Part shown: piece after piece, positions 1 to 64,000 of the stretch
How positions within the stretch are numbered: position 1 is the first letter of the stretch
How the letters are laid out: the number at the start of each line of letters is the position of its first letter
IMG/VR virus record: IMGVR_UViG_3300045988_076522
DNA length: 64,000 bases
Strand: one strand, 5' to 3'
DNA from: a virus
The notes under the pieces: generated by a model
Database searches by the model: none
What the model was told of the DNA's origin: nothing
What the model saw: only the letters and a program-made list of their open reading frames with translations
Translations under genes and position numbers: made by a program

Positions 1-990
1 TTTGTCCATTATATCCGTCAAGAGAATCTCCAAGATTGCAGATAACTATATTCTCAAACCCACCACCAATGTAATAAGCTTCAGTATATACTCTCTTTAT
101 AATCATGTCAAATCTCTTCTTCATTTCTTCTTCGTTATAAGGATTCTGATAAATAGATAGAGGAGACACTGTGGCTCCAGTATGAATATCAGACAACCAT
201 ATGATTAGGTCTTTGCCGTTAGAAATTGTCGGCATACGTCCCCAGTCATACAGATTATTGAAGTCTAGCCCTTCTATAAGAGCTTTGCCGTCAGCTATTT
301 TAGCTTTCAGTTCGGCATTCTCCATGGCATACTTCTTAAGTAGTCGCTCGTTATTCTTGATGCGTTCTGCCTCTATGCCCCTTAGGAAGTCATTCTCCTT
401 CTCCCTTAGTTGCATATCTTTAAGCTCGTCAATAGTATTCTCCTCAATAACATGAGGAGCAAATGGTGCTGCGGCTTTAGTAATATTGAAGACTTTGAGA
501 ATCTTCTTAAACTCCTCTAGAGAATATTCAGGGAAGCTACGACTTACTTCTCTTTGTGTTATGGATGAACCATAATAAGAGTAAAGTCTATGAATCATAT
601 TCATTTCATCCCTAGTAAGACTGCCAGTAAATGGTGCTTTGTCTCTTAGCGGGATAGTGAATTGATACTTAACAATCTTACCTTCATCATCTCTGACCAA
701 TGTAATCTTGCCAGTACTAGTTTCCTCCTCTTCAGAAGATGTCACTTCTTCCAATTTAGAACGACGTATAATACCTCTCTTGCTAACCTTGTCATACAGA
801 CTCATTATCATGTCGTAGGATTCCTTGTCGATACTGCCATCAGCTATATCTTTGTTTACTACCTGTTTCTTTACCCAGAAGTAATTCTGTGGAAGACCTA
901 CTTGTTCTGCATATGCATTTAAACTAATGTTCTGTTTTAAAACTTCTTGTAAGTGATTGATTAGCTTGGTAATTGTTGTTTCTCTCATTT
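1..990 (-). CDS. Metallophosphoesterase (Mre11/SbcD-like nuclease), N-terminal part. The gene runs off the window start and is absent from the ORF track.
   Basis: Minus-strand ORF starts with ATG near 990 (MRETTITKLINHL...). The translation contains IIWLSDIHTG (D-x-H) and NLGDSLDG (GD-x-x-D), which are calcineurin-like phosphoesterase motifs I and II. No in-frame stop appears before position 1. Confidence 0.45.
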
Positions 991-1130
991 CTGAGTTAAA
1001 ATTAGATAACCTTTCGGCGCTTATATAAAATCTAATCTCTTTTAGTTATGCACATCTGAATAAAAAGAAAAGGGACTACCTTATTCACATAAGATAATCC
1101 CTTTGATATTTAAGGTCAGTAGAAGTTGGC

Positions 1131-1667
1131 TTAGCCCTCGACCCCAAAGCAAATATATGTACCCATCTTAGCTGATTTTGACGGAGTGTGTTTTACTTCA
1201 AAAGCACCGTCTTCGCCTTCAACTACAGCCTTGATGTACTTGCAATAGATATCGCCAGTATAACCTTTCTTAGTGTAAAGTTCCTTAGCGATTTCTTTGG
1301 CTTTAGTTTTAGTTTCAAAGTTCAAGAACAATACTTCACCAGTTGCAGGATTGATTCCCTGATAGCCAGTTTTGTATTTACGTTTACCTTTCTCGTTCTT
1401 GATGTCACGCATAGTATAAGGACGTTCACGAGTATCAGCAGAACCTGCTTCAAATGTGATAGAACATCCGATGCCAGCAGCAAACTTAGTATGCTTAGCC
1501 AGATACTCTGCTTCAAATTCCTTCAAAGCTTTCTCTGAAATAGGTTTACCAGCTGTCTTCCATGCCTGAGTTGCATCACGAATTACTTGGAAAGGTGCTT
1601 GTGCGATTGCTTCTTGTTTAGTATAACCTTTTACTTCTACGTTCTTAAAATTTACTTGGTTTGTCAT
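1131..1667 (-). CDS. Hypothetical protein. The likely start is MTNQVNFKN at 1667; the ORF track extends it to 1868.
   Basis: Long minus ORF tightly packed after the previous gene. Lys-rich; no recognisable motif. Confidence 0.5.
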   Translation of the reverse strand: MTNQVNFKNVEVKGYTKQEAIAQAPFQVIRDATQAWKTAGKPISEKALKEFEAEYLAKHTKFAAGIGCSITFEAGSADTRERPYTMRDIKNEKGKRKYKTGYQGINPATGEVLFLNFETKTKAKEIAKELYTKKGYTGDIYCKYIKAVVEGEDGAFEVKHTPSKSAKMGTYICFGVEG

Positions 1668-1886
1668 AATTAATTGGAATTTAAACATTAGTTCATTGTC
1701 ATATCTCTTTGTTATTGTATTACAAAGGTACTGCTTTAATAGTAAACTACCAAACAGTTCTAATGCAAAATAATCTAAATTTAATTCTATTAATCTGACT
1801 CTCCTTCGAGAGGAAAGCGTTACAAAGATACTACATTTCTTGTAACTACACAAGTAAATTGCCAACAATTAGTGAGTTAATAAGAT

Positions 1887-2144
1887 TTAACTATTATCGT
1901 TTGGCGGAAAGCAAAATTCATTTTTAGTCATTTGCTTCCATGTGTCTCGACTTTCCTCGTAGAACTTGTCCACGATTTCGTCAGAGCGTTTCTCTATTAA
2001 TCCTGCTGCCCATAACAGCTGGTGGAAACGCATATCGGGATGTTTCCTGGCTAATACTTCCAAACTATGAATTATAGCCATGTTATTCAAATATCTGTCA
2101 TGTACCATAATTAAAATGGCGTTTCTGGCGTAGTAGGTTCCCAA
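1887..2144 (-). CDS. Hypothetical protein, possibly the 3' continuation of 2111..2503 after a frameshift
   Basis: 85-aa minus ORF overlapping the upstream ORF by 34 nt in a different frame. Confidence 0.35.
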   Translation of the reverse strand: MGTYYARNAILIMVHDRYLNNMAIIHSLEVLARKHPDMRFHQLLWAAGLIEKRSDEIVDKFYEESRDTWKQMTKNEFCFPPNDNS

Positions 2145-2503
2145 GGAAGCTCTTTATCAAGAATTTCATTAATCTTAGCAACCATATCTTTAGCCGATTT
2201 TAAATCAAATGTCAAGAACTCGGTAGTGTTTCTCATAAAATCATCACATATAACTGCGAGACCTTTAAGAAGACCCTCCGAATTATGACTTTCTTTGCCC
2301 TGTCTAATCTTCTGGATTACTTGCCAAGTAGTTGCGTTAGGAGTTTTGTTCCTAGCTTGCTTAGTAAGAAAGCATATTAGTGATATTAAAGCGAACTTAG
2401 TTCCTATATCACAGGCCAGACATCCTAAACTGAAGTACTGCTTGTAGTATTCCTTCAAATCATTCATAGTAGGCTCATAGTATTCCATCAGCATCGTATC
2501 CAT
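2111..2503 (-). CDS. Hypothetical protein
   Basis: Minus ORF of 130 aa. Its 3' end overlaps the next ORF in another frame. Confidence 0.45.
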   Translation of the reverse strand: MDTMLMEYYEPTMNDLKEYYKQYFSLGCLACDIGTKFALISLICFLTKQARNKTPNATTWQVIQKIRQGKESHNSEGLLKGLAVICDDFMRNTTEFLTFDLKSAKDMVAKINEILDKELPWEPTTPETPF

Positions 2504-3512
2504 AAAGCTCGTAATATGCTACACGCCTCAACAATGTAGTAAATTCGGTAAAACCCGACAACATATGACCATTATTAACAGGAAACACTCCAGACCTAAA
2601 ATCCGGAACTGTTGATACCACTAACATATTAGCCTTAAGTGTGGGTTTTGCCTTATATTCATTCTCTATGTACAATTTCAGCATCCACATATACATAGCC
2701 ATTTGCCTAGCATAGTGATACTTATCAAAGCTCTCATGAAACTTAGTGAGATAATGTCCACTAGTCTTCAAGTCATTGAGAACTAATTCATTCGACTCTG
2801 GACTGTATGTAAAATTATCCAACTTAGCTTTTAGTTTAAGAACCTTACTAAGACCATTATGCTCAACAAGCACATCTATTAATAGTACAGACTCATTCTT
2901 GGAGATTGGCTTCTCTAATAAATAGTCTGGATTCAATAAGGATTGTATTTGTGGATTACATTCAACTGATACAATACATTCTCGTAGTTTGTCTCTAGAT
3001 TTAGCATCAAGATAAATTGGAACCTTATCTGCAACATATTTGCTGCCCCACTCATAAGCTGTGCGTTGAGCATAATAGTTCTCGCATTTTATGCGCAGAG
3101 CATCCATTTTGTCTTCATCCATTTTACCTTTATAATAGCTAATCTTGTCAGACGCTACTACTATCTCATCCTTAGTAACAACACCATTAGCTATAAATAA
3201 AGGATACAGCTCATCAGCCATGAATCCGGCTTTAGCTGTTGGTCTATCTACAGACTCTACAAGAATAAAAGACTCTGGTTGCAGTACTAATTCATGTACT
3301 GCCGAACCAAAGTACAGCGAATCGGAGTATCTTCCATCAGCACCCAGTCCTGCTAAATAAGCTTCTGGGCTACCTCCTTGTTCTGGGTTTATAAGCTTCA
3401 ATCTAGAATTACTAATGTAATCAGAATAAGCTTCACTGAAATACTCCTCATCACTTATCTCAAGGAACTTGATAGTTTCAATTAGTGGTGTAATTTTAAT
3501 GTCTTTAAGCAT
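2475..3512 (-). CDS. Putative PD-(D/E)XK-family nuclease/exonuclease
   Basis: 345 aa with D/E/K-rich segments. It sits in the replication/recombination module. The call rests on context and weak motifs only. Confidence 0.35.
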   Translation of the reverse strand: MLKDIKITPLIETIKFLEISDEEYFSEAYSDYISNSRLKLINPEQGGSPEAYLAGLGADGRYSDSLYFGSAVHELVLQPESFILVESVDRPTAKAGFMADELYPLFIANGVVTKDEIVVASDKISYYKGKMDEDKMDALRIKCENYYAQRTAYEWGSKYVADKVPIYLDAKSRDKLRECIVSVECNPQIQSLLNPDYLLEKPISKNESVLLIDVLVEHNGLSKVLKLKAKLDNFTYSPESNELVLNDLKTSGHYLTKFHESFDKYHYARQMAMYMWMLKLYIENEYKAKPTLKANMLVVSTVPDFRSGVFPVNNGHMLSGFTEFTTLLRRVAYYELYGYDADGIL

Positions 3513-4008
3513 AACTCCTCATGAATTGATAAGCATCTATAATCTCATCTTTACATAAGGAGAATACTTTAAACATAGGAAAGTCAATAGTCCTTTCTGT
3601 ATGCATTAATAATGCAGGCAGTCCAGAACGTTGACATTTTAGTACGTTACTTAAAGAATCGTCAACAAAGACATCCACTTTACCTTTAATCATATCAGCC
3701 TTATTACCGTGTTGGTAATACATTTGATAGACTGGTCTATCTGGGAATCCATTTCGTCTTAGCCATTCTTTAGTCCAAGTTTTATTGTTTACACGTTTAG
3801 TGCAATATAATTCCGGAACAAAATCAGGTCTGTTAACTACTTTGAGATTTAACCAGAAGTCTCTGTCCTTACTAAGAATACGTTGTACATTCCTAGTAAT
3901 CATGCTATCTTCAAGCATACGTGGATTACTAGCTGTATCGAAGTACTCACAGTAAGCACCCCAAAAGTCAGCTAGACAATCGTCAATATCTAAACCTATT
4001 CTAAACAT
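3505..4008 (-). CDS. 5'(3')-deoxyribonucleotidase, HAD superfamily (NT5C-like)
   Basis: N-terminal IGLDIDDCLADF matches HAD motif I (DxDx[T/V]). The ~165 aa size is typical of phage NT5C. Confidence 0.6.
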   Translation of the reverse strand: MFRIGLDIDDCLADFWGAYCEYFDTASNPRMLEDSMITRNVQRILSKDRDFWLNLKVVNRPDFVPELYCTKRVNNKTWTKEWLRRNGFPDRPVYQMYYQHGNKADMIKGKVDVFVDDSLSNVLKCQRSGLPALLMHTERTIDFPMFKVFSLCKDEIIDAYQFMRSYA

Positions 4009-4027
4009 TCATTGTCATCTTGTACGA

Positions 4028-4249
4028 CTAGAACTCTTCTATATCGTATATGTCACCAATAATTATCTCTTTGTCTTTAGCCATAGTACCTGCCAGTTCA
4101 TCATAATCACCTGGAGGGTCTATGTCATAATCTGTAATGAATAAGTCAATAAACTTATCCTCAGCTTCTGTAAAGCTTCTAGCTCTTCCCTTCTCTAGCC
4201 ATAAATCACCGTCGTCCAGACTATAACAAGGCAGAATATAAGTGTTCAT
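4028..4249 (-). CDS. Hypothetical acidic protein
   Basis: 73-aa ORF rich in D/E. Confidence 0.4.
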   Translation of the reverse strand: MNTYILPCYSLDDGDLWLEKGRARSFTEAEDKFIDLFITDYDIDPPGDYDELAGTMAKDKEIIIGDIYDIEEF

Positions 4250-4361
4250 CAGCAGATATAATAATTAAATGATTCAAGATTTAGTAAGTCAAGATGTGAA
4301 TATATCAAATTTGCCATAGGATATTCTAATCAAGCATTACTTAAACAAAGAAAGCCACAGA

Positions 4362-4757
4362 TTACTCCGTAGCCTTCTTAATAAGTTCATAAAAGAAATC
4401 TTTACTCATCATAACGTATTCTCCGTCAGAGCCCATGTTTACTCCCTTGTCAATCTGCTTGTTCCAGATTATTACTAAGGGTCTATCTTTACGACCACAT
4501 GTTTTGATAATTTCAGCAATAGACGGTGTGTTCTTAGTACATTTACATTGTACGTAACATGGCAATTTGTCCTCGGTTTCAGCTATGTCAATTTTAGCAT
4601 CATCCAGATTCTTGGACTCACTACGAGATGACTTTAGGCCTTTATAACCAAGTCCTATCAATTCCTTAATAATCTTAAGTTCATAATTATTACCTTTACG
4701 TTTAGCATATGCACCGTTACGTTTCTTCTTCGGTTTTACTTCTTCAGTGTTCTCCAT
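4362..4757 (-). CDS. Putative Holliday-junction resolvase-like PD-(D/E)XK endonuclease
   Basis: Basic N-terminus. NYELKII...G, then D..KIDIAETE and YVQCK, fit the E/D...D-x(n)-(E/Q)xK arrangement of Hjc/RecU-like resolvases. Confidence 0.4.
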   Translation of the reverse strand: MENTEEVKPKKKRNGAYAKRKGNNYELKIIKELIGLGYKGLKSSRSESKNLDDAKIDIAETEDKLPCYVQCKCTKNTPSIAEIIKTCGRKDRPLVIIWNKQIDKGVNMGSDGEYVMMSKDFFYELIKKATE

Positions 4758-5740
4758 GCCCTTTCAATTAAATTAAGTGTCTTCTCTCTACCATATTTAG
4801 CATGAAAGTCAGATATATCTTTAGCTCCATAAGACCTAGGAATGAAGATGCAGTCTATGTTAAACTTCTTTCTTATCTGGTTCATGTTATGAATGCCAGG
4901 CAAGTCGTTATCATAGAATACAACTATCTTCTTAAATCTTTTACTCAACTTCTCGAATTGAGATTCAGTTAAGAATAAATTCTCTGAATTAGGAGCTATT
5001 GCAGTAATTCCTAAAGAATATAGACACATAACGTCTTTCATACTCTTAGTAACTACTAACAAATCGCCTTCTGCCGGAAGCTGATGTGCTCCCTGTAACA
5101 TGATAGACTTCCAGTTAGATAGAAACCGTGTAGTTCCTCTTTCTCTAAATGGAAAGTAGATTCTCCATAACTCAACCCCTTTATCGTTCTTACCACGATA
5201 ATAGCCAAACATGGGATTCTGTGGACCAGTAGTGGCATAATAACTGCCATTTAAATAGACAGCCTTGCAAGAATAGACTCTGAATCTCTTCAGAATCTCC
5301 TTAGTAATGCCATATTGTGCCCACCACTGTAGTTCAGATTCAGTGAACTCTTGTACATCAGCTCTTATAATCGCAGGTCCATCGTCCTTAAATTCAGACT
5401 TACTTGCGACTACAGGCTTATTGTTCTTAGGTAACGTTTTATGAGTTATATAGCCAAAGTCGTTAGCAATTATTTGCAATGCCTTATAATAAGTACAACT
5501 ATACTTATACATAACCACACTAATGAAATTACCATAGAACTGTCCGCTGAAGTCATTGAATATGATGTCTCCAGACGCATTCCTATAAAAGGAACACGTA
5601 GGAGAATTATCATTTCTCAACGGAGATTTAAACAACCCTTTCTTAACTGGGATTCCTAGATAGTACTCAAGATAAGTTTCCTGAGTCTGCCTTTCAAGTA
5701 AATACTTCTTAGTAATTTTAGGTTCATATTCCAATACCAT
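4736..5740 (-). CDS. DNA primase (DnaG-like: zinc-binding plus TOPRIM)
   Basis: The N-terminus has a CHC2-type zinc-finger-like segment (NDNSPTCSFY...GDIIFNDFSG). The C-terminal region has the TOPRIM signature (LLVVTKSMKDV...VVFYDNDLPG). Confidence 0.6.
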   Translation of the reverse strand: MVLEYEPKITKKYLLERQTQETYLEYYLGIPVKKGLFKSPLRNDNSPTCSFYRNASGDIIFNDFSGQFYGNFISVVMYKYSCTYYKALQIIANDFGYITHKTLPKNNKPVVASKSEFKDDGPAIIRADVQEFTESELQWWAQYGITKEILKRFRVYSCKAVYLNGSYYATTGPQNPMFGYYRGKNDKGVELWRIYFPFRERGTTRFLSNWKSIMLQGAHQLPAEGDLLVVTKSMKDVMCLYSLGITAIAPNSENLFLTESQFEKLSKRFKKIVVFYDNDLPGIHNMNQIRKKFNIDCIFIPRSYGAKDISDFHAKYGREKTLNLIERAWRTLKK

Positions 5741-5787
5741 ATTATTTCAATGTTTAATGTTTGAACCTCAAATTTACTAATTAATTA

Positions 5788-6471
5788 TTACACTTCAAAG
5801 TCAAGGTCTGCGTTATCTGTGGCTACATCATTAGATGCTGCAAAATCGTCAGAACTTGTACCAGGCATGTCAGTAGGGCCGTTACTCTTCTGTTTATTCA
5901 TCTGACTGATTTCATAGTCAGAGAAGAATACTTTGTCTCCTAACCAGTTGTTAGAGATATATGCATCACCTGCTTTACTGATATTGACGAAATAAGGCAG
6001 ACAAGGTTCGCCTTTCTTATTAGCAATCAGCTTCAGATTAGTATGCTTATTAACTGCATCCTTAGTGATGTCGGCAAATGTCTTTACCAATTTCTCAAAC
6101 TCTTCCGGAAGGGCAAAAGTTTTAGTTTTAAATGCTTCATATTTCTTAGGAGCAAGTTGTTCTCCAATATGAGCTAACATAAATTTAAACTTCTCAAAGT
6201 TGGACGGACTTTCACGTTCAACTCCATTGTTAGAGCTTACTTGTCTTACATCATCTCCCTCTTTAGGACAGAATACTGTTTCTTCATAAACACCATTCTC
6301 ATTCTCGAATGAAATTCTCATGGTTTTGTACACTGCGTCAGGGTCTTTCTTACCCTTAAACTCATTGAATGTTATTCCCTTGAAGATAACATCGTGGATT
6401 TCCCATGGTTTCAGTCTTGGTTTAATAGATGATGTACCGTTCGTGTTTGTTAAGTTGAAATTCATTGACAT
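5788..6471 (-). CDS. Putative single-stranded DNA-binding protein
   Basis: The acidic C-terminal tail ends in ...ADLDFEV, an SSB-like acidic tip with a terminal aromatic. It lies between the primase and the ATPase. Confidence 0.35.
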   Translation of the reverse strand: MSMNFNLTNTNGTSSIKPRLKPWEIHDVIFKGITFNEFKGKKDPDAVYKTMRISFENENGVYEETVFCPKEGDDVRQVSSNNGVERESPSNFEKFKFMLAHIGEQLAPKKYEAFKTKTFALPEEFEKLVKTFADITKDAVNKHTNLKLIANKKGEPCLPYFVNISKAGDAYISNNWLGDKVFFSDYEISQMNKQKSNGPTDMPGTSSDDFAASNDVATDNADLDFEV

Positions 6472-6553
6472 AGTTTATAAGTATTAAAGTTCAAAAGTTA
6501 ATGGGTCAATCTCTTTAGCTGACTCATCTCCAATCTCTGTGTCTAACGGCAAA

Positions 6554-7045
6554 TCAATGTTGTCGCTTTTCATCTTCTAATACCTCTATGTTATCTACTT
6601 CAGGCTCTTCCGGCCTTTCAGCATTACCAACTAATACGAAGAGGTCGTCTTGACCTTTCATCGTAGTTACTGTAAATGTATCGCCATACTGGCGTAGCAT
6701 GTCATTAGCTTTACCTCTACAGCTGACAGACAGACTCTTAGTAAGTTTGTTTCCACCTTTGGTTCCAAAGGCTTCATCAGTTCCTATAACGGGGAAAGTG
6801 ATTCCGTCAATTTTCTGATATTTAATACTAAGTCTATCTTCCCAAGCAACTCCCATTAATTGGGCAGCTGCTTTATTAAGTATGTACTTGTTAGGGTCTA
6901 GGGTAATTTGCGGTTCAGATGTCTCTGGAACCTCTTCCTTGACTGTTCTAGTCTTTACTTCTTCTTTGACAATTTCCTGCTTTAGAGATTTATACTCTCC
7001 AGTAGCTGGGTCAAAGTCCAAAGTTAACAGCATTTTAACTATCAT
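6554..7045 (-). CDS. Hypothetical protein
   Basis: 163-aa ORF in the replication module. Confidence 0.45.
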   Translation of the reverse strand: MIVKMLLTLDFDPATGEYKSLKQEIVKEEVKTRTVKEEVPETSEPQITLDPNKYILNKAAAQLMGVAWEDRLSIKYQKIDGITFPVIGTDEAFGTKGGNKLTKSLSVSCRGKANDMLRQYGDTFTVTTMKGQDDLFVLVGNAERPEEPEVDNIEVLEDEKRQH

Positions 7046-7734
7046 TCTCCGTATTCAAATTTATTGATTGTGTCAATCACCATCTTCATATTAGGTTCAA
7101 CATATAAATCAGGGAAACATCCTGCGGTACTTCTACAAGTATCTGGACCAAGTGACCTTGTTCTGAATTTATAGTCCACCTCTTCATCATTTACAATCTT
7201 CTCTGCATACAGCAAATAATTAAACAGTCCATCTATATTAACAGACCTATCCAACATCTTTCCAGTAGTAAATAACTTATATTTAGGGTCATAGTCGTTA
7301 CCGTCATTTACAATATGAGATATGAACACTACAATTAAATCCTCTCTAAGAGTCATAGCCTTCATTATTAAATCATAATAGTGCTTTGCAAAGTCAATAT
7401 GCTTATCATATCCTTTCTCCGCACTTCTAGACATCACCTCTTGTGAAAGAAGATAATTACTATCGTCAATTACTAAGACCTTAATCTCTGGCATTTTAAC
7501 ATTAACTACATTCATGATGTTCATCACTTTGGCAAATTCATTGCTGAAATACCAATTTCCAACATAGTTCTTGTCTTTGTCCTGAGTTAGCTTCTTGTAA
7601 TTCTTCCTAAATCCTGGAATTGATAATTGTTTAGGAGTACAGCTAATGATAAATGTCTCCTTTGGGTTTAAATACTGTAGGGAACTAGACTTACCACTTC
7701 CCGAAAATCCTCCAAGTCCTATAATTTGGCTCAT
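7042..7734 (-). CDS. AAA_24/Sak4-like RecA-fold ATPase
   Basis: Walker A GLGGFSGSGKSS at the N-terminus. Walker B-like VLVIDDSNYL. About 230 aa, next to the helicase. Confidence 0.5.
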   Translation of the reverse strand: MSQIIGLGGFSGSGKSSSLQYLNPKETFIISCTPKQLSIPGFRKNYKKLTQDKDKNYVGNWYFSNEFAKVMNIMNVVNVKMPEIKVLVIDDSNYLLSQEVMSRSAEKGYDKHIDFAKHYYDLIMKAMTLREDLIVVFISHIVNDGNDYDPKYKLFTTGKMLDRSVNIDGLFNYLLYAEKIVNDEEVDYKFRTRSLGPDTCRSTAGCFPDLYVEPNMKMVIDTINKFEYGE

Positions 7735-7738
7735 TAAA

Positions 7739-8830
7739 TCATAATGTTATGGTTACGCGTAAATCATCTTTCTTAGTTCGTTCTATCTCGACTTCCCTGT
7801 CTGGGAAATCAATAATAGTCCAATCTGGATTCTTATACTTGTCATAATCATTGATTTCAGACGCAGATGGAAGCTCTTTAAAGATACCACATCTACCATA
7901 AAATCCTACACCAATGGCTACGTCAGACGCACCAAATCTATTCTTAAGAACCAATAATGACCTGAAACCATCCTTTAGCTCTTTAATGCAATATCCTCTA
8001 TATGTAGACAATTTGCTTCTAAATGGATTAAATAATACCAATACTACATTGGCATCCTCACTCGGAGAACCACTCTCTTTTAAATCTGACAAATCAGGTT
8101 CTTGCAAGCCTTGTTTTAGTCGTTCTGCATTATTAGCATTTCTATTGAACTGCATAATATTGATTGGAGATATCTTACATTTATTTCTAAATGAGACACC
8201 ATATGCCGATATGGTATCAATCTCCTCTTTCTTGCTACGACCCAACTGTGGTCTCACTAAGCCTAAGTGGTCAGTAATTACTGCGATAATTTGTTTCGGA
8301 TTATTAAGTTCATAAGTATCTTCATCAACAAAGGTTCCAAATTTCTTTAAATCCTCTATGATTAGAGACTTATACTTCTCTGAATTGAGAGTGCCGTCAT
8401 GTATTATTAGTCTGTCCTCTATAGATTCTAGCCATGGAATACATTCCTGTACTAACTCATAATCCTCATCAGAGAGTGTAGAGTCCTTGCCTCTAGACAA
8501 TAACTCTTTAAAAGATATTTGTTTACCATATGTCTCATATATATGAAGAGAGAGCAATTTAGCAAGTAACTGCTCAGCACTCATCTCCAAAGAGAATATA
8601 ATAAACTGAACATCCTTATCAGAATCAGAGTCCAGTAGAGCCTTATATATAAAGGAGTGAAGCACGAAACTAGTCTTACCGTTACCAGTTCCTGCGGCAA
8701 TCAGGTAATAGGTCTCTTGAGTTAATCCGTCAATTATATGCTCCAGCTTAGGCATTCCAAGTGATAATCCTTGATTGTCACCTTCTCTGCCTCTTTTGAT
8801 AAGTTCGATTAGTCTGCTAGTATATGTCAT
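7739..8830 (-). CDS. DnaB-like replicative helicase (C-terminal RecA-like domain)
   Basis: GLSLGMPKLEHIIDGLTQETYYLIAAGTGNGKTSFVLH matches the DnaB H1/Walker A region. It is downstream of the primase. Confidence 0.6.
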   Translation of the reverse strand: MTYTSRLIELIKRGREGDNQGLSLGMPKLEHIIDGLTQETYYLIAAGTGNGKTSFVLHSFIYKALLDSDSDKDVQFIIFSLEMSAEQLLAKLLSLHIYETYGKQISFKELLSRGKDSTLSDEDYELVQECIPWLESIEDRLIIHDGTLNSEKYKSLIIEDLKKFGTFVDEDTYELNNPKQIIAVITDHLGLVRPQLGRSKKEEIDTISAYGVSFRNKCKISPINIMQFNRNANNAERLKQGLQEPDLSDLKESGSPSEDANVVLVLFNPFRSKLSTYRGYCIKELKDGFRSLLVLKNRFGASDVAIGVGFYGRCGIFKELPSASEINDYDKYKNPDWTIIDFPDREVEIERTKKDDLRVTITL

Positions 8831-9450
8831 AGTTCCGTCATAGTATCAAACACTAATTCTTCATATGTTCCATCTTTAAACTTCTCGATGCCTTCCCAAG
8901 CCTTAGACATTATAAAGTCAGCAATATTGACGTTTATCAGATTACATTTGTTCTGTTTAGCCCAATTGACTAACTCTATCACCCTTTTATGATTCTCAAG
9001 TTTCCACCCTATATTTTTGCCATATCTAAAGAACATGTCTTCTAAAGTGTTAAACTTCTTAGACCAGTTCTTTAAACTATACTCCCTACCATTAATAATG
9101 ACAATATCTGGGTATGCTTCCCAGAACTCTCCTCCCAGGTCTCCGGAATACTTTCTATAATTCTTAATGAAGTTTTCATTAAAGATTACAGATTCAGGGT
9201 CAAACGTCTGACCCTCTGCGGGAATTTTATACTTCTTAGTAATGACTCCCTTCACCTGTAGACTTAATAATACGTCTCTAAGGCGGGTTTTAGTTATTGG
9301 CATTCCCAGATATCGGATGAGGGAGTCTTTATGTCCCTCTTCTGGTTGTGCCAAGAATAGCAACTCAATCATTAACAACTCCTCAGCAGTAAGCCTATAC
9401 TGCTCCATTATTAACAACTGATTCTCTATTGTTAAACTTAATTTCTCCAA
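8827..9450 (-). CDS. Hypothetical protein
   Basis: 207-aa ORF. Confidence 0.45.
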   Translation of the reverse strand: MEKLSLTIENQLLIMEQYRLTAEELLMIELLFLAQPEEGHKDSLIRYLGMPITKTRLRDVLLSLQVKGVITKKYKIPAEGQTFDPESVIFNENFIKNYRKYSGDLGGEFWEAYPDIVIINGREYSLKNWSKKFNTLEDMFFRYGKNIGWKLENHKRVIELVNWAKQNKCNLINVNIADFIMSKAWEGIEKFKDGTYEELVFDTMTEL

Positions 9451-9503
9451 GCGTATTGATTAATAAGTAAATAACTTACTAATCTATCAGCTGTGATACT
9501 TTG

Positions 9504-9728
9504 TTATTCTGATTTCTCAGTGTCCTCAATCACATAAGCTTCGCCTGCTACTTCGTAAGGAGCTATAAACTCTTTAAAGAGTTCTGTCTGCCTTGCTACC
9601 ATAGCCTTGACGTCATAGATTCCACCTTCAAATTCAATTTCACCGTTTTCGTTGACACCACTAGCATGAATGATACTATCAAACGTGTTAGTAAGCATTA
9701 CAAGTTCAAGCAATCTTTCAGTTGTCAT
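9504..9728 (-). CDS. Hypothetical protein
   Basis: 74-aa ORF. Confidence 0.4.
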   Translation of the reverse strand: MTTERLLELVMLTNTFDSIIHASGVNENGEIEFEGGIYDVKAMVARQTELFKEFIAPYEVAGEAYVIEDTEKSE

Positions 9729-9788
9729 GTAATTTTGACCGTTAAGGATTACAAAGATACGATAATCTTGTTACATTTCAAAACGAAT

Positions 9789-9989
9789 CTACTTAAATTT
9801 CAGGCTCGTAATAAGACTCTGCACATCTAGAGGGCTACGCTCTAAATGCACAGACATCATGCAAATACGATGCTCTGAATGCTTCTCTAACAGCTCTAAT
9901 AGCTTAACAGCATCAACATCAGTAGATACTGTTGAAGTTCTATCAGGCTGCCCTTCAGCACCTATGTTGCAATATAACACTCTAAACAT
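9789..9989 (-). CDS. Hypothetical protein
   Basis: 66-aa ORF. Confidence 0.35.
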   Translation of the reverse strand: MFRVLYCNIGAEGQPDRTSTVSTDVDAVKLLELLEKHSEHRICMMSVHLERSPLDVQSLITSLKFK

Positions 9990-11263
9990 TAGAACCTAAA
10001 TATCATTTTAGTTTCTTTGTTCTTCTTAGGAGTAAATTCTCGCCCTTCTAGTAGATTTAATAAATCAGAATCGGCTATAGTGATATAATCCTTACTACCA
10101 GTACTCTTGCGAAACCATTCTTCTTCAACAGTTCCCTTGATTACTAAAGTAAAGACTTCCGCTACTTTATTCTCTGCCTTTCTAATAACTCTACCTATTC
10201 TCTGCGTCTTAGACGTAGGACTGGAATCATATCCAAGAATAACGGCTACTGACAGTCCTGGTATGTCAGCTCCTTCATCTAACATCTTAGAAGTATTAAG
10301 TACTCCCACAGATGCTGATTTAAACTCCTCTAAAGTCATCCTTCCCTTCTTCTTAGTTTCCTTACTAGATAGTACCTTACCATACTTGATTTGTTCGGCA
10401 ATCTTGATTGTCTTACTAAAAGTAATACATTTCTTGTCTTGCCTATGCTCAAGTATCATATTTGTAAGTTCTATCTTTTTAGGATGTTCATAAATAAACT
10501 TCTTCCTTGCCTGTAAAGTTCTATTGAAACCCATAGCATGAATTAGAATGGTCTTATTAAGAGCTTTCCATTCATCTGGTTTCTTGTCAAAGTCGGGAAG
10601 CATGGTTTTAGCTAGCTCAATTCTCTTCTGCCATTTAGTAGCACAAGCCATAGCAAGTGTAAAATCATGACCGAAGAAAGCAAAATGCTCATAAAACTCT
10701 CTATTTAACTCATAGTATTTGTCTAGATTGTCTACTTCTACCATGACTTTGTATTCTCTGTAAGGAGATAGCCAGCCTCTAGCAGTAGCTTCACTAACAT
10801 CTACTCTATCAACTACTGGACAATACTTCTTGATATAACTATCCTTACCGTCTAGTCGTTCCATAGTTGCAGTTAAACCTAGAATTATTTTATACTTGAC
10901 TACTTCAAATACCTTTCCAAACAGGTCGGAAGCATATTTATGACATTCATCAAGTACTAGCAAATCACATGTCCACTCATGTTTCACAACAGAGTTTATT
11001 ATTAGTACCTCGTACACCATTGGGACTTGCTGCTCTGTTAAATCACTAAGCCATTGTCTCTGTAGTGCATCAGTAGGTACTACTATTATAATTCTTCTAC
11101 CAGGATTCTTAGCCAAGAATCTTTTCATACACATAATGGCAGTTCTAGTCTTACCGAAACCGGTACAATAGACTAAAGAACCACACAACTTATTATCTAC
11201 CCAACGTTGAACACCAATTGCTTGGCGTTCATCTCTGCTTACGTTTCCGAATAAGTCTGCCAC
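9989..11263 (-). CDS. SF2 helicase (DEAD/DEAH-like; UvsW/T5-D10-like class)
   Basis: Motif I YCTGFGKT, motif II LVLDECH, motif VI QRIGRVIR. Confidence 0.6.
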   Translation of the reverse strand: MADLFGNVSRDERQAIGVQRWVDNKLCGSLVYCTGFGKTRTAIMCMKRFLAKNPGRRIIIVVPTDALQRQWLSDLTEQQVPMVYEVLIINSVVKHEWTCDLLVLDECHKYASDLFGKVFEVVKYKIILGLTATMERLDGKDSYIKKYCPVVDRVDVSEATARGWLSPYREYKVMVEVDNLDKYYELNREFYEHFAFFGHDFTLAMACATKWQKRIELAKTMLPDFDKKPDEWKALNKTILIHAMGFNRTLQARKKFIYEHPKKIELTNMILEHRQDKKCITFSKTIKIAEQIKYGKVLSSKETKKKGRMTLEEFKSASVGVLNTSKMLDEGADIPGLSVAVILGYDSSPTSKTQRIGRVIRKAENKVAEVFTLVIKGTVEEEWFRKSTGSKDYITIADSDLLNLLEGREFTPKKNKETKMIFRF

Positions 11264-11416
11264 TTGTTATAGGCTAAGCCCTTAATTAATAACTCATTTG
11301 AATCTATTACCTTGAACCCTGTTATTTAATATTAGTAAATTCTCACAAGTTACGTTAAGTAGCTTATACCTACTACATAGTAATCTGGATTAACTGTGGT
11401 CAGCATCCAGAGTACA

Positions 11417-12259
11417 TTATAAAGTATAGCCTTTAGCATCACATACTAATTTAATTTGGTTCTTGCGAGTTTCCCACTGAGATATATGGAACTTCACTTC
11501 ATCTTCCAAAGAATACAAGATTCTATTTCTAAGAACTTTTAATTGGTCAGTAGTTAGTTCTGTATACTTCTTACTCTTCAAATTAACCATAGAACGAAGC
11601 TGTGAATAGCTAAGTCCTTTAGGAGTAACATAAAGAGGCATTGTGGGCTTCAGACCTAGTCTTTCCTTCGCCACTTCAATCTTATCTCTTATCTGACCTG
11701 TCTTAGGGTCTTTCTCCACTAAGTCCTTGCTCTCTTGAGCAGTGAACCATAGACCTTGCTTGAGAATAAATGTAAGAGTAATGTGTTGTTTGTTGAACTT
11801 TCCCAGTCTGTCCAAACAACCTTCGCGTACTGTCTCTGTTGGAATGTCTCCAAACTCTTTAGGACAGCCGCACATAGTTCCTTCAATTGGATACTCTTTC
11901 GGGTCTATACCGTCCTTATTAATATCCAAGAAAGAGACTAACGCCTCTAGGAACTTAAACCTTGGCATATGCTGCTCCTGTTCTAACCAGCGCAAGAACA
12001 ATTCTGCGTTACAACGCTGACGCTGGTCTTTAATAATGTCCAATAGAACATAACGACCAGGATAGTCCTTGTTAGTATTATAGAGCATAGAATCACAATG
12101 TGCATAGAAATTACGAAGTTCTTCTTCAGTACAATCAACCAAGCGTTTCTCCTCTTGTACTAAAGCTCCATTTACTTCTTGCTTACGACCCTTCCAAATG
12201 AAAGAGTTGATGTCATTATTCTTTCTATCGATAGCTGATGCCAATTTCTCTCTGAACAT
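11417..12259 (-). CDS. Hypothetical protein
   Basis: 280-aa ORF. Confidence 0.45.
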   Translation of the reverse strand: MFREKLASAIDRKNNDINSFIWKGRKQEVNGALVQEEKRLVDCTEEELRNFYAHCDSMLYNTNKDYPGRYVLLDIIKDQRQRCNAELFLRWLEQEQHMPRFKFLEALVSFLDINKDGIDPKEYPIEGTMCGCPKEFGDIPTETVREGCLDRLGKFNKQHITLTFILKQGLWFTAQESKDLVEKDPKTGQIRDKIEVAKERLGLKPTMPLYVTPKGLSYSQLRSMVNLKSKKYTELTTDQLKVLRNRILYSLEDEVKFHISQWETRKNQIKLVCDAKGYTL

Positions 12260-12315
12260 AGATATATCATATTAATTTTAGATAATGGTCTAATCTCGTT
12301 AATTTAGATAATCTT

Positions 12316-12621
12316 TTACAGTATAATCTCACCCTCTGGTGGTTTCTCATAAACAAAGTCTTCGAAATATATATCGGTATATTTATACTTCTCAAAGGAG
12401 TCAGTGATGGGATTATACCATGTGTCTTCCCCTGCATATACTTCCTTACATTTCAAATACCCGATGTCACCAACTCTTAAGAATGGACCTTCCCAGTTAG
12501 GACATCGGGTACACATTTTATATGTGCCGTTTGACAAATCTTTGAATGCATAGACTATATAACCACCAGCATCTTCCTTACTAGCTAGTAATTCAACGCG
12601 TATGGTATATTGAATCATCAT
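12316..12621 (-). CDS. Hypothetical protein
   Basis: 101-aa ORF. Confidence 0.4.
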   Translation of the reverse strand: MMIQYTIRVELLASKEDAGGYIVYAFKDLSNGTYKMCTRCPNWEGPFLRVGDIGYLKCKEVYAGEDTWYNPITDSFEKYKYTDIYFEDFVYEKPPEGEIIL

Positions 12622-12824
12622 TCCGAGCCCACCAGCTCATTTTGTCGTTTATTAACCCCACCGTCTTTATAATGCACACAACCATACTTGGCGAAATCAC
12701 AAACACTGCGCTCAATACCTCTGAAACAGGGATATCTAGAACAGTCTTTGCAAGTTCTCTCGGGGTATTTGTACTTTACTCCATCTCTGTCCTTATCAAA
12801 ACTGTCAGATAGTTTGTTCGCCAT
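12618..12824 (-). CDS. Hypothetical Cys-rich small protein
   Basis: 68 aa with CKDCSRYPCF...C...C. Confidence 0.4.
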   Translation of the reverse strand: MANKLSDSFDKDRDGVKYKYPERTCKDCSRYPCFRGIERSVCDFAKYGCVHYKDGGVNKRQNELVGSE

Positions 12825-12853
12825 GTTCCGAATAGTAGTTTGCCAAGAATTTG

Positions 12854-13267
12854 CTATTTAATCAGTAAGGCTAATAATAAGCCTACACTGATAGCAAATC
12901 CTCCTATTGACAATGTAGTTAATCTCTTGTTCTTTTTGTTCATCTTAGCTATCTGCTCCCGTTGCTTACTAATAGCTTCATCATACATCTGCATTTGCAA
13001 TTCTGCTCGTGCTAGTTGTTGAAGTCTTATACTATCAGTTTTAGCATAGTTAGCAGTTAGTAATTCATAAGATGTAAGCTGTTTATTGAGTTCAAACCTC
13101 TCTAGCTTAAGCTTCTTATGCTCCAGAAATATAAGGTTACTAGCCTTTAATTGCTGTGGAGTAATCACAACTAAAGAGTCATCTACCAGCTTGGGATACA
13201 TATTCTGCGAAGAAAGATGCATCAGCGGCAATAGACTGATTAGTAATATCAATAAGCTCCTTTTCAT
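12854..13267 (-). CDS. Secreted/membrane coiled-coil protein (signal peptide plus C-terminal TM)
   Basis: MKRSLLILLISLLPLMHLSSQ signal-like N-terminus. C-terminal TM LTTLSIGGFAISVGLLLALLIK. Overlaps the upstream gene. Confidence 0.4.
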   Translation of the reverse strand: MKRSLLILLISLLPLMHLSSQNMYPKLVDDSLVVITPQQLKASNLIFLEHKKLKLERFELNKQLTSYELLTANYAKTDSIRLQQLARAELQMQMYDEAISKQREQIAKMNKKNKRLTTLSIGGFAISVGLLLALLIK

Positions 13268-13496
13268 ACCAATTATTAATAGTGTCTATCTTACCTTTAG
13301 AATTGGTAATGACACTAATTAGACTGTCGTTAGTAATTTCTAACTTCCTTACTTCCTTATTGAGCGAGTCTATAGCTTGCTCATATTTAGTGTTGTCAGG
13401 AATAACTACTGTGTTTCTATCCTTGCAAGCCCATGCTATACCAAGGCATATAGCAGCAGCAATCACACCTCCAACGAAAGCATCCTTAAATTTCAT
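13179..13496 (-). CDS. Membrane-anchored coiled-coil protein (i-spanin-like topology)
   Basis: N-terminal TM segment FVGGVIAAAICLGIAWA followed by a charged, helical region. Confidence 0.4.
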   Translation of the reverse strand: MKFKDAFVGGVIAAAICLGIAWACKDRNTVVIPDNTKYEQAIDSLNKEVRKLEITNDSLISVITNSKGKIDTINNWYEKELIDITNQSIAADASFFAEYVSQAGR

Positions 13497-14020
13497 TTCT
13501 GAGACTGATAGTAGTTATAGATATCATAGATAACATCCACTCTATCATTCTTAGAAGTTAATAAGGTATCCAAGCATGTACGTTCTTCATCAGATAGTGA
13601 TGCTTCTAGTTCAACCATTTTACGTCCTTCTTCATAGATAGCCTTAGCTGCATCGTATCCTTTCAGATACTTGCCAGGGCATTGTTTGAAGAATGCTACT
13701 TCCTGGTCAAGAAGAGCATTAACTACACCACGGTTAATCAATCCGGGGTCAGTACTGTACAGAGCATGATTATGTAGTTTACGAGCCTTACCAAGAGCTA
13801 TTTGAACTCCCATATTCTCATCAAACTCATCTTCTGGTTGACATACAGATACGCCAATAGACAGACATTTATCACTTAAGAGTGCATCTTCATCCCAGTT
13901 CTCTGTATCTGGGTCAATTTCAGCACATACTTCTTGTGACAATGCAACCATTACGAACTTACGTTCCATGCCAGTAAAATCAACAAAACTGTCAACTCTA
14001 TACTCAACTCTTTCTTTCAT
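13493..14020 (-). CDS. Hypothetical protein
   Basis: 175-aa ORF. Confidence 0.45.
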   Translation of the reverse strand: MKERVEYRVDSFVDFTGMERKFVMVALSQEVCAEIDPDTENWDEDALLSDKCLSIGVSVCQPEDEFDENMGVQIALGKARKLHNHALYSTDPGLINRGVVNALLDQEVAFFKQCPGKYLKGYDAAKAIYEEGRKMVELEASLSDEERTCLDTLLTSKNDRVDVIYDIYNYYQSQK

Positions 14021-14084
14021 AAACTTGTAGATTAAATGTTTCCAAATGTAATCTCTTTAGATAAGTTAATCTGATTATAGGCAA

Positions 14085-14726
14085 TTACTTGCGACCTAGA
14101 CCATTATAGAAATCAAGTATTGCATTCTCTTTACGAAGCCAAGTAGCCTGTTCTTTAGCCATATCAAGAATAGTACGACTAATAGATTCTTCTTCTACTT
14201 GCTCTTTAACTAACATACCTTCATCCTCATCCTCTCCATTCAACCATTGGAATGTAGCCCAATCACTCTCTTTTTGAGCTTGGTCTACAATCTTATTAAT
14301 ACCACGAGTAGTCTCAATCTCCCTATCTACTGTGGCAGCAAAGGGCATGACTCTATCAGTGATTTCAACATTAATGGCTGGAACAGGCGGATATTGGAAC
14401 AGAGCATCGTTAGTGGTTAGATATTCAAATATCCAAGAATGATGCAAATATTCTTCCTTAGCACGACCTCTCCAGTAAATACCTAGCTTTGGTAAACCCT
14501 CTACTTCAAAGTAATTGGCAAAGGTCATATACAGAGCATGGTTGGCAAGTTCGGCTGACATCTGTTTTACCAACATCTCAACCATTACAGTTGATAGTGG
14601 GCAAACACGTCTAGACTTATCAATCACCTGCTCTGTATACTTCATAGTAGGTTCAGCGCCTACGGTTTGAACTCCTTCGCTTGTCTTCTCCTGTATTGGA
14701 TTTCCGTCTTTGTCTAGCATTCTCAC
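14085..14726 (-). CDS. Ferritin-like protein
   Basis: QMSAELANHALYMTFANYFE and KEEYLHHSWIFEYL resemble ferritin helix A (E...Y) and the EExxH ferroxidase motif. The protein has extra N- and C-terminal extensions. Confidence 0.4.
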   Translation of the reverse strand: MRMLDKDGNPIQEKTSEGVQTVGAEPTMKYTEQVIDKSRRVCPLSTVMVEMLVKQMSAELANHALYMTFANYFEVEGLPKLGIYWRGRAKEEYLHHSWIFEYLTTNDALFQYPPVPAINVEITDRVMPFAATVDREIETTRGINKIVDQAQKESDWATFQWLNGEDEDEGMLVKEQVEEESISRTILDMAKEQATWLRKENAILDFYNGLGRK

Positions 14727-14997
14727 GTTCTAACACTTTAAAATTGTTGTTCATTAAATAATCTAGGGGAGCTGCTAGCCAAGTAATATACTTAGCACAT
14801 GTAATCTCATCGTCGACTTTAATAAACTGCGATTCCCTTACCTTAATAGGCTTATCAGTAGTATAGAACTTAGAACCTACACATTCTACCCTATCCTTCC
14901 TAATGAGGTATAGTTGTACTTCATATAGAAAGGAAGGATACACTGTTAGTTTAACGTCCCCAGAATGGTAGACAGTCGGGGGCGTAGGTTTTGCCAT
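14653..14997 (-). CDS. Hypothetical basic protein
   Basis: 114-aa ORF with an Arg-rich C-terminus. Confidence 0.35.
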   Translation of the reverse strand: MAKPTPPTVYHSGDVKLTVYPSFLYEVQLYLIRKDRVECVGSKFYTTDKPIKVRESQFIKVDDEITCAKYITWLAAPLDYLMNNNFKVLERENARQRRKSNTGEDKRRSSNRRR

Positions 14998-15409
14998 TCC
15001 AAGAATATTTAGTAACCTGGGACTTCTCTGTCTTATATTTACTTAATAAGAAAGGGATGTCAGATTGAATACATTTATGGCTAAATGTGTTCTTTGGTAT
15101 AGGTTTGTTGGTCTTTGGATTCATTTTACCAGTAGTAAAGTTACCACCCTTTACATACACGACCAGAGTTCCAGGAATAGGAATAGATTTGGCAGGAGCC
15201 GGCCATTGATAACTTGGAGCGGGGAATCGTCTATAGCGTTTCCACAACTTACGTTCTTTAGGAGTTTTACTCCACACACTTGGGTCACGTGGTGTTACAG
15301 ACGGCTGTCTTAAATGCTCTGCCACCATGAAAGCATCATCGGTCAAATCCTTGATTCTTAGTCTTTTGAATCTCTCCTCTGGAGTCTCTTTGATAGTTTC
15401 CTTCTTCAT
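14951..15409 (-). CDS. Hypothetical protein
   Basis: 152-aa ORF. Confidence 0.45.
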   Translation of the reverse strand: MKKETIKETPEERFKRLRIKDLTDDAFMVAEHLRQPSVTPRDPSVWSKTPKERKLWKRYRRFPAPSYQWPAPAKSIPIPGTLVVYVKGGNFTTGKMNPKTNKPIPKNTFSHKCIQSDIPFLLSKYKTEKSQVTKYSWNGKTYAPDCLPFWGR

Positions 15410-15439
15410 TACTGATAAGTTTAATGAGTTAAATATTAG

Positions 15440-15616
15440 TTATTTACCACGTTTGGTATAAACTGCCCCACAGACATTACATTTATAAAGCCTGTTGTCA
15501 TAATCGAACAGCGTGTGAGTAGTATCTCTACCACACCTTGCACAATTCATTAACTTAACAGATTCATACACCTTCTTCGGCTTATGAGGTGCCGTACCTT
15601 TCTTACGTGAAGCCAT
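15440..15616 (-). CDS. Small zinc-ribbon protein (58 aa; below the ORF-track cutoff)
   Basis: Hand translation gives MASRKKGTAPHKPKKVYESVKLMNCARCGRDTTHTLFDYDNRLYKCNVCGAVYTKRGK, with a CxxC...CxxC pattern. It sits between two genes with no overlap. Confidence 0.4.
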   Translation of the reverse strand: MASRKKGTAPHKPKKVYESVKLMNCARCGRDTTHTLFDYDNRLYKCNVCGAVYTKRGK

Positions 15617-15619
15617 AGC

Positions 15620-15892
15620 TTAAATTCCTTTAGTTAACTCTTCTAATCTAGTTACTTCTTGTTTGTAATCTTGAATATATTCTTTCAGAGACATGGCATC
15701 TGGGTGCTTACACTCTATTCTATAATCCGCTATTCTTTGAAGACATGCAGATATGGGAAGTCCATAACCAATTACTTTAAACTCCTGACGTTCTCCGTCC
15801 TTGGATTTAATAGTTTTTAGTACAGATAGGTCCCAGAAGTGTAAATTGTCACCTATAGATTCCATTCTAAAGTCAGCTTCTTCAATAATCAT
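15620..15892 (-). CDS. Hypothetical protein
   Basis: 90-aa ORF. Confidence 0.4.
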   Translation of the reverse strand: MIIEEADFRMESIGDNLHFWDLSVLKTIKSKDGERQEFKVIGYGLPISACLQRIADYRIECKHPDAMSLKEYIQDYKQEVTRLEELTKGI

Positions 15893-15921
15893 ACTTGATT
15901 ATCCGTAAAGTTAGTATTAGT

Positions 15922-16134
15922 TTAATCTGATTGTTCTTCTAGCACCTTACCTATTAACCACAGATACAAAAATGGCGATATGACTGGACATGTCATCCAC
16001 CAACCTACATCTTCTTCTACAACTTCCCAGAAATATTCTTCATCTAGGTCATAATATGCAAGCATATAGTTTAGTACAATGTTTAATAAGTAAGATACAC
16101 CATATAGTGCAAGTACTATTAATATTACAATCAC
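15922..16134 (-). CDS. Small membrane protein
   Basis: Hydrophobic N-terminus IVILIVLALYGVSYLL. Confidence 0.4.
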   Translation of the reverse strand: MIVILIVLALYGVSYLLNIVLNYMLAYYDLDEEYFWEVVEEDVGWWMTCPVISPFLYLWLIGKVLEEQSD

Positions 16135-16607
16135 AATTTCTCTTTCTCTACTCTAAATTGACAACATAGTTTCTGCAACTCGAGTATGACGGGTTCTAAG
16201 GTACTAACACCCTTAACCAACACTGCTCGTTGGTCTACCGTCCTTCTGGCTAAATGGGATTGGACGCTGGAAACAGCATCTTCATATCTCTTCTTAATAA
16301 GGTCTCTGTTCTCGAAATACTTGGGAATCTTACCATGTAGATATATTAAAGCATCTAGTGCCTTAATAAGTTCCTTATGACTCATAGAAGTAGATATTCT
16401 GTCATAAATAAATACATATCTATCAACCCCGTCTGGAATGATATTTATATATTTATCAGTTTCAGTTCCTTCTCTTCCTACATGGTCTGCTAACCTCACA
16501 GTAGCAGAGAATCCATTTAATGTGTAGTACTCCGAATCTCCCTTATAATTAGTAGAAGTAAATCCCTTCCTCTTCAGCCATGCTTTTAGTTTGCTCAACC
16601 CTCTCAT
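16131..16607 (-). CDS. Hypothetical protein
   Basis: 158-aa ORF. Confidence 0.45.
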   Translation of the reverse strand: MRGLSKLKAWLKRKGFTSTNYKGDSEYYTLNGFSATVRLADHVGREGTETDKYINIIPDGVDRYVFIYDRISTSMSHKELIKALDALIYLHGKIPKYFENRDLIKKRYEDAVSSVQSHLARRTVDQRAVLVKGVSTLEPVILELQKLCCQFRVEKEKL

Positions 16608-16854
16608 CTTGTTTAATCTTCTTTTCCACCTTTCGAAATATCAAGTCTTCGTCAAGTGGACATCTACACTCCATAGTACAGTCACTGGCTTTAAAGTAAC
16701 AGCCAAAGCACGCGCAACCACTGTCAACGATTTCTACCGGACTGCCGTTTACAGTGATAAGGTCTCCTACCTGTAAAATGGGTATTAATTCATTGTCTTC
16801 GTACTTAAATTTCTGCATATCTAAAGTTAAAAAAGAAGGGCCAAACCCAGACAA
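16549..16854 (-). CDS. Hypothetical Cys-rich protein
   Basis: 101-aa ORF with several CxxC-like pairs. Confidence 0.4.
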   Translation of the reverse strand: MSGFGPSFLTLDMQKFKYEDNELIPILQVGDLITVNGSPVEIVDSGCACFGCYFKASDCTMECRCPLDEDLIFRKVEKKIKQDERVEQTKSMAEEEGIYFY

Positions 16855-17125
16855 TCACTAGAGTAGACCTTACCTCATTAGAAGTAAAGAATAATCTAAT
16901 AACTAATCTGAATTTGACCCTAAACGGCAGTACGAATATCGTTCTGCGCGATTAGCACTACATTAAATATAACGTAGCCTAAAGTCCGTTACCATAAACT
17001 GATAACAATAATGCCAATGCCTGGCATTAGGTGTGTTGCTAGGAGCAACGAAGAAGAGCCTACACCCCCCCCAGTGATATTCTGGCTGGAATGTCTATTC
17101 CATAACCTATCACCATACATAAGAA

Positions 17126-17494
17126 CTATTCAAAGTAGTCTGGGAACTTATCTTTTAATATTTCAGATATGTCCACGCCAGTCAGTTCAGCCATAGATAA
17201 TTCTTCCAACATTGCGTCTTCAGAATCGTCCACACTACCGTCAGCGCTATCAATAAGATTGAGCAGTAATTGAGCTTTCTCATCAGTCAGCCCGTCTTGC
17301 GCCCATTTACTTACTACTTCTGCAAAGAATTCATCGAACTCATAAGAAGTTTGCTCGTCTTCATCAGCGATTGCATTCTTCTTGGCAAACAGTTCTTTGA
17401 TGTCTTCATCTGTAATAGTTCCGGCTTTATCATAAGCCGCGTTCAATGACTCTATAAGAGAGTCTTGTTCATCGAATGTCATTGTTGTTAACAA
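17126..17494 (-). CDS. Highly acidic protein (candidate DNA mimic/anti-restriction)
   Basis: 122 aa with a very high D/E content and aromatic residues throughout. Isolated gene after a 265-bp non-coding gap. Confidence 0.45.
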   Translation of the reverse strand: MLTTMTFDEQDSLIESLNAAYDKAGTITDEDIKELFAKKNAIADEDEQTSYEFDEFFAEVVSKWAQDGLTDEKAQLLLNLIDSADGSVDDSEDAMLEELSMAELTGVDISEILKDKFPDYFE

Positions 17495-17647
17495 TTAATG
17501 TTAAGAACATGTGAATAGTCTATTCACACCAACCCTCAAGGGCTTAAGATAATGTATGGTAATCAAATCACCATTACAGCAGTGGGAACTGCTTAAACAG
17601 GCATTTCACTCTCAATTATGCCTGTGGTTATGTTAGAATAAAGAAAT

Positions 17648-17971
17648 TCACTTCTTCCAGGATATGAATAGATATTCTCCAACTAAGCCAGGATATCCTT
17701 CTTTATCAATAACCTTAACGAAGAATCGTTTATCTTCGTAGTATTTAAGGATTTCATCCTTGGCTTTAGCTACATCATCATTCAAATCCATAACAAGACT
17801 AAAGTAATTGTTCTCACTCTTAGCCTTAATAAGTTGGTCAGTAGTATCTAGAAACCTCTTAATTAGAGTTTCTTGTGTCACCACTTCATTGTAAGTGGCA
17901 ACTGAATATGCCTCGTCCGCATTCATAGATTCACCTTCCAACAATTTACCAAAATTAAAGATATTCTTCAT
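17648..17971 (-). CDS. Hypothetical protein
   Basis: 107-aa ORF. Confidence 0.45.
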   Translation of the reverse strand: MKNIFNFGKLLEGESMNADEAYSVATYNEVVTQETLIKRFLDTTDQLIKAKSENNYFSLVMDLNDDVAKAKDEILKYYEDKRFFVKVIDKEGYPGLVGEYLFISWKK

Positions 17972-17991
17972 AATAACTAATAATTGGTTTG

Positions 17992-18065
17992 TGACTCAGG
18001 TGGGGCTCTAACCCACAACCCTCTCCTTAGGACGGAGATGCTCTATACTATTGAGCTACTGAGCC
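17992..18065 (-). tRNA. tRNA-Arg (anticodon CCT)
   Basis: Hand-folded cloverleaf. Acceptor GGCTCAG/CTGAGTC. Anticodon stem TCTCC/GGAGA with loop GTCCTAA. Confidence 0.55.
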
Positions 18066-18072
18066 TTGAAAG

Positions 18073-18438
18073 CTATACGTTAATACTCCCAGTGTGTCTG
18101 CCTTTTACTTTAACAGAGTTAGCATCAATGTCTCCTTGTACATTACCACCAACCTCAATACTGTTAGCTTCTATAGAACCTCCCACATTGCCTTTAACTT
18201 TAACACTATTACCATGTACAGTAAATGCGTCTCCGTCAATATCACATGTGTTGCAGTTAAGCTCTTTTACGTTACCAGTAAAACTGATATGTACACTATC
18301 CTTATTCGTTTCAGATATTAATTTACCATTTACGTAAATTTTACGCTTGATTTGTGAGATAGTGATATTGTCCTCTTCAATGTTATAGGACTCATTATCA
18401 ATAAATAACTTATTCATGATTCTTTTTATCCAGTTCAT
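18073..18438 (-). CDS. Bactofilin-like (beta-helical repeat) protein
   Basis: Repeats such as VKVKGNVGGSIEANSIEVGGNVQGDIDANSVKVKG resemble bactofilin/CcmA repeat units. Confidence 0.45.
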   Translation of the reverse strand: MNWIKRIMNKLFIDNESYNIEEDNITISQIKRKIYVNGKLISETNKDSVHISFTGNVKELNCNTCDIDGDAFTVHGNSVKVKGNVGGSIEANSIEVGGNVQGDIDANSVKVKGRHTGSINV

Positions 18439-19037
18439 CTTCCTTCGTAATACTTAATCAGTTTATCAAATGCTTCAATCCTAGCATTGTGACCCTTCTC
18501 GTCATCGGGAGTCCACCAAAATGCCTTACCATACCTGTCTTTAGGTGCACCTAAGAACTCTCTATTGAACTCTGGAAACATAGCAACTACATCACGTTCA
18601 TCATAGATGTTGATTCCTCTTTCTGTGCCAGCCATAGCATGTTCAATGCAGAAACACATTCCCCAGTATTCTGAATGGTCTTCAAACAGCTTCTTAGCTT
18701 TTAGTAAGATAGTGTGCTTATTGATTCTTTCTGTGTACCAATGGATGAGTTTATCGAAGGCTATAAGCCTGTGTTTCTTCTCATCTACGGGCCACCAAAA
18801 GACCAGCCTAGCTACTTCTTCTCGTTTGACATTACCTCCTAGAAACTCTGGGTTAAACTCCGGAATTAATGCCACTAATTCATTATAAGAGGGAGGTATT
18901 CCTTCTTTAAACACTCCGTTGAATGCTTGCTTCATATAGTGGCACATACCACCATTCTTATCACTACCTGGCTTTGTATCTTTATCGTACAAGTCTTTAG
19001 CAGTCTTTAATCTTTTAATAATTTCTAAGTTAGTCAT
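18435..19037 (-). CDS. Hypothetical protein with an internal tandem duplication
   Basis: Two homologous halves: GMCHY...PEFNPEFLGG...FWWPVDEK...AFDKLIHWY and GMCFCIEHA...PEFNREFLGAP...FWWTPDDEK...AFDKLIKYY. Confidence 0.5.
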   Translation of the reverse strand: MTNLEIIKRLKTAKDLYDKDTKPGSDKNGGMCHYMKQAFNGVFKEGIPPSYNELVALIPEFNPEFLGGNVKREEVARLVFWWPVDEKKHRLIAFDKLIHWYTERINKHTILLKAKKLFEDHSEYWGMCFCIEHAMAGTERGINIYDERDVVAMFPEFNREFLGAPKDRYGKAFWWTPDDEKGHNARIEAFDKLIKYYEGR

Positions 19038-19057
19038 CTCTTTCCTTATTAAGTTAG

Positions 19058-19129
19058 TAGTCCCAGGCAGAGTCGAACTGCCATTTCAGGTTCCGTAGAC
19101 CAGCGTTCTATCCATTGAACTATGGGACC
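19058..19129 (-). tRNA. tRNA-Arg (anticodon ACG)
   Basis: GGTCCCA...TGGGACT acceptor. Anticodon stem CTGGT/ACCAG with loop CTACGGA. T-arm GGCAGTTCGACTCTGCC. Confidence 0.65.
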
Positions 19130-19276
19130 ATACAGGAAGCAATTCCGATTTAACGGCCGCCCTTGCCAGTATCACGTACTGGGCTTTTCACGTGGACGGT
19201 CTGTCAGCATAACTCACAGTATTACTTACATGCTTCCTTTAAAGTTTAGCCTCTTCCAGCGCAAGAGCACTTATAG

Positions 19277-19543
19277 TCACTCTTCGCCATAGTACATCAA
19301 GTATAGCACCTGCTGACGCAAACCATATCTACGTGTAACCACGTTAGCTTCCGCTCTCCTGGAAAGCGCAGCATTGATACTCCTCTTGAGTTTATCGGCA
19401 TCAAATAGCAAACCAGTCACTCCTACTAATCCATTAGGCTCATCAGCGCAGATGTAATCTACTGCTTCAAAGAGCTGGGCTTTAGTTTCAGAGCTGTTCA
19501 CCTTCTGCCATTTCTTTATTTCTTTCTCAAAGTCCATAATCAA
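19277..19543 (-). CDS. Hypothetical protein
   Basis: 88-aa ORF. Confidence 0.4.
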   Translation of the reverse strand: MIMDFEKEIKKWQKVNSSETKAQLFEAVDYICADEPNGLVGVTGLLFDADKLKRSINAALSRRAEANVVTRRYGLRQQVLYLMYYGEE

Positions 19544-19914
19544 TTAAGTGCTTCAAGTTCTTTAGCTAATTCTTCCAGAGATTTGCCTTCGAGTTCAGCG
19601 TCTTGTTTCTTAGCCATAAGGTCAAGAATCTTCTGACGCTTAGCTTTCTTCTCACTTTCAAGTAGACGGTCTTCCTGTTCTTGCAACTTAACATCAATAA
19701 TGTGTTTTGCAATATTGAATTTCAGTTCAAGTTCGGTAGTGTCCTTAGTCCGGGTTTTGATGAAGCTTTCAGTTTTAGACTCTTGCAATTTCTTGTTAAG
19801 AGCAATTGCAATATTGTCAAGTTGAATTAAGGGTAAATCCCACAAGTCTTCAACAGAAAGAACTCCACGTTGCGTGTTAAAACGCAATTTCATTCTAGAT
19901 GCTTTCTCAAACAT
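19540..19914 (-). CDS. Hypothetical coiled-coil protein
   Basis: 124 aa, K/E-rich. Confidence 0.45.
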   Translation of the reverse strand: MFEKASRMKLRFNTQRGVLSVEDLWDLPLIQLDNIAIALNKKLQESKTESFIKTRTKDTTELELKFNIAKHIIDVKLQEQEDRLLESEKKAKRQKILDLMAKKQDAELEGKSLEELAKELEALN

Positions 19915-19916
19915 AA

Positions 19917-20855
19917 TTATAGCATTAAATTGTTAATACGTTTATATTCTTCAAACACTTTGTCCTCTGATTCTTCTCCCCACATACTGTGAATGAGAAT
20001 ACCATAAGCACAAGGCTGGTACACAATAGGGTCTACTGCCTTCTTAGTGATTGTAACCTCTGGATTGTTTAATTGACTAGGAGGGCAAGCTACAAATAGC
20101 TCATTTCTACCTATCTTAACAGCATCAAAGGAAACTATGTTAGGGTAGCTAAAAGCCTTTACATCAGCAGGAAGGCCGGGATTCTTGTTAATTATACTAG
20201 ACAGCCTGAGTGTGCCTTCTGTATCAGGGCCAATAACTATGTGATTGTGTGATTCTATGTATTTCTTCAGATTGTTCAACATAGTTTCACTGTCACTGTA
20301 TCCGTAGTTAATACCTGTAACATAATAATATGCCCCATTAGCATACTCCAACCCTAAATCAGAGAACATTGGTCCTTCACCATTAAGTTTACGCTTAACT
20401 TCTAAGATTTCTCTAATATTACGGTCAGGAATCACTCCAGTGTACTGTTTTAGTAGACCTTTGACAAGTTTATACTTCTTACAAACATCATCAAATTGTT
20501 TAGAACCAACTAGAAGAGTACTCTCTCCGAACACTTCTCTTGCACGCTTTACGAAACTAAACAAGTTCTTAGCGCGCATGGCATCCAGAGCTATCTGATT
20601 ATATTCCGATATTTTAGCTTGCAATAACCTAGCATTCTTTGAGCTGCCCAGTCCAGCATCAACCAACGTGTTGTATTCTCTTACTAATGTATCTCTATTA
20701 GGAATATCAACTGATGTCTTGGAAACAGAACGTAGATATTCCTCCATACATAAAGCAAGAGCCATAGCTATGTTGGACTGAATAGTCATCACCGGCACGT
20801 CAACCACTTCTGGAGTTATAACTTCAGAATCATTGCGTTTTAGAAATCTAAACAT
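19917..20855 (-). CDS. Paralog-family protein A (unknown function; C-terminal motif IHSMWGEESEDKVFEEYKR)
   Basis: Shares AGLG(S/G)(S/T)KNA, a G/Y-rich middle and the SMWGEE C-terminus with 28373..29224 and with the decayed copy at 22871..23745. Confidence 0.55.
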   Translation of the reverse strand: MFRFLKRNDSEVITPEVVDVPVMTIQSNIAMALALCMEEYLRSVSKTSVDIPNRDTLVREYNTLVDAGLGSSKNARLLQAKISEYNQIALDAMRAKNLFSFVKRAREVFGESTLLVGSKQFDDVCKKYKLVKGLLKQYTGVIPDRNIREILEVKRKLNGEGPMFSDLGLEYANGAYYYVTGINYGYSDSETMLNNLKKYIESHNHIVIGPDTEGTLRLSSIINKNPGLPADVKAFSYPNIVSFDAVKIGRNELFVACPPSQLNNPEVTITKKAVDPIVYQPCAYGILIHSMWGEESEDKVFEEYKRINNLML

Positions 20856-22867
20856 CAGAAATTGACTTTTAAAGTTCTACTAAATGTTCCGTCCACTTTA
20901 ACAATAACGGAATTACGCATAGTAGATGAGAACCCTAATCCACTCAATTGATGTTCTTGGTAAGGAGTCTTCATCTTATCAGCTAGAACCTCAAATACCT
21001 TACGGTGAGGAGTTAGCTCACTGTTAAGATATTCGTTAAAGAATCCACGAACAGGCTCCGGATTCTTGCAATCATCCAACATAAAGAAGTAATGTTTATT
21101 GCCAATACCCTGCTCATCCCAATAATTGGGAGACAGCATCATCACGTTCACCTTATGGAACTTGTTAGTATCAATATTCCATAGGCTTACTGACGAATGG
21201 CTAGTACTGGGTATTAGCTCTCTTATTTGGATACCTTTAGATTTACTGTAAGTAATCTCGGCAACCATGACATTCTCTTTATGTTTAACGGGTTTGTCAT
21301 AGACAAATTGTCGAACTTCTCCATTGTGTTCTATTTCCAATGTAAATCCTGTATCAACAGATTCTCTACAATGAAAGTTATTGACATACACAACATACTT
21401 ACCTTCAAGCATCTTGCGTTCGTTAACCCATATGATGTTCTCAACGGGTTTGCGAGTTTTGCCATATCCAGCATTTTCATCCACGTCTAGCTTACCACCA
21501 CTTCTGCCGATTCTGTTGGAGTAATAAATTTCAAGATTATTAGGTTCAACGACATGCAAATCCAAGTCATCATAGTTAGACCATGCCAACGAACATCTTA
21601 AGAATCCTTCAGTCTGACCACCAGCAGCTCTTACTTTCTCTTTAATAGAATCAGCTACTCCTCCATTATATGTCCAAGCAAAGTTGTTTGGCCATTTAAA
21701 TAGATTCTTAGCATCCTTATTAACAGGAGCTGTAAGAGTTACTAAGTTATTAGACAGCCTACTCTCCATTAACACTTCTATGTTAGTGGCAGTGGGTACC
21801 ACATTAGCAATGAAATCATCAATGCTAATTTCAGTTAACTTGTCAAACTTCTTAGGATTAACTTTAGTGTCTGCGGCCAGTTCCTCGAATATGTTTCCGG
21901 CCATTACCTTCTTGGCATCACGGTTAGCGAATATAACATTGTTGACTGTTATATCCTCTAAAGCAGCATGTCTACGAGGTAGAGAATCCATAAGACCTAG
22001 TTCCTGCACTTTCTTCTGTGCTTCCTCAATCATTCTTTTAGTAACAATTGACTTAGGTCTTTGATAGTTCTCTGGAGCCATGATACGTTCGTATGCAGTC
22101 ACACAATCGTCCAATTCAAGTCCTGATGATATATTTACCAACAATGTACCAATTGCCGTATTACGAATGCGTGCACATCCTACACGATTGAAGTTTGCCC
22201 AACACCAGTTGTCTTTCTCTTCATCAGGTAATGAATCATAGTATCTTTTATGACCCAGGAATACACTTAAGTCATTTTTAAACTGTTCTCCTCTATATAA
22301 AGCATTCTGACCTATTAAGTCCAGAACTGTTTCTATAGAATCGATAGTTAATTCCTCCAGTGCACGTTTGAACACTTCCTTAGTTGTGCGTAAAGTCCCC
22401 ATTACAGCAGATACGGATTCAGTTCCTGTATACACCAATTGATTTGGCATATGATAGTAAAGATGATTCCAGGTAATTACTTTAGGGCCTTGCAAACTGT
22501 CAATATAGACATTGTTTCTATCAATTCCTAGTTCATAATCACGAGTGATAAAAACATCTACAACTGGTTTTGATTTCACTAATGCATCGAGATTTCTAGC
22601 TACAGTAGCATAAGGTTCATCCAACTGTAGGTTCTCCCACATGGTTACTACTTTATTGTCTTTAATGGCGACAACTCTACCATAATGTCTGATATAATGT
22701 TTACAATTGTTGCAATTATGAGACTGTCTCTCTTCCTCCGGAAAGGAATTAAGATAACAATCCCATAATGCATCCTTGTCTACATTAGTCAGAAAGAGCA
22801 TGTCTGCACCAGCAGCTAGTTGATTAAACTGCGCATGGACTGCTCTTTTAAACTTGACAAATTCCAT
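20855..22867 (-). CDS. Large hypothetical protein (670 aa)
   Basis: Long uninterrupted ORF. N-terminal HNCNNCKHY Cys/His cluster. No confident motif. Confidence 0.55.
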   Translation of the reverse strand: MEFVKFKRAVHAQFNQLAAGADMLFLTNVDKDALWDCYLNSFPEEERQSHNCNNCKHYIRHYGRVVAIKDNKVVTMWENLQLDEPYATVARNLDALVKSKPVVDVFITRDYELGIDRNNVYIDSLQGPKVITWNHLYYHMPNQLVYTGTESVSAVMGTLRTTKEVFKRALEELTIDSIETVLDLIGQNALYRGEQFKNDLSVFLGHKRYYDSLPDEEKDNWCWANFNRVGCARIRNTAIGTLLVNISSGLELDDCVTAYERIMAPENYQRPKSIVTKRMIEEAQKKVQELGLMDSLPRRHAALEDITVNNVIFANRDAKKVMAGNIFEELAADTKVNPKKFDKLTEISIDDFIANVVPTATNIEVLMESRLSNNLVTLTAPVNKDAKNLFKWPNNFAWTYNGGVADSIKEKVRAAGGQTEGFLRCSLAWSNYDDLDLHVVEPNNLEIYYSNRIGRSGGKLDVDENAGYGKTRKPVENIIWVNERKMLEGKYVVYVNNFHCRESVDTGFTLEIEHNGEVRQFVYDKPVKHKENVMVAEITYSKSKGIQIRELIPSTSHSSVSLWNIDTNKFHKVNVMMLSPNYWDEQGIGNKHYFFMLDDCKNPEPVRGFFNEYLNSELTPHRKVFEVLADKMKTPYQEHQLSGLGFSSTMRNSVIVKVDGTFSRTLKVNF

Positions 22868-22870
22868 AAT

Positions 22871-23745
22871 CTTATAAAGGTTTAATATTGTCGAATATAT
22901 TGTCTTCGGCTTCTACTCCCCATTTAGAGTGAATCATTACCCCTATTGGAGTTACTTGAAACACAAATGGGTCATTATTGATAGGAATAATCTTCCTTTC
23001 CGGAACTGTAAACTGCATCGTTTTTCATTCATTTTCTTCAATAGGAGCGGCAATGAATAAGTCAGCACTGCTACATTCTTTTTGAATCAGCAATGTTCAC
23101 ATCATGTGCCTTGGCTTTTATTAAGGATATGAAAGAATGGATATGCATTCATTCTAGCCTTATTTTCTACTCAAATACGTAAGTCCAATATGGGAAGGTT
23201 CCTGCCTAATGAAGTACCTTCCAACCGGATAGGACATGCTATCAATAGGCATAGGGTGAGTAGCAACTTGCATACCAGTAACATACCGTAAAGGTGAACC
23301 GTTTCCGCTATAGTTAACATACTCATTTTGCTTCAAGTGCTTGAGCAGTGGCCATTACCTTAGAGATTTCATCAATGTTCTCGTCAGGCACAGAACCTTT
23401 ATAAGCTGATAGTCTTCCAACAACTAATCCATACTTAACATTCAGATTAATGAAATCCTCCTCCTTAAGTATCAATGAGCCAGGGAAATGTCTTTGCAAA
23501 AAGCTATAACATTTTAAGACTTTAAGGTCCTCTTCCGAAGTGATAGCATCACCTACTTCTTTAGAATTAGTAAATCCTAAAGCTTTCAGTTTGACAGCCT
23601 TATCAACTAGTTGATGATTCGGATTCAGACCCTTAATAGTCTTCATGTACTCTACAGCCATTAGAGTATAAGCTAATTGCACTTCTTGGGCTGTGAATCT
23701 CTTTGTGCCTACAGACGTATCTGTAGAAGGACTAAAATTGTTCAT
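22871..23745 (-). pseudogene. Decayed third copy of the SMWGEE paralog family (frameshift plus several in-frame stops)
   Basis: The N-terminal half (23323..23745) ends at AAA-TGA. Homology continues in the +1 frame (EYVNYSGNGSPLRYVTG...HIGLTYLSRK). A 66-nt segment then carries five stops (TAA, TAG, TAA, TAA, TGA), followed by ADLFIAAPIEENE-TGA-KTMQFTVPERKIIPINNDPFVFQVTPIGVMIHSKWGVEAED. Together these align over the full length of paralogs A and B. Confidence 0.55.
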
Positions 23746-23865
23746 AATTACTTTTGTTTAACTGAACCTGGTCTGGTAGTAGCTCTCTTAAATGAATCAG
23801 ATTGCTTATCCCACCAAGCCTGTCGGTCTTTAAGACGTTGTACTTTCTTCTTGTATTTCATAGGT

Positions 23866-24339
23866 TTATCCTATTTCGTTACTAGCATTATAAGCAAGCT
23901 TGTCAGCTTCCTTATTATATTCATCACTTGCGTGACCTTTACACCACTCAACAGACACTACTTTATGCCTGTTCACAGCCTTATCAAGACGTTCCCACAA
24001 ATCAGTATTGGCTTTCCTCTTCCACCCTTTAGTAAGAGTTCCTACAATATACATAGAATCTGTTACTATTGTAATTTCAGAAGGTTCCTTTATGGATTCC
24101 AGGGCAACTATGGCAGCCATTTGCTCCATTCGCTGATTGGTGCTGTTCTTATACATCTTACTGTATTGGAATATCTTCTTGTCATCCTCTAAAATGACAA
24201 AGCCTATTCCCCCTTGATTTCTCGCAGGAGAATAGGCACCATCACAGTATATTCTGTACTTATGCGTCGGCATTAGGATTCTCAACAAAATCCTCATCAT
24301 CCTCATCTTCTTCGGTTTCGGATATGACATCCTCATCAA
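23866..24339 (-). CDS. rnhA: Ribonuclease H (RNase HI-like). The true start is probably the internal MPTHKY near 24273.
   Basis: IYCDGAYSP...GGIGFVI; TNQRMEQMAAIVALESI; ITIVTDSMYIV; WCKGH...NKEADKLA. These match the conserved RNase H DEDD segments. Confidence 0.65.
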   Translation of the reverse strand: MMRMSYPKPKKMRMMRILLRILMPTHKYRIYCDGAYSPARNQGGIGFVILEDDKKIFQYSKMYKNSTNQRMEQMAAIVALESIKEPSEITIVTDSMYIVGTLTKGWKRKANTDLWERLDKAVNRHKVVSVEWCKGHASDEYNKEADKLAYNASNEIG

Positions 24340-24790
24340 TAAGATGCTTAACCCACATACCTAAGATAAAGATGACATAGAATTTGTCTTCCTCCTGTTT
24401 GTAGTTAACCTTGTCAGAGACTTCATTAACTACATCTAACATTGTGAACTCCTCTTTAGCCATAGCATCATCAGCTATAGCAGACATTTCTTCTACATAA
24501 GGTCTAGCCTTCTGCATCGCTTCGTCAAAACTCTTTACTAAGGCTATGCCTTCATCACCTCTAATTTGCATAGCAACAGATAGAGGTTGTTGCAATTCAT
24601 TTCTAAAGAAGCCCAAATAGAAAGCCTTCTCTACATCTCCGTTTACGAAGTCATTGAAAGATTTAGCTTTCATTACTTCCTCCACTTTGAAATCAATTTC
24701 TGATACGTCTCTGATTTTGTCCATAATGTTATGATAGCAACCCACCAATCTTCTCGGCCATGGCTGTTGCTTTGTTAGAAACTGCTTCAA
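24260..24790 (-). CDS. Hypothetical protein with an acidic C-terminal tail
   Basis: 176 aa ending ISETEEDEDDEDFVENPNADA. Confidence 0.45.
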   Translation of the reverse strand: MKQFLTKQQPWPRRLVGCYHNIMDKIRDVSEIDFKVEEVMKAKSFNDFVNGDVEKAFYLGFFRNELQQPLSVAMQIRGDEGIALVKSFDEAMQKARPYVEEMSAIADDAMAKEEFTMLDVVNEVSDKVNYKQEEDKFYVIFILGMWVKHLIDEDVISETEEDEDDEDFVENPNADA

Positions 24791-24980
24791 GGTTTGCAGC
24801 TTCAGTTTGTAATTCGATAATCTCTTGTTCTCTAACCTCTTTCTCTGCTTGAGCTCTAGATGCTACCTCTTTAAGATTGGTAACAGCTTTCTCAAATACA
24901 TCAATAATCTTAGCTGATTCCTCGGCTAGTGAGGTACTTGTTACTTTAGCCGGTTCGGCTGATTGTTTCTTTCCAAACAT
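24729..24980 (-). CDS. Hypothetical coiled-coil protein
   Basis: 83-aa ORF. Confidence 0.35.
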   Translation of the reverse strand: MFGKKQSAEPAKVTSTSLAEESAKIIDVFEKAVTNLKEVASRAQAEKEVREQEIIELQTEAANLEAVSNKATAMAEKIGGLLS

Positions 24981-25012
24981 CTTATAGGATTAGAATTACA
25001 GGGTTCAGGGTG

Positions 25013-25094
25013 AGCGGCTGTCGGGAATCGAACCCAATCTATCACTTGTGCGCATACTAAAATTAGTGATGTGCCCTCCTTTACACTACAACCG
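25013..25094 (-). tRNA. Atypical tRNA-like gene (identity undetermined)
   Basis: Clear T-arm TTGGGTTCGATTCCCGA and acceptor GCGGTTG/CAGCCGC. The anticodon region does not fold canonically. A 6-bp stem (ATCACT/AGTGAT) encloses an 18-nt loop. Confidence 0.35.
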
Positions 25095-25362
25095 CATGGA
25101 GCAGTGGTTAGAATACTAATAGTCAAACACTAATAGTCATTCCTAAAGAGGTGTTCTGCAACCACCCCACAGTCAGCGCTAAACTGCACGTCTTATTACA
25201 TACGCTCAACTCTGCTTTAGTTGTCATCGCTGGACTTTATTTAACCCAGGTTCCAGCCTGGTCTATACTAGTTTCCTTTTAAGCTTACCACACTTGGAAC
25301 ATACTAGTAAGTATCTGTTACAATCAGTATAGCTAGTTTTTGCTATTATAGTCCATTCATGC

Positions 25363-26556
25363 CTACATGCCAGTTTCTCTAGCCATTTCTTGAATAGTTC
25401 TTTCATAATCAATTCGTTTTACTAATGGATATAGTTGCCCATAGCCGTGATTAACTGTTATACACCTAGATGTTATAGACAGACGATAGTGAGCATTGTT
25501 AATTTCGTTAGTAAGATACTCCATAGTTACAGGAGTTACTCCGTCACTAAATGTAACAGTTATGCCCGCTTCTATATCTTCTACACTCTTAGTAAGAGCA
25601 TCTAAGCTACTTTGAATTTCTGCATATCTAGGATTAGGAATCTGCTCCGTCTCTAAATGCATAAAATGCTTAGATGTTTCACCTATATAACCTCCTTTGC
25701 TACATGGAATCGGAAGATAAACCCAGTTGTTATCAAACTTAACAGCTTGTTCATAAGCATAAGTTCCAGGTCTAAAGAGTTGCTGGTACGTATCGACTTT
25801 AACTACTTCTCTAGTCCCAGGAAGTCTGCCTTGCTTGCCGTCTAACCACCACCTTATATAGTCACGAGCATCACGCACATGATATACTGGCAACTCAACT
25901 GGAGTACCATTAACCATACACCAATAATGACCTAGCAACCTCGGTCTATAAAAGTCAGAGTCTGTTCCATTGGAGTCAGGATTAGAATTGGCAAATCCAT
26001 AACAGTAATCATAATAGTCTGCTGCTTTATGAGGTTTAGCAATCTTACCAAACTTGGGCAAAGCATGATTCCTGTTCTCCTTCCATTGCTTAGTACTAAT
26101 GTTGTATCGACGACCTCTAGGAGTCTGCTCAACAGATTGTACTAATCCATTATCATCAACTCTAAAGAACGCCTGTCTCCACCTATAATCAGTGAAGTAG
26201 TCGTCTAGGTATTCAGTTTTGTCAGTATTCTTAATTGGCTTAATCCACTCATTCCAGGCTTTGGCTAGCTCTTTATAAGGCTTACCTACATACTTGGCTA
26301 TGAATTTCACAATCCTAGATTCTTTAACGTATCCATAGCCATGGTCCCAAGCTATATGACAACTTTTGTCTAATACCTTTCTACCATATCCTCTCTGCGC
26401 TGCCACTTCTTTAGATACTCTCAAATTGAAATCAGCATCAAAATCAGCTAGCGTCACTTTAGTAAGGTGTCTAGGATAGTAGCTTGGATTACGAGTATGC
26501 TTGCTTTTACGTTTATACTCTTTCCTATGGCCAAGTTTAAGTCTTCGTTCACTCAT
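25363..26556 (-). CDS. Hypothetical protein with a basic N-terminus
   Basis: 397 aa. N-terminal KR-rich segment. W/Y-rich. Confidence 0.5.
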   Translation of the reverse strand: MSERRLKLGHRKEYKRKSKHTRNPSYYPRHLTKVTLADFDADFNLRVSKEVAAQRGYGRKVLDKSCHIAWDHGYGYVKESRIVKFIAKYVGKPYKELAKAWNEWIKPIKNTDKTEYLDDYFTDYRWRQAFFRVDDNGLVQSVEQTPRGRRYNISTKQWKENRNHALPKFGKIAKPHKAADYYDYCYGFANSNPDSNGTDSDFYRPRLLGHYWCMVNGTPVELPVYHVRDARDYIRWWLDGKQGRLPGTREVVKVDTYQQLFRPGTYAYEQAVKFDNNWVYLPIPCSKGGYIGETSKHFMHLETEQIPNPRYAEIQSSLDALTKSVEDIEAGITVTFSDGVTPVTMEYLTNEINNAHYRLSITSRCITVNHGYGQLYPLVKRIDYERTIQEMARETGM

Positions 26557-26557
26557 G

Positions 26558-26842
26558 TTATAGTATTTTAGTTACTTTACCAAATACGGATTTGGTCCAC
26601 CCATTAATCTTACCATGATTGTTGCCTATAAGAACTCCTCTGTCTCCCTTAGCTTTGATTAAGTGAGTATAGTATCTACCTTTAACTTTGCAGAATACTA
26701 TATCACCTACCTCTACATCGCTAAGATTTATAGGACTCAAGACATGCTCTTGGCCAGATTTGATTAGAGGAGTCATAGAGTTTCCCTTCTCTGAGGTTCT
26801 GAAGGATTTTCCTTCGGTCAATAGTCTCTCCTTGTAATGCAT
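26558..26842 (-). CDS. S24 (LexA/UmuD-like) peptidase-domain protein
   Basis: GNSMTPLI (G-x-SM Ser motif), then GDIVFCKVKGRYYTHLIKAKGDRGVLIGNN. This resembles the LexA C-terminal domain with the catalytic Lys. Confidence 0.45.
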   Translation of the reverse strand: MHYKERLLTEGKSFRTSEKGNSMTPLIKSGQEHVLSPINLSDVEVGDIVFCKVKGRYYTHLIKAKGDRGVLIGNNHGKINGWTKSVFGKVTKIL

Positions 26843-27212
26843 CGGCTTTAGACATTAAATATACAAAGTTTAATCTCTCTTCCATGGTAGAGCCATTACT
26901 TATCCTTTCAAACAAGGTTAACTCTTGCCCATTCTTGTAGTTATAGTAAGATATCAACTCATTATATCTGACAGTTTTACTATTCAACGAAGCTATAGTC
27001 ATTGGATATCTTCTTAGCACTACTCCCCTATATAAATCAACAAGTTCACCCAATGAGTTGGCAATCTTTAATAACCTAACTACATTGGGTGAACCGTGTT
27101 TCTTGTACCTAATAGCATAATTCTCCAGAGCAGCATCCCAATCATGGAACACGTGTTGAGCTTGAGTTAAATCAATCTCAACTATTTTACGCAGGAACTC
27201 TTCTATAGTCAT
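26721..27212 (-). CDS. Hypothetical protein
   Basis: 163-aa ORF. Confidence 0.45.
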   Translation of the reverse strand: MTIEEFLRKIVEIDLTQAQHVFHDWDAALENYAIRYKKHGSPNVVRLLKIANSLGELVDLYRGVVLRRYPMTIASLNSKTVRYNELISYYNYKNGQELTLFERISNGSTMEERLNFVYLMSKADALQGETIDRRKILQNLREGKLYDSSNQIWPRACLESYKS

Positions 27213-27213
27213 A

Positions 27214-27390
27214 TTAATTAGATATTGTAGGTGATGTTAACTTGTCAATTAGATTCTTCATTGCTTCTTCACCAGCAGCAAAACCTTCAGAATACCCGAT
27301 TTTATATGCCTTCTCTATAGATACAGCAACAGCTTCCATGACGCTATTGCCCTCATACTGTTTCTTTAATTCTTCTAATAGTTCTTTCAT
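27214..27390 (-). CDS. Small hypothetical protein (58 aa)
   Basis: Hand translation: MKELLEELKKQYEGNSVMEAVAVSIEKAYKIGYSEGFAAGEEAMKNLIDKLTSPTISN. Weakly similar to the small ORF at 29641..29805. Confidence 0.35.
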   Translation of the reverse strand: MKELLEELKKQYEGNSVMEAVAVSIEKAYKIGYSEGFAAGEEAMKNLIDKLTSPTISN

Positions 27391-27416
27391 AAATCCTCCT
27401 TCCTTTAATTATTAGT

Positions 27417-27500
27417 AGCTTGAGTGGGATTCGAACCCACACGTCCATTTCTGGACACCAGAGCTTAAATCTGGGGCGTCTACCAATTTCGCCATCAAGC
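27417..27500 (-). tRNA. tRNA-Leu (anticodon TAA), type II
   Basis: Acceptor GCTTGAT/ATCAAGC. Anticodon stem CCAGA/TCTGG with loop TTTAAGC. Long variable arm. T-arm GTGGGTTCGAATCCCAC. Confidence 0.65.
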
Positions 27501-27507
27501 CATACCC

Positions 27508-27684
27508 TTATACTGACATCATGACCTTGATTGTAACTACAATTATCATTCCTATAGTACTTATAGCAGCTATACTTAAGAATATCTTAACCCATTTAAA
27601 GTCACAATCCCATATAGTTAGTAACATAGCTATTAATGCAGCCACAAATGCAATGACTACAGTAATCATTAATGCTGTTTCCAT
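27508..27684 (-). CDS. Small hydrophobic membrane protein (58 aa)
   Basis: Hand translation METALMITVVIAFVAALIAMLLTIWDCDFKWVKIFLSIAAISTIGMIIVVTIKVMMSV. Two predicted TM helices. Confidence 0.35.
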   Translation of the reverse strand: METALMITVVIAFVAALIAMLLTIWDCDFKWVKIFLSIAAISTIGMIIVVTIKVMMSV

Positions 27685-27735
27685 ATCAATCTCTTACTAA
27701 GTCTATCCAATTAATTAGGATATGATACAACCACC

Positions 27736-28131
27736 TCATAATACGTAATCGCAATAAGTGTCAACAAAATCCTTAGCTTCTTTTAAACCACATTTAGCAG
27801 ATTCTTTTACATGCTTAATTGCTTGCAGTTTGGAACCAGTCGATACAAACTGTTTCATCTTAAAGAAGTCTTCACATGACAAATCAATTGTATTATTCCA
27901 ACGCTTCCTGCATGCAAGCATTGCATCACTATACTCTTGAGGATGTTCTGTCCAGGTAATTTGTTGGTCTAATATAACTGTACAAGTTCCATCAAGTATA
28001 TCATACTCTCTAGATTCTACGGTGAATTTACCAGCTTCTAACACTACTATATCAGTAGGAAATGGAATCATCTCTGATGAGATTGATACTTCCTCTATTG
28101 TCTTATCATCTTTTACAAATTTTACAAACAT
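27736..28131 (-). CDS. Hypothetical protein
   Basis: 131-aa ORF. Confidence 0.45.
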   Translation of the reverse strand: MFVKFVKDDKTIEEVSISSEMIPFPTDIVVLEAGKFTVESREYDILDGTCTVILDQQITWTEHPQEYSDAMLACRKRWNNTIDLSCEDFFKMKQFVSTGSKLQAIKHVKESAKCGLKEAKDFVDTYCDYVL

Positions 28132-28156
28132 AATCTTTAAGTATTAACTAATAATG

Positions 28157-28230
28157 TGGCGAGAAGGTGACTCGAACACCCAACCTTGATATTATGAGTA
28201 TCACGCTCTGACCAGTTGAGCTATCTCGCC
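28157..28230 (-). tRNA. tRNA-Met/Ile2 (anticodon CAT)
   Basis: GGCGAGA...TCTCGCC acceptor. Anticodon stem TGATA/TATCA with loop CTCATAA. T-arm GGGTGTTCGAGTCACCT. Confidence 0.65.
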
Positions 28231-28372
28231 ATTAATAATCCGCCTGGTAGGGCTGCGAGCTGCCTTACCAATTATTGACGTCAGCTAATCTATGGAATAG
28301 CACGTCTGCTAAACTGAAATAGCCCTATAGTCATTTCTACACCTGCTCACATTTAAGTGGTGGATTACATGT

Positions 28373-29224
28373 TTATCGGTATTTATCGAACATGCTGTCT
28401 GATGCTTCTTCTCCCCACATAGACACGATAACAATACCTACTTTGGTAGCCCTAAATACTATTGGGTCTTCTAACCTTCTTTTACGGTCTTCTTCAGCTT
28501 TAGAGAAGATTTCTATGCGAATATTATTCTCCATAGTATCATAAGGCGCTGCAATTAGCCAAGTGTTATGGTCTAAATATGAGGTGCCAAGATGTAGGTA
28601 ATCTTCCTCCTTATAACTTCCACCTATAGACCTCATGTACTGATAACCACGGTCAATACCTTTGAATACAAATGGGAATCTAGAGAAATACTCAACAAGC
28701 CGTTTGGTCATGTCCTTAGACATTCTTGAATCTATTCTCGCAGCTTCAACCCAACTGACGTAGTTAAGATTTAAAGAGTTCAAAGCGTTAGAAGCCTTTG
28801 CTATTTGTGACACATTCTCACTTGGAATGAATCCGCTGAAGGTCGATATTGGACCACAATACAAATTGTACTTCTTCAGGATTGCAAAGAAATCCTCGTA
28901 AGTTACAACCAGTGCATCAGGATACGATTCTTTAATCCAGGATGTTATTTCGTTAACCTTCTTCAGGTCTAATTTCTCTGGACCTAAAGCTGACTTATAC
29001 TTCTTAGACTCGAGAATAGTCCTAAGGGTATCTGCATTCTTAGTTCCACCCAGACCTGCTGCTTCCAACTTATCAAGCTCCTCTTTGATTTGCTCGGAAT
29101 TGTCAAAGTCTTGATTGCCTTCTACGTACTTCTTATAGTACTCCATAGATGCTGTTACTAAGGCTAAACGTAACGCATCTGCACTCAATTTCTCCATACT
29201 ATGATAAATGTTCTTTAATATCAA
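28373..29224 (-). CDS. Paralog-family protein B (C-terminal VSMWGEEASDSMFDKYR)
   Basis: Homologous along its length to 19917..20855 (AGLGGTKNADTL, YEDFFAILKKYNL, SMWGEE). Confidence 0.55.
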   Translation of the reverse strand: MILKNIYHSMEKLSADALRLALVTASMEYYKKYVEGNQDFDNSEQIKEELDKLEAAGLGGTKNADTLRTILESKKYKSALGPEKLDLKKVNEITSWIKESYPDALVVTYEDFFAILKKYNLYCGPISTFSGFIPSENVSQIAKASNALNSLNLNYVSWVEAARIDSRMSKDMTKRLVEYFSRFPFVFKGIDRGYQYMRSIGGSYKEEDYLHLGTSYLDHNTWLIAAPYDTMENNIRIEIFSKAEEDRKRRLEDPIVFRATKVGIVIVSMWGEEASDSMFDKYR

Positions 29225-29657
29225 TCATGTATTTTATACCTTCAATTATCACACATGCTAGCCCGCCAACGAGCATAATGAAGTATAATGCAACAATTAG
29301 TGGTTCCCAACCAGTCCCATAATCACTTCTATTAAGATTAAAGCTAAGCCTATTAGGCTTGTTATTAATAAAAGCTCTATCATAGGTTGGTTTGTCTACA
29401 CGTAGTTTAAACTGATTGTCTCTACCGTCAGCTATTAGTGTAAGCTCATATACAGTATGCGTCTGTTGATTAACTGTTTCGGTATAACAGTCCTTAGCAA
29501 CTACTGTAGTCCACACAGGTTTGTCAATACAGGTTTCTTTAACTAGGTTAGATTTACATCCTCCTAGTCCTACTAAGCACCCCCCCAGCCATATTACTAT
29601 CAAAGTTGCATGTCTGAAAGTGTTAGTTGACGGTCTCATATCAACAATTGTTGGCAT
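29199..29657 (-). CDS. Membrane protein (N- and C-terminal TM segments)
   Basis: LIVIWLGGCLVGLGGC and LIVALYFIMLVGGLACVIIEG. Confidence 0.45.
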   Translation of the reverse strand: MPTIVDMRPSTNTFRHATLIVIWLGGCLVGLGGCKSNLVKETCIDKPVWTTVVAKDCYTETVNQQTHTVYELTLIADGRDNQFKLRVDKPTYDRAFINNKPNRLSFNLNRSDYGTGWEPLIVALYFIMLVGGLACVIIEGIKYMIDIKEHLS

Positions 29658-29805
29658 CCTCTGTCAGTAATTTAGTTGCTTTATCCATTCCTAACTCGTA
29701 AGCTTCAGCAATTAATACTGCTGCGCTTGCTATTGAAAGCTTACCACCGTTGTCCTCTGCTACGTTAGCTGCATTTTCAAGCAGCTCACTTAAAGTTTCT
29801 ACCAT
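29641..29805 (-). CDS. Small hypothetical protein (54 aa)
   Basis: MVETLSELLENAANVAEDNGGKLSIASAAVLIAEAYELGMDKATKLLTEDANNC. Overlaps the start of the next gene. Confidence 0.3.
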   Translation of the reverse strand: MVETLSELLENAANVAEDNGGKLSIASAAVLIAEAYELGMDKATKLLTEDANNC

Positions 29806-29837
29806 AATTAAATACATTTAATAGTTAATAATCTAGT

Positions 29838-29917
29838 AGGGTAGGTGAGACTCGAACTCACACGCCCGAAGGCACTTGGGCCTAAACCAAGCCTGTCTGC
29901 CAATTCCAGCACTACCC
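29838..29917 (-). tRNA. tRNA-Leu (anticodon TAG), type II
   Basis: GGGTAGT...ACTACCC. Anticodon stem CTTGG/CCAAG with loop TTTAGGC. Variable hairpin GCCTTCGGGC. T-arm GTGAGTTCGAGTCTCAC. Confidence 0.65.
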
Positions 29918-29922
29918 CATTG

Positions 29923-30141
29923 TTACTTCATCAAATTGATAAATTCATCTTCATGTCCTCTATAGTATCGCTGAAGATATGCAATATACACGGCTTCGTC
30001 CTTAACTATTTGAGGGAATTTGGATTCAAATTGTTCTACTTTCTCTTCTCCTACTATACTTACATGAAAGTCTCTAGGTGTGTTATCCACCTTAGTTGCA
30101 GACATTAATAAGACTAATAGGAATATCAATAAATGTTTCAT
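29923..30141 (-). CDS. Small secreted protein
   Basis: N-terminal signal peptide MKHLLIFLLVLLMSATKV. Confidence 0.4.
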   Translation of the reverse strand: MKHLLIFLLVLLMSATKVDNTPRDFHVSIVGEEKVEQFESKFPQIVKDEAVYIAYLQRYYRGHEDEFINLMK

Positions 30142-30188
30142 TTAGTTGTTAATAAAAGGAGAGCGAGATTGCTCTCGCCCTCCAAGGT

Positions 30189-31646
30189 TTATTTGTTGTC
30201 TTTCTTCTCCGTAGAATAGTCCTTACGGTCAAGTTCCCACTCATACTCACACATCTGAGTAATTGCTTCAAGCTTCTCTGTACCCAGAACGAGTTTGAGA
30301 GCATTTACCAATCTTTCAGCCGGAGTTTCCACAACAGCTTTCTTGGATGCAAGTCCAAGTTGACGTTGATAAGATTCAACGCTAGCTTTGATATGGAACG
30401 ATGTTACATGGGTTTCTTCCGTAAAGATAAGTTTGGATTTGGTTGATTCAACGATTTCAGCCATAAATGCCGGAGCAATTTCAGCTTCTTGAATGTAGTT
30501 ACATACTTCACTCAAATCATCATCGATTGTATATCCTTCTTCAGCGGTGAAGGTAGAACGGATGAATTTCTCCGCAGTTTCAGCGTCCAGGCAGTCCATA
30601 GTAATCACAGAGCCGATTCTCTTACCTCTTAAGAAGGTAGGTTCAATCAATTCAATGTGATTAGTAGTGAACAAGGTGATTACGTTCATGTCTTTGGTAT
30701 CACCACCGTCCAGAGTATTCAGGATGTCTTGCATAGCAGCATCTCTGTTACCTCTAGTTACTTGGTCAATATCTTCAACAAATACGACAACACCATGGCC
30801 CGAACGGTCAACAACTTTACACATGCGCAGAGTTTCTGCAAGAAGAGAAGGATTCTTCAAATACACGAATGACCAGCCGTTTGTTACAGCATCTTTAGCC
30901 AGCTTAAATGCCAGCAAGGTCTTACCTGTACCATATTTACCTTCCAGCAAACAACCATACTTCAATGGAATACCTTTAGCCAGACATTTCTCTGGATACA
31001 AGATTCTTGAGCGTAGCGGTTGCAATTCAAATTCAGTCTTCTTAGAAAGAACCATGAATTGTTTCTCAATGCCGGCAAGTGTCATGATAGTAGGTTCAGA
31101 CAGATTACTGATTTCCAAAGCCTGGTTTTTGTAGATAGATTCTGATGCCAATAGCTCTTTAGTTCTGTCAACAATATCATCAATTAATGACTGGTATTTG
31201 AACTGGCATTGTCCTTTAATAAGGAGCAAATGACGGTCATTGTCATAGTTGATGTTGATTTCAGAATCTTCTCCCAATTCTTCAAGGCTAATTTTACCAA
31301 ACGGAACTTTGGTACGAGAACCGTCTGCCAGAACAACGTCTACGGTATCAATGTTGCTGTTTCCAGAAGGACTGTTATCCTCCTTACTAACGGCAGAACC
31401 GAAGATTTCATTGATTGCTCTGTTCAACTGATATACACCGTCTGGTTTCCAACAAAGCAGCGAGTATTTGAAACTTGCCATTTTCTTGGACTGTTTGATT
31501 TCACCTTCGATGAATCCCAGAGCATCAGCATACTTCACATTGCTTTGGAGCACTTCAATCATTCTCTGTTTCTGAGTTTCCTCGTACTTGTTAACTCTCT
31601 GCTTAATAGCAGCTGTAGTTCCTTGCGGAATAATGTTCTTTGCCAT
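30189..31646 (-). CDS. Classical AAA ATPase (CDC48/FtsH-type module)
   Basis: Walker A GKYGTGKT, Walker B VVFVEDID, sensor-1 TTN, Arg-finger region RGKRIGSVI. Confidence 0.6.
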   Translation of the reverse strand: MAKNIIPQGTTAAIKQRVNKYEETQKQRMIEVLQSNVKYADALGFIEGEIKQSKKMASFKYSLLCWKPDGVYQLNRAINEIFGSAVSKEDNSPSGNSNIDTVDVVLADGSRTKVPFGKISLEELGEDSEININYDNDRHLLLIKGQCQFKYQSLIDDIVDRTKELLASESIYKNQALEISNLSEPTIMTLAGIEKQFMVLSKKTEFELQPLRSRILYPEKCLAKGIPLKYGCLLEGKYGTGKTLLAFKLAKDAVTNGWSFVYLKNPSLLAETLRMCKVVDRSGHGVVVFVEDIDQVTRGNRDAAMQDILNTLDGGDTKDMNVITLFTTNHIELIEPTFLRGKRIGSVITMDCLDAETAEKFIRSTFTAEEGYTIDDDLSEVCNYIQEAEIAPAFMAEIVESTKSKLIFTEETHVTSFHIKASVESYQRQLGLASKKAVVETPAERLVNALKLVLGTEKLEAITQMCEYEWELDRKDYSTEKKDNK

Positions 31647-31649
31647 TAC

Positions 31650-31922
31650 TTAATTAGGTTTATTAATCTTATTTACTTCTTTAATGATTGCCTCACAATT
31701 CTCTCTTGTTGTAGTTAAACAACCAAGTTGAATAATAGAACCGTCTTGAGTGATAGTCAGGTTCTTCTCTTCGACTTTCTTCCTACACAAACCTCCTCTG
31801 ATAATTCTTTTAATGAGTGGAAAGGGTAATATAGTATTCTTACAGAATATCATATTCTTGCCTTCCACATAAATGACATCGTAGCCGTCAATGCTACCTA
31901 CTACCTTACTCATTCGATTCAA
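31650..31922 (-). CDS. Hypothetical protein
   Basis: 90-aa ORF. Confidence 0.4.
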   Translation of the reverse strand: MNRMSKVVGSIDGYDVIYVEGKNMIFCKNTILPFPLIKRIIRGGLCRKKVEEKNLTITQDGSIIQLGCLTTTRENCEAIIKEVNKINKPN

Positions 31923-31935
31923 CTATTAACTGTGT

Positions 31936-32008
31936 GGGCCCGGCCGGACTTGAACCGACAACCTCCTGATTATGAGTCAGTTTCTCTAACCGATTGAGAT
32001 ACGGGCCC
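31936..32008 (-). tRNA. tRNA-Met/Ile2 (anticodon CAT), second copy
   Basis: GGGCCCG...CGGGCCC. Anticodon stem ACTGA/TCAGG with loop CTCATAA. T-arm GTCGGTTCAAGTCCGGC. Confidence 0.65.
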
Positions 32009-32105
32009 CGAACGCCCATGTTTACTCACAATTAACAGTTCTCAAAGAGTAGTGTTGTTAGTGACTTCATGATAAATTCTATTTTAAACTGAAATAATTA
32101 GTAGT

Positions 32106-32175
32106 TGGGCTACCAGGATTCGAACCTGGGCTACAAGAGCCAAAACCTTGTGTGACTACCACTACACCATAGCCC
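32106..32175 (-). tRNA. tRNA-Gln (anticodon TTG)
   Basis: GGGCTAT...TAGCCC. Anticodon stem CAAGG/TCTTG with loop TTTTGGC. T-arm CAGGTTCGAATCCTG. Confidence 0.55.
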
Positions 32176-32197
32176 AGTAAAAGGAGTCCGAAGACTC

Positions 32198-33265
32198 CTA
32201 AACTAACTTATCGAATATCATGGGCTGTATCGACATCCATAAATTTGCTAGCATTTCTCGCTCTGCGTCAGATGCTTCATCCCAATGTGATACGTACAAT
32301 TTCTCCGTTCGTTCATTCCTATAAGGAACCTTAAATGAACGGTTAATGCGTACACTGTGTGCGAATAGGTCTTTGTCGAAATCAATAGCCCTAAGCGTCT
32401 TCTGGAAATCGTTGAACTTATTATTAGGGTCATCGACATCCCTAACAGACATTCCAGAAGGAAACGGGCCGTTACCATGCCTTGTTATATAAGGACGAGT
32501 TACATAACAAGTTTGGATTTCTTTACGTATACCTGCTTTCCGCAACAGCTCGTAAGCGTTTTGTGAAGTTGTATTAGACGGAGTACAATAAGGCATTATG
32601 CCGAATCTTTGGTCAAGCAATATTCCCTGTGAACCTTCAAACACTAGGTTATCATAATTCAACAAGCAATCTTCATTAACCGTACCTGTATGTAAGAAAT
32701 AAGCATGTGCTAACCTACACCAGTTGTCTAGGTCTATCGAAGGATATTTACTAGACATGTTGTAATAGTTATCCACTATGGCATTTAGTTTCTCACGCAG
32801 TATGTAAGGATTCATACAATCTACAACTGTTAAGCTGTATCCTGCCTTAACTCGGTCCAAACAAGCTTTAAACCCTGTACCTACAGTACCATGTCGTAAG
32901 TTCTCTTCGTTATTAACTTGGGAATAGACATCGAAGGGAATTACAACTTGGCAGTGAGGGTGATACTGAACAATGGGATGAACTCCCATTTTAGCTAAGT
33001 CTGCACCCTCCAACATAGAGGTAATTGGGTCTACAGTACAGTATTCGGACCAGTACGTCGGCACTCCAAGTAAGGTTCCGCTGCCAAAGTTACTAAAGGT
33101 GTGCATCATGTCTCCATGCTTTACAGTATGTCCTACTTGATGTCCACCACTAAACCTGACCACTAACACAGACTCTCGCTTACCTATGTACTTGTTACAT
33201 AAGTTGTGAACTGTCTGTCCCTTACCTTCGTCTCCAAAGAATGTTCCTAATACAATACTAATCAT
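32198..33265 (-). CDS. Adenylosuccinate synthetase homolog (PurA/PurZ family), short form
   Basis: P-loop IVLGTFFGDEGKGQ. VVRFSGGHQVGHTV corresponds to the PurA RFQGGHNAGHTV segment. HGTVGTGFKAC corresponds to TTKRGIGP. At 355 aa it is shorter than bacterial PurA (~430 aa). Confidence 0.6.
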   Translation of the reverse strand: MISIVLGTFFGDEGKGQTVHNLCNKYIGKRESVLVVRFSGGHQVGHTVKHGDMMHTFSNFGSGTLLGVPTYWSEYCTVDPITSMLEGADLAKMGVHPIVQYHPHCQVVIPFDVYSQVNNEENLRHGTVGTGFKACLDRVKAGYSLTVVDCMNPYILREKLNAIVDNYYNMSSKYPSIDLDNWCRLAHAYFLHTGTVNEDCLLNYDNLVFEGSQGILLDQRFGIMPYCTPSNTTSQNAYELLRKAGIRKEIQTCYVTRPYITRHGNGPFPSGMSVRDVDDPNNKFNDFQKTLRAIDFDKDLFAHSVRINRSFKVPYRNERTEKLYVSHWDEASDAEREMLANLWMSIQPMIFDKLV

Positions 33266-33271
33266 TTCAGT

Positions 33272-34204
33272 TTAATAAAATTTGTCATTACTATCAGACG
33301 GCACGTCTTGCCATTCCTGACTAACAGAAGCACTAGGAGCTAAGCCTTCAACAGGCTCCTCATAGTTCTCTTTAATTGCGGTGACAATCACCTTGTCTAC
33401 TTCTCCAGATGCACATGTTAATACATTCTGTCCAAGTAAAGTCTTCCAAGATTCAGCAACCCTTGAGCCATGACTGGCATTAGTAATGTGAATGTGGAAT
33501 ACATGGTACTGTTCCTTTGCTTTGTCAAGAGCTTCTTGACAAGTAATGGTTTTAGCACCTTTTTGATACCCTAGAACACGTTCTAAGTAACATCCCTCTA
33601 CCTTATCGAGATTTGGTTCATCTCCAATAGTAAATAAGAATCCCTTAGTGTGTCTTTCAAACCAGGAATCAGTTTCAGTATGATAACCCGCTACGATGTG
33701 AGATAGTAGATAGCTTTCACCTCTATTACCTCCTCCTCCACCTTCAATCACGAATGACTGTAAAGTGTCAAGGATTTTAGCTGTATCAGACTCAAACTGA
33801 CCAATTTGAATTGGATATCGGTCATAAACGTGGTCCCCAACTGCCATAAACATGATTTGTGGGTCACGCACACCTAGTTGAATGAGAGAGTCCATAATCT
33901 TAGGGAATTGGTCTCTAATCATTTCATAAGGTGTGTCCATCATTGAACCAGTAACGTCTAGCGCAATGATTATCGGAGTAGAGAAAGGATGTTCTTTAGA
34001 ATCACGAGATTCACGAACACCCACGTTAACCATTTCTTGCCTTATCTGCGTGTTATACTGCCTAACATTGTTGTTAAGCGATGCAGCAGTATTACATGCA
34101 TTAATGGCATGGCTCTTAAAGAGTTCATCCCTAGTGGAGGTATATAAACCCCTACTGCCGGCCTCTACATCATAAGCAATTCTAGAATAACTACCTGCTC
34201 CCAT
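33272..34204 (-). CDS. von Willebrand factor A (vWA) domain protein
   Basis: MIDAS motif in IIIALDVTGSMMDTP (DxTGS). Gly-rich loop GGGGGNRGESY. Confidence 0.55.
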   Translation of the reverse strand: MGAGSYSRIAYDVEAGSRGLYTSTRDELFKSHAINACNTAASLNNNVRQYNTQIRQEMVNVGVRESRDSKEHPFSTPIIIALDVTGSMMDTPYEMIRDQFPKIMDSLIQLGVRDPQIMFMAVGDHVYDRYPIQIGQFESDTAKILDTLQSFVIEGGGGGNRGESYLLSHIVAGYHTETDSWFERHTKGFLFTIGDEPNLDKVEGCYLERVLGYQKGAKTITCQEALDKAKEQYHVFHIHITNASHGSRVAESWKTLLGQNVLTCASGEVDKVIVTAIKENYEEPVEGLAPSASVSQEWQDVPSDSNDKFY

Positions 34205-34207
34205 AAA

Positions 34208-34588
34208 TTATTCATTTACAGTTGCAGCAGCGTCATCTTTCACGTCATCCAAATTAATGGATTCTGATGCATCAGCGGGAAATTCTTCTGCATCGACTTG
34301 CATAGCTAGAGCAAGTTCAATCTTTGCAACACGCAGTTTACGTGCCAATTCATGTCTTGTTCTTACCCATTCAGCCGGATTCAGTCCTTCTCCCGGATTC
34401 AAAGAGTCTCTTGATTTAACAGCCAGGTCGTTGTGTTTGTTGATTTCTCCCTGAATGCGGAGTACTTTCAATTTACAATCCTGAACAAATCTGTCTTCCT
34501 CGATTTTAGCCAATTCATACAGATTCTGCGCTCTTGCATCAAGTACACTTTGTCCACTCTTACTTAATTTCTCTTTAAAACTGCTCAT
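34208..34588 (-). CDS. Hypothetical coiled-coil protein
   Basis: 126-aa ORF. Confidence 0.45.
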   Translation of the reverse strand: MSSFKEKLSKSGQSVLDARAQNLYELAKIEEDRFVQDCKLKVLRIQGEINKHNDLAVKSRDSLNPGEGLNPAEWVRTRHELARKLRVAKIELALAMQVDAEEFPADASESINLDDVKDDAAATVNE

Positions 34589-34675
34589 TTACACTTACAT
34601 TTAACATGTTAAATTCAATAAGCATCTCTGTGTGGTAATTTATAATCTAACTGTAATCATCTAGGATTACAATCG

Positions 34676-34758
34676 AGCCGACTGTCAGATTCGAACTGAC
34701 GTGGAGTTTCCTCTCGTGATTACAAGTCACGTGCAATCAACCACTATGCGAAGTCGGC
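34676..34758 (-). tRNA. Type II tRNA with apparent anticodon TGT (identity uncertain)
   Basis: Acceptor GCCGACT/AGTCGGC. 3-bp D-stem. Anticodon stem CGTGA/TCACG with loop CTTGTAA. Variable hairpin GAGGAAACTC. T-arm GTCAGTTCGAATCTGAC. Confidence 0.45.
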
Positions 34759-34816
34759 ATAAACAGGAGACGATGTTACTAAGTGTGCTGACATCTCCTT
34801 TGTAAATCAAAGAAAG

Positions 34817-34890
34817 CGGTGCATACGAGATTCGAACTCGTGATATCCACCGTGACAGGGTGGCGTCCTAGACCACTGAACGAATGCACC
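34817..34890 (-). tRNA. tRNA-Asp (anticodon GTC)
   Basis: GGTGCAT...ATGCACC. Anticodon stem CCACC/GGTGG with loop CTGTCAC. T-arm CACGAGTTCGAATCTCGT. Confidence 0.6.
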
Positions 34891-35195
34891 ATGAAGCTTG
34901 CTTAACCTACCCTCAAAACCTATGCTTGGACTGGCAATCAGTTATTCAGATATTGTCCCTTCCCGCTAGCTGAGTCATTCTCTTACTGTAATCGTGTGTC
35001 CAACCCACAATTACTATTCAGATGTGCCAAATGGGACATGGCAATTCATAAAAAGTGGGTGCTAGCCGTTTCTATCCCACCATTGCGTACTACAGCGCTA
35101 GCTACCGTCTAAGCTCCTATCCCTTACGTCGCCTTAGAGTGTACATGATTATTATTGCCTAACCAGTTACCTGATTGGAAGGATTATGTACGAGG

Positions 35196-35268
35196 TACAG
35201 CTAACGGGACTCGAACCCGTATTTTATGCTTGAGAGGCATATTACCTAACCAGTTAGTAGATAGCTGC
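35196..35268 (-). tRNA. tRNA-Glu (anticodon CTC)
   Basis: GCAGCTA...TAGCTGT. Anticodon stem TATGC/GCATA with loop CTCTCAA. T-arm ACGGGTTCGAGTCCCGT. An adjacent partial copy of the D-arm segment AACTGGTTAGG lies at about 35150-35195. Confidence 0.5.
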
Positions 35269-35552
35269 GTGTTAAATAGTCGTGAGTAGTTAATTGCAAC
35301 TATGACAAAATTAAGATTAAAGCCAAAGACCAGCCTATTGCTATCTAGGGCAAAGTCAAAGGAATTTTGTAACTTCGCAATAGACTGACAGGGTTTGAAT
35401 TAATAATACTTAATTATGCTGGAAATCGTCCCTGTATGGAATACAGAACACGATTAATTTGTCGACAAATGCATCGACTAGAGTCTTTGATGCAATTCAT
35501 ACTACTCACGCAAAGCTATGTTAGAATCCAATGAGATTCAAGACTATAGCAC

Positions 35553-36446
35553 CTATTTATCTGGATTGGAAATCTTAGTTAGTAACTCATAAGTTGCTTG
35601 TAACTCATTAGGAATTACTATCTTAAGTTCCAATAGTTTCTTACGTTCTTCAACTTTCCAAGTTTCACATTGTTGAGACAGGGTTTTGGCATCCAAATTG
35701 AATCTATCAACAGCTTGTTTATAAGCCTGATTGACTTCATATTCAGAATCCTTTACCATTTTATCAATCTTGAACTTAATCTTATTAAGTCTAGCTGATA
35801 TGTCTCTGTGTTTCTGCTGTAATGCAAAGAATGTATTCTCTACCTTATCGCTACTAACAGACGGGTCATACGAGTACACGATTGTGTCAGTGCCAGAACC
35901 TTCAACCTTAGTAGGATTAGTATAGGCATCCATTAAAGCTCTACGGGCGTTTGCAAACGGACGCATTGGATGAATATACTTACCAATAGCAGATGCTTCT
36001 GCTTCTAGTCTGTAATATTCCATACGTTCTGCAATGCTCAATGAAGCAATTGCTTCCTCTTCGGTAAGGATATGACCCTTAATCGGGGTGTCCAACTTGA
36101 ATCCAGCTACATCTGTAGCATATACATCCCAAGTGTACCTGTTAATAATTTCAAGTTCTTCTTCTCTAGCCTTAATAGCTTCACGAATCCATGCGCAGAA
36201 GGCATTCATATTAGCAACTTCTTGAAGTAATGCAGGTACATTATCAAGATATGCCTCATTTCTACCTGTCTTTACAGTTCTGGAGTTACCTCCACTTAAC
36301 AAGCTAATATTGACATTCACAAACCCTACAGAATCTAAAGCTTGTCTATTAGATTCTACTGTTTCCTTAGCTATATTAGCCAGGTGATTGGCAGAAGTTT
36401 GGGTTAGTCCCTTCTCGCCAAAGAATACTTTGTTACATTCTTTCAT
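35553..36446 (-). CDS. Hypothetical protein
   Basis: 297-aa ORF. Confidence 0.5.
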   Translation of the reverse strand: MKECNKVFFGEKGLTQTSANHLANIAKETVESNRQALDSVGFVNVNISLLSGGNSRTVKTGRNEAYLDNVPALLQEVANMNAFCAWIREAIKAREEELEIINRYTWDVYATDVAGFKLDTPIKGHILTEEEAIASLSIAERMEYYRLEAEASAIGKYIHPMRPFANARRALMDAYTNPTKVEGSGTDTIVYSYDPSVSSDKVENTFFALQQKHRDISARLNKIKFKIDKMVKDSEYEVNQAYKQAVDRFNLDAKTLSQQCETWKVEERKKLLELKIVIPNELQATYELLTKISNPDK

Positions 36447-36475
36447 AAGCTGTAATTATTAATTCATTACTAATG

Positions 36476-36548
36476 CACTGGATAGGGGATTCGAACCCCT
36501 GTTTACGCATCGAAAGTGCGTCGACCTAAACCACTAGTCGAATCCAGT
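36476..36548 (-). tRNA. tRNA-Glu (anticodon TTC)
   Basis: ACTGGAT...ATCCAGT. Anticodon stem ACGCA/TGCGT with loop CTTTCGA. T-arm AGGGGTTCGAATCCCCT. Confidence 0.55.
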
Positions 36549-36556
36549 ATACCTTA

Positions 36557-36877
36557 TTAAGCTTTCCAGAATACAAACTTATTGCCTTCTGGACATCTTA
36601 CATACTTCACATCAAAACCATTCTCTCGATATAGAGGTTCTACATCTAACCAATGGTTCTTAATTACCTCTTCTTCGGTTAAACCTTCAGATGCTACATA
36701 GGCTATTACATCTGATTGCTTAAATTCAGAAGCTTTACCACTCCAGTTCTTAACTATTAAAGTATTAAAAGCTAAGATAACTGCATCAGGAATAGATTTT
36801 AAATCTATACTCCTCAATTCTCTTGAATTTAATACCTTCACCATAATTCTAATAATTAGGTTAATAATGATTTTCAC
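36557..36877 (-). CDS. Hypothetical protein
   Basis: 106-aa ORF. Confidence 0.45.
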   Translation of the reverse strand: MKIIINLIIRIMVKVLNSRELRSIDLKSIPDAVILAFNTLIVKNWSGKASEFKQSDVIAYVASEGLTEEEVIKNHWLDVEPLYRENGFDVKYVRCPEGNKFVFWKA

Positions 36878-36896
36878 AAACTCTTATTAGCCAGCG

Positions 36897-36984
36897 CGGA
36901 GAGTGCTGGATTCGAACCAGCGGAACCCTTTTGAGGTTCGGTCCCTTAGCAGGGGACTGGTTTAAGCCACTCACCCAACTCTCC
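36897..36984 (-). tRNA. tRNA-Ser (anticodon GCT), type II
   Basis: GGAGAGT...ACTCTCC. Anticodon stem GTCCC/GGGAC with loop CTGCTAA. Long variable arm. T-arm GCTGGTTCGAATCCAGC. Confidence 0.65.
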
Positions 36985-37071
36985 AATCCACAGAAGACTT
37001 ATTTATGCTATATCAATCGCTTATGATTACCTTAGTGCTGTAAGTCTTCTTAGAAATTCACTGTAAAAGGA

Positions 37072-45974: not shown

Positions 45975-46225
45975 GAATCACACAATCCATATTAACTGTG
46001 AATTGTGAGTGCAAAGGTAATGAATCTTCCCCACATGTAAAAGTTAATATGTATTAAATACGATAGAAGTTTGCTCGGTATTAAACTAAGCTCACATATT
46101 CTCTCGAACCGATGAGCTTAGTAGTTATTCAACAATTGCAGATACTTTAACTCGTAATAATGACTATGAGTCGAGATAGAAATGACACTGCATATGTTGA
46201 AATGAATCATATTAATAAAATGGTG

Positions 46226-46299
46226 TAGAGATAACCAGATTCGAACTGATGTTCTTCTAAGGATTGACCTTAGCTGTTCTACCACTGAACTATATCTCT
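46226..46299 (-). tRNA. tRNA with apparent anticodon CAA (Leu-type anticodon on a type I body); identity uncertain
   Basis: AGAGATA/TATCTCT. D-arm GTTCAGTGGTAGAAC. Anticodon stem CTAAG/CTTAG with loop GTCAATC. T-arm ATCAGTTCGAATCTGGT. Confidence 0.45.
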
Positions 46300-46462
46300 A
46301 TCCAGTCCCTATGGAATCATCCAATAAATTCCCACCTAGTGTTACTAGATATGCACAAAGATTACTATACCAAATATGCGCTCTTCTCCATGCATAATGA
46401 AATCTATCTTCTATCCAATCAGAACATTAATTCAACTATTAAATAAACGGTGCGCGAAATAC

Positions 46463-48157
46463 TTAGACCTTCACAGGCTTCTTCTGCACGCTTGCATTCT
46501 TCTTGACAACATCCTTCTCTAGAATCATCATATTAAGCAACTCTTGATTCATAGCATGCTTAAAGATGTCTCTAGTGGTTTTAGGCACCTGGAACCTCTT
46601 CTCTCCAGTAATAAATGAGGATGTTGAATTATTAAGTCCATTTACTAAGAAGCAATTTGACACTCCTGGAACCAAAGCCACATTAGGTCTTCCCTTATAT
46701 GCTAAAGGAACTCTCCAAATGATAACTTTGAATGCTCTTACAAATTCCTTACTGAAATTTGCTTTAAGCAGTCTTTGCTTAAATTCCACGAATGCTTGGT
46801 TGTTCAACTTGGTAAAATATGTATGGTTAGTAATTACCACACAGCCTCTAGGGAACTCTCCTTCATCCACACCATAATCTTCTTTCATTTTACACAGCAT
46901 TTCTGCTATATTAATAATAGAAGGATTCTGGCATAATGCTTCTTCTTTGTCAGATTTCCATTTCTCAATGACATTCTGACCTTTGAACTTACGTAGAACC
47001 ATGTTATCCTCTAACACGGCATAGGAGTTCTTGAATATTGTAGGAAGTAATTCAGAATGATATAAAGCATATGCTTTACCCAAACTGTAAGCAGATGTTT
47101 CGCTATTCTCTATCTCACCATTAGCAGAATGACTTATATCTCTTACTACCAACAACGGAGCTACTCTATTGCGTTTAGCATTATCAACAAATACATTGAA
47201 ACTTGCATTAATAGAAGTTTCCATAAATTCTGGAATCTCTTCGGCAATTTTATCCAATCCGTATGGTTTGAATAGAGTATGTAGAAATCCGCTATTAGAG
47301 GGCTTCTTACGGTTCTTCAACCAGTTCTGATACTTCTCTTTAAGACCTTGATGTTTGAGGAATTTAGAGCCTACTAGCTGTGCCAGCGCCTTTCCAGTAA
47401 CAGTGTCAAAATCGATTTCCAAGAATTTCTTTTGGCTGATTAACTGCTGCCATTGGGCTGCTTTCCCGCTATTCTTCATCTTCCTATATTTACGATAGGT
47501 TGAATAGTCTCCTTCATCCTTAGGTTTACCATAAAGGCCTTCCGCCAAGAATTTGGCTACTGTGTTACGTGCTTTTGCCTCATCTGTCTTACATGCAACA
47601 CTGGAACGAACACGAGGAAGATACTTCTTTACTAAATCACATGTCTGACCGTTGGCAAGACCTGCGAATATGACTTTCTTGAAGAAGTCCCAATCCAATC
47701 TGTGCTTAAAGCCATGGAGTTGAACATCTAAAGCCATCATAGTAATGAAATCTTTCCAGCATCCGGCTGCTGCAAAATAAGCAATGTTGGCATGGAATGT
47801 GGGTTTGTGATAGATTGCCAACCACAACATTCTCATTATACCTTCATTCTTCAAACCTTCTCCTTGCTGTGTATCAAGTTGTATAACTCCTTCCGGGGTA
47901 GTTATTCTACATTTACGAGTTATCATTCTCGTATATGCAGTAAACTTAGTACATAGTAATGGATTAGCTTTCCATAAAGGATACATATCTTTAGCCACTT
48001 GCACGTAGGTACGTGGCTGAAGACATTTCTTAAGATTAACAAACTGGTCTATGAATAACTGATTATTATCCACAAACTTAGGTTTATTCTCATCCCGCCT
48101 TTGACGTGCGGCATTAGGGTAAGGCCTCCTTGGCCTTTGTGCTCCTTTCATTTCCAT
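46463..48157 (-). CDS. Large basic protein with a C-terminal vWA/MIDAS domain (Ro60/TROVE-like or DUF2828-like architecture)
   Basis: 564 aa. Basic N-terminus (RPRRPYPNAARQRRDENKPK). A MIDAS-like DISHS motif follows a hydrophobic strand (PLLVVRDISHSANGE). The helical N-terminal two-thirds plus a C-terminal vWA is the architecture of Ro60/Rsr. Confidence 0.4.
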   Translation of the reverse strand: MEMKGAQRPRRPYPNAARQRRDENKPKFVDNNQLFIDQFVNLKKCLQPRTYVQVAKDMYPLWKANPLLCTKFTAYTRMITRKCRITTPEGVIQLDTQQGEGLKNEGIMRMLWLAIYHKPTFHANIAYFAAAGCWKDFITMMALDVQLHGFKHRLDWDFFKKVIFAGLANGQTCDLVKKYLPRVRSSVACKTDEAKARNTVAKFLAEGLYGKPKDEGDYSTYRKYRKMKNSGKAAQWQQLISQKKFLEIDFDTVTGKALAQLVGSKFLKHQGLKEKYQNWLKNRKKPSNSGFLHTLFKPYGLDKIAEEIPEFMETSINASFNVFVDNAKRNRVAPLLVVRDISHSANGEIENSETSAYSLGKAYALYHSELLPTIFKNSYAVLEDNMVLRKFKGQNVIEKWKSDKEEALCQNPSIINIAEMLCKMKEDYGVDEGEFPRGCVVITNHTYFTKLNNQAFVEFKQRLLKANFSKEFVRAFKVIIWRVPLAYKGRPNVALVPGVSNCFLVNGLNNSTSSFITGEKRFQVPKTTRDIFKHAMNQELLNMMILEKDVVKKNASVQKKPVKV

Positions 48158-48537
48158 CTCTTTGTTTAAATTTATTGTTATGAGAGTCTTTCTTTATTCT
48201 AAACAATAAACAAGCGGCATTACGGCAATCGGACATACGTTAACCCGCTCGCCACTTACAGACCGTAATGCACACTTGACCAGGCAGGAAAGAGGTTTGC
48301 TTGGTGACCTATCTGCATGCTGATTATATAATACAGACCGTGTAGATTCTCTCTTACACAATATCTATAGTAGATTTGCACTACTGTTTTCTGATGCTTA
48401 ATCAGGTGAACTCCTACTGTTCGAATAGATACAGGTTTCAACTCTTTGATATAGCCTTTAAGTCATAGACATACTCCGGAATATGTCTACTGGTTCTTCA
48501 GACCAAGTTTTGCTACCACCATTCGTCAATAGTGGAT

Positions 48538-49233
48538 TTACGGTATTAGATAGTCCACACGAAGGTCTACCGTCTCTTCGTTTGCTTCTAACACCACAGT
48601 CGTCGAAAGAATGTCAGGATTGTCAGCTGTAGTTATCATACTCACAATATCATGTGGGGATTCTAAGTATAAATAACCTCTACCGTCCCAAGCTGGAACA
48701 TATCCACCTCGTAGAATGTTTCGAGACGGAATAGACTTATAATAATAGTGTGCTGGCCGGTAGTGAGCGAATGATACATTAATAGCTGATTGGTGTGTGC
48801 CTATGGTAAAACCACCTAGGACTGTTGCCAGTCTCATCACCTTACTAACATATTTTGAATCGCCTACTACATCTAGTCTTATGTTCAAGCCTGGATAGTA
48901 GAATTTAGCAACTCTCCTGCTTATATCCTTCAACGTTTGAAGAGATTGAAATTCAGCAATGTCAACATAGTTTTTCTCCGATTCAGAACTACCGAAGATA
49001 CAATTGACTGGTATTGGCTGATTAGCTTCAATACATTCTTCCAAAATAGTGATTGCTTCGGACGGAATAGCTTCATTACCAAGTCTGATTCTCTTAGTCC
49101 CATATAAGATATGAGCTATAATCTGACTAAGTGGTAATGATAGTTTCTCCTTAGCAAAGTTGCTTTCCAAATCATATAGATATTGGCAAATGTGTGCACT
49201 GAATGGCGTGTTCCCTTGTACTGTAAACTTCAT
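48538..49233 (-). CDS. Hypothetical protein
   Basis: 231-aa ORF. Confidence 0.5.
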   Translation of the reverse strand: MKFTVQGNTPFSAHICQYLYDLESNFAKEKLSLPLSQIIAHILYGTKRIRLGNEAIPSEAITILEECIEANQPIPVNCIFGSSESEKNYVDIAEFQSLQTLKDISRRVAKFYYPGLNIRLDVVGDSKYVSKVMRLATVLGGFTIGTHQSAINVSFAHYRPAHYYYKSIPSRNILRGGYVPAWDGRGYLYLESPHDIVSMITTADNPDILSTTVVLEANEETVDLRVDYLIP

Positions 49234-49727
49234 ACTATCTGTTCAACTGTTATTAATTTAGTGATTCTATAACCTCTCGATTTCAGGAATTTGATTGCTT
49301 CCATTTCAGCCTGTGTAATAGGAATCAGATGTTTGTCTTCTTCCGCTTCTGTAACAGCTTCCATTTCAGCTTGTGGCTTAGGTTTAGGAGGTGCTACGTA
49401 AGTGCCAGCTTTAATAGCCATTCTCTTAGCATATGCATCTCTCTGTATCTTAGCCATTTCTTTCCTGCTGATAGTTATCAATTCAATGACTCTAGTCTTA
49501 TACAAAGGGCCATGTTCTTTCCACATAAATCCTTTAGTATAGATAGCACCGTCAGGTTCAATCACTCCCTGCTTACGCAAAACAGCCATGAAGTTCTCTG
49601 GCCTTGGGAAGCCATTCTTCTTTAAATCCCTGACTACATCTGTAATCTTAAAAGGCCCAGGATTCATTGCCTTTACCGTGTTAAAAATCCGAACGATGTC
49701 ATCATCGGATATTGACCTCTTTCCCAT
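49230..49727 (-). CDS. Hypothetical protein
   Basis: 165-aa ORF. Confidence 0.5.
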   Translation of the reverse strand: MGKRSISDDDIVRIFNTVKAMNPGPFKITDVVRDLKKNGFPRPENFMAVLRKQGVIEPDGAIYTKGFMWKEHGPLYKTRVIELITISRKEMAKIQRDAYAKRMAIKAGTYVAPPKPKPQAEMEAVTEAEEDKHLIPITQAEMEAIKFLKSRGYRITKLITVEQIV

Positions 49728-49753
49728 AATTTCAATAACTTTTAGTGAAACAA

Positions 49754-50035
49754 TTACTCTTTATATATTCTAATTCGAGATTTATGCAGATGTACACGCA
49801 TTCGTTTAACCTCGGACAGAATCCAATTACGTCTGCATTGATGTAACCATGCAATTACATCTTCGTCAAATAATAATTCTTGACCACAGTAGTATGTGCC
49901 ACTGTAGTAAGTATCAAGCTTTGGTCTTAATATGTCATGAGGACTATCAGTAACTATGCATTGATAATCCTCACCTCTTATTAATTTCAGCTTCTTTGAC
50001 TCCTTGCGAAGTTTCTTTAATAACCTTGCTTTCAT
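49754..50035 (-). CDS. Hypothetical basic protein
   Basis: 93-aa ORF. Confidence 0.4.
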   Translation of the reverse strand: MKARLLKKLRKESKKLKLIRGEDYQCIVTDSPHDILRPKLDTYYSGTYYCGQELLFDEDVIAWLHQCRRNWILSEVKRMRVHLHKSRIRIYKE

Positions 50036-50385
50036 TTTAATAGTTCCAATTTAGCTACGTCCTTATCATACCATATCCCAATCCAGAAGTTGTCTACAAA
50101 GTTCCTATGATTCATGATAGTATAATTAAGCCTTAAGACATCACTAGATATAAGATAGTAATTCTTCCTATCAGTAGCCTCCAATGTTTCTTTGAGCACT
50201 GCGTGCTTGCCAATAATTTGAATATTCCTTGTAATAGCGAATGGTAATGAAATCGCTGCCCCAACTGTTGCTATCGAGAATACAATCTCAACTGCCACTG
50301 CAACTTCTCTTAGGTCTAAAGACCCTATTCGTGAAACACATACACAAATAAGTAAAACAATCACTGCAATAATAAATAATCCCAT
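50032..50385 (-). CDS. Membrane protein
   Basis: N-terminal TM GLFIIAVIVLLICVCV and a second hydrophobic segment. Confidence 0.45.
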   Translation of the reverse strand: MGLFIIAVIVLLICVCVSRIGSLDLREVAVAVEIVFSIATVGAAISLPFAITRNIQIIGKHAVLKETLEATDRKNYYLISSDVLRLNYTIMNHRNFVDNFWIGIWYDKDVAKLELLK

Positions 50386-50412
50386 AAAATTGATATTTAA
50401 ACGTTAATAATA

Positions 50413-50966
50413 GTGGACCTAGGCGGAGTCGAACCGCCGTCCAAACAACCCTCATTAATAAGATTACGTGTGTCTCTATTTTATTACATCAGCTGTTGAG
50501 TTCAGCATGTAGGTAGTTTTACTAGTCTTATCTTGGAACCAGGTAATTAGGCTGCAATAGCCAAACCAGTACACCAAAAGCTAATTTACAAACTACCAAA
50601 CTTAAAGGTTCAGAAGCTGACGCTTCCAAACCTGGGCTGACCGAAGTCGCTCTTCCACCACTCCATTTACGTTGGAGAACGTTTCTATTTGTAACCCATA
50701 GATAGGTAGTGGAGATTTCAGCTTTACTAACCTTTGGCTTTCAAGTTAAGTGGGCTGCTCTATACGCTTCTTCCCACACCTCTTCTGTTTCTAGGTCTCT
50801 CCAATTAACCCGACTTAGAGCTAAATTAATAGATAAGCCAGCAGCTTAGGCTGCCATTCTTACTTCAGTGTTTCCACTTAAATTGCTGTATCATTATTAA
50901 AGAGTTGGTACGAACTCTACACGTCTTACTAACTTGTAATCGCCTGTCAAAACCAAATCTAGGCCC
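50413..50966 (-). ncRNA. ssrA: tmRNA-like gene (ssrA-like), about 550 nt
   Basis: Minus-strand 5' end GGGCCTAGATTTGGTTTTGACAGG matches the tmRNA 5' consensus GGGGCUGAUUCUGGAUUCGACGGG. The 3' end GGACGGCGGTTCGACTCCGCCTAGGTCCA matches GGACGGGGGUUCAAAUCCCCC-acceptor. The 5' and 3' ends pair (GGGCCTA/TAGGTCC). No ORF longer than 60 aa occurs in the 700 bp. A possible tag frame is ...GNTEVRMAA-TAA. Confidence 0.5.
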
Positions 50967-51100
50967 ATAGAACGGCATGATTATCCTCTCATGCCAGGAG
51001 TCTCATTTAAAATAATGAATATAGCAGCCAGTATCCTCCTGTGCCACATTAAGTGGCGTACCCATTATGGACTTGGCAGCTTACGAGTTATTTGTTCCAT

Positions 51101-51454
51101 TTAAAATGGTAAGTTTCCTTCATGTTTCATCCAACTATAAACTACAATTTCATAATCTGGGAAATCGTTGGCAAGTTTAATACAACTGTCAAACGATAAC
51201 TCTGTTATGCATATAAGAGGGTAATCATTGTCAAGCCATTCTCTAATTACATCCTTATCAGGAATATGCTCGTCCAATGACCATTTAAGCTCACGTTCAA
51301 GTCTTTCACGTATCGTATTTAATTTAATATGGTCATGTGTTCCATATATAACATTTAATATGTAATACAATAAATGGCTATTGAACTTATCAACATCGCT
51401 AATAAGAATATGCCTCTTGGCATTCCTTAAAGAATTAACTGCATTCTGATTCAT
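51101..51454 (-). CDS. Hypothetical protein
   Basis: 117-aa ORF. Confidence 0.45.
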   Translation of the reverse strand: MNQNAVNSLRNAKRHILISDVDKFNSHLLYYILNVIYGTHDHIKLNTIRERLERELKWSLDEHIPDKDVIREWLDNDYPLICITELSFDSCIKLANDFPDYEIVVYSWMKHEGNLPF

Positions 51455-51533
51455 ACACTTATTAATTAAAAGCCCAAGTGTGTTTCACAACATGACTGGG
51501 GCAAGCCTAAACTATACAAAACTTTAAAATGAT

Positions 51534-51605
51534 TGGGAGAGGATGGGAGATTCGAACTCCCTCCGCCAGTTCGCAACTAGCCTTCTACCATTAAACTAAT
51601 CCTCT
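51534..51605 (-). tRNA. tRNA-like gene with encoded CCA; anticodon possibly GCG (Arg), D-arm non-canonical
   Basis: Acceptor AGAGGAT/ATCCTCT plus C plus CCA. T-arm GGGAGTTCGAATCTCCC. A candidate anticodon stem GCTAG/CTGGC with loop TTGCGAA. Confidence 0.4.
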
Positions 51606-51615
51606 CTTGGCATTA

Positions 51616-52239
51616 TTAACGCTTCACAGCTTCTTCAAAGTTCTTTACAATCTTCTCTGCCTTCTCACGGGAACAGTCAAGCATGTGCATAGTAAGATGA
51701 ATGCGTTGTTCACGCATCAAATCTTCTATGGCTCCTTCATTGCCTTCTTCTCTAGCCTTGAGAGCTTTTAATAGCTCTTCTGGCGTTTCAACACCTTCAA
51801 CATCAGCACCGATAGCCTTAGATATATCCTTCAGAAACTCAAACAAAGCTTTCTTGCCTTCTTCGACTTTAAATGTTGAGCCTTGTCTTTGGTCTCTCAT
51901 TTTCATAAGAATGCCAAAGATTTCACGGGCAGAAGCTTCGTCATCCTCATTCAGAGTGACAGCATGACGTTCATGAGGTTGAACACGAATAGATTCGTCT
52001 TTAACTTCCATAACGAGCAAGTCTTCACCGTCACCACGAACAATGACGATTTCACGGTCTTTCCTTTCGTCATAACCGCCACCAACAGTGAAGTTCTTGT
52101 AAGGAACTTCTTTGCCTTCAGCGGCATCGAGCACATGCCCAAGAATAGTTTCAGCTTCTTCTACGATAGAATCATAGCATGGGTCTTTCTTTGGATTGAA
52201 ATCAATACCAGCTTTCAGGCGTTCTTGTAATTTCTTCAT
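51616..52239 (-). CDS. Hypothetical acidic protein
   Basis: 207-aa ORF. Antisense ORFs at 51701.., 51883.. and 51951.. are artefacts. Confidence 0.5.
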   Translation of the reverse strand: MKKLQERLKAGIDFNPKKDPCYDSIVEEAETILGHVLDAAEGKEVPYKNFTVGGGYDERKDREIVIVRGDGEDLLVMEVKDESIRVQPHERHAVTLNEDDEASAREIFGILMKMRDQRQGSTFKVEEGKKALFEFLKDISKAIGADVEGVETPEELLKALKAREEGNEGAIEDLMREQRIHLTMHMLDCSREKAEKIVKNFEEAVKR

Positions 52240-52279
52240 TTCCTTCTAAATTTAAAGAGTTTGATTTATTAATTATTTG

Positions 52280-52441
52280 ATTAGTCTGGTAAGAACCAGA
52301 CTCCTATGGCCGCAACAATACCTATAGCTCCGACTACATATGTAAAATCGCCAGCTATAGGCAACATAATATTAATAATTACTAATGCTCCAATGGCAGA
52401 ACTAATTATTATATTGTCTTTCTTATTCTTAGTGAGTTTCA
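52280..52441 (-). CDS. Small membrane protein (~53 aa)
   Basis: Hand translation MKLTKNKKDNIIISSAIGALVIINIMLPIAGDFTYVVGAIGIVAAIGVWFLPD. Coordinates are approximate. Confidence 0.3.
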
Positions 52442-52550
52442 TAATTACTAATATTGGTTAAGAGTGACTCCACCGTGACATGCCAATCACAGTGAAGTTT
52501 CGTCGTAATTTTCAACGACTCATCAGACTCTCTTTTAGACGGAAAGGAGA

Positions 52551-52793
52551 TTATGACATATAATTATCAATAGAATCTCCAGTTGCTGCCCTAATCTGTT
52601 CCCATGGAATGTTCTCTTCTTCGCAAAGCTGTTTGGAGGACTGTATCCACTCCTTGGCGAAGTCTATAAAATCACCGCATTCTCTCTTAGCGATTACTAT
52701 AGCTTCTTTGCAGCTGTAAGCGATGATTCCGGGAAGAAGAGATTTGTCATTGTTAATTGCATGTTTAACTATAGGACTGTTCTTTATATCCAT
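52551..52793 (-). CDS. Hypothetical protein
   Basis: 80-aa ORF. Confidence 0.4.
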   Translation of the reverse strand: MDIKNSPIVKHAINNDKSLLPGIIAYSCKEAIVIAKRECGDFIDFAKEWIQSSKQLCEEENIPWEQIRAATGDSIDNYMS

Positions 52794-52803
52794 TGTTTAA
52801 AGG

Positions 52804-53037
52804 TTAGATTGTTGTTACACTGCTGATAATAGAATAATCAATAATGATTGAAAGCATGCCATTTAAATCAGATGTCTCATAAGGAACTTGATATTTGGCA
52901 ATTTGTCTTTCGGCTTGCTGCATCATGGGCTGGTTAGTTCCAAACCCAAGAAGCAACTTACCTTCACGAGAAGTAACAGATTGATGATTGAGAGTACATG
53001 GTATTCTCTGTTTCCTAAATTGTATCTGCGATAACAT
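52804..53037 (-). CDS. Hypothetical protein
   Basis: 77-aa ORF. Confidence 0.4.
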   Translation of the reverse strand: MLSQIQFRKQRIPCTLNHQSVTSREGKLLLGFGTNQPMMQQAERQIAKYQVPYETSDLNGMLSIIIDYSIISSVTTI

Positions 53038-53039
53038 TG

Positions 53040-53384
53040 TTACTTAGTTAATAAGTTAGCAAATCCTTTCCAGAAGTAGCGAGGGAAGTGTCCAGTCAGT
53101 TGTACATAATTAACTCCTGCTGACACCTTATGTCTAGCTGTAACCTTATGTCCGTCAATGGACATCGTGATTAAGCTGCCAGAAACTGTCACATCACTAT
53201 CTGACATATCATACAAATCTCCTAAGTCCTTAATAGGAATCCACTTAGATGTAGTTTCATCTTTGTAGCTATTAAGACGAGATTGTAGTTTGGCATCAGA
53301 AGGCTGGCCAGTTCTCATATCAATAACCTCACCCTCACAATCTGCAAGGATGAAGTTCTGTGTATAGTTAAAGTATAGTTTCAT
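53040..53384 (-). CDS. Hypothetical protein
   Basis: 114-aa ORF. Confidence 0.45.
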   Translation of the reverse strand: MKLYFNYTQNFILADCEGEVIDMRTGQPSDAKLQSRLNSYKDETTSKWIPIKDLGDLYDMSDSDVTVSGSLITMSIDGHKVTARHKVSAGVNYVQLTGHFPRYFWKGFANLLTK

Positions 53385-53920
53385 GTGTACTGAACTTTAT
53401 ATCTTTTAGTTCTTCTAGTTTGTAGATTAATAACATCTACCGAATCAGTACCTGCCTTTACGTAAACCTTACCAGATATCTCTTTGATAAAGTCATTCTC
53501 TGATTTACCTTCAAAAGTTCCGATAAGGCATAGTGTTACTCCATTGACAAGTACTTTGGTAAATTTATCAACCTGTATAGGAGCCAAAGGTATTCCTTCT
53601 TCTCTTACATGGTTAAATGCCTTAGTGTAGGCTCTATACCTCGCAAGACGATGTTCATAATTAGCACCTTTAGAGGGATAGCTAGCAAGTACTGAAGTAT
53701 CCTTAATTACCACATACTCTTTACCAGGCAATCCACCTTCATACCATGATTTAGATATTACTTTGATACCGGATTTTACTAATAACCATTTGTCTACAGC
53801 ATCACATAAACGCTCCTTACCACATATCTGTAACAATATGGGTATTAAGTTACGTTTAAGCTCTCTGTATTCCTCTGCTAATTCATTAGTCATAGATAAG
53901 TTGGCAGTTAACCTACTCAC
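53381..53920 (-). CDS. Hypothetical protein
   Basis: 179-aa ORF. Confidence 0.45.
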   Translation of the reverse strand: MSRLTANLSMTNELAEEYRELKRNLIPILLQICGKERLCDAVDKWLLVKSGIKVISKSWYEGGLPGKEYVVIKDTSVLASYPSKGANYEHRLARYRAYTKAFNHVREEGIPLAPIQVDKFTKVLVNGVTLCLIGTFEGKSENDFIKEISGKVYVKAGTDSVDVINLQTRRTKRYKVQYT

Positions 53921-53959
53921 TGCCAGGTTTTAAAATATGGAAATCTCACACTCTTTTGG

Positions 53960-54766
53960 TTACTTAAAGATTATTGCAGACGTGATATTAACGCGGATGT
54001 TCTCTTTAGAAGAGATATATTTATTCCACAGGTCAGTCACAACCTTTTGTTTGTCCTGACCACGCACAGACAGCAAACGATTACGACCACTCGTATACAA
54101 CGGAAGTGTGCTTGTAGATACTTTGTTCCAGAAGTCGTCAAGAGTATCTAATTTATGCTTCTTATCAAGAACAAGATAAGCTGTTACACCACCAATCATA
54201 GATGCATGGAGTAATCCTTTAGTGTACTTCTTGTACTTGAGTGCAAGTCCTGTAACCTCATCAAAGGTAGTTTCATACTTTCTGTACATGTTCAACAAAT
54301 CTTGACGAGTCAGACCAGTCCCTCTAAGTCTGTGAAGAGCGCCAGCATCAGCCAAACCTTTCAAGCCCTTGGTCAAAGCGTAATATTTAGCCACAATGGA
54401 AGCTTTCTGGGTAGGATTAGTAATGCCCATGATTCCAAACACATCACCTGCACTTCTTGTTTTACCAGTATCTATGGTAGTCCAAGTTTCGTGTTTAACA
54501 CCTTCTATGAGCACAGTTTGAAATGGAACACCTGCCTGTATGCACGCTGCTAGACGATGATAGCCGTTATCAGTAAGACCTTTATCATTTATAATGATTG
54601 CCTCACCGTTCAAATGCCATTTACCTTCAGACATTTGAATAGCATACTTGTTGATATTGTCTCTAGAAATAGGCCGATTGTGCAAATACTTTGACAATAG
54701 TACTTCTGCATCTTTCGGTGTGATTTCTACTACACTGAACTTGAGAGATGATTTTAATGTCTTCAT
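53960..54766 (-). CDS. ParB-like nuclease domain protein
   Basis: HNRPISRDNINKYAIQMSEGKWHLNGEAIIINDKGLTDNGYHRLAACIQAG fits the ParB N-terminal domain pattern (R...G...P..V.....Y.L.DG.HRL.A). Confidence 0.45.
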   Translation of the reverse strand: MKTLKSSLKFSVVEITPKDAEVLLSKYLHNRPISRDNINKYAIQMSEGKWHLNGEAIIINDKGLTDNGYHRLAACIQAGVPFQTVLIEGVKHETWTTIDTGKTRSAGDVFGIMGITNPTQKASIVAKYYALTKGLKGLADAGALHRLRGTGLTRQDLLNMYRKYETTFDEVTGLALKYKKYTKGLLHASMIGGVTAYLVLDKKHKLDTLDDFWNKVSTSTLPLYTSGRNRLLSVRGQDKQKVVTDLWNKYISSKENIRVNITSAIIFK

Positions 54767-55107
54767 AATTAATCTAATGAGTTACCTATACACTCACGAG
54801 GTTTTAGTGAAACGTTAATAAAGAACTAATTAGTTTCAGTCTATTGACTTACTTATAGCATCGCCACGTAAAGGCTTAGTCATGATGCCGCTCCCATCAC
54901 GGGAGAATGAATAATTTTAACTTACTGTATTTATTAATTTAAATTCAAACAATTTCATCTTCCTGTGCCACTATACTTTGAGTTGTTCCCTACAGAACTT
55001 TATCCACTTCTTATCCTTTCTATAATTATATGCATGAGTGTCCTTCTCTCCAAGAGTAACTATCTTAATCTCTAAAATAGTTACTTCCTCTTTATCAATA
55101 TGAATTA

Positions 55108-55308
55108 TCATTTTGTGGGATTGTAGATGAAACTTTCCTGTTCTTCAAATGTGATTTTAATGTGTTGCACACGCCAGTTTGCTGTTGAATGCATTACATC
55201 TTGTTGATATTTCACATGAGAGATTGCCTCTTCTCTAGTGTTATAACAACGCACAAATCTTTCATCTGTAGATACCCACCAACCCGATTGAATATTTAAT
55301 GGATTCAT
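55108..55308 (-). CDS. Hypothetical protein
   Basis: 66-aa ORF. Confidence 0.35.
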   Translation of the reverse strand: MNPLNIQSGWWVSTDERFVRCYNTREEAISHVKYQQDVMHSTANWRVQHIKITFEEQESFIYNPTK

Positions 55309-55868
55309 AATCTTTACACTTACCTAATCAGTGTGAGGTTGAAAGTTAGTAAAATGCCTGTCTTTCCAGGCTGTCACACAAACTCTACGCACAACTCATG
55401 TTTGTGAAACACAAGCTATGGAACGTTCCTTTAGCCGATTACCCACACACCCCTACGTACAATGGTGGAACGCAGCTTTCGCTACGATAGTCAACGCTCA
55501 TTTGCTTCCCTCTCTTAGGTCTCTGTCACTATGCAGTTCATAATTGCAAATAGGGCGGAATGGTCCCCACATTACTACTTAAAGCAATGTGGTTTCACCA
55601 TTGTTTACTCACAAATACATTTTCTTTGTGAGTCTATCATAGCTCTTGTACGCATTACTTGGCAGAGGAGCCATACCAAAACCCACAAACAATGTAGGAC
55701 GCTGTTTAAAACTTAAAGATTAATGTAATTAAAACAACCATAATGGACTCCTGCTTTAACGCGTGAAGCAGGAACGTTTTAATTTGGGCAATACATGCAT
55801 TATGTCCATTTTGCACGTAAAGGATTCCAAGCATTTGCAACTACTTAGAAGAGCTAAACCCTGTGATG

Positions 55869-56156
55869 TTATCGGTGCGAGGAATAGATGTCTATAATCT
55901 CTTTGTAAAAGTCTCTGCGACCTACGAGATAGTCATCTCCCCAATACTCTACTACCTTCTTAAGACCTTCAATTACTTGATACATAGTAGCACCATTACT
56001 AAAGCATGTCAATAGCTCTAGATGTCCATGTATGTCCTCTTTACACAAATGCATCCATTCGTTGCCAATTGGATTGTAAATGCATAATATGCTGTTAGTC
56101 AAAGGTCTAGCCGGACGTAGTTTAATTCCGCTTGGATGAATGTATTCGAATACCAT
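55869..56156 (-). CDS. Hypothetical protein
   Basis: 95-aa ORF. Confidence 0.4.
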   Translation of the reverse strand: MVFEYIHPSGIKLRPARPLTNSILCIYNPIGNEWMHLCKEDIHGHLELLTCFSNGATMYQVIEGLKKVVEYWGDDYLVGRRDFYKEIIDIYSSHR

Positions 56157-56377
56157 AAATACGTATGTTTTGATGATTAAACTTTGTGCCAGTCTTTACA
56201 GCGCTGGCTTTCTGTGTAGTTACTTACACTCTTTAATAGCTATTATGTTGGTCTTTGCGATAGTACATAAAGGCTTGCCGTTAGAGTTAAGTGGTTGTAC
56301 GAACTGCTCATCCTCACGGTACTCGTTGCAGTACACGTAATCTTTACCATAGCGGTAATTGAATTCGATTTTATACT

Positions 56378-56590
56378 TCATACTAATTCCTCCTTCCAGC
56401 TATAATCTTTAACGTGCTCTAGGTTGAGTGAGAGGTCAGCTGATGATACTACTGTATACACTTCTTTTGGTTCTATTTCCTTAAGAAGTCTACATACTTG
56501 CAGACCTTGTTCAATATTGTCTGCATACATCATGGGAATATATGATGTTAAGTTCTTTGCTATTGCTACTGTTACCATAGTATTATGCAA
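56378..56590 (-). CDS. Hypothetical protein
   Basis: 70-aa ORF. Confidence 0.35.
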   Translation of the reverse strand: MHNTMVTVAIAKNLTSYIPMMYADNIEQGLQVCRLLKEIEPKEVYTVVSSADLSLNLEHVKDYSWKEELV

Positions 56591-56964
56591 TTGACCTGCA
56601 TTGCGAGGTTTTAATGGTTATTTTACTATGAAAGGTGCTACTGTGTACAGACGCTTAAAAGCACCTCTTGCAAATGCTGTTTCCAACTTTGCTACTTCTG
56701 CTTCAAATGCAGCTTCTGCTTCTTCTCTAGTATTGTATAATACAGAAAGATTGTTAGTTATAACGTATTTTGTTACTTCCATTGTTGTAAAGTTTTAATC
56801 GTTATTACTTGAATCTTCTCCACAAATTGCGTCAATCAGAGCATCTGTGAAATCGTCTTCGATGTAGTCCATAAATATATAGTATTATTGTCAACTCAAA
56901 CAAAAGGTGAGTATGCATATCTATCACAGACCTACATACTCTTAATAATATTCATTTTACACAT

Positions 56965-57162
56965 TCAAACGGTCTGAACTACGTACTTTAGTACTTTATA
57001 TCTCGTCCCACTCCAAGTGGAGATTTGTTCAAGCAAATAATAGCCTACTGCTTCCTCAAACAGAGGATTTGTCAGTTTATACATTATACCATTATTTGCA
57101 TGAATTGCATCGTTCCGATTACGTCCAAATACAGTTCTTAATTTTGATTTCTTCGCTTTCAT
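56965..57162 (-). CDS. Hypothetical basic protein
   Basis: 65-aa ORF. Confidence 0.35.
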   Translation of the reverse strand: MKAKKSKLRTVFGRNRNDAIHANNGIMYKLTNPLFEEAVGYYLLEQISTWSGTRYKVLKYVVQTV

Positions 57163-57269
57163 TTCACTATTCGGCTAACTACATACTAACAAATATATCT
57201 GAATAAGCATGATAAAAAGAAAGACACAAATAGACTTTCTAAATGTGCCTTTCAATAAGAAGTACTTTG

Positions 57270-57752
57270 TTATTCCTTGCAATATGCAATGACATTTACG
57301 TTCATTTGGCTGCCGTCCCTTGCGACGCTTTCAAACGTTTCTATCGCCTTTGCGGTTACTTCCGTACCTTGTAAATCTGCAAGACATTCCGCTATTGTCT
57401 TATTTTCAAACATATTGAAAATACATTTGTCTTTGTCCGCCTCTGGGAGAATGTCAACCGGTGTAATACGCTTGTTGTTTTCACGGTCGTTGAAAGACCG
57501 GAACAAAGAATTGATAGACACGTTTCTTGCCGTTCCGTTAACCTCTACGGCAACTTGAAAGAATGTATTACCGTTTACAACTCCCTTTGTGATTGTTCCG
57601 TTAAATTCGTTAATTTCAGCGGGAAACTTCAATTTGTCGCCTACCTTGATAGAATCAGGATTCACACCTAAGCGGTTTAAAGCCGCTGCAATTTCGTTTT
57701 TGCTTGCTTTCGGTAACTTCTTGTTAACTTCTTGTAATTCTGCTAAATTCAT
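57270..57752 (-). CDS. Hypothetical protein (first gene of the leftward block)
   Basis: 160-aa ORF. The divergent regulatory region lies upstream. Confidence 0.5.
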   Translation of the reverse strand: MNLAELQEVNKKLPKASKNEIAAALNRLGVNPDSIKVGDKLKFPAEINEFNGTITKGVVNGNTFFQVAVEVNGTARNVSINSLFRSFNDRENNKRITPVDILPEADKDKCIFNMFENKTIAECLADLQGTEVTAKAIETFESVARDGSQMNVNVIAYCKE

Positions 57753-57959
57753 AGTTTAATAATTTATTAGTGAAACAATATAGAACGAGCTTATTTGCTC
57801 GTTCTGATTAGCTTTTAAATTAGGTTTGCTTTAATTTCTTCACATTCTTCACGTGTGATTATACAACGCGTAGCATTAACTAAAACATAACCGTTTGAAA
57901 GATAAGTAAACATAACTCTAATAATTTTAAAATGAATATTATAAAGCAAAACCAAATGA

Positions 57960-58300
57960 TATAAATCTTTTGATTTTCTCCAAACATGGGTGAGGGGTGT
58001 GAAGGGTAACACGACTGTCGTATCCGCAATATACACAAATCTTGCAATATTCACCCAGCATCCGAGTTGGCAATATATAATATGACAACCCACCCCGGGA
58101 GTGGGAGGGGTGTGATTTTGAGCACCCGTACTTGTAAGTTGGCAATATATATTAATTTCTATTCATCTTACTAATTGCAAGCAAGCCCCGAAGGGGCGCA
58201 GATTGCCACAGCACGTCATGAAGTTCCGAGTTGGCAATATACTTAATATTAACTGTGAATTTGAGTTGGCAATATATAATATATATTAATAATTATATTA
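57960..58300. promoter_or_regulatory. Divergent intergenic control region: four copies of GAGTTGGCAATATA interleaved with GC hairpins
   Basis: Motif copies at about 58062, 58136, 58228 and 58264 (CCGAGTTGGCAATATATAATATG, GTAAGTTGGCAATATATATTAAT, CCGAGTTGGCAATATACTTAATA, TTGAGTTGGCAATATATAATATA). Hairpins CACCCCgggagtgggaGGGGTG (58091-58115) and GCCCCgaaGGGGC (58186-58198). The strand switch occurs here. Confidence 0.5.
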
Positions 58301-58408
58301 CCATTTGGTAATATTGAAATATATAACTAATTTTGTATTGTCAAATTAAATAATAATATATTTGCGAACTTAAATCAGAATTATTAACAATAACTAAAAT
58401 TTATAACA

Positions 58409-58663
58409 ATGGCTAAAGAAGTTAAAGACTTAACAAGTAAAGAAGTAGATGAAGTAAAAATATTAAAGACTAGTTTGTCAGAATGTCCAGTAAATACTGA
58501 TTTAGGATGTAATGAATCAAAGGCAACTAACTGGGTGAAGTTAGACAATAAAACAACAGATGTAAAATTAGAATTATTAAATAAATTGCAAGACGGACTA
58601 GCTAATGGAGCTGGTATTGAATATTTAATGCAACTATCTTGCATTTATAATAACATTCGCTAA
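58409..58663 (+). CDS. Hypothetical protein
   Basis: First plus-strand ORF after the control region. 84 aa. Confidence 0.5.
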   Translation: MAKEVKDLTSKEVDEVKILKTSLSECPVNTDLGCNESKATNWVKLDNKTTDVKLELLNKLQDGLANGAGIEYLMQLSCIYNNIR

Positions 58664-58665
58664 TA

Positions 58666-59040
58666 ATGAGACATATTGATAGAATTAATAAGCAGTATGA
58701 AGAGAAGGAAGTTAAATTGCTATATGATAAAGCTGTAGCGTTAATGAATCTTCTTAGTGATGAGGAATATGAACAAGTAATTACAGACAATGCAGATATA
58801 TTTAAATTAGCATCTCATCCCGAGAGGGGTGAGTTCTATTTACAAGATAAGCACAACTTAGTCCAGATTGTAGACATATTTAGTAAATTCATTAAAACTA
58901 AAGGCCTATCTAAGGACGAATTTAAAATAATGACTCTAGATGAAGTTAAAGAGTATATGGTTGATGTTATTAATGATATCACATCATTCGAACCAGATGA
59001 GCTATTCACAATAGTAAAGAACTTAGAGAAACTTCAATGA
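58666..59040 (+). CDS. Hypothetical protein
   Basis: 124 aa, tightly packed. Confidence 0.5.
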   Translation: MRHIDRINKQYEEKEVKLLYDKAVALMNLLSDEEYEQVITDNADIFKLASHPERGEFYLQDKHNLVQIVDIFSKFIKTKGLSKDEFKIMTLDEVKEYMVDVINDITSFEPDELFTIVKNLEKLQ

Positions 59041-59348
59041 AACTAGAACAAATACCAGGTGATTATGATAATGTAGACCAGAGAGCTCTAGAATTATTAA
59101 AGACTAATGACTATGAATTAGCAGAGTATATGAGGGATTATATAAAGGAATTATATGCTAACATACATATGAGAGACTTCTATATTAGAAACCTTAAGGA
59201 TGAAATACTTCATACACTCAAACATAGAGACTCTATAAGTGGTGAGGAGCTACTACAAATACTAAATAAGGTAGCTCCATGGGATATGGAATATGATGGC
59301 AGATGGCAAACTAGAGACTATTTAGCAAGAGCAAAGGCTAATCAATGA
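59037..59348 (+). CDS. Hypothetical protein
   Basis: 103 aa, overlapping start and stop. Confidence 0.5.
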   Translation: MKLEQIPGDYDNVDQRALELLKTNDYELAEYMRDYIKELYANIHMRDFYIRNLKDEILHTLKHRDSISGEELLQILNKVAPWDMEYDGRWQTRDYLARAKANQ

Positions 59349-59418
59349 TAACACAAGAAGTAGAATTAGTAGAAGAAGCATTGTATAGGAATGCATACAT
59401 ATATCCAGGCTGGAAGTA

Positions 59419-59688
59419 TTGCCTACCTGGATTACTAAAGACAATATATTTATGACAGGAGAAGAAATTATAGTAACATTTAAAGAGCCTTGGTATAATG
59501 ACTATAACAAACGATTATACACTCAATTATCTGAACAAATGATTAGAGAAGAGATTGAGAGAGTGCATAAAGAACCAATCATTACTAATGCTGCATTTGA
59601 TATAGCAGTAGACAAGGCTTTCCTAGAGTTACTGCATGACAACAAGGATTTAATTAATATTACAGAACGATACAAGAACCATGAGTAA
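59419..59688 (+). CDS. Hypothetical protein
   Basis: 89-aa ORF. Confidence 0.45.
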   Translation: MPTWITKDNIFMTGEEIIVTFKEPWYNDYNKRLYTQLSEQMIREEIERVHKEPIITNAAFDIAVDKAFLELLHDNKDLINITERYKNHE

Positions 59689-59712
59689 AATGGCAACAGA
59701 ATTAGAAGCTAA

Positions 59713-60327
59713 GACTATGGGGGGGGGACTCTCTCGGTAATTGATAATAAGTGCTGTACTAAAGCTAGAGCACTTGAATTAGGATGTCAGATTAAAAGTG
59801 GATTTAGTTATACTGATAATCAGTTAGTAGAGTTAGAAGGTATAGAGGCAGCTATAACTGCTCCAAATGTAATCCTTCATTATGGTTGGCAGGATATGCC
59901 AATTAATAATATACAGCAATTTAGAGTACGTTTCTCATTTGTTAATGAGAGTTCAGTGAATGGAGAGCCGTTTAAGTATTCTGACAATACTATGTACTTT
60001 ACAATTACTCCAAGATTAGAGCAAGGAGAACGAACGTACACTAAGACTTTAGCAAATCCTCTTAAATATTACTTAGAGAAATTAGCACTTCCTAACCAAG
60101 ACCCATATAATACACCTGTTTGGATACGTTTTGAGGGATACGTGATGCTTAAGCAAGTGTCTCAAATTACATTAGCAGTAGATTCTCAATCTGAGAATTG
60201 GGCAGAAGGAGTAACATTTCCTTCATCTGGAAAGTGGGTCAAAATGAATAATTCTGGTAGAGTATTTAGATTTACTGGTGGGGAAATAGACCTAAACATA
60301 GAACTGTATACAGCGTCAGCGCAATGA
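59713..60327 (+). CDS. Hypothetical protein. The reading frame is open from 59713. A candidate ATG at 59690 is in the neighbouring frame across a G9 tract.
   Basis: The frame of the 59896 ORF stays open back to 59713, through GGGGGGGGG at 59719-59727. The ATG at 59690 (MATELEAKTM) is displaced by one nucleotide. Confidence 0.45.
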   Translation, partial: DYGGGTLSVIDNKCCTKARALELGCQIKSGFSYTDNQLVELEGIEAAITAPNVILHYGWQDMPINNIQQFRVRFSFVNESSVNGEPFKYSDNTMYFTITPRLEQGERTYTKTLANPLKYYLEKLALPNQDPYNTPVWIRFEGYVMLKQVSQITLAVDSQSENWAEGVTFPSSGKWVKMNNSGRVFRFTGGEIDLNIELYTASAQ

Positions 60328-60521
60328 TTAAAGTAACTGATAATAAAGAAGTAAAGGAAACAGTCCTAGCAGGACTTAAAAGGAATAAAGAGAAGTATGG
60401 TAAGAAGTACTGCCCATGCTCTTTAGTAAGAGATGAAGATACAGTATGTATGTGTAAAGAGTTTAGGGAAATGGAAGAAGGGACTTGCCATTGCCAACTT
60501 TATGTTAAAACTAAAGACTAA
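60324..60521 (+). CDS. Ferredoxin-thioredoxin-reductase catalytic-subunit-like CPC/CxC/CHC mini-protein
   Basis: YCPCSLVRDEDTVCMCKEFREMEEGTCHCQLY carries the CPC...CxC...CHC signature of FTR catalytic-domain-like proteins. Confidence 0.4.
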   Translation: MIKVTDNKEVKETVLAGLKRNKEKYGKKYCPCSLVRDEDTVCMCKEFREMEEGTCHCQLYVKTKD

Positions 60522-60687
60522 TAATTATGGATGAATTAAAGAACCAATTAGCACAGTATTTATGTAGCCAAATTCATAATGGCACTAAGGATTTGATTGA
60601 ATTAATTGAATCAGAAGACCTTATTAATGAACAGTGGTATAAGAACTGGAAGGAAGAGATGAGAATCTTACTACAGGAGAAGTAATT

Positions 60688-60927
60688 ATGATAATACTTA
60701 GTGGAAATTGTCCTAGGCATCATAATGCCATTATGTTGGAACTTACAGACTTTGATGACAGTAAAATCTCCTATCTAGCTAGAATATCTAGAGGACATCA
60801 TGTTGATACTCTGTTAGTTCCTAGGGAATATAAAGATACATTTGAATCTACAGAACTATATAAAGTATTACTGCCTAATATTAGTATAGGTGATGTACAA
60901 TTTGCTAAAATATACTATTATGATTGA
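60688..60927 (+). CDS. Hypothetical protein
   Basis: 79-aa ORF. Confidence 0.4.
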   Translation: MIILSGNCPRHHNAIMLELTDFDDSKISYLARISRGHHVDTLLVPREYKDTFESTELYKVLLPNISIGDVQFAKIYYYD

Positions 60928-61150
60928 CGTTAGAAAGACATTAGAGAATTTACATCAGATACTTCCAAACTTATCAATAGAGGACTTATTTAGAGTTCTT
61001 GATAACATAGTAGAGATTCCACAATTTAACGTAGGACAGACAACTACTATACGTAGAGATAATAGTGGCTGGAGACCATATGACACAGGTACATTTATAT
61101 CTTATGCTAGTAATGGAATAACACTTAGTGATGAAGGAACTTGTAAATAA
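60890..61150 (+). CDS. Hypothetical protein
   Basis: 86-aa ORF. Confidence 0.4.
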   Translation: MMYNLLKYTIMIDVRKTLENLHQILPNLSIEDLFRVLDNIVEIPQFNVGQTTTIRRDNSGWRPYDTGTFISYASNGITLSDEGTCK

Positions 61151-61337
61151 CTGGAATGAGAAACATCCCGAATACGTATTGGTACACGGGATGTATTCTT
61201 ATGTAGACAATGGACAATCTAAGGATATGCACATGCTTACTATCTTTAATAAGGATAATGAATGTGTATGTGAATATAAAGGAGAAGATTTTATTAAATT
61301 ATATAATACACTAGAAGAGGAATGGGAAAGCGATTAA
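61128..61337 (+). CDS. Hypothetical protein
   Basis: 69-aa ORF. Confidence 0.4.
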   Translation: MMKELVNNWNEKHPEYVLVHGMYSYVDNGQSKDMHMLTIFNKDNECVCEYKGEDFIKLYNTLEEEWESD

Positions 61338-62002
61338 TTAATGTTGATGAAGTAGAGGAGATAGTACCCGTCCTAGTAGACAAATTACTAGAGAACAATT
61401 TGATAACGGAGGAACAAGCGGACCAAATCATCTGTGCAATCTTTAATGATAACGATAGGCTAAATGAAATTAGGGAATTAAATCCAGATTATGATATTAG
61501 TATGCATAAGCTGAATGTTTGCGTGGGAGATAGTCAGTATAGACTAGTGTATTGTATATATGTGGAGCATAAAGAATCTGGGATAAGTGTGTATAGGGAC
61601 AAGGACTTCGATGTACAGGAAGTGATAAACAGACTTCCATCTAAATTCACAATAGAGAAAGAACAAGAGTTGCTTCCTAAAGGAGTAAATATAAAGATTC
61701 ATAAATACTCTATTAACTGTGCAGTAAGTCTATTTAGCAACGCTGCTAACTACTTTAAAGACCATACAGTAAATATAACTATTAGTTATCCATTAAAGAA
61801 TCCGTATACATTCACTGCTAAATGCCGCAATTTGAATGATTTAATAAATGAAATAACCCTTGCATATAGAAGGATTTACGAAGAAGAGAAGGAGAATCCA
61901 GGTAAGTATGGAATATGGGGACATCATATAGAAGATTTATGGCTTGAGAAAGCTACTCTCGATATAGAGACTGGTAATGTTAAAATACTTGTAGGTAGTT
62001 AA
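61322..62002 (+). CDS. Hypothetical protein
   Basis: 226-aa ORF. Confidence 0.5.
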   Translation: MGKRLINVDEVEEIVPVLVDKLLENNLITEEQADQIICAIFNDNDRLNEIRELNPDYDISMHKLNVCVGDSQYRLVYCIYVEHKESGISVYRDKDFDVQEVINRLPSKFTIEKEQELLPKGVNIKIHKYSINCAVSLFSNAANYFKDHTVNITISYPLKNPYTFTAKCRNLNDLINEITLAYRRIYEEEKENPGKYGIWGHHIEDLWLEKATLDIETGNVKILVGS

Positions 62003-62003
62003 T

Positions 62004-62285
62004 ATGGATAATAAATTAAATGTACAGAAACTAGGATATGAAGTAGGAGAACCTATGTGGGTTCATTGGGATAATAGATACGTATTGCGTGGAGGACATA
62101 TACTAGGAAAATGCCCAGATGAGAATTTGATAACCACAGTGGGCTACTTGGCATATATGGACGACAAATCAATAATATTGGGAAGAGGTATTGAGAATCA
62201 TTGTGATGAGGACGGTACTCGCAGAGTAAAAGATACAATACACATACCAATGAGCTTAGTAGCTAGTTTTGGAAGTTTTGATTGA
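62004..62285 (+). CDS. Hypothetical protein
   Basis: 93-aa ORF. Confidence 0.45.
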   Translation: MDNKLNVQKLGYEVGEPMWVHWDNRYVLRGGHILGKCPDENLITTVGYLAYMDDKSIILGRGIENHCDEDGTRRVKDTIHIPMSLVASFGSFD

Positions 62286-62291
62286 TGAACT

Positions 62292-63146
62292 ATGATAAAT
62301 GAGGAGTATAATAAATGGCTAATCCTTTACTTTGATATGCAATCTATAAATTTACAGTTCAATTGTAATGATATAGCATCATCACTAAAGGCACAAAGAG
62401 ATAAGATAAAACAATTCTGTATTGACTGTCTAACAGGGGTAAAACATCAGGCTGACAGCTTTCTATTTGACACAAATGCCTGCATATTTTCTACTTCTGA
62501 AACCAGAGAATTGTTATTCTCGCATGAAGAATATCTCATTCTTGAGGCTGATACTACTAAGGCAGTTGACGGGAAGTACCCTTTAGACTATGCTACTGAA
62601 ATAGTAGAATCTAATTTGGACGATATTATTGATTATATGGTACAATCAGGAACAGAAACATATAATATAAGAACTAGTAGAGGATTTGGGAATAGGTGGA
62701 GTCTTTATAATGAGGAGGAACTTAAACAAGTAATTAAACTGTTTAACTCTGGCACTTGGTATGATACATTTGGAGCTTTAAAGAATTTATATTATGAAAG
62801 AACTCCCAAAGGCTTAAGAATGTGTAACCTTACTGGTAAATCTTTACAAGATAATGTTCTAGGATATATAGAAGATATTATTTTGAATATAAAAGACCGT
62901 TATGAAACATTTGCTGTTATTCCTAGAGGTGAATCTAAATTACAAGTTTATATGACAATAAGCAATGGAACAAATGGGGCTGAAGGATGTATTATTAATT
63001 CTATGGAAGATGTTCTAAATGTGCTTAAAAACTTAAGGAAATATAAAGGAGTAAATTGGTCTCAATTATTAGAAGTTGGAATAGACAATGCAGATGATTT
63101 ATATTGGTGGTACGTGACATTCTCTATAGACACTACGGCTGTGTAA
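62292..63146 (+). CDS. Hypothetical protein
   Basis: 284-aa ORF. Confidence 0.5.
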   Translation: MINEEYNKWLILYFDMQSINLQFNCNDIASSLKAQRDKIKQFCIDCLTGVKHQADSFLFDTNACIFSTSETRELLFSHEEYLILEADTTKAVDGKYPLDYATEIVESNLDDIIDYMVQSGTETYNIRTSRGFGNRWSLYNEEELKQVIKLFNSGTWYDTFGALKNLYYERTPKGLRMCNLTGKSLQDNVLGYIEDIILNIKDRYETFAVIPRGESKLQVYMTISNGTNGAEGCIINSMEDVLNVLKNLRKYKGVNWSQLLEVGIDNADDLYWWYVTFSIDTTAV

Positions 63147-63161
63147 TAAATTAATATAAAT

Positions 63162-63422
63162 ATGAGCAAATGGAATGACTGGGCAATTACTACTAAATTC
63201 CCACCTATAAAGCCAGGTTACGGTATGAATTGTAGAACGGATTATAAAATAGATGTAGTATTTAAAGTACGTACAGGTAAGGGATATTGGAGAGGAAGTA
63301 AGTATCTTTATGTATGCAATAATAACACTATTTACTTGTTAGGTTCAGATGCAGGAATACATCACGTAACAGAAGAGTTACCTAGTAACCTTGAAGCTAA
63401 AGTCCGTGAGTATAAACCTTAA
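63162..63422 (+). CDS. Hypothetical protein
   Basis: 86-aa ORF. Confidence 0.45.
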   Translation: MSKWNDWAITTKFPPIKPGYGMNCRTDYKIDVVFKVRTGKGYWRGSKYLYVCNNNTIYLLGSDAGIHHVTEELPSNLEAKVREYKP

Positions 63423-63442
63423 ATGAATTAATATGAATTAAT

Positions 63443-63811
63443 ATGAATTGTAAATTAAAACGTAAAGACTTAGTACTTATTAAATGGAATAGCAAGTACA
63501 TGACTGATAGAGAAGGATGCAGTCTATCAGAAGATGTTAAATATTTAAATAGAGATATAGAAACAAGTACAGTAGGTTACTTCATAGAAGAAGATGATAA
63601 AGCTATTGTACTTGCTTCAAGTATTTATGGTATTAATATACCTGATTCATTATGTAAGGATTGTATGGTAATTCCTAAAGCCTATATAAAAGATATAACT
63701 TCGATTGGCACAGAGCTTGTTGCTCAGCTCTTATATTTCTTACAACAACGTAATTACATTACAGAAGAGCAAATGAATGATGCATGTAATGAGATTCTAA
63801 AATCAAATTAA
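63443..63811 (+). CDS. Hypothetical protein
   Basis: 122-aa ORF. It is preceded by the tandem repeat ATGAATTAAT x2. Confidence 0.45.
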   Translation: MNCKLKRKDLVLIKWNSKYMTDREGCSLSEDVKYLNRDIETSTVGYFIEEDDKAIVLASSIYGINIPDSLCKDCMVIPKAYIKDITSIGTELVAQLLYFLQQRNYITEEQMNDACNEILKSN

Positions 63812-64000
63812 TATGACTAATGAACAATTAAATCAATACTATAGTAAAGATGCAGATAAGAAACAGTGTTGGGTAAGTAAAGACCATAACTGTCCATTAA
63901 AGGAACAATGCAATGGACTTGTTAAGCCAGAATGTAAAGAGCATATAGACAATGAAGAAGCCTGCCATGTTGTTGATAAGATGATAGAATGGTATTACCA
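63812..64000 (+). CDS. Hypothetical Cys-rich protein, 5' part (runs off the window)
   Basis: MTNEQLNQYYSKDADKKQCWVSKDHNCPLKEQCNGLVKPECKEH... is open to the window end. Confidence 0.4.

What the first reader, a model, noticed from the sequence alone, without database searches (positions are those of the whole stretch)
19917..29224. Three-member paralog family (SMWGEE C-terminal motif), with one copy decayed in an unusual way
The proteins at 19917-20855 (312 aa) and 28373-29224 (283 aa) are homologous over their full length. Shared segments include AGLGxxKNA, G/Y-rich middle segments and the C-terminal (I/V)SMWGEExxDxxFxxYKR. The locus 22871-23745 encodes a third copy of the right length (876 nt). 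That copy has several defects:
- It is broken at A-AAA-TGA (23323) and continues in the +1 frame.
- A 66-nt stretch then contains TAA, TAG, TAA, TAA and TGA, and also forms a hairpin (AGAATG...CATTCT).
- A further in-frame TGA follows.
- The flanking coding segments remain well conserved.
This is either a recently decaying pseudogene or a gene needing frameshift and readthrough. The A-AAA-UGA context is the classic kind of +1 frameshift site stimulated by a stop codon.
Basis: seen in the sequence. Interest (0 to 1): 0.6.

Follow-up and report, generated by a model that had tools for sequence, protein, structure and literature searches.

The report
Gut-phage gene killed by A-run insertions
The "decayed" third copy is a naturally occurring knockout allele of a normally intact gut-phage gene, broken only by seven extra A's in six short A-runs; it is not a programmed frameshift, though the burst-like, insertion-only way it was broken is unusual.

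Summary
The three paralogs are real (A vs C, E=4e-20). They belong to a large unannotated family (1867 representative clusters) with no known fold.

The broken copy B (22872-23745, minus strand) is a null allele, not a recoded gene. Deleting 7 A's from six A-runs (23329...23021) restores a 288-aa ORF identical to the allele common in other strains of this ~185-kb human-gut phage. The hairpin is at chance level.

It is not an assembly error. The same allele occurs in independent assemblies, and other samples carry different sets of run expansions in B. One strain also has them in paralog A. The 2-kb gene between A and B is untouched.

Intact B is under purifying selection (piN/piS 0.14). It is nonetheless knocked out repeatedly by run insertions, nonsense mutations and deletions, in about 15% of loci sampled independently of B.

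The odd part is the signature of the multi-hit alleles:
- insertions only (+1/+2) in runs of 3-4 bases;
- almost no accompanying substitutions (23 indel events vs 3);
- several different haplotype backgrounds;
- clustering within strains (P~1e-4).

I infer bursts of local slippage-prone DNA synthesis, filtered by selection. The mechanism is unproven.

The parts
19917..20855 (-). Paralog A, intact, 312 aa
   Evidence: ORF. Profile E 1e-133. The exact sequence is on 464 contigs. piN/piS 0.13.
20855..22867 (-). 670-aa DUF8224 / phrog_1735 gene between A and B. Used as synteny anchor. It carries no run insertions in any strain examined.
   Evidence: piN/piS 0.09.
22872..23745 (-). Paralog B, null allele: 874 nt = the intact 867-nt ORF plus 7 inserted A's
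   Evidence: Alignment to 22 close relatives. In-silico removal of the 7 bases gives a 288-aa protein identical to P0016.
23323..23745 (-). Residual N-terminal ORF of B (140 aa, ends ...QALEAK*). It corresponds to the N-terminal helical region of the family.
   Evidence: profile positions 16-160; in the model of A the last helix of that region ends at residue 159. The exact product is called on 14 contigs.
23326..23329 (-). Lesion 1: AAA->AAAA (intact ORF position 417). Creates AAA-TGA and the +1 frame change.
   Evidence: Found on six haplotype backgrounds.
23163..23166 (-). Lesion 2: AAA->AAAA (ORF position 579)
23116..23119 (-). Lesion 3: AAA->AAAA (ORF position 625)
23079..23083 (-). Lesion 4: AAAA->AAAAA (ORF position 660)
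23032..23035 (-). Lesion 5: AAA->AAAA (ORF position 707)
23021..23025 (-). Lesion 6: AAA->AAAAA (+2; ORF position 716). Source of the 'further in-frame TGA'.
23302..23304 (-). The only A-run of 3 or more bases inside the lesion zone that is not expanded in the window. It is expanded in L038, L039, L043 and L044.
22872..23018 (-). Residual C-terminal ORF of B (48 aa) carrying the conserved ...IHSKWGVEAED... motif. It lies in the +1 frame relative to the N-terminal piece.
28373..29224 (-). Paralog C, intact (274 aa from the ATG at 29197; 283 aa from the TTG)
   Evidence: Called as 274 aa in relatives.

Best explanation
SHOWN:
- Window 22872-23745(-) is a strain-level loss-of-function allele of an accessory phage gene. 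In most strains of the same ~185-kb human-gut phage this gene is one intact 288-aa ORF under purifying selection.
- The allele differs from the common intact allele only by seven extra A's (coding strand) in six runs of 3-4 A's. Every frameshift and in-frame stop follows from these insertions.
- No recoding is involved. At most the 140-aa N-terminal helical region can still be translated.
- The gene belongs to a large, unannotated protein family of unknown fold, with three paralogs in this genome.
- All three paralogs are repeatedly inactivated or rearranged in natural populations, by run insertions, nonsense mutations, deletions and paralog-paralog recombination.

INFERRED:
- The multi-hit alleles are not slow neutral decay. 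They arise in bursts: a local stretch of slippage-prone DNA synthesis (most plausibly repair- or recombination-associated gap filling) adds +1/+2 to most A (or T) runs it crosses.
- Such tracts survive only where a frameshift is tolerated, that is, in conditionally dispensable genes such as B and A and in intergenic DNA.
- Why B is tolerated or even favoured as a null is unknown. One possibility is that its product is a liability in some hosts, such as a defence trigger.
For: Identity of the lesions:
- 22 close relatives lack exactly these 7 bases and have an open ORF.
- In-silico reversion gives a protein identical to P0016, which is on 51 contigs.

Real, not artefact:
- The window has no other indel private to it in the surrounding 12 kb.
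- The same allele is in Logan SRR341690 and JGI 3300055909.
- The 140-aa product is on 14 contigs of independent samples, including a 54x SPAdes contig.
- L082 has 10 indels, all inside B, and none in ~5 kb of flanks. L039 has 9 in B, 6 in A and none in the 2-kb gene between them.

B is functional when intact: piN/piS 0.137.

Recurrent loss:
- Nonsense alleles Y145*, Q159* and Q181*, several deletions, and first-hit insertions at 417, 579 and 660.
- B is broken in 6 of 41 loci sampled independently of B.
- A shows many deletion, chimera and fusion variants.

Burst-like origin:
- 23 indel events against 3 substitutions in six lineages, each about 0 substitutions from a different intact allele.
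- 417+A lies on six haplotype backgrounds.
- 6 of 7 A-runs in the zone are hit, against 0 of 5 T/C runs.
- Run insertions outside A and B also come in same-strain pairs within 100 nt (5 observed vs 0.46 expected, P~1e-4).
- Essentially no clean run contractions were seen.

Precedent for local hotspots and showers from gap-filling synthesis at DNA breaks: Shee et al. 2012, PMC3607216.
Against: - The burst model is inferred from population snapshots. No reads, pedigree or experiment were available.
- The nested sharing of 417+A and 579+A among alleles could also reflect stepwise accumulation plus recombination.
- The lesion patch is not bounded by a detectable recombination tract: the window is identical to L055 from 23905 to 19744.
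- The link to the nearby polymorphic HNH homing-endonuclease site is only positional.
- Eight of the alleles (L038-L045) were ascertained through the exact 140-aa product, so they say nothing about lesions upstream of position 417.
- Intergenic A/T runs may be constrained, which would weaken the argument that the process is not genome-wide.
- The function of the protein family is unknown, so the selective reason for loss is speculation.
Confidence: 0.8

Rival explanations
1. Programmed recoding: B is expressed as a full-length protein through a stop-stimulated +1 ribosomal frameshift at A-AAA-UGA, followed by readthrough or further shifts.
For: The AAA-UGA context exists at 23323-23329, and the frame downstream of it is the homologous one.
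Against: - The site is absent from the intact orthologs (GCA-AAT-GAG) and is itself one of the insertions.
- Five more frame changes and TAA, TAG and TGA stops follow. Every frame has 3 to 12 stops across the zone.
- Lesion sets differ among strains.
- No Shine-Dalgarno-like stimulator lies in the 40 nt upstream.
- The hairpin is at chance level.
Confidence: 0.02
2. Sequencing or assembly artefact: homopolymer over-calls in a poorly covered patch, with the true sequence intact.
For: All seven differences are single-base homopolymer length changes with zero substitutions, which is the classic look of homopolymer errors.
Against: - The same 7 insertions are seen in two other assemblies (L042, L051).
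- There is an allelic series in independent samples and assemblers, including 54x coverage.
- The window has no other private indel in the 12 kb around B and only two more in ~58 kb.
- In L039 and L082 the lesions are gene-specific.
- The runs are only 3-4 bases long.
Confidence: 0.04
3. Ordinary gradual decay: B died once, and further run insertions then accumulated neutrally one by one, because this phage's replication has a genome-wide spectrum strongly biased towards +1 slippage in A/T runs. No bursts are needed.
For: - Nested allele series: 417 alone; 417+579+one more; 417+579+four more sites (window); L039 with 9 events, including +2 where the window has +1.
- An intergenic A-run at ~51093 varies from A3 to A6 among strains.
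- The window strain has two further private +A events elsewhere.
Against: - 23 indel events against 3 substitutions on alleles that are otherwise identical to intact ones.
- First-hit nonsense alleles are about as common as first-hit run insertions. That implies a normal indel-to-substitution ratio for single events.
- 417+A lies on six backgrounds.
- Most intergenic runs are stable among strains ~1% diverged.
- Events outside A and B are clustered within strains.
- Multi-hit alleles are at least as frequent as single-hit ones.
Confidence: 0.22
4. Targeted or selection-driven multi-hit killing. One version: repeated host attack on this locus (nuclease or CRISPR-type cleavage) followed by error-prone repair. 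Another version: positive selection for second-site knockouts, because a single +A in an A-run is leaky and the C-terminal domain is a liability, such as a defence trigger.
For: - Lesions concentrate in B and A but not in the gene between them.
- Many independent knockout types, including deletions.
- The gene is under purifying selection when intact, so loss looks conditional.
- The 417 stop falls at the end of the N-terminal helical region.
Against: - No defence or anti-defence homology was found, and no fold neighbour.
- Selection alone does not explain why the secondary hits are only +1/+2 run insertions.
- No spacer or host data were available.
Confidence: 0.15

Closest known systems
Frameshift pseudogene or null allele made by Streisinger-type slippage at homopolymer runs (as at the A-run hotspots of phage T4 rII; own knowledge)
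   Same: Single-base length changes inside mononucleotide runs destroy the reading frame. The gene is intact in sister strains. The lesions are polymorphic.
   Different: - The runs are very short (3-4 bases).
- The changes are insertions only.
- Six hits lie in 309 nt with no accompanying substitution.
- The same sites are hit on several haplotype backgrounds.
- Comparable multi-hit alleles exist in other strains and in a paralog.
prfB (RF2)-type programmed +1 ribosomal frameshifting
   Same: A P-site codon followed by an in-frame UGA, with the homologous sequence continuing in the +1 frame.
   Different: The site is not conserved (it is absent from intact orthologs), there is no upstream stimulator, and five further lesions follow. 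The membership features were tested and not met.
Mutation showers / local hotspots from gap-filling synthesis at DNA double-strand breaks (Shee, Gibson & Rosenberg 2012, PMC3607216)
   Same: Several coincident mutations clustered within a few hundred bases to a few kb in one lineage, frameshift-prone, and independent of the genome-wide rate.
   Different: - Here it is seen only as natural alleles of an uncultivated phage.
- The signature is +1/+2 insertions in A/T runs.
- No break site, polymerase or stress dependence has been shown.
- The adjacency to a homing-endonuclease site is only circumstantial.
Phase-variable contingency loci (homopolymeric-tract ON/OFF switches)
   Same: Gene expression is abolished by a change in homopolymer length. 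Alleles are polymorphic in populations.
   Different: Contingency tracts are single, long (usually 7 or more bases) and reversible. Here there are many short runs, insertions only, and multi-hit alleles that cannot revert in one step.
Diversity-generating retroelements (adenine-directed mutagenesis)
   Same: The changes are confined to adenines of one strand in a few hundred bases at the 3' half of a gene.
   Different: DGRs substitute A with any base using a template repeat and a reverse transcriptase. Here there are no substitutions and no template repeat in the locus. No reverse transcriptase was seen among the genes examined, only an RNase H.

Membership tests
Polymorphic null allele (pseudogene) of a functional gene | Orthologous position holds an intact ORF in close relatives | tested here: met
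   An intact 288-aa ORF is present in 20 of 23 IMG/VR loci, 8 of 10 anchor-sampled loci and 7 of 8 AAA-sampled loci.
Polymorphic null allele (pseudogene) of a functional gene | Lesions fully account for the disruption; reverting them restores the ORF | tested here: met
   Removing 7 bases gives a protein identical to P0016.
Polymorphic null allele (pseudogene) of a functional gene | The intact gene is under purifying selection | tested here: met
   piN/piS 0.137 over 43 unique intact alleles.
Programmed +1 ribosomal frameshift (RF2/prfB type) | Shift site (slippery codon plus stop) conserved among orthologs | tested here: not met
   Intact orthologs read GCA-AAT-GAG. The AAA-TGA exists only in alleles carrying the +A insertion.
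Programmed +1 ribosomal frameshift (RF2/prfB type) | One shift yields a complete open frame | tested here: not met
   Six stops remain in the +1 frame between 23330 and 23019, and five more frame changes are needed.
Programmed +1 ribosomal frameshift (RF2/prfB type) | Upstream Shine-Dalgarno-like stimulator | tested here: not met
   There is no GGAGG-like element in the 40 nt upstream (sequence).
Stop-codon reassignment / suppressor-tRNA readthrough | Only one stop codon type occurs in frame, matched by a suppressor tRNA | tested here: not met
   TAA, TAG and TGA all occur in the zone. A CUA tRNA exists at 44072-44144, but the long ORFs of the window show no in-frame TAG.
Translational bypassing (T4 gene 60 type) | Non-coding gap with a conserved take-off hairpin, present in orthologs | tested here: not met
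   The 'gap' is ordinary coding sequence in intact alleles. Hairpin z=-1.16.
Sequencing homopolymer artefact | Not reproducible across independent assemblies; spread over the contig | tested here: not met
   The identical allele is in L042 and L051, other samples carry an allelic series, and the lesions are gene-specific.
Phase-variable contingency locus | A single long homopolymer tract varying by gain and loss | tested here: not met
   The runs are A3-A4. Almost all changes are gains, at up to 10 sites per allele.
Diversity-generating retroelement target | Template repeat plus reverse transcriptase; A-to-N substitutions | tested here: not met
   There is no repeat copy of the region within 22800-23800. 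The window allele has 0 substitutions. Only an RNase H gene is nearby. The absence of a reverse transcriptase in the rest of the genome was not tested.
Break-associated mutation shower (gap-filling synthesis) | Coincident clustered mutations in one lineage in excess of independent expectation | tested here: met
   5 same-strain pairs within 100 nt vs 0.46 expected (P~1e-4). 23 indel events vs 3 substitutions.
Break-associated mutation shower (gap-filling synthesis) | Dependence on a DNA break and an error-prone polymerase | not testable with these tools
   Only positional: a present/absent HNH (NUMOD4) homing-endonuclease gene lies ~0.5 kb upstream of B in some strains. No recombination boundary was found at the patch.

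The most novel reading that the evidence does not exclude
A very common human-gut phage is subject to a distinct, local, insertion-only hypermutation process. In a single episode this process adds one or two bases to most short A (or T) runs along a few hundred bases. It repeatedly and independently destroys members of one conditionally dispensable paralog family (B, sometimes A). This would be either a new signature of repair or R-loop-associated synthesis in phage replication, or the footprint of an unknown host-phage conflict centred on this protein family.
Probability: 0.3. Interest if true: 0.7.

Novelty: new variant of a known kind. Interest (0 to 1): 0.42.

Why it matters
For annotation, the locus should be labelled a strain-specific pseudogene of a 288-aa accessory gene, not a recoded gene. 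The window also holds a second +A frameshift, at ~6570.

More broadly, the allelic series gives a natural view of the mutational process in an uncultivated, ubiquitous gut phage. It shows substitution-free, clustered, insertion-only expansion of very short homopolymers. If this reflects episodic error-prone synthesis, it is a source of coincident mutations and rapid gene loss in phage populations.

The data also flag a large protein family with no annotation or known fold (1867 representative clusters). Its members are under purifying selection yet are repeatedly knocked out, deleted and recombined. That pattern is expected of genes involved in phage-host conflict, so the family is a reasonable candidate for functional study.

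Tried and rejected
- **Close cultured relative.** None in INPHARED by DNA. The anchor protein is only 47-50% identical to large Bacillus, Serratia and Salmonella myoviruses.
- **Recombination-tract test.** I asked whether the lesion patch coincides with a recombination boundary. It does not: identity to L055 runs from 23905 to 19744.
- **Mutator-lineage test.** I looked for private run insertions over ~58 kb of the window. Only two more were found, too few to call the strain a general mutator.
- **TAG recoding** linked to the CUA tRNA: no in-frame TAG in long ORFs.
- **Z-base link to A-specificity.** The PurA-like protein matches a PHROG named as a PurZ-like enzyme but scores only 22 bits against NCBIfam PurZ. 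Left as a lead.
- **Frame restoration.** I considered whether multi-hit alleles restore the frame (net +3, +3, +15, +9 in four of six). By my own arithmetic this is not significant (P~0.1), and it is moot because the first hit creates an immediate stop.
- **Literature.** Two searches for this signature in phages found nothing specific.


Full report
**1. What is in the window**

All genes in 1-57 kb lie on the minus strand. The window is phage-like, with 29 tRNAs, a tmRNA, and replication and nucleotide-metabolism genes.

The ORFs at 19917-20855 (A, 312 aa) and 28373-29224 (C; 274 aa from the ATG at 29197) are homologous end to end (BLASTP E=4e-20). A profile built from A, C and 17 database homologs finds exactly four matching pieces in the six-frame translation:
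- A;
- C;
- a 140-aa piece at 23323-23745 (profile positions 16-160);
- a 48-aa piece at 22872-23018 (profile positions 264-305).

So the three-member family and the split third copy (B) are real. B reads in frame 0 up to GCA-AAA-TGA, continues in the +1 frame, then crosses a stretch with TAA, TAG and TGA, and has one more TGA before the conserved C-terminal motif.

**2. What the breaks are**

I used the strongly conserved 670-aa gene between A and B (phrog_1735 / DUF8224) as an anchor and fetched 37 related loci from IMG/VR.

In 22 loci that are 97-99% identical in DNA, the B position differs from the window by the same 7 gap positions. Each is an extra A (coding strand) in the window, inside a run of A's:
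- AAA->AAAA at 23326-23329, 23163-23166, 23116-23119 and 23032-23035;
- AAAA->AAAAA at 23079-23083;
- AAA->AAAAA at 23021-23025.

Most relatives have one open 288-aa frame there. Deleting the seven bases from the window restores an ORF whose product is identical to P0016, an allele recorded on 51 contigs. The 'A-AAA-UGA site' is itself one of them; the intact sequence reads GCA-AAT-GAG.

**3. Programmed recoding is excluded**

The putative shift site is not conserved. Six separate corrections would be needed. All three stop codons occur. There is no upstream stimulator. The lesion set differs from strain to strain (section 4).

**4. It is not an assembly artefact**

- In the 12 kb around B, the seven A's are the only indels that separate the window from all relatives. 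Over ~58 kb of the window I found only two further private +A insertions.
- The truncated 140-aa product, which exists only in the broken allele, is called on 14 contigs from independent samples and assemblers (Logan, ENA, JGI), including a 54x SPAdes contig.
- Two of the loci (L042 from SRR341690, L051 from JGI 3300055909) carry exactly the window's seven insertions.
- Other loci carry different sets:
  - 417+A only (L041, L045);
  - 417, 441, 579 (L038, L044);
  - 417, 579, 760 (L040);
  - nine sites, mostly +AA, plus +T and +TT (L039);
  - two +T (L049);
  - ten events, mostly +T (L082).
- The lesions are gene-specific. In L082 all ten lie in B and none in ~5 kb of flanks. In L039 there are nine in B, six in paralog A, one in-frame +AAA and one +AA elsewhere, and none in the 2-kb anchor between A and B. 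Error-prone sequencing would not spare the anchor.

**5. Population picture**

The phage is ~183-187 kb, judging by recurrent contig lengths. It comes from human gut and is very common: A's exact sequence is on 464 contigs, and the DnaB-like and AAA proteins are indexed in thousands of blocks.

Where intact, B is under purifying selection (piN/piS 0.137), like A (0.132) and the anchor (0.092).

Yet in samples chosen without reference to B it is broken in 6 of 41 loci (3/23, 2/10, 1/8). A cluster of 209 distinct truncated B proteins exists beside 1559 intact ones. Independent knockouts include:
- nonsense alleles Y145*, Q159* and Q181*;
- first-hit insertions at 417, 579 and 660;
- +G in a G4 run, and deletions of 11, 14, ~260, ~274 and ~600 nt;
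- loci retaining only the first 100-170 nt.

Paralog A shows many internal deletions, B-A chimeras (P0057, P0069, P0108) and anchor-A fusions. C is truncated or deleted in 2 of 10 loci.

In the wider clade the paralog content varies. Relatives with ~62% anchor identity keep an intact 273-aa B ortholog and lack A. One relative at 67% keeps A and lacks B. Relatives at 41-48% have neither next to the anchor.

**6. Why the multi-hit alleles look like bursts (inference)**

- (a) Each run-expansion allele is 0-2 substitutions from a different intact allele. Summed over six lineages there are 23 indel events against 3 substitutions, while intact alleles differ from each other by 7 substitutions on average.
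- (b) 417+A sits on six haplotype backgrounds with diagnostic SNPs on both sides. This indicates recurrence rather than a single origin.
- (c) First-hit nonsense alleles are about as common as first-hit run insertions. Only a small fraction of substitutions create stops. The ordinary spectrum therefore has far more substitutions than run insertions, which is the opposite of what is seen for the secondary hits.
- (d) In the window's zone, 6 of 7 A-runs of 3 or more bases are expanded, against 0 of 5 T/C runs (Fisher's exact P~0.008, my calculation).
- (e) Outside A and B, run insertions also come as same-strain pairs within 100 nt (5 observed, 0.46 expected, P~1e-4).
- (f) Clean events are almost all insertions (+1/+2).
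- (g) Most intergenic runs are stable among strains ~1% diverged. This argues against a uniformly high genome-wide rate.

Together these points fit episodes of local, slippage-prone synthesis whose products survive only where frameshifts are tolerated. Local hotspots and 'showers' from gap-filling synthesis at double-strand breaks are documented in E. coli (PMC3607216). A present/absent HNH homing-endonuclease gene lies ~0.5 kb upstream of B in some strains, but I found no recombination boundary at the lesion patch. That link remains a hypothesis. Stepwise neutral decay under a slippage-biased spectrum, and defence-driven killing of the gene, remain possible (see the rival explanations).

**7. 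The protein family**

There is no Pfam, PHROG, PADLOC or PDB sequence match. An exhaustive profile search finds 1867 representative clusters at E<=1e-3 and 618 at E<=1e-10, mostly 260-350 aa. Ten distant members also have no Pfam or PHROG hit.

The AlphaFold model of A (pLDDT 73.9, pTM 0.67) shows an N-terminal helical part (about residues 29-160) and a C-terminal alpha/beta part (175-312). It has no structural neighbour. The 417+A stop falls at the end of the helical part, so the window allele can still encode that part alone. Whether that matters is unknown.

**8. Verdict**

The recoding reading is wrong, and so is the idea that the lesions are assembly errors.

The object itself, a strain-level frameshift pseudogene, is an ordinary kind of thing. 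What is unusual is the way it and its sister alleles were made, and the repeated loss of a family that is otherwise conserved.

Interest is moderate (0.42). Novelty: a new variant of a known kind.

Noticed in passing
window 6485-7045 (-), lesion at ~6570: A second frameshifted gene in this strain. A private +A in GATGAAAGCG (A3->A4) replaces the last 27 residues of a 186-aa protein with KRQH*. All 8 relatives compared lack the insertion. A further private +A lies in intergenic DNA at ~4343.
   Followed up: partly
window 44072-44144 (-): A tRNA with a CUA anticodon (amber suppressor type; ARAGORN labels it Pyl) within a 29-tRNA island (17.9-51.6 kb). I found no in-frame TAG in long ORFs of the window, including the opposite-strand, low-GC block at 58-64 kb, so recoding is not evident here.
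   Followed up: partly
window 50411-50966 (-) and 48428-48535 (-): Phage-encoded tmRNA (Rfam 83.7 bits) and a RAGATH-34 RNA (119 bits).
   Followed up: no
window 32198-33265 (-): A 355-aa adenylosuccinate-synthetase homolog of PurZ-like size. It matches phrog_1211, '2-aminooxy adenylosuccinate synthetase' (E 1.6e-46), but scores only 22 bits against NCBIfam PurZ (cut-off 300). If the phage used 2-aminoadenine this could bear on A-specific slippage. Not established.
   Followed up: partly
window ~17064-17072 (G-run on the minus strand, intergenic): A poly-G tract of about 7-11 bases, different in length in almost every strain compared. It is the only long hypervariable homopolymer seen in the neighbourhood.
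   Followed up: no
window ~24253 (between the 176-aa gene and RNase H); L046, L048, L052, L054, L082, L105: Present/absent polymorphism of an HNH (NUMOD4/HNH_3) homing-endonuclease gene ~0.5 kb upstream of B. It is absent in the window and split into two ORFs in L046. Other homing-endonuclease-like inserts (NUMOD1, DUF723) vary elsewhere (L096, L097, L099, L104).
   Followed up: partly
window 24260-24980 (-); L039:1764-2486: The overlapping 83-aa and 176-aa ORFs are fused into one 240-aa ORF in L039 by a +AA in a short A-run. The 83-aa ORF also carries +T/+A events in L029 and L041.
   Followed up: no
L105:18463-19772; proteins P0057, P0069, P0108, P0088: Recombination between the paralogs B and A (B N-terminus joined to A C-terminus) and anchor-A fusions. 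These delete all or part of the 670-aa DUF8224 gene, so that gene is not strictly essential despite strong purifying selection.
   Followed up: partly
window ~51093 (intergenic, upstream of the tmRNA): An A-run that is A3 in the window and A4, A5 or A6 in other strains.
   Followed up: no
window 37072-39033 (-): A 653-aa protein with a flotillin (FloT)-like N-terminal region (NCBIfam E 5.9e-36, far below the family cut-off). The window's exact sequence is rare (4 contigs).
   Followed up: no

What the first reader, a model, noticed from the sequence alone, without database searches (positions are those of the whole stretch)
30189..34204. AAA ATPase and vWA/MIDAS protein flanking the PurA-like gene and two tRNAs
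A classical AAA module (Walker A and B, sensor-1 TTN, Arg finger) at 30189-31646 and a vWA protein with a DxTGS MIDAS motif at 33272-34204 bracket the PurA/PurZ-like gene. AAA-plus-vWA pairs normally act as chaperone or remodelling couples, as in the MoxR-vWA arrangement. Finding such a pair wrapped around a nucleotide-biosynthesis enzyme in a phage has no obvious precedent. The three could form an operon, since all are on the same strand and only tRNAs interrupt them.
Basis: inference. Interest (0 to 1): 0.5.

Follow-up and report, generated by a model that had tools for sequence, protein, structure and literature searches.

The report
Obligate vWA plus PurA-like phage pair
The AAA ATPase is only a lineage-specific neighbour; the real unit is a von Willebrand-A protein that is always encoded directly upstream of a diverged adenylosuccinate-synthetase-like enzyme, a widespread two-gene module of large phages that I could not find described and whose chemistry is probably not ordinary AMP synthesis.

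Summary
The vWA fold and MIDAS motif are confirmed (AF2 pLDDT 87; Foldseek hits integrin beta-I and VWF-A3). The AAA is a classical-clade AAA.

The proposed AAA-vWA remodelling couple is not supported:
- The AAA is Bcs1/YjoB/Rpt-like, not MoxR.
- It lacks pore-loop 1 and has an ED Walker B.
- It forms its own obligate pair with the overlooked 90-aa ORF (75 of 78 loci).
- It lies next to the vWA/PurA-like genes only in close relatives of this phage.

The vWA-like and PurA-like genes are inseparable. This held in 75/75 and 16/17 loci found through the vWA protein, and in 75/75 evaluable loci found through the PurA-like protein. They span Bxz1-type mycobacteriophages, Vibrio and Rhizobium phages, many metagenomic large phages and a few bacterial contigs.

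The PurA-like clade:
- keeps the phosphotransfer residues (Asp13, Lys16, His41, Gln224);
- has lost the aspartate-binding loop and Arg143;
- in this lineage also lacks the guanine-recognition C-terminus;
- is neither a PurA equivalog nor PurZ.

The vWA partner has a near-invariant N-terminal Met-Gly-x-Gly-x-aromatic motif. In about 39% of lineages a J-domain/pseudokinase gene precedes the pair.

Function is unknown. I predict a two-subunit purine-C6 ligase or aminase that uses an amine other than aspartate.

The parts
34208..34588 (-). 126-aa ORF (orf126), the lineage-specific upstream companion of the vWA-like gene. Its stop codon is 3 nt before the vWA-like ATG.
   Evidence: It has no Pfam, PHROG, NCBIfam or PADLOC hit. 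Homologues (31-100% identity) sit directly upstream of the vWA-like gene in 111 of 174 loci, or 31 of 82 dereplicated lineages. It is unrelated to the J-domain/kinase-like family (hhalign probability 0.2). The junction was read.
33272..34204 (-). vWA-like protein (310 aa) with a complete MIDAS (D83-x-T85-x-S87; D195; a Gly-rich 154-EGGGGGN loop) and an invariant N-terminal M-G-x-G-x-aromatic motif. It is the obligate partner of the PurA-like enzyme.
   Evidence: The AF2 model has pLDDT 86.8. Foldseek against the PDB gives integrin beta-I and VWF-A3 at probability 1.0. It matches phrog_2971 at 3.5e-40. The family has 7030 homologues and 1840 clusters at 50% identity, all about 280-340 aa. Of 137 full-length representatives, 129 start with MG and 122 of those have an aromatic residue at position 6.
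32198..33265 (-). PurA-like enzyme (355 aa), a diverged, C-terminally short adenylosuccinate-synthetase homologue. It starts 6 nt after the vWA-like stop codon.
   Evidence: Pfam PF00709 matches at 8.7e-35 but covers only profile positions 1-277 of 416. NCBIfam PurA scores 100.8 bits against a cut-off of 402, and PurZ scores 22 against 300. The junction was read.
32104..32176 (-). tRNA-Gln (UUG), part of the phage tRNA array.
   Evidence: Predicted by ARAGORN. A tRNA-Gln follows the PurA-like gene in six related loci checked (L004, L030, L032, L038, L048, L058). tRNAs lie near the pair in only 8 of 60 diverse loci.
31934..32008 (-). tRNA-Met (CAU), part of the phage tRNA array.
   Evidence: Predicted by ARAGORN. 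It is present in L030 and L032 but absent at this position in L004 and L038.
31650..31922 (-). 90-aa ORF (small90), the constant upstream partner of the AAA. Its stop codon is 3 nt before the AAA ATG.
   Evidence: It has no family hits. A homologue lies directly upstream of the AAA in 75 of 78 AAA loci. The 92-aa ORF upstream of the megaphage AAA is weakly similar (E=0.002). The junction was read.
30189..31646 (-). AAA ATPase (485 aa). It combines a roughly 200-aa N-terminal alpha/beta domain with a classical-clade AAA module that has an ED Walker B and no aromatic pore-loop-1. It is Bcs1/YjoB-like.
   Evidence: Pfam PF00004 matches at 1.3e-13 and phrog_10440 at 1.4e-55. phmmer hits p97 D2 at 6e-14, with a 4-residue gap at the pore loop. 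The AF2 model has pLDDT 83.3. The best Foldseek matches are Bcs1 (1.7e-16), YjoB and Rpt subunits.
30158..30183 (-). Terminator-like hairpin (11-bp stem, 7 G-C pairs, T-rich tail) just downstream of the AAA stop codon.
   Evidence: Found in the scan. No comparably strong minus-strand hairpin lies between 34588 and 30189, so read-through transcription of both cassettes is possible.

Best explanation
Two independent, tightly packed cassettes happen to lie side by side inside this phage's tRNA array.

Cassette 1 is orf126, then vWA-like, then PurA-like, with 3-nt and 6-nt intergenic spacers. It is the local form of an obligate vWA-like plus PurA-like two-gene module found in very many large phages and a few bacterial contigs.

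Shown for the PurA-like subunit:
- It keeps the residues that adenylosuccinate synthetase uses to transfer the NTP gamma-phosphate to O6 of a purine nucleotide. These are the P-loop with Asp13 and Lys16, plus His41, Gln224, Thr239 and the TRxG motif.
- Throughout the clade it has lost the aspartate-binding loop. TT-G-RRR becomes aromatic-Gln-x-Ser/Thr-hydrophobic, 4 residues shorter, with one conserved Arg kept just after it.
- It has lost the trans-subunit Arg143 and changed Asn38, Thr129 and Val273.
- The window lineage also lacks the guanine-recognition C-terminus.

Inferred:
- The enzyme still makes a 6-phosphoryl-purine intermediate, but resolves it with an amine other than L-aspartate.
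- It works as a hetero-complex with the vWA-like protein. That partner either docks through its intact MIDAS or presents its near-invariant N-terminal Gly motif.
- In about 39% of lineages a J-domain/pseudokinase protein, a presumed DnaK recruiter, is a third member. This phage carries orf126 at that position instead.

Cassette 2 is the 90-aa ORF followed by the AAA. It is a separate obligate pair built around a Bcs1/YjoB-like AAA without a threading pore loop. Its position next to cassette 1 is specific to this lineage.
For: Linkage of vWA-like and PurA-like:
- The vWA homologues in Mycobacterium phage Rizal, Vibrio phage Va1 and Rhizobium phage RHph_Y65 each sit just upstream of a PurA-like gene (separated only by the 90-aa gp252 in Rizal).
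- All 75 IMG/VR loci found with the vWA profile carry a PurA-like gene downstream on the same strand, directly or after a short insert.
- So do 16 of 17 GTDB loci. The exception is a 2.9-kb contig, and in two Myxococcota loci the gene is divergent, about 3.5 kb away.
- Starting from the PurA-like profile, 75 of 78 loci have the vWA-like gene upstream. The other three are cut by a contig end.
- All 82 lineages dereplicated at 70% identity carry both genes.

Independence of the AAA:
- It is absent near the pair in Rizal, Va1, Y65 and L006.
- From the vWA side it is present in 27 of 75 loci. All of these have at least 71% vWA identity, except L058, where it lies 5 kb away.
- From the AAA side the pair is within 7 kb in 29 of 78 loci. 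In two of these it lies downstream of the AAA.
- AAA homologues in Schitoviridae, PhiW-14 and a 462-kb megaphage have no vWA or PurA neighbour.
- small90 precedes the AAA in 75 of 78 loci.

Enzyme residues across 42 representatives:
- Kept: Asp13 in 40/42, Lys16 in 42/42, His41 in 42/42, Gln224 in 41/42.
- Changed: Asn38 to Gln in 40/42, Val273 to His in 41/42, Thr300 to an aromatic, Thr301 to Gln in 39/42.
- Arg303 is deleted, Arg304/305 become Ser/Thr plus a hydrophobic residue, and Arg143 is lost.
- The roles of the equivalent residues are taken from the H. pylori AdSS structure paper, PMC11571797.

Family scores are far below the curated PurA and PurZ cut-offs.

vWA protein: fold and MIDAS are, and the N-terminal motif is.

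J-domain/pseudokinase.

Tight junctions.
Against: - There is no direct evidence that the two proteins bind each other. Complex prediction was not possible with the tools.
- One arginine is retained after the remodelled loop (R292, at least 90% conserved). Aspartate could still be bound in a new way, so the enzyme might remain an adenylosuccinate synthetase.
- The substrate inference rests on alignment to E. coli and H. pylori enzymes at 25-30% identity.
- The loci were retrieved through conserved peptide patterns and only the best 80 per scan were kept. PurA-like genes of this clade without a vWA partner could exist among unseen, more distant hits.
- In this lineage the two cassettes may be co-transcribed, since the only strong terminator-like hairpin follows the AAA. 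A local functional link with the AAA cannot be strictly excluded.
Confidence: 0.62

Rival explanations
1. The AAA and the vWA protein form a MoxR-vWA-like or CbbQ/CbbO-like remodelling couple. It activates or matures the PurA-like enzyme encoded between them, and the three genes form one operon.
For: - The genes share a strand with no strong terminator between them, and a strong terminator-like hairpin follows the AAA.
- The arrangement is kept in relatives with at least 71% vWA identity and in L004/L005.
- The vWA protein has an intact MIDAS, as adaptor vWA proteins do.
Against: - The AAA is in the classical clade and is Bcs1/YjoB/Rpt-like, not MoxR.
- It lacks pore-loop 1.
- The AAA is missing next to the pair in most lineages, including phages at about 60% vWA identity. 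Most AAA loci have no vWA or PurA gene within 7 kb.
- The AAA has its own constant partner, small90.
Confidence: 0.06
2. The PurA-like protein is an ordinary auxiliary adenylosuccinate synthetase that boosts AMP/ATP supply during infection. It might, for example, be insensitive to host feedback or ppGpp. The vWA-like protein would be a regulatory or stabilising subunit, or an unrelated host-binding protein that merely travels with it.
For: - The best sequence matches are bacterial AdSS structures (H. pylori 7pvo at 1.4e-21).
- All phosphotransfer residues are conserved.
- One arginine is kept after the remodelled loop.
- Large phages often carry nucleotide-metabolism genes nearby, such as NrdD/G in Va1 and NAD salvage genes in Y65.
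Against: - Thr300, Thr301, Arg303, Arg304 and Arg305 are all replaced or deleted in every clade member, and Arg143 is lost. All but Thr300 and Arg143 are kept in PurZ, which uses Asp.
- Scores are about four-fold below the equivalog cut-offs.
- Ordinary PurA needs no partner, so a near-perfect two-way linkage to a vWA protein would be unexplained.
Confidence: 0.17
3. This is a PurZ-like route to a modified purine in phage DNA, either 2-aminoadenine or another N6-substituted adenine. The vWA-like protein would be an accessory factor.
For: - PHROG annotates the family together with PurZ (phrog_1211).
- The window lineage lacks the guanine-recognition elements (K331/D333-type loop and the S414-x-G-P motif), which would be compatible with a change of NTP.
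Against: - Position 13 is Asp in 40 of 42 representatives. It is Ser in 100% of the 147 phage PurZ/PurZ0 sequences (PMC12884076; bioRxiv 2025.10.22.683976).
- The NCBIfam PurZ score is 22 bits against a cut-off of 300.
- PurZ structures are not among the PDB hits.
- PurZ keeps the Asp loop, and this clade does not.
- No DatZ, MazZ or DpoZ-like hit appeared among the roughly 38 window ORFs scanned. That scan was not exhaustive.
Confidence: 0.06
4. The module belongs to phage RNA or tRNA repair, or to counter-defence. The PurA-like enzyme would act on a purine within RNA, or on an RNA-derived or signalling nucleotide, rather than on free IMP.
For: - The pair sits inside tRNA arrays in this lineage.
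- It lies near Pnk in Rizal, TROVE/Ro60 in Va1 and RlaP in L006.
- In about 11 lineages it lies near HAD_SAK_2, an R2K ATP-grasp enzyme and an ATP-dependent DNA/RNA ligase.
- Contacts to the IMP 5'-phosphate and ribose (Thr129, Arg143, Arg303) are altered.
Against: - tRNAs are near the pair in only 8 of 60 diverse loci.
- The RNA-repair neighbours differ between lineages and could simply reflect clustering of accessory genes.
- No RNA-binding domain was detected.
- There is no PADLOC hit.
Confidence: 0.09

Closest known systems
Adenylosuccinate synthetase PurA (AdSS; Pfam PF00709, TIGR00184)
   Same: - Same fold family and P-loop.
- Asp13, Lys16, His41, Gln224, Thr239 and the TRxG motif are conserved.
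- The best PDB sequence matches are bacterial AdSS.
   Different: - The aspartate loop (Thr300, Thr301, Arg303-305) is replaced and 4 residues shorter.
- Arg143 from the partner subunit is lost.
- Asn38 becomes Gln and Val273 becomes His.
- The window lineage lacks about 70 C-terminal residues, including the guanine-binding Ser414-x-Gly-Pro.
- Scores are far below the equivalog cut-offs.
- It is always encoded with a vWA-like partner.
PurZ / PurZ0 (N6-succino-2-amino-2'-deoxyadenylate synthase of Z-genome phages)
   Same: Both are phage-encoded, short PurA homologues. PHROG groups them in the same family.
   Different: - PurZ has Ser at position 13 and keeps the Thr-Thr ... Arg-Arg aspartate loop (PMC12884076).
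- This clade has Asp13 and no such loop.
- The PurZ model scores 22 bits against a cut-off of 300.
- PurZ is not linked to a vWA gene in phiVC8.
MoxR-vWA chaperone pairs (RavA-ViaA, CbbQ-CbbO, NorQ-NorD; jumbo-phage MoxR-vWA, PMC7824862)
   Same: A MIDAS-bearing vWA protein is encoded near an AAA-type ATPase and next to an enzyme it might service.
   Different: - The ATPase here is PF00004 classical-clade and Bcs1-like, not MoxR.
- ATPase-vWA adjacency is not conserved.
- The vWA protein is coupled to the enzyme gene rather than to the ATPase.
TerY-P triad (vWA TerY + Ser/Thr kinase + PP2C phosphatase; Gao et al. 2020 defence system, recalled from my own knowledge)
   Same: In 32 of 82 lineages a protein-kinase-fold gene directly precedes a stand-alone vWA gene. 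This includes Bxz1-type phages and Myxococcota contigs.
   Different: - PADLOC models do not hit the vWA-like protein.
- Most of the kinase-like proteins lack the HRD aspartate and carry an N-terminal J-domain.
- No phosphatase was seen.
- The third constant member is a PurA-like enzyme.
- The window itself has no kinase-like gene.
Bcs1 / Bacillus YjoB AAA ATPases (for the AAA gene only)
   Same: They are the best Foldseek matches over about 380-450 aligned columns, including the N-terminal domain (E=1.7e-16; TM-score 0.46 on the query and 0.55 on the target for 9gsn_A). Both contain a classical AAA module.
   Different: - Sequence identity is only 14-18%.
- This is a phage family (phrog_10440) with an ED Walker B.
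- It is always preceded by a roughly 90-aa ORF.
- Oligomeric state, membrane association and substrate are unknown.

Membership tests
Adenylosuccinate synthetase (PurA equivalog) | Scores above the curated family cut-off (TIGR00184 / NF002223) | tested here: not met
   It scores 91.6 bits against 395.6 and 100.8 bits against 402. The Pfam match covers only profile positions 1-277 of 416.
Adenylosuccinate synthetase (PurA equivalog) | Catalytic and phosphotransfer residues Asp13, Lys16, His41 and Gln224 | tested here: met
   The window protein has GDEGKG, GGHQVGHT and EGSQG. In the clade, Asp13 is kept in 40/42, Lys16 in 42/42, His41 in 42/42 and Gln224 in 41/42.
Adenylosuccinate synthetase (PurA equivalog) | L-aspartate loop: Thr300-Thr301-Gly-Arg303-Arg304-Arg305 | tested here: not met
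   The loop is replaced by Phe-Gln-Lys-Thr-Leu-Arg and is 4 residues shorter. Clade-wide the pattern is aromatic / Gln in 39 of 42 / Arg303 deleted.
Adenylosuccinate synthetase (PurA equivalog) | Guanine recognition (Lys331/Asp333 and Ser414-x-Gly-Pro) and the trans-subunit Arg143 | tested here: not met
   The window protein ends before the Ser414 motif. Lys331 is His or Cys. Arg143 is Gly, Glu or Pro. Longer clade members keep Ser-x-Gly-Pro (about 20 of 42).
PurZ | Ser in place of Asp13 | tested here: not met
   The window protein has Asp, as do 40 of 42 clade members. PurZ has Ser in 100% of sequences (PMC12884076).
PurZ | Score above the NCBIfam NF038379 cut-off | tested here: not met
   It scores 22.2 bits against 300.
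PurZ | Companion genes DatZ, MazZ or DpoZ in the genome | tested here: inconclusive
   None appeared among about 38 window ORFs scanned against Pfam. Only 64 kb of a roughly 180-kb genome was available.
von Willebrand factor A (vWA) domain | Rossmann-like vWA fold | tested here: met
   The AF2 model has pLDDT 86.8. Foldseek hits integrin beta-I and VWF-A3 domains at E down to 2.5e-7 with probability 1.0.
von Willebrand factor A (vWA) domain | MIDAS residues: DxSxS, plus Thr and Asp | tested here: met
   D83-V-T85-G-S87 and D195 are at least 90% conserved (T141 also conserved, role unassigned). DVTGS is found in 99 of 137 representatives. Metal binding itself was not tested.
von Willebrand factor A (vWA) domain | Match to a Pfam VWA model | tested here: not met
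   No Pfam hit at E<=0.01. A profile of the family finds no PDB sequence at E<=1.
MoxR-vWA chaperone system | The ATPase belongs to the MoxR clade (Pfam AAA_3 / AAA_5) | tested here: not met
   Only PF00004 (classical AAA) and weak STAND P-loop hits were found. The nearest structures are Bcs1, YjoB, Rpt and p97 D2.
MoxR-vWA chaperone system | Conserved adjacency of the ATPase and vWA genes | tested here: not met
   The two are adjacent in 26 of 78 AAA loci, all close relatives. The AAA is absent around the vWA gene in most lineages.
Classical AAA ATPase (PF00004) | Walker A, sensor-1 Asn and the second-region-of-homology arginines | tested here: met
   GKYGTGKT, TTN, R340 and R343 are invariant in 36 diverse homologues.
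Classical AAA ATPase (PF00004) | Canonical hhhhDE Walker B and an aromatic pore-loop-1 | tested here: not met
   Walker B is F-x-E-D-I-D family-wide. A 4-residue gap replaces the MWFG pore loop of p97 D2.
TerY-P triad defence system | TerY-type vWA protein plus an active Ser/Thr kinase plus a PP2C phosphatase | tested here: not met
   There is no PADLOC hit for the vWA-like protein. The window has no kinase-like gene. Elsewhere the kinase-like partner lacks the HRD aspartate. No PP2C phosphatase appeared among the neighbour ORFs scanned with Pfam; no dedicated phosphatase search was run.

The most novel reading that the evidence does not exclude
The PurA-like enzyme may not be a small-molecule synthetase at all. 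It could be a protein-directed ligase. After phosphorylating O6 of IMP or another 6-oxopurine nucleotide, it would use the free alpha-amine of the partner's invariant N-terminal glycine, exposed once the initiator Met is removed, in place of aspartate. The vWA-like protein would then be covalently joined to purine C6, a form of N-terminal 'purinylation' adding about +330 Da.

This reading would account for four observations:
- the obligate pairing of the two genes;
- the loss of every carboxylate-binding residue of the aspartate site;
- the Met-Gly-x-Gly-x-aromatic motif kept across 1840 sequence clusters;
- the recruitment of a J-domain/pseudokinase scaffold in many lineages.
Probability: 0.1. 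Interest if true: 0.9.

Novelty: new variant of a known kind. Interest (0 to 1): 0.6.

Why it matters
A 2026 survey found 481 PF00709 homologues in phage genomes. Only 147 are PurZ and about five (by my arithmetic from the paper's group sizes) group with bacterial PurA. The remainder was left undiscussed (PMC12884076).

The present analysis suggests that much of that remainder, including the 201 Mycobacterium phage records hit by the vWA protein (Bxz1-type checked in Rizal), is a distinct clade. It has a remodelled amine-substrate site and an obligate vWA partner, and often a J-domain/pseudokinase as well.

If the predicted change of substrate is real, large phages carry a widespread and unrecognised purine-C6 ligation or amination chemistry. 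It may bear on nucleotide pools, nucleic-acid modification or protein modification.

Cultured carriers exist (cluster C mycobacteriophages, Vibrio phage Va1, Rhizobium RHph phages), so the question can be tested directly.

There is also a practical point for annotation. These genes should not be labelled adenylosuccinate synthetase or '2-aminooxy adenylosuccinate synthetase / PurZ'.

Tried and rejected
- Nucleotide search. Megablast of the region against 50,697 phage records found nothing.
- Candidate AAA relatives. Rizal gp250 and the 502-aa Va1 ORF were tested as possible AAA homologues. Neither is one: the first matches Pkinase, the second is TROVE/Ro60.
- Rosetta-stone fusion. L061 encodes one 576-aa vWA::PurA-like ORF. 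It joins vWA residue ~241 to PurA-like residue 14, removing the P-loop Asp13 and the vWA C-terminus. I treat it as a deletion or assembly artefact, not as evidence. None of the 150 best 50%-identity representatives is longer than 409 aa.
- Known defence systems. PADLOC gives no hit for the vWA-like or PurA-like proteins, and only weak generic IetA hits for the AAA.
- PDB sequence search. A profile of the vWA family finds nothing.
- AlphaFold-DB Foldseek. The library was unavailable.
- tRNA linkage as a general feature. Rejected, because tRNAs are nearby in only 8 of 60 diverse loci.
- orf126 as a remnant of the J-domain/kinase-like gene. Rejected (hhalign probability 0.2).
- Literature. Searches for vWA plus adenylosuccinate synthetase, for the PurA of Bxz1-type mycobacteriophages, and for PurA-like or PurA-homologue phage proteins found no description of the pairing.
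- Complex prediction.

Full report
**What is in the window**

Between 34588 and 30158 all features are on the minus strand. In order they are:
- a 126-aa ORF (34208-34588);
- the vWA-like gene (33272-34204, 310 aa);
- the PurA-like gene (32198-33265, 355 aa);
- tRNA-Gln (32104-32176);
- tRNA-Met (31934-32008);
- a 90-aa ORF (31650-31922);
- the AAA gene (30189-31646, 485 aa);
- a strong terminator-like hairpin (30158-30183).

The junctions are very tight. orf126 ends with TAA, and the vWA-like ATG follows after 3 nt. The vWA-like gene ends with TAA, and the PurA-like ATG follows after 6 nt. small90 ends with TAA, and the AAA ATG follows after 3 nt. The region therefore reads as two compact cassettes separated by 275 bp that hold two tRNAs.

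The window carries 29 tRNA genes and replication genes: a DnaB-like helicase, a Toprim primase, an SF2 helicase and a PD-(D/E)XK nuclease. Near-identical contigs of 72-270 kb, and relatives of about 180 kb, are abundant in IMG/VR and other metagenome assemblies. There is no nucleotide-level match among 50,697 deposited phage genomes.

**Checking the observation**

The AAA call is correct. Pfam PF00004 matches at 1.3e-13, and phmmer hits p97/Cdc48 D2, VAT and Rpt subunits. Walker A (GKYGTGKT), sensor-1 (TTN) and two arginines (R340, R343) are invariant over 36 homologues that go down to 25% identity.

Two details do not fit a classical module. Walker B is F-x-E-D-I-D rather than DE in the whole family. 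In the alignment to p97 D2, a four-residue gap removes the aromatic pore-loop-1.

The vWA call is also correct, although no Pfam VWA model or PDB sequence profile detects it. An AF2 model built on 34 homologues has mean pLDDT 86.8 and pTM 0.87. It hits integrin beta-I and VWF-A3 domains with Foldseek probability 1.0. D83-x-T85-x-S87 and D195 are at least 90% conserved (T141 is also conserved).

The statement that only tRNAs interrupt the three genes is wrong, because the 90-aa ORF is a real, conserved gene. Sharing a strand means little, since nearly all genes from 1 to 57 kb are on the minus strand.

**The AAA is a separate module**

tblastn places AAA homologues (24-34% identity) in N4-like Schitoviridae, Delftia phage PhiW-14, Stenotrophomonas, Gordonia and a few Mycobacterium phages. 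The best hit is a 462-kb uncultured megaphage. In Erwinia phage Frozen, PhiW-14 and the megaphage, the neighbours are replication or other early genes. There is no vWA or PurA-like gene nearby.

A scan of IMG/VR with an AAA profile returned 78 loci:
- A homologue of the 90-aa ORF lies directly upstream in 75. Two of the other three are cut by a contig end.
- A vWA-like/PurA-like pair lies within 7 kb in only 29.
- Of those 29, 26 are close relatives of the window phage, with at least 88% AAA identity.
- In one locus the pair is 5 kb away, and in two it lies downstream of the AAA.

From the vWA side, phages whose vWA protein is still about 60% identical (L038-L062) have other genes at the small90-AAA position, between the same tRNA-Gln and tRNA-Leu (shown for L038).

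The AF2 model of the AAA has pLDDT 83.3. It aligns best with Bcs1 (E=1.7e-16, about 410 columns including the N-terminal domain) and with B. subtilis YjoB, followed by proteasomal Rpt subunits. There is no MoxR signature.

That condition is met for the AAA.

**The vWA-like and PurA-like genes are inseparable**

tblastn with the vWA-like protein hit 220 phage records: 201 Mycobacterium, 10 Rhizobium and 6 Vibrio. In Rizal (Bxz1-type), Va1 and RHph_Y65, the homologue lies just upstream of a PurA-like gene.

| Starting point | Result |
|---|---|
| vWA profile, IMG/VR | PurA-like gene downstream on the same strand in 75 of 75 loci, with vWA identity down to 34% |
| vWA profile, GTDB genomes | 16 of 17 loci. 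The exception is a 2.9-kb contig. In two Myxococcota contigs the gene is divergent, 3.5 kb away |
| PurA-like profile, IMG/VR | vWA-like gene upstream in 75 of 78 loci. The other three start at a contig end |
| Dereplicated at 70% PurA-like identity | All 82 lineages carry both genes |

The vWA-like family is large and uniform. It has 7030 members at E<=1e-3 in the 90%-identity clusters. It has 1840 clusters at 50% identity, and the 150 best representatives are all about 190-410 aa with no fusions.

One apparent fusion, in L061, joins vWA residue ~241 to PurA-like residue 14. I read it as a deletion derivative.

**What the PurA-like enzyme keeps and what it has lost**

I aligned it with E. coli PurA and phiVC8 PurZ, and then across 42 representatives.

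Kept: Gly12-Asp13 (40/42), Lys16 (42/42), His41 (42/42), Gln224 (41/42), Thr239 and Thr271-Arg272-x-Gly274.

Clade-specific changes:
- Asn38 to Gln (40/42);
- Val273 to His (41/42);
- Thr129 to Cys or Val;
- Arg143 lost;
- the aspartate loop rebuilt: Thr300 to an aromatic, Thr301 to Gln (39/42), Arg303 deleted, and Arg304/305 to Ser/Thr plus a hydrophobic residue, with one conserved Arg remaining (R292 in window numbering).

In H. pylori AdSS the equivalent residues contact IMP: Asp12, Asn37, Thr121, Thr230, Val264, Arg294 and Arg135 of the other subunit. Arg294 and Arg296 hold a sulphate ion; I take that position to be the aspartate site (PMC11571797). PurZ, which also uses aspartate, keeps Thr-Thr ... 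Arg-Arg.

The window sub-clade also ends before the Ser414-x-Gly-Pro guanine-binding motif.

Curated models agree that this is neither PurA (100.8 bits against a cut-off of 402) nor PurZ (22 bits against 300). PurZ is defined by Ser at position 13 (PMC12884076), whereas this clade has Asp.

That paper counted 481 phage PF00709 homologues. Of these, 147 are PurZ and about five (my subtraction from the paper's 251-sequence PurA group, 246 of them prokaryotic) cluster with bacterial PurA. The rest were not discussed. The clade described here plausibly accounts for much of that remainder.

**Features of the vWA-like partner and a frequent third gene**

Besides the MIDAS, the family has a striking N-terminus. 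Of 137 full-length 50%-identity representatives, 129 begin with Met-Gly. Position 4 is Gly, Ser or Thr. Position 6 is Tyr, Trp or Phe in 122 of the 129. Where my ORF extraction (first start after a stop) chose an upstream start, the same motif appears internally.

In 47 of 174 loci, or 32 of 82 dereplicated lineages, the gene directly upstream of the vWA-like gene encodes a 290-480-aa protein of one family. These loci include Bxz1-type phages and the Myxococcota contigs.
- A profile of this family hits Ser/Thr kinases (STK33, 6e-7) and J-domains.
- The alignment shows a conserved HPD motif.
- The HRD aspartate is replaced by Gly, Ala or Asn, which suggests a J-domain/pseudokinase.

The window has no such gene in its 64 kb. 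It has orf126 instead, which is shared by 31 lineages and is unrelated to the kinase-like family.

Other neighbours recur only within particular lineages. They include an R2K ATP-grasp enzyme, an ATP-dependent DNA/RNA ligase and HAD_SAK_2. They also include Pnk in Rizal, TROVE in Va1 and RlaP in L006. tRNAs are adjacent in only 8 of 60 diverse loci.

**Interpretation**

Shown:
- two separate obligate pairs (vWA-like with PurA-like, and small90 with the AAA);
- a PurA-like catalytic core with an intact phosphotransfer apparatus;
- loss of the canonical aspartate site, of Arg143 and, in this lineage, of the guanine-binding C-terminus;
- an intact MIDAS and a conserved N-terminal Gly motif in the partner.

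Inferred:
- The enzyme still forms a 6-phosphoryl-purine intermediate.
- It resolves that intermediate with an amine other than aspartate.
- It works in complex with the vWA-like protein.

I put about 0.85 on the comparative-genomic conclusion and about 0.3-0.4 on the changed-substrate, hetero-complex mechanism. The rivals, each below this, are:
- an ordinary AdSS with a regulatory subunit;
- a PurZ-like DNA-modification route;
- an RNA-repair or counter-defence role;

The most novel reading not excluded is that the partner's N-terminal glycine is itself the amine acceptor.

**Novelty and limits**

I found no description of the pairing in the searchable literature. The Aravind-lab jumbo-phage survey mentions MoxR-vWA pairs and sporadic DnaJ proteins, but it does not mention a PurA homologue. 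PADLOC has no model for either protein.

The limits of this analysis are:
- No complex prediction and no experiment was possible.
- Substrate inference rests on alignments at 25-30% identity.
- Locus retrieval is pattern-based and capped at 80 loci per scan.
- The database of AlphaFold models was unavailable.

Noticed in passing
L012:7968-8717 (also 15 other near-identical IMG/VR loci, e.g. L013, L014, L016-L020, L026, L029); corresponds to window ~33266-33271: In 16 loci that are otherwise about 99% identical, a 249-aa ORF is inserted exactly between the vWA-like and PurA-like genes. It has repeated Cys-x2-Cys motifs; homing-endonuclease is my guess from the insertion pattern and was not tested. 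The first ~8 PurA-like codons are left behind as a remnant, and a re-coded start (MINIVLGSFFGDCGKG) follows the insert. The window lacks the insert. In six other lineages a GIY-YIG endonuclease occupies the same intergenic position.
   Followed up: partly
window 44072-44144 (- strand); also L066:14195-14266: ARAGORN reports a tRNA with a CUA anticodon (labelled Pyl), which would be an amber-suppressor tRNA. Together with the large tRNA set, this raises the possibility of TAG read-through or recoding in part of the genome. Relatives also encode tmRNAs (L066, L169, L176).
   Followed up: no
window 36881-36957 (+) and 36896-36984 (-): Two overlapping tRNA predictions lie on opposite strands: Arg-TCG on plus and Ser-GCT on minus. 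The plus-strand call is probably an artefact, given that the other 28 tRNAs are all on the minus strand.
   Followed up: no
window 37072-39033 (- strand): A 653-aa protein combines an N-terminal SPFH/Band-7 domain (1e-24) with a very long Ala/Glu/Lys-rich repetitive coiled-coil-like region. This is a flotillin-like protein encoded by a phage.
   Followed up: no
L061:7001-8731: A single 576-aa ORF joins vWA-like residue ~241 to PurA-like residue 14 (junction HIHITNG|GKGQTV). This deletes the P-loop Asp13 region. It is most likely a deletion variant or a mis-assembly rather than a functional fusion.
   Followed up: yes
L001:3652-4782 (Rizal gp250), L101:5408-6850, L076:5833-6846, L129:2810-3694 and about 43 more loci: A family of J-domain (HPD motif) plus protein-kinase-like proteins lies directly upstream of the vWA-like gene in 32 of 82 lineages. 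The HRD aspartate is missing in the 17 aligned members. Only the Rizal and Myxococcota members (of 12 scanned) match Pfam Pkinase, and only weakly.
   Followed up: partly
L098:6872-8746, L099, L103 (Ruminococcus / Clostridiales MAG contigs): Two tandem vWA-like paralogues precede the PurA-like gene. In L098 a canonical SBP_bac_11 plus VWA protein also lies about 2 kb upstream of them (3007-4692).
   Followed up: no
L101 and L102 (Myxococcota MAG contigs, 162 kb and 13.7 kb): The module occurs in an apparently chromosomal context, next to an Omp85-family gene. A zinc-ribbon kinase is followed by a long (484-aa) vWA-like protein. These are divergently oriented to a 693-aa multi-zinc-ribbon protein followed by a PurA-like gene.
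   Followed up: partly
L009:2459-5571 (uncultured megaphage LR756500.1): The NAD-dependent DNA ligase appears split. The adenylation domain and the OB/Zn-finger part lie in separate ORFs, with a DUF7487 (TnsA-like endonuclease) gene inserted between them, just upstream of the small ORF and AAA pair.
   Followed up: no
L002:10240-11748 (Vibrio phage Va1): A TROVE/Ro60-like protein with a C-terminal Ro60-type vWA domain is encoded 2.3 kb downstream of the vWA-like/PurA-like pair. The record annotates it as hypothetical.
   Followed up: no

What the first reader, a model, noticed from the sequence alone, without database searches (positions are those of the whole stretch)
32198..33265. Short adenylosuccinate-synthetase homolog (PurA/PurZ-like): a possible 2-aminoadenine (Z-genome) marker
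The protein has the PurA P-loop (GDEGKGQ), the GGHQVGHTV segment and GTVGTGF. At 355 aa it is closer in length to phage PurZ and archaeal-type PurA (~340-360 aa) than to bacterial PurA (~430 aa). Established knowledge: PurZ converts dGMP plus Asp to dSMP in phages that replace A with 2-aminoadenine, and usually co-occurs with DatZ (HD dATPase), MazZ and DpoZ. None of those partners was recognised in this window, so the gene could instead be an auxiliary purine-metabolism PurA. An NT5C 5'-deoxyribonucleotidase at 3505-4008 is the only other nucleotide-metabolism gene seen.
Basis: partly seen in the sequence, partly recalled or inferred. Interest (0 to 1): 0.75.

Follow-up and report, generated by a model that had tools for sequence, protein, structure and literature searches.

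The report
PurA-like enzyme in vWA gene cassette
The gene is a real adenylosuccinate-synthetase relative but not the PurZ enzyme of 2-aminoadenine phages; it belongs to a separate, widespread branch that is almost always encoded next to a von Willebrand-A (vWA) protein, in large phages and in bacteria, and the function of that cassette is unknown.

Summary
A 355-aa ORF at 32198-33265 (minus strand) matches Pfam PF00709 (8.7e-35) and carries the quoted motifs.

The Z-genome reading is refuted:
- The protein keeps Asp13 (GDEGKG); all phage PurZ/PurZ0 have Ser there.
- It scores 22 bits on NCBI's PurZ model (cut-off 300; PurZ controls 350-397).
- It lacks the PurZ 2-amino-pocket and ATP-stacking residues.
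- It falls outside PurZ+PurZ0 in a tree (500/500 bootstraps).
- No DatZ, MazZ or DpoZ homologue is in the 64-kb window.

It is not an ordinary PurA either:
- It fails every PurA equivalog model (at most 101 bits against cut-offs of 368 or more).
- It has a 4-residue deletion in the aspartate loop (Arg303 and Arg305 missing) and lacks Arg143.
- It has clade-specific invariant residues (TRHG; Gln at Gly298).
- The phosphotransfer residues (Asp13, Lys16, His41, Gln224) are invariant.

The new finding is a conserved cassette: small helical protein (34208-34588), vWA/MIDAS protein (33272-34204), PurA-like enzyme.
- The vWA and PurA-like genes are adjacent in 74/76 viral loci, 26/26 divergent lineages and 75/80 bacterial loci.
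- Phage records carrying the two genes largely coincide by host genus (220 versus 238 records).
- In other lineages a protein kinase replaces the small protein.

Function is untested. I infer a GTP-dependent purine-C6 ligase with an altered acceptor, working with the vWA partner.

The parts
32198..33265 (-). PurA-like enzyme, 355 aa. Member of a distinct 'vWA-linked' clade of the adenylosuccinate-synthetase superfamily. P-loop GDEGKG; catalytic Asp12/Lys15/His46/Gln213 (E. coli D13/K16/H41/Q224). Clade hallmarks: TRHG (His263), Gln288, a 4-residue deletion in the Asp loop, and no C-terminal guanine-binding segment.
   Evidence: ORF; Pfam; NCBIfam; residue mapping; motif census; model and fold; tree.
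33272..34204 (-). vWA/MIDAS partner protein, 310 aa (PHROG 2971, unannotated). It ends 6 nt upstream of the PurA-like start codon. MIDAS residues D83-x-T85-x-S87, T176 and D195 are invariant; it has an EGGGG motif and a conserved N-terminus MG-x-G-x-[WYF].
34208..34588 (-). Small predicted-helical protein, 126 aa, first gene of the cassette. It ends 3 nt upstream of the vWA start codon. In other lineages a protein-kinase-like gene takes this position.
   Evidence: An HMM built from the equivalent gene of 33 bacterial loci hits only this ORF in the window (E=1.5e-8). It is retained upstream of the vWA gene in related viral loci. Kinase and small-protein forms are mutually exclusive (41 versus 33 of 80 loci, none with both). 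Sequence and spacing.

Best explanation
The gene encodes the enzymatic component of a conserved three-gene cassette: small helical protein, then vWA/MIDAS protein, then PurA-like enzyme. The cassette occurs in large phages and in bacteria of many phyla. The enzyme is a divergent member of the adenylosuccinate-synthetase superfamily, and is neither PurZ nor a housekeeping-type PurA.

Shown: the fold; strict conservation of the residues that in E. coli PurA transfer the GTP gamma-phosphate to O6 of IMP (Asp13, Lys16, His41, Gln224, P-loop); a remodelled acceptor side (4-residue deletion removing Arg303/Arg305, Thr301 replaced by Phe/Leu/Met, new invariant Gln and His); loss of the trans-subunit Arg143; and near-obligate adjacency to the vWA gene.

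Inferred: the enzyme still activates a 6-oxopurine nucleotide as a 6-phosphoryl intermediate, probably with GTP because Asp333 is mostly kept. It then displaces the phosphate with an amine, but the acceptor and/or nucleotide differs from free L-aspartate plus IMP, so the product is probably not bulk adenylosuccinate for AMP supply. The vWA protein probably acts as an obligate partner (regulator, scaffold, or supplier of missing active-site or substrate groups). The first gene (small protein or kinase) probably controls the pair. The phage is not predicted to have a 2-aminoadenine genome on the basis of this gene.
For: Not PurZ:
- PurZ HMM 22.2 bits against cut-off 300; controls 397, 350 and E. 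coli PurA 127.
- Asp at the PurZ Ser position in the query and in 148/150 diverse representatives. PurZ has GSTGKG and PurZ0 GSEAKG. The Ser rule comes from PMC12884076.
- PurZ markers T262/F295/Y298 are Gln/His/Glu here.
- With the family profile against PDB sequences, bacterial PurA scores 137 bits, PurZ0 29.5 bits, and PurZ does not reach E<=0.001. PurZ structures rank last in the fold search.
- NJ tree: clade 500/500, PurZ+PurZ0 500/500.
- No DatZ/MazZ/DpoZ in the window. In the phage collection, neither Mycobacterium nor Rhizobium appears among the genera named for DatZ or PurZ hits.

Not canonical PurA:
- TIGR00184 91.6 against 395.6; NF002223 100.8 against 402; archaeal-type NF003295 61.9 against 368.
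- Asp-loop deletion, R143G, T129V, N38Q, V273H, G298Q.
- TRHG in 148/150 representatives and [ST]RHG in 70/75 bacterial copies.

Likely still catalytic: D13, K16, H41, Q224 and T239 are invariant or nearly so.

Cassette:
- vWA gene directly upstream on the same strand in 74/76 viral loci, down to 38% identity. It is also there in phages Colt, phiKT1024, MT835469 and RHph_TM30.
- These are the only two families present in 26/26 divergent loci.
- Phage-collection counts by host genus: 220 versus 238 records; Mycobacterium 201/202, Rhizobium 10/10, Vibrio 6/6.
- 75/80 bacterial loci chosen through the vWA gene have the PurA-like gene immediately downstream.
- The partner has a vWA fold with complete MIDAS.
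- First gene.
Against: - No biochemical data exist for any member, so substrate and product are inferred from residue changes only.
- PurZ and archaeal PurA also depart from the E. coli Asp loop yet still use aspartate, so loop remodelling alone does not prove a new acceptor.
- A conserved Arg (R138), one helical turn before the R143 position, might substitute for it.
- Adjacency could reflect regulation of an otherwise ordinary adenylosuccinate synthetase.
- Only 64 kb of a roughly 185-kb genome was examined for Z-genome partner genes.
- The tree used only three canonical PurA sequences and no archaeal short PurA.
- The phage-collection co-occurrence rests on counts by host genus, not on a record-by-record intersection.
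Confidence: 0.55

Rival explanations
1. Ordinary auxiliary adenylosuccinate synthetase. The enzyme makes adenylosuccinate from IMP, aspartate and GTP to boost adenine-nucleotide supply during infection, perhaps insensitive to host feedback such as ppGpp. The vWA and small proteins merely regulate it.
For: Catalytic residues are intact. Sequence and fold are closest to bacterial PurA. Asp333 of the guanine pocket is kept in most members. Database annotations call relatives 'PurA-like adenylosuccinate synthetase'. In the metaGPA study, most PF00709 proteins on unmodified contigs grouped with PurA.
Against: Scores are 3-4 fold below every PurA equivalog cut-off. Arg303/Arg305 are deleted, Thr301 is hydrophobic and Arg143 is lost; by my own recollection of the E. 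coli mutagenesis literature these residues matter for Asp and IMP binding, and the R143L and R303L mutant structures appear among the fold hits. A metabolic enzyme has no obvious need for a near-obligate vWA/MIDAS neighbour plus a kinase or small protein across eight phyla. No purB-like lyase was detected in the window.
Confidence: 0.25
2. PurZ-type enzyme marking a 2-aminoadenine (Z) genome.
For: It belongs to the same superfamily and has a similar length. PHROG 1211 lumps it under the PurZ-derived label '2-aminooxy adenylosuccinate synthetase'.
Against: Every tested defining feature fails: Asp instead of Ser; PurZ HMM 22 against 300 bits; specificity residues differ; separate clade at 500/500; no DatZ/MazZ/DpoZ in the window; and neither Mycobacterium nor Rhizobium is among the genera named for DatZ or PurZ hits in the phage collection.
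Confidence: 0.02
3. Conflict-related nucleotide or RNA repair. The cassette re-aminates deaminated adenine nucleotides (IMP/dIMP/ITP-derived) or acts on damaged tRNA/RNA, countering host deaminase- or nuclease-based defences. In bacteria the same cassette would serve stress or conflict functions.
For: The window gene lies inside a 29-tRNA array, near SPFH/Band-7 and an 'RNA-binding protein' (PHROG 850). In other lineages the neighbours are a TROVE-annotated protein, an Rv2179c-like exoribonuclease, HAD_SAK_2, polynucleotide kinase and an R2K ATP-grasp. In Flavobacteriia the cassette lies beside SUKH immunity-type genes. The 5'-phosphate ligands T129 and R143 are lost. dITP/dIMP immune signalling exists in the Kongming system.
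Against: Apart from the cassette genes, the neighbours are lineage-specific, not universal. No paper links PurA-like proteins to these systems. There is no PADLOC hit. The PurA active site is a closed small-molecule pocket (my own knowledge). In Dyadobacter the flanks are ordinary chromosomal genes.
Confidence: 0.12
4. Catalytically inert pseudoenzyme used as a nucleotide sensor or scaffold bound by the vWA protein.
For: The substrate-binding loops have diverged, and vWA domains typically bind protein ligands (for the MoxR-vWA paradigm).
Against: The P-loop, Asp13, Lys16, His41 and Gln224 are invariant across hundreds of sequences at 30-40% overall identity. That pattern is the signature of retained catalysis.
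Confidence: 0.05

Closest known systems
Bacterial adenylosuccinate synthetase PurA (E. coli PurA, PDB 1ADE/1CG0; H. pylori 6ZXQ)
   Same: Same fold (TM 0.72, 24-26% identity). Same P-loop GDEGKG and catalytic Asp13/Lys16/His41/Gln224/Thr239. Best-scoring relatives by sequence profile.
   Different: About 75 residues shorter in this phage. The C-terminal guanine-binding segment (S414 region) is absent. The Asp loop is shortened by 4 residues, without R303/R305/T301. Other changes: R143G, T129V, N38Q, V273H, G298Q. Far below the equivalog cut-offs. Always paired with a vWA gene.
PurZ / PurZ0 (succino-amino-deoxyadenylate synthase of Z-genome phages: PhiVC8, S-2L, Gordonia phage Archimedes 7VF6)
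   Same: Same superfamily, phage-encoded, similar length (343-377 aa).
   Different: PurZ/PurZ0 have Ser at the Asp13 position (GSTGKG/GSEAKG). They keep T129, R143 and a full-length Asp loop, have T262/F295/Y298, and sit next to DatZ/MazZ/DpoZ or DutZ/DmtZ. The query shares none of these. Identity is 12-21%, and it forms a separate clade at 500/500.
'PurA-like adenylosuccinate synthetase' of cluster C mycobacteriophages (Bxz1, Colt gp253) and homologues in Rhizobium RHph and 191-kb Vibrio phages
   Same: Same clade (30-33% identity, 500/500 bootstrap). Same hallmarks: GD[EA]GKG, TRHG, Gln at G298 and the Asp-loop deletion. Same upstream vWA gene.
   Different: The Colt protein is 442 aa and keeps a PurA-like C-terminal extension. 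Colt has a protein kinase (gp251) upstream of the vWA gene instead of the small helical protein. No function has been reported for these genes in the literature I could search.
vWA-centred prokaryotic modules (MoxR-vWA pairs; vWA + kinase + PP2C phosphatase triads such as TerY-P)
   Same: A standalone vWA/MIDAS protein encoded with a protein kinase and an NTP-dependent enzyme. Occurrence in both bacteria and phages, and sometimes beside immunity-type genes, resembles conflict systems.
   Different: There is no MoxR next to the vWA gene; the window's AAA+ gene at 30189-31646 is not conserved with the pair. No PP2C phosphatase was seen and there is no PADLOC hit. A PurA-like enzyme has not been described as a component. 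The comparison with TerY-P rests on my own knowledge and was not tested.

Membership tests
PurZ / PurZ0 | Ser replaces the catalytic Asp13 of PurA (100% of 147 phage PurZ/PurZ0; PMC12884076) | tested here: not met
   The query has Asp12 in GDEGKG. The clade has Asp in 148/150 representatives and 75/75 bacterial copies. Reference PurZ sequences have GSTGKG and PurZ0 GSEAKG.
PurZ / PurZ0 | Score above the curated cut-off of the NCBIfam PurZ model NF038379 (300 bits) | tested here: not met
   22.2 bits. Positive controls: PhiVC8 397.2, S-2L 349.8. E. coli PurA scores 126.7.
PurZ / PurZ0 | 2-amino-group pocket and ATP-stacking residues (PhiVC8 S14, T262, F295, Y298) | tested here: not met
   The aligned residues are D12, Q288, H327 and E330. 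The residue list comes from bioRxiv 10.1101/2025.10.22.683976.
PurZ / PurZ0 | Monophyly with known PurZ/PurZ0 | tested here: not met
   NJ tree, 50 sequences, 362 columns. PurZ+PurZ0 split 500/500; the query's clade 500/500 apart. Mean distance to PurZ is 1.75, against 1.37 to canonical PurA. Outgroup sampling was limited.
PurZ / PurZ0 | Genomic co-occurrence with DatZ, MazZ/DUF550 and DpoZ (or DutZ/DmtZ) | tested here: not met
   No HD, MazG, DUF550, dUTPase, NDT or DNA_pol_A domain in 116 window ORFs. tblastn with PhiVC8/S-2L proteins was negative. DatZ homologues occur in 94 phage records with no Mycobacterium or Rhizobium among the genera named. Only 64 kb of the genome was available.
PurZ / PurZ0 | dGMP + Asp -> dSMP activity; 2-aminoadenine in virion DNA | not testable with these tools
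   Needs an enzyme assay and LC-MS of nucleosides.
Canonical PurA (equivalog) | Score above curated equivalog cut-offs (TIGR00184 395.6; NF002223 402; archaeal-type NF003295 368) | tested here: not met
   91.6, 100.8 and 61.9 bits. E. coli PurA control: 697 and 688.
Canonical PurA (equivalog) | Catalytic residues Asp13, Lys16, His41, Gln224 and the P-loop | tested here: met
   Invariant or nearly invariant in 115 family members and in alignment A3.
Canonical PurA (equivalog) | Aspartate loop (E. coli 298-305: Thr300, Thr301, Arg303, Arg305) | tested here: not met
   A 4-residue deletion removes G302-R305. T301 is Phe/Leu/Met and G298 is an invariant Gln. PurZ keeps a full-length loop.
Canonical PurA (equivalog) | IMP 5'-phosphate ligands Asn38, Thr129, Thr239 and Arg143 from the second subunit | tested here: inconclusive
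   T239 is kept; N38Q, T129V/C and R143G/H/M. A conserved Arg138 one helical turn earlier might compensate. No coordinates were available to check.
Canonical PurA (equivalog) | Guanine specificity elements Lys331, Asp333, Ser414 | tested here: inconclusive
   D333 is kept in the query and in 65/115 members; K331 is His; the S414 segment is absent in the short forms.
Adenylosuccinate-synthetase superfamily (PF00709) | Pfam gathering score and PurA fold | tested here: met
   120.7 bits against 27. Foldseek E=9e-22, TM 0.72 to 6ZXQ, on a model with pLDDT 92.6.
vWA-linked PurA-like clade (defined here) | TRHG motif, Gln at E. coli G298, shortened Asp loop, and a vWA/MIDAS gene immediately upstream on the same strand | tested here: met
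   The query has all four. TRHG is found in 148/150 representatives. Adjacency: 74/76, 26/26 and 75/80.
vWA domain with MIDAS (partner protein 33272-34204) | vWA Rossmann-like fold and MIDAS residues DxSxS...T...D | tested here: met

The most novel reading that the evidence does not exclude
The cassette is an undescribed system shared by bacteria and phages. In it a PurA-derived ligase activates a 6-oxopurine nucleotide and couples it to a non-aspartate amine. The product would be either a new N6-substituted purine nucleotide acting as a signal or effector, or a nucleotide-protein conjugate on the vWA partner. The partner's N-terminal Gly (MG-x-G-x-aromatic) is conserved across phyla and could supply the amine. 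The kinase or small protein would act as the switch. On this reading the cassette is a conflict (defence or counter-defence) module rather than metabolism.
Probability: 0.2. Interest if true: 0.85.

Novelty: new variant of a known kind. Interest (0 to 1): 0.55.

Why it matters
First, it corrects an annotation trap. PHROG 1211 and RefSeq label hundreds of phage genes of this clade '2-aminooxy adenylosuccinate synthetase', a PurZ-derived name. A reader or pipeline could therefore wrongly predict Z-genomes for cluster C mycobacteriophages, Rhizobium, Vibrio and gut phages. The Asp/Ser P-loop residue and the TRHG motif separate the groups cleanly.

Second, it identifies a very large branch of the PurA superfamily. 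At least 150 clusters at 50% identity score above 316 bits, and 4000 representatives have E <= 1e-30, although that set may include canonical PurA. The branch keeps the phosphotransfer chemistry, has a rebuilt acceptor site, and is genetically locked to a vWA/MIDAS protein and a kinase or small protein, in at least eight bacterial phyla and several unrelated groups of large phages.

This gives a concrete, testable case of a core purine-biosynthesis enzyme recruited to a new role. Culturable models exist: Mycobacterium phages Bxz1 and Colt, and Dyadobacter and Formosa strains.

Tried and rejected
- The first alignment with references misaligned the PurZ Asp loop and suggested that PurZ shares the deletion. 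A smaller, better-resolved alignment showed that PurZ keeps a full-length loop plus T129 and R143. I use the later result.
- The first tree attempt timed out. The second used a Kimura correction that saturated into NaN distances and is invalid (only its identities and motif listing are used). The Poisson-distance tree is the one cited.
- PADLOC gave no hit for the enzyme, the vWA protein or the small protein.
- The vWA profile found nothing among PDB sequences even at E<=1; only the fold search identified it.
- The AAA+ ATPase at 30189-31646 looked like a possible MoxR-type partner of the vWA protein, but it is not conserved with the pair beyond close relatives.
- HMMs for the kinase-like, R2K ATP-grasp, HD_4 and HAD_SAK_2 neighbours seen in other lineages found nothing in the window at E<=1.
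- An Rfam search for a group I intron in the split vWA gene of L006 was negative.
- Literature searches for vWA plus adenylosuccinate synthetase, anti-defence roles, jumbo phages and RNA-repair systems found no description of the module. The Kongming/dITP paper does not mention PurA.
- TAG recoding, suggested by a CTA-anticodon tRNA, is not supported in this window. Read-through of the gene's TAG stop would run into tRNA-Gln.
- A megablast of 20 kb around the gene found no related cultured phage.
Full report
OBSERVATION. The ORF is real. It runs 32198-33265 on the minus strand, starts with ATG and encodes 355 aa with FFGDEGKGQ, GGHQVGHTV and GTVGTGF as quoted. It is a significant adenylosuccinate-synthetase homologue: Pfam PF00709 at 8.7e-35 and 120.7 bits against a cut-off of 27, although only profile positions 1-277 of 416 are matched. 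PHROG 1211 matches at 1.6e-46. An AlphaFold model built on 61 homologues has pLDDT 92.6 and matches PurA structures at TM 0.72. The window is a novel phage region with about 37% G+C, nearly all genes on the minus strand up to about 58 kb, 29 tRNA genes, and no close cultured relative.

IS IT PurZ? No. PMC12884076 reports that all 147 phage PurZ/PurZ0 sequences carry Ser at the position of E. coli Asp13, whereas 99% of cellular PurA keep Asp.
- The query has Asp (GDEGKG). PhiVC8, S-2L, ZP6 and Bhz20 PurZ have GSTGKG, and Ghobes, Archimedes and Urla PurZ0 have GSEAKG.
- On NCBI's dedicated PurZ model (NF038379, cut-off 300 bits) the query scores 22.2. PhiVC8 PurZ scores 397, S-2L PurZ 350 and E. 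coli PurA 127.
- A family profile searched against PDB sequences gives 137 bits for bacterial PurA, 78 for archaeal short PurA and 29.5 for PurZ0 (7VF6). PurZ does not reach E <= 0.001. In the fold search the PurZ structures rank last among PurA-fold hits (TM 0.63-0.65, 12-16% identity).
- A neighbour-joining tree (50 sequences, 362 columns, 500 bootstraps) separates PurZ+PurZ0, canonical PurA and the query's clade, each at 500/500. The clade is nearer canonical PurA (mean distance 1.37) than PurZ (1.75) or PurZ0 (1.65). Caveat: only three canonical sequences and no archaeal ones were included.
- No HD/DatZ, MazG/DUF550, dUTPase, NDT or family-A polymerase domain was found in 116 ORFs of the window. 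tblastn with PhiVC8/S-2L DatZ, MazZ and DpoZ was negative.
- Across the phage collection, DatZ homologues (94 records) and PurZ homologues (211 records) show no Mycobacterium or Rhizobium among the genera named in the summaries, and those are the lineages that carry this clade.

IS IT AN ORDINARY PurA? Also no. It scores 92-101 bits on the bacterial PurA equivalog models (cut-offs 396-402) and 62 on the archaeal-type model (cut-off 368). Residue mapping against E. coli PurA shows two things.
- The phosphotransfer machinery is invariant across the family: the P-loop, Asp13, Lys16, His41, Gln224 and Thr239.
- The substrate-binding periphery is rebuilt in a clade-specific way. The aspartate loop is 4 residues shorter, with Gly302-Arg305 missing. 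Thr301 is Phe/Leu/Met. Gly298 is an invariant Gln, and Val273 an invariant His (TRHG). Arg143, which in PurA reaches into the neighbouring subunit's IMP site, is Gly/His/Met. Thr129 is Val/Cys, and Asn38 is mostly Gln.
PurZ keeps Thr129, Arg143 and a full-length loop, so these changes are not shared with PurZ. An earlier alignment had suggested otherwise and is superseded. The hallmarks are general: among the 150 best representatives at 50% clustering, all at or above 316 bits, 148 have Asp in the P-loop and 148 have [ST][RK]HG.

This gene accompanies the PurA-like gene almost without exception:
- In 74 of 76 IMG/VR loci with enough upstream sequence, on the same strand, down to 38% identity.
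- In Mycobacterium phage Colt (gp252-gp253), Vibrio phage phiKT1024, gut phage MT835469 and Rhizobium phage RHph_TM30.
- In an unbiased clustering of all ORFs from 26 divergent loci, these are the only two families present in 26/26.
- In the phage collection the partner occurs in 220 records and the enzyme in 238. Counts by host genus match: Mycobacterium 201/202, Rhizobium 10/10, Vibrio 6/6. The extra enzyme hits are weak matches in Listeria, Staphylococcus, Salmonella and Acinetobacter records, and no partner hit is listed for those genera. This comparison is by genus counts, not record by record.
- Searching 185,579 species-representative genomes with the vWA profile returned 80 loci, from Dyadobacter, Winogradskyella, Formosa, Flavobacterium, Chryseobacterium, Pyrinomonadaceae, Acidimicrobiales, Dyella, Hahella, Myxococcota, Leptospiraceae, Clostridia, Saccharibacteria and Nitrospirae. 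In 75 of them a PurA-like gene with the same hallmarks lies immediately downstream, often with overlapping stop and start codons.
- Several loci are on megabase scaffolds or complete chromosomes and are flanked by ordinary cellular genes or SUKH immunity-type genes.

The position upstream of the vWA gene is filled in one of two mutually exclusive ways. It holds either a kinase-like gene (41/80 bacterial loci and 11/26 viral lineages; Colt gp251 matches Pfam Pkinase) or a small protein of about 120 aa (33/80 bacterial loci), never both. An HMM of the bacterial small protein hits exactly one ORF in the window, 34208-34588 (E=1.5e-8). That ORF ends 3 nt before the vWA start. So the window carries the small-protein form of a three-gene cassette.

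MECHANISM (inference). Invariant catalytic residues at 30-40% overall identity argue that the enzyme is active. Retention of Asp13/His41/Gln224 argues that it still forms a 6-phosphoryl-purine intermediate, and frequent retention of Asp333 suggests GTP as donor. The rebuilt aspartate loop and the missing Arg143 suggest a changed amine acceptor and/or nucleotide, or a need for groups supplied by another protein. The obligate vWA neighbour is the obvious candidate. MIDAS sites normally capture a carboxylate from a ligand, and the partner's N-terminus MG-x-G-x-[WYF] is conserved from phages to bacteria.

I therefore favour a regulated purine-C6 ligase acting with the vWA protein (confidence 0.55) over an ordinary auxiliary PurA (0.25). 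A role in nucleotide or RNA repair or in counter-defence is suggested by RNA-repair-type neighbours in several lineages. Those neighbours are lineage-specific, so this stays a minor rival. None of this is tested biochemically, and I found no publication describing the module.

NOVELTY AND VERDICT. The gene family is already in databases as 'PurA-like' or, misleadingly, '2-aminooxy adenylosuccinate synthetase'. In the literature I could search, the following appear undescribed: its delineation as a third clade with its own active-site signature, and its near-obligate cassette with a vWA/MIDAS protein and a kinase or small protein in both phages and bacteria. The finding as proposed, a Z-genome marker, is refuted. 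What replaces it is a moderately interesting new variant of a known enzyme kind, with clear experiments available.

LIMITS. Only 64 kb of a genome of roughly 185 kb was examined. The tree has few outgroups. I could not check whether cassette-bearing bacteria also keep a canonical purA.

Noticed in passing
window 17991-51605: An array of 29 tRNA genes interspersed with protein genes, nearly all on the minus strand. It includes a CTA-anticodon (amber-reading) tRNA at 44072-44144. Reading through TAG does not fuse ORFs in this window, so there is no sign of recoding here. The tRNA-Arg(tcg) call at 36881-36957 (+) overlaps tRNA-Ser(gct) at 36896-36984 (-) and is probably a mirror artefact.
   Followed up: partly
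L019 9247-9996 (and about 10 near-identical strains: L020-L027, L029): A 249-aa ORF is inserted between the vWA and PurA-like genes, giving a gap of 792 nt instead of 10. It has repeated Cys-rich motifs and a C-terminal FIEYDGEQHF, and Pfam DUF4379 (treble-clef) and DUF723 hits in the batch scan most likely belong to it, so it looks like a free-standing homing endonuclease. Substitutions cluster at the 5' end of the PurA-like gene (S3N, T8S, E13C), as expected for co-conversion.
   Followed up: partly
L006 7891-9993; cluster C mycobacteriophages such as Sauce, Pinkcreek and ET08: The vWA gene is interrupted at conserved motifs. In L006 an insertion sits at the EGGGG motif, splitting the gene into a 501-aa ORF plus a 161-aa ORF in the same frame; a LAGLIDADG_3 hit in the batch scan most likely belongs to it, and no group I intron was found by Rfam. 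In some mycobacteriophages the match stops near residue 192, close to the MIDAS Asp motif, with an 'HNH endonuclease' annotated there. Mobile elements seem to target the functional core of this gene.
   Followed up: partly
window 20855-22867 (-): A 670-aa protein matches PHROG 1735 (unknown function) at E=3e-261. It is conserved at about 47% identity in 544 phage records infecting Salmonella, Klebsiella, Bacillus, Serratia, Caulobacter and others. It is a very widespread large-phage protein with no annotation.
   Followed up: no
window 37072-39033 (-), 46463-48157 (-), 30189-31646 (-): An SPFH/Band-7 protein (653 aa), a PHROG 850 'RNA-binding protein' (564 aa) and an AAA+ ATPase with weak IetA/IteA-like hits lie within the tRNA array. 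Together they give the region an RNA-repair or conflict flavour. None is conserved with the cassette across lineages.
   Followed up: partly
There is no Pfam hit at E<=0.01. The best PHROG hits are families of unknown function, and PHROG 2643 (5'-3' deoxyribonucleotidase) matches only at E=3.3e-4 over residues 3-60.
   Followed up: partly
window about 57800-58700: The coding strand switches from minus to plus. G+C drops from about 0.38 to 0.32 and the GC-skew sign flips. This may be a module boundary or a divergent transcription or replication landmark.
   Followed up: no
window 32179-32198 (-): A hairpin GGAGTC-TTCG-GACTCC followed by TTTT begins at the TAG stop of the PurA-like gene and ends 3 nt before tRNA-Gln (32176). 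It could be a weak terminator or an RNA-processing element. The terminator scan did not report it.
   Followed up: no
L008, L074, L076, L080, L081, L084-L087 (viral loci): In one divergent viral lineage the cassette is extended. The order is kinase-like, vWA, PurA-like, then an R2K-clade ATP-grasp directly downstream, with HAD_SAK_2, an Rv2179c-like exoribonuclease and an HD_4-type gene nearby. This suggests a larger ligase-rich or RNA-repair-type island.
   Followed up: partly

What the first reader, a model, noticed from the sequence alone, without database searches (positions are those of the whole stretch)
46463..48540. vWA/MIDAS protein with Ro60/TROVE-like architecture next to a 380-nt ORF-free segment (candidate Y-RNA-like ncRNA)
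The 564-aa protein ends in a vWA fold with a DISHS MIDAS motif after a hydrophobic strand. It has a long helical N-terminal part and a basic N-terminus. Ro60/Rsr proteins have this TROVE-plus-vWA layout. In bacteria and some phages, rsr is adjacent to Y-RNA genes. Immediately downstream on the coding strand, at 48160-48537, lies 380 nt without ORFs that contains several imperfect hairpins.
Basis: inference. Interest (0 to 1): 0.55.

Follow-up and report, generated by a model that had tools for sequence, protein, structure and literature searches.

The report
Ro60-fold phage protein behind a hammerhead-like RNA
An uncultivated ~180-kb phage encodes a protein whose predicted shape resembles the RNA-chaperone Ro60, but the structured RNA next to it is not a Y RNA: it is the orphan Rfam motif RAGATH-34, which together with unmodelled downstream sequence has the anatomy of a split, self-cleaving hammerhead ribozyme carrying a tRNA-shaped insert.

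Summary
The 564-aa ORF (46463-48157) is real, but it lies on the minus strand. The 380-nt gap is therefore upstream of the gene, not downstream.

**RNA.** There is no Y RNA or YrlA match. Rfam RAGATH-34 matches 48535-48428 at 119 bits. Conservation continues to 48300. The whole element has hammerhead topology:
- stem I, with compensatory changes
- CUGANGA core
- a candidate stem II whose loop is pseudoknotted to the 5' flank
- GAAA
- stem III closing a 125-nt insert that holds a tRNA-like cloverleaf
- a GUH triplet

Only N7 and H17 vary, as in true hammerheads. Predicted cleavage is after C48306, 148 nt before the ATG.

**Weak points.**
- Stem II never varies.
- A 30-nt hairpin sits between A9 and G10.1. 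It is only 2 nt in minimal relatives.
- Nothing has been tested biochemically.

**RNA-protein link.** Minimal versions of the RNA precede unrelated genes in other phages, and many relatives of the protein lack the RNA. A Ro/Y-type partnership is therefore not supported.

The parts
46463..48157 (-). Gene for a 564-aa protein of the DUF2828/DUF7788 family. Disordered basic N-terminus (residues 1-29), helical domain (about 31-330, with a beta-hairpin at 81-97), and a C-terminal vWA-like domain (335-517) with DISHS.
48300..48535 (-). Whole conserved structured RNA: RAGATH-34 plus an unmodelled 3' extension. Proposed type I hammerhead-like ribozyme.
   Evidence: nhmmer finds both halves in about 50 of 79 related loci, on the same strand and upstream of the gene. 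RNAalifold and pair counts. Hammerhead scan.
48428..48535 (-). Match to Rfam RF03103 RAGATH-34, full length 1-107.
   Evidence: 119.1 bits against gathering score 60.7, E 9.7e-19.
48516..48535 (-). P1 hairpin of RAGATH-34 (CCACUAUU-GACG-AAUGGUGG). It starts 3 nt after the stop codon of the upstream 231-aa ORF.
   Evidence: Rfam alignment; coordinates.
48512..48515 (-). P2 5' strand (UAGC). It pairs with 48452-48455 (GCUA) inside the loop of candidate stem II. In the hammerhead reading this is a pseudoknot between loop II and the 5' flank of stem I.
   Evidence: Rfam consensus pairs. Variants UAGC/GCUA, GCGC/GCGU, ACACG/CGUGU, ACUGG/CCAGU, CCUCG/CGAGG.
48502..48507 (-). Stem I 5' strand (CUUGGU). 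It pairs with 48300-48305 (ACCAAG).
   Evidence: 93.9% of cells paired and 4 of 6 pairs with compensatory changes. Own-partner pairing 5.6 of 6 against 3.0 of 6 across lineages.
48495..48501 (-). Hammerhead core C3-A9: CUGAAGA (N7 = A; U or G in relatives).
   Evidence: Invariant except at N7.
48466..48489 (-). P4 hairpin of RAGATH-34. Together with the linker ACCAG (48490-48494) and the single U48465 it forms a 30-nt insertion between A9 and G10.1. The linker can alternatively pair with the stem I 5' strand (Rfam P3: 48502-48505 with 48491-48494).
   Evidence: P4 90.7% paired with 7 of 9 pairs compensatory. P3 90.8% paired with 2 of 4 compensatory. The spacer is 2-3 nt in L065, L145, L168, L204 and L215.
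48440..48464 (-). Candidate stem II: GACUU (48460-48464) with GAGUU (48440-48444), plus a 15-nt loop that holds the P2 3' strand.
   Evidence: 100% pairable but invariant, so no covariation. No covariants found with a pattern that frees the stem.
48437..48439 (-). Hammerhead core G12 A13 A14.
   Evidence: Invariant except for one sequence, L034, which has A13G.
48432..48436 (-). Stem III 5' strand (ACCUG, A15.1 first). It pairs with 48307-48311 (UAGGU, U16.1 last).
   Evidence: 97.8% paired. A15.1-U16.1 and C15.2-G16.2 are kept in 14 of 14 lineages. Compensatory ACUC/GAGU, ACAU/AUGU, ACCUG/CAGGU.
48362..48431 (-). 70-nt tRNA-like cloverleaf inserted in stem III: acceptor 48425-48431 with 48362-48368; D arm 48408-48422; anticodon-like arm 48391-48405; T-like arm 48369-48385 with loop UGCAAAU.
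   Evidence: The MFE of the isolated 70-mer is a cloverleaf at -12.8 kcal/mol. Paired cells: T arm 95.6% (4 of 5 pairs compensatory), AC 98%, D 91%, acceptor 88%. Not called by ARAGORN or the Rfam tRNA model. Replaced by a short hairpin in L013 and L016.
48340..48359 (-). Hairpin with conserved loop AGAGAGAAUC ((A/U)GAGA(A/G)AAUC in all lineages, including the minimal forms).
48312..48337 (-). Variable hairpin that closes the stem III insert.
   Evidence: 7 of 7 pairs with compensatory changes, 99.2% paired.
48306..48306 (-). H17 (C; A or U in relatives, never G). Predicted self-cleavage is 3' of this base, between 48306 and 48305, 148 nt upstream of the ATG.
   Evidence: Inferred from hammerhead rules; not tested.
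48202..48271 (-). Leader hairpin (48263-48271 with 48217-48225) followed by a U-rich tract (48202-48213), lying between the predicted cleavage site and the start codon.
   Evidence: MFE fold. Conserved with wobble changes in L017-L019. An analogous 12-bp hairpin plus U-rich tract occurs in the 44%-identity clade. Function not tested.

Best explanation
**Components**
The locus is an intercistronic RNA element followed by a gene. Both are real. They are probably linked by shared ancestry (conserved gene order in one phage clade), not as an obligate RNA-protein pair.
- The gene encodes a divergent DUF2828/DUF7788 protein: a helical domain plus a vWA domain whose MIDAS is half degenerate. Its predicted fold is closest to Ro60/Rsr, so it most likely binds structured RNA. 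This is an inference.
- The leader RNA (48535-48300, minus strand) is Rfam RAGATH-34 plus a 3' extension that the Rfam model lacks.

**Proposed fold**
Together these fold as a type I hammerhead:
- Stem I joins 48507-48502 to 48305-48300.
- CUGAAGA follows the stem I 5' strand directly.
- GAA-A precedes stem III directly (48436-48432 with 48311-48307).
- A single unpaired C48306 completes a GUC triplet.
- The loop of candidate stem II is pseudoknotted (P2) to the 5' flank of stem I.
- Stem III carries a 125-nt cargo: a tRNA-shaped cloverleaf, a conserved GAGAAUC-loop hairpin and a variable hairpin.

**Proposed mechanism**
- Shown: this anatomy, its conservation and its covariation.
- Inferred, step 1: the RNA is co-transcribed with the upstream 231-aa ORF, whose stop codon lies 3 nt before P1, and with the downstream gene.
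- Inferred, step 2: once the distal strands are transcribed, stems I and III displace the transient local hairpin P3.
- Inferred, step 3: the core cleaves after C48306. The upstream RNA then ends in a highly structured 230-nt tail with a 2',3'-cyclic phosphate. The mRNA of the Ro60-fold protein starts with a 5'-OH followed by a strong hairpin. The two cistrons are thereby uncoupled.
For: **Protein**
-.

**RNA**
- RAGATH-34 matches at 119 bits.
- Conservation runs 125-170 nt beyond the model in about 50 loci.
- RNAalifold itself pairs the distal strands.
- Stem I is 93.9% paired with 4 of 6 pairs compensatory, stem III is 97.8% paired, and all insert hairpins covary.
- Across 14 lineages the only variable core positions are N7 (A/U/G) and H17 (C/A/U, never G). 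A15.1-U16.1 and C15.2-G16.2 are invariant. Stem I strands pair at 5.6 of 6 with their own partner and at 3.0 of 6 across lineages.
- In near-identical genomes (L013, L016) the stem III cargo is swapped, yet the closing helices and H17 persist.
- L065, L145/L209, L204 and L168 have minimal forms with only 2 nt between A9 and G10.1. They show new compensatory variants of stem I, stem III and P2.
- The same scan recovers Rfam-confirmed hammerheads. L059 is a RAGATH-1-hammerhead at 67 bits. The window itself holds a canonical compact hammerhead at 52552-52461. A relative (L045) carries a hatchet ribozyme.
- Pseudoknots between stems I and II occur in about 40% of natural hammerheads, and hammerheads often flank phage genes (PMC3088659).
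Against: - No biochemical test has been done.
- No Rfam hammerhead model hits this region. This is expected given the inserts, but it means there is no independent confirmation.
- Candidate stem II (GACUU/RAGUU, with G10.1-U11.1) never varies, so it has no covariation support.
- A 19-34-nt hairpin, or 2-3 nt in minimal forms, sits between A9 and G10.1. In canonical hammerheads this spot tolerates little. The precedent of single-nucleotide insertions there is recalled from memory only.
- The Rfam hairpin P3, which competes with stem I, also covaries: 90.8% paired, 2 of 4 pairs compensatory.
- The simple scan gives about 1 chance hit per 87 kb, so p is about 0.004 for one 380-nt gap. The case therefore rests on conservation.
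- The sequences come from a few related phage clades.
Confidence: 0.6

Rival explanations
1. The protein is a phage Ro60/Rsr orthologue and the adjacent RNA is its Y-RNA-like partner, a tRNA-mimicking YrlA analogue. The two form an RNP that gates or tethers RNA-decay enzymes.
For: - RNA and gene are on the same strand and adjacent in every locus of this clade.
- The RNA contains a tRNA-like cloverleaf. Bacterial and phage YrlA RNAs lie within 4 kb on the same strand as Ro60 and mimic tRNA (PMC4201824).
- Thermus phage phiLo has two Yrl RNAs upstream of its Ro60 gene (PMC12135203).
Against: - There is no Y_RNA or Yrl match up to E = 10.
- The superficial hY-like 'UGGUCUGA' is CUGACCUGA in most relatives.
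- The GNCGAAN0-1G motif is absent.
- The cloverleaf has the normal tRNA order, not the permuted YrlA order. It is deleted or replaced in L013, L016, L031 and L043.
- Minimal versions of the RNA precede unrelated small ORFs in other phages.
- About 30 related loci keep the protein without the RNA.
- There is no TROVE signal in sequence.
Confidence: 0.15
2. RAGATH-34 folds as drawn in Rfam (P1, P2, P3 hairpin with a CUGANGA loop, P4). It acts as a non-catalytic structured RNA: a cis-regulatory leader, a protein-binding site or a processing signal. The long-range helices merely close a large domain, and the hammerhead-like nucleotides are conserved for another reason.
For: - The Rfam curated structure matches perfectly.
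- P3 covaries.
- Stem II has no covariation.
- There is an unprecedented large insertion at A9/G10.1.
- The flanks of stem II (GACUUAAA, AUAAAUAA, AGUUGAAAC) are conserved in sequence far more strongly than a plain helix needs.
Against: - P3 cannot form in the minimal forms, nor in L029 and L031, yet the core and stems I and III persist.
- The pattern of invariant and variable positions (N7, H17 never G, A15.1-U16.1) is exactly that of hammerheads.
- This reading gives no reason for a single unpaired H to be kept between two long-range helices.
Confidence: 0.2
3. The protein is a generic vWA-containing structural, injection or defence-related phage protein with no RNA role. Its resemblance to Ro60 is only helical repeats plus vWA.
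For: - Foldseek TM to Ro60 is only 0.30.
- Sequence methods see only the vWA core.
- The MIDAS is degenerate in this subclade.
- The DUF2828 literature holds no functional data.
Against: - The gene sits inside a tRNA/tmRNA/ribozyme island, not among virion genes.
- The PHROG category is nucleic-acid metabolism.
Confidence: 0.05

Closest known systems
Hammerhead ribozyme, type I with a stem I / loop II pseudoknot (for example Rfam RAGATH-1-hammerhead RF03152; Perreault et al. 2011, PMC3088659)
   Same: - All core nucleotides are present in the right connectivity: CUGANGA after the stem I 5' strand, GAAA before stem III, A15.1-U16.1, and a GUH triplet before the stem I 3' strand.
- Both ends of the RNA leave through stem I.
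- A pseudoknot links loop II to the flank of stem I.
- The location is intergenic in phages, and canonical copies lie nearby in the same genomes.
   Different: - There are 19-34 nt (a hairpin), or 2-3 nt in minimal forms, between A9 and G10.1.
- Stem II is closed by G-U and is invariant.
- Stem III holds a 65-190-nt cargo, here a tRNA-like cloverleaf.
- A conserved GAGAAAAUC-loop hairpin accompanies the element.
- A competing local hairpin (P3) is present.
- No Rfam hammerhead model detects it.
- Activity is untested.
Rfam RF03103 RAGATH-34 (orphan motif from Weinberg et al. 2017, PMC5737381; no function assigned in any text I could search)
   Same: The window matches the full model at 119 bits. 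Relatives score 70-121 bits.
   Different: - The Rfam model stops at position 107 (window 48428). This is inside what I read as the start of stem III and the cloverleaf acceptor.
- It therefore lacks the 3' strands of stems III and I and the cleavage site.
- It draws the stem I 5' strand as part of a local hairpin.
Ro60/Rsr (TROVE + vWA) with Y RNA / YrlA (PMC4201824; phage phiLo Ro60, PMC12135203)
   Same: - The protein has a helical N-domain plus a C-terminal vWA with DxSxS, and its best structural matches are Ro60 orthologues.
- A structured RNA with a tRNA-like module is encoded just upstream on the same strand.
- It is phage-encoded.
   Different: - There is no TROVE sequence signal.
- The family is DUF2828/DUF7788.
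- The RNA has no Ro-binding helix or CGAA-type motif in the right context.
- The cloverleaf is not permuted.
- RNA and protein occur independently of each other in other phages.
DUF2828 (PF11443) / DUF7788 (PF25043) proteins of phages, giant viruses and eukaryotes
   Same: - 34 of 41 aligned homologues match both Pfam models.
- The best BFVD structural hits are DUF7788/DUF2828 proteins: E 1.6e-29 with TM 0.61 for Myoviridae sp., plus Pithovirus, Marseillevirus, Acinetobacter phage ME3 and CroV.
   Different: - The window protein itself falls below the Pfam threshold (DUF2828 E 0.011).
- It has lost two of the five MIDAS ligands that the family conserves.

Membership tests
Ro60/TROVE | Sequence match to the TROVE domain (PF05731) or to solved Ro60 sequences | tested here: not met
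   - Pfam up to E = 1 gives only a weak DUF2828 hit.
- 0 of 41 family members hit TROVE. 1 of 41 hits vWA_Ro60 weakly, at E 0.0023.
- A profile search of PDB sequences finds no Ro60.
- hhalign against human, Xenopus and Deinococcus Ro60 aligns 55 columns around DxSxS only, at probability 29%.
Ro60/TROVE | Helical-repeat domain capped by a C-terminal vWA domain (doughnut architecture) | tested here: inconclusive
- Foldseek aligns human Ro60 over the full length at E 1e-4, but with TM 0.30.
- Ring closure could not be inspected. Model pTM is 0.54.
Ro60/TROVE | Intact MIDAS in the vWA domain | tested here: inconclusive
   DxSxS is present. The family's Thr and Asp ligands are replaced by Pro and Asn in this subclade but are intact in the wider family.
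Y RNA / YrlA | Match to the Rfam Y_RNA or Yrl covariance models | tested here: not met
   cmscan of 48050-48650 up to E = 10 returns only RAGATH-34 and two chance-level hits.
Y RNA / YrlA | Terminal stem with a Ro-binding bulged helix or GNCGAAN0-1G motif, plus a permuted tRNA-like domain (T, AS, D) | tested here: not met
   - The motif is absent on inspection of the alignments.
- The cloverleaf has the normal tRNA order.
- Criteria are taken from PMC4201824.
DUF2828/DUF7788 | Pfam PF11443 + PF25043 matches | tested here: inconclusive
   - The window protein itself scores E 0.011, 15 bits against a cut-off of 29.
- Its homologues at 40-48% identity carry both domains, as do 34 of 41 alignment members.
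- The best BFVD structural hits belong to this family.
- I read it as a divergent member.
RAGATH-34 (RF03103) | Score above the Rfam gathering threshold over the full model | tested here: met
   119.1 bits against 60.7, model positions 1-107.
Hammerhead ribozyme | Conserved core C3U4G5A6N7G8A9, G12A13A14, A15.1-U16.1, H17 (not G) | tested here: met
   All are present in the window. Across 14 lineages only N7 and H17 vary, within the allowed sets. One sequence (L034) has A13G.
Hammerhead ribozyme | Stems I and III flank the core in the right connectivity and are supported by covariation | tested here: met
Hammerhead ribozyme | Stem II directly adjoins A9 and G12 | tested here: inconclusive
   GACUU/RAGUU abuts G12. 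It is separated from A9 by 2-34 nt and never varies.
Hammerhead ribozyme | Detected by the Rfam hammerhead covariance models | tested here: not met
   No hit at 48300-48535. The models cannot span the inserts. Nearby canonical copies are detected.
Hammerhead ribozyme | Site-specific self-cleavage giving 2',3'-cyclic phosphate and 5'-OH ends | not testable with these tools
   Needs a transcription and cleavage assay.
tRNA | Called by ARAGORN or the Rfam tRNA model; canonical T loop (UUCRANY) and a conserved anticodon loop | tested here: not met
   - Not called by either tool.
- T loops are UGCAAAU, UGCAACU and UUUGAGU.
- The anticodon-like loop varies in length and sequence.
- It resembles a tRNA in its cloverleaf shape only.

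The most novel reading that the evidence does not exclude
RAGATH-34 is a previously unrecognised architectural class of hammerhead. It has a hairpin tolerated between A9 and G10.1, a pseudoknotted loop II, and a cargo bay in stem III. Its job in this reading is to mature a tRNA-shaped RNA with a 2',3'-cyclic-phosphate end. In this phage clade that RNA is the ligand of the adjacent Ro60-fold DUF2828 protein. The result would be a ribozyme-processed, phage-encoded analogue of the Ro-Y RNA particle, giving the first functional handle on the widespread DUF2828 family.
Probability: 0.1. Interest if true: 0.8.

Novelty: new variant of a known kind. Interest (0 to 1): 0.55.

Why it matters
If the hammerhead reading holds, several things follow.
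- An orphan Rfam motif gains a function.
- The known structural tolerance of the hammerhead core widens. It would accept an insertion at A9/G10.1 and a 65-190-nt cargo in stem III, including a tRNA mimic.
- Local motif-finding can evidently truncate split ribozymes.
- Self-cleavage would be placed at a cistron boundary inside the tRNA/tmRNA/ribozyme island of a large group of uncultivated ~180-kb phages.

Separately, the fold-level link between DUF2828/DUF7788 and Ro60 gives a testable RNA-binding hypothesis for a family that is found in phages, giant viruses and eukaryotes and has no functional literature.

Both claims can be tested with a one-day transcription-cleavage assay and a gel-shift.

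Tried and rejected
**Tests of the Y RNA / TROVE idea**
- Rfam Y_RNA/Yrl search of the gap up to E = 10 found nothing.
- I noticed a resemblance of window 'UGGUCUGAAG' to the 5' end of human Y RNAs, recalled from memory. I rejected it because most relatives have CUGACCUGAUGA there.
- I looked for a GNCGAAN0-1G or CGAA-type Ro-binding motif. Only a non-conserved 'UUCGAA' in the D-arm is present.
- TROVE tests by Pfam, by PDB profile search and by hhalign were all negative.
- The 1.84-billion-protein profile search returned only the top 150 strong DUF2828-type hits. The distant tail, where TROVE proteins might appear, could not be examined.

**Alternative stem II assignments**
- I tried P4 as stem II.
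- I tried a helix formed by the nucleotides directly after A9 and directly before G12.
- Both were rejected because they are not conserved across lineages.
- A pattern that frees the stem II bases found no covariants.

**Searches that gave nothing usable**
- The first DNA pattern for RAGATH-34 was too loose and returned mostly chance matches.
- The genome-contig scan gave two chance matches without hammerhead closure.
- GenBank phages hold only one distant homologue, Leptolyngbya phage Lbo-JY46, a hypothetical protein with no upstream gap.
- Neighbouring ORFs have no informative Pfam or PHROG hits.
- The sigma-70 promoter and terminator scan was uninformative.
- The afdb50 library was unavailable.
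- The Weinberg 2017 supplement and the Weinberg 2015 paper are not held. I therefore could not read what the discoverers wrote about RAGATH-34.
- No held paper mentions RAGATH-34.


Full report
**1. Observation**

The ORF 46463..48157 exists, is 564 aa long and begins with a basic stretch. It is on the minus strand. The 380-nt gap 48158-48537 is therefore the 5' leader of the gene, not its downstream flank. The gap begins 3 nt after the stop codon of an upstream 231-aa ORF (48538..49233). The mechanical ORF list shows four small ORFs (40-61 aa) inside the gap. The stretch folds significantly better than shuffles: z = -3.2, with 0 of 100 shuffles as stable.

**2. The protein**

*Sequence evidence*
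- Pfam gives only a sub-threshold DUF2828 hit, at E 0.011.
- PHROGs gives phrog_850, 'RNA-binding protein', at E 1.4e-11 over residues 95-517.
- The protein database holds 601 relatives. Most come from contigs of 175-190 kb. Those at 40-48% identity carry PF11443 (DUF2828) plus PF25043 (DUF7788). 34 of 41 aligned members match both models.
- A profile of this alignment finds no solved Ro60 by sequence.
- I built a Ro60 alignment from human, Xenopus and Deinococcus sequences. My typed human sequence was checked against PDB 9nen and was 537/538 identical. hhalign against this alignment aligns only 55 columns around DxSxS, at 29% probability.

*Structural evidence*
- The AlphaFold2 model has pLDDT 79.7 and pTM 0.54. 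It shows a helical region (31-330) and an alpha/beta vWA-like domain (335-517).
- Foldseek also puts human Ro60 first, at E 1e-4 over the full length, but with TM 0.30.
- Among viral models the best matches are DUF7788/DUF2828 proteins of phages and giant viruses, with E down to 1.6e-29. An annotated 'Ro-like RNA binding protein' reaches only E 0.013.

*Conclusion on the protein*
It is a divergent DUF2828/DUF7788 member with a Ro60-like fold, not a demonstrable TROVE protein. The family conserves all five MIDAS ligands. This subclade keeps DISHS but has Pro for the Thr and Asn for the Asp.

**3. The RNA**

*Rfam matches in the window*
- Rfam at gathering thresholds finds RAGATH-34 at 48535-48428 on the gene's strand, at 119.1 bits against a threshold of 60.7.
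- It also finds 25 tRNAs and a tmRNA in the window. ARAGORN tRNAs.
- A permissive search of the gap gives no Y RNA or Yrl match.

*Distribution in related loci*
- I fetched 79 related loci. RAGATH-34 lies upstream of the gene on the same strand wherever the protein is about 43% identical or more, apart from L044 and L045. A diverged copy occurs in L065, where the protein is 41% identical.
- Conservation continues 125-170 nt beyond the Rfam model.

*Consensus fold*
- RNAalifold on 19 non-redundant sequences pairs the segment just 5' of the invariant CUGAUGA with a segment about 200 nt downstream.
- It also pairs the invariant ACCU that follows GAAA with UAGGU just before that downstream segment.
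- This is hammerhead connectivity: stem I 5' strand, CUGANGA, stem II region, GAAA, stem III 5' strand, insert, stem III 3' strand, one unpaired H, stem I 3' strand.

*Pair counts*

| Helix | Cells paired | Pairs with compensatory changes |
|---|---|---|
| Stem I | 93.9% | 4 of 6 |
| Stem III | 97.8% | 1 of 5 |
| T-like arm | 95.6% | 4 of 5 |
| Variable hairpin | 99.2% | 7 of 7 |

Sliding the partner columns drops overall pairing from 86% to 34-40%.

*Core conservation across 14 lineages*
- N7 is A, U or G.
- H17 is C, A or U, never G.
- A15.1-U16.1 and C15.2-G16.2 are invariant, which gives GUH triplets.
- Every other core base is invariant, except for one A13G singleton.
- Stem I strands pair at 5.6 of 6 with their own partner and at 3.0 of 6 with partners from other lineages.

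**4. Independent support**

- *Cargo swap.* L013 and L016 encode a 99-100% identical protein and have identical flanks. In them the stem III cargo is replaced: the cloverleaf is gone and the two remaining hairpins have new, compensated stems. Stem III (ACCUG/CAGGU), H17 (A) and stem I are nevertheless kept.
- *Minimal forms.* A more specific DNA pattern found minimal versions in unrelated phage contigs: L145/L209, L204 and L168, plus L065.
  - They have only 2 nt between A9 and GACUU, and no P4.
  - They show new compensatory variants: stem I AAACCU/AGGUUU, stem III ACAU/AUGU, and P2 CCUCG/CGAGG or ACUGG/CCAGU.
  - All retain a hairpin with loop (U/A)GAGAAAAUC.
- *Scan validation.* My scan recovers a hammerhead that Rfam confirms: L059, RAGATH-1-hammerhead, 67 bits. 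It also found canonical compact hammerheads in L065 and in the window at 52552-52461. A relative carries a hatchet ribozyme.
- *Precedent.* Pseudoknots between stems I and II, and hammerheads that flank phage genes, are documented (PMC3088659).

**5. Weaknesses**

- The scan's background rate is about 1 hit per 87 kb. The case therefore rests on conservation and covariation within a handful of phage clades.
- Candidate stem II (GACUU/RAGUU) abuts G12 correctly but is invariant.
- A9 is separated from candidate stem II by 19-34 nt in most forms.
- The Rfam hairpin P3 uses the stem I 5' strand and also covaries: 90.8% paired, 2 of 4 pairs compensatory. I read P3 as a transient or competing fold, but that is inference.
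- No Rfam hammerhead model sees the element.
- Catalysis is untested.

**6. The tRNA-like insert**

Window 48431-48362 folds on its own into a cloverleaf as its minimum-energy structure, at -12.8 kcal/mol. All four arms are supported by pairing statistics. It is not a tRNA for four reasons:
- ARAGORN and the Rfam tRNA model do not call it.
- Its T loop is non-canonical.
- Its anticodon-like loop varies freely.
- It resembles none of the window's tRNAs.

It is dispensable in several lineages.

**7. Is the RNA the protein's partner?**

- Every full RAGATH-34 copy found through DNA patterns with enough flank is followed by the gene. All of these belong to one phage clade, so this is conserved gene order rather than independent association.
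- The minimal forms precede unrelated ORFs of 82, 99 and 247 aa.
- About 30 loci with more distant relatives of the protein show tRNAs, short gaps or other sequence upstream, and no such RNA.
- The only GenBank phage homologue has no upstream gap.

A Ro-Y-type partnership is therefore not supported, though it is not excluded for this clade.

**8. Mechanism proposed**

Shown: the anatomy described above. The following steps are inferred.
- P1 abuts the upstream stop codon, so the element is probably intercistronic.
- Cleavage after C48306 would leave the upstream RNA with a compact 230-nt structured tail ending in a 2',3'-cyclic phosphate.
- It would leave the downstream mRNA with a 5'-OH followed by a strong hairpin (48271-48217) and a U-rich tract.
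- The fates of the two cistrons would thereby be uncoupled.
- The Ro60-fold protein sits in an island of tRNAs, tmRNA and ribozymes, and plausibly handles structured RNAs.

**9. Verdict**

The fold is Ro60-like, TROVE membership is unproven, a structured RNA is present, and it is not a Y RNA.
- The most informative result is the reinterpretation of RAGATH-34 as the 5' two-thirds of a split hammerhead-like element. I found no mention of RAGATH-34 in the searchable literature. I could not read the discoverers' supplement.

Noticed in passing
window 52461-52552 (minus strand): A canonical compact type I hammerhead lies between ORFs 52551-52793 and 51616-52239. Its parts are stem I GAGAGU/ACUCUU, CUGAUGA, stem II GUCGU/ACGAC, GAAA, a 12-bp stem III and GUC|A. 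Rfam sees it only below gathering: RAGATH-1-hammerhead 24 bits at E 0.039, and Hammerhead_3 22.5 bits.
   Followed up: partly
window 17991-51605: ARAGORN tRNA genes, 28 of them on the minus strand and interspersed with small ORFs. One is a tRNA with anticodon CUA (amber-suppressor type) at 44072-44144. There are also overlapping opposite-strand calls at 36881-36957 (+) and 36896-36984 (-).
   Followed up: no
window 50411-50966 (minus strand): Rfam calls a tmRNA at 83.7 bits. It spans 556 nt for a 374-position model, so it carries large insertions. ARAGORN did not report it. tmRNAs sit about 2 kb upstream of the gene in most related loci.
   Followed up: no
window 48202-48271 (minus strand): A strong hairpin (48271-48263 with 48225-48217) plus a U-rich tract lies between the predicted cleavage site and the start codon. 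The 44%-identity clade has a different 12-bp hairpin plus U-rich tract at the same place. It could be a terminator of the upstream unit or a protective 5' hairpin of the mRNA.
   Followed up: partly
L013 1286-1624 and L016 3660-4003: These genomes are near-identical to the window, but the stem III cargo is swapped. The tRNA-like cloverleaf is replaced by a short hairpin and the other hairpins have re-compensated stems. The flanks are identical. This suggests cassette-like exchange inside the ribozyme.
   Followed up: yes
L065 3570-3640 and 3731-3854: Two hammerhead-type elements lie in tandem upstream of the DUF2828 gene. One is canonical and compact. The other is a RAGATH-34-like minimal form with core CUGAGGA, a 2-nt spacer and H17 = U.
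   Followed up: yes
L045 781-928; L059 934-1002; L052 2090-2127; L057 1550-1587 and 2362-2572; L050 9152-9472: Related phages carry other structured RNAs in the same tRNA island: a hatchet ribozyme (91.5 bits), a RAGATH-1-hammerhead (67.4 bits), abiF RNAs, a group I intron and a permuted tmRNA.
   Followed up: no
window 46463-48157, residues 412 and 444: In this subclade (63% identity or more) the family's MIDAS Thr and Asp are replaced by Pro and Asn, while DxSxS is kept. The metal site may be lost or altered.
   Followed up: partly
window 48340-48359 and equivalents in L065, L145, L168, L204: A hairpin with loop (A/U)GAGA(A/G)AAUC is conserved in every lineage of the element, including the minimal ones. 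No role is assigned. It could be a tertiary-contact or protein-binding site.
   Followed up: no
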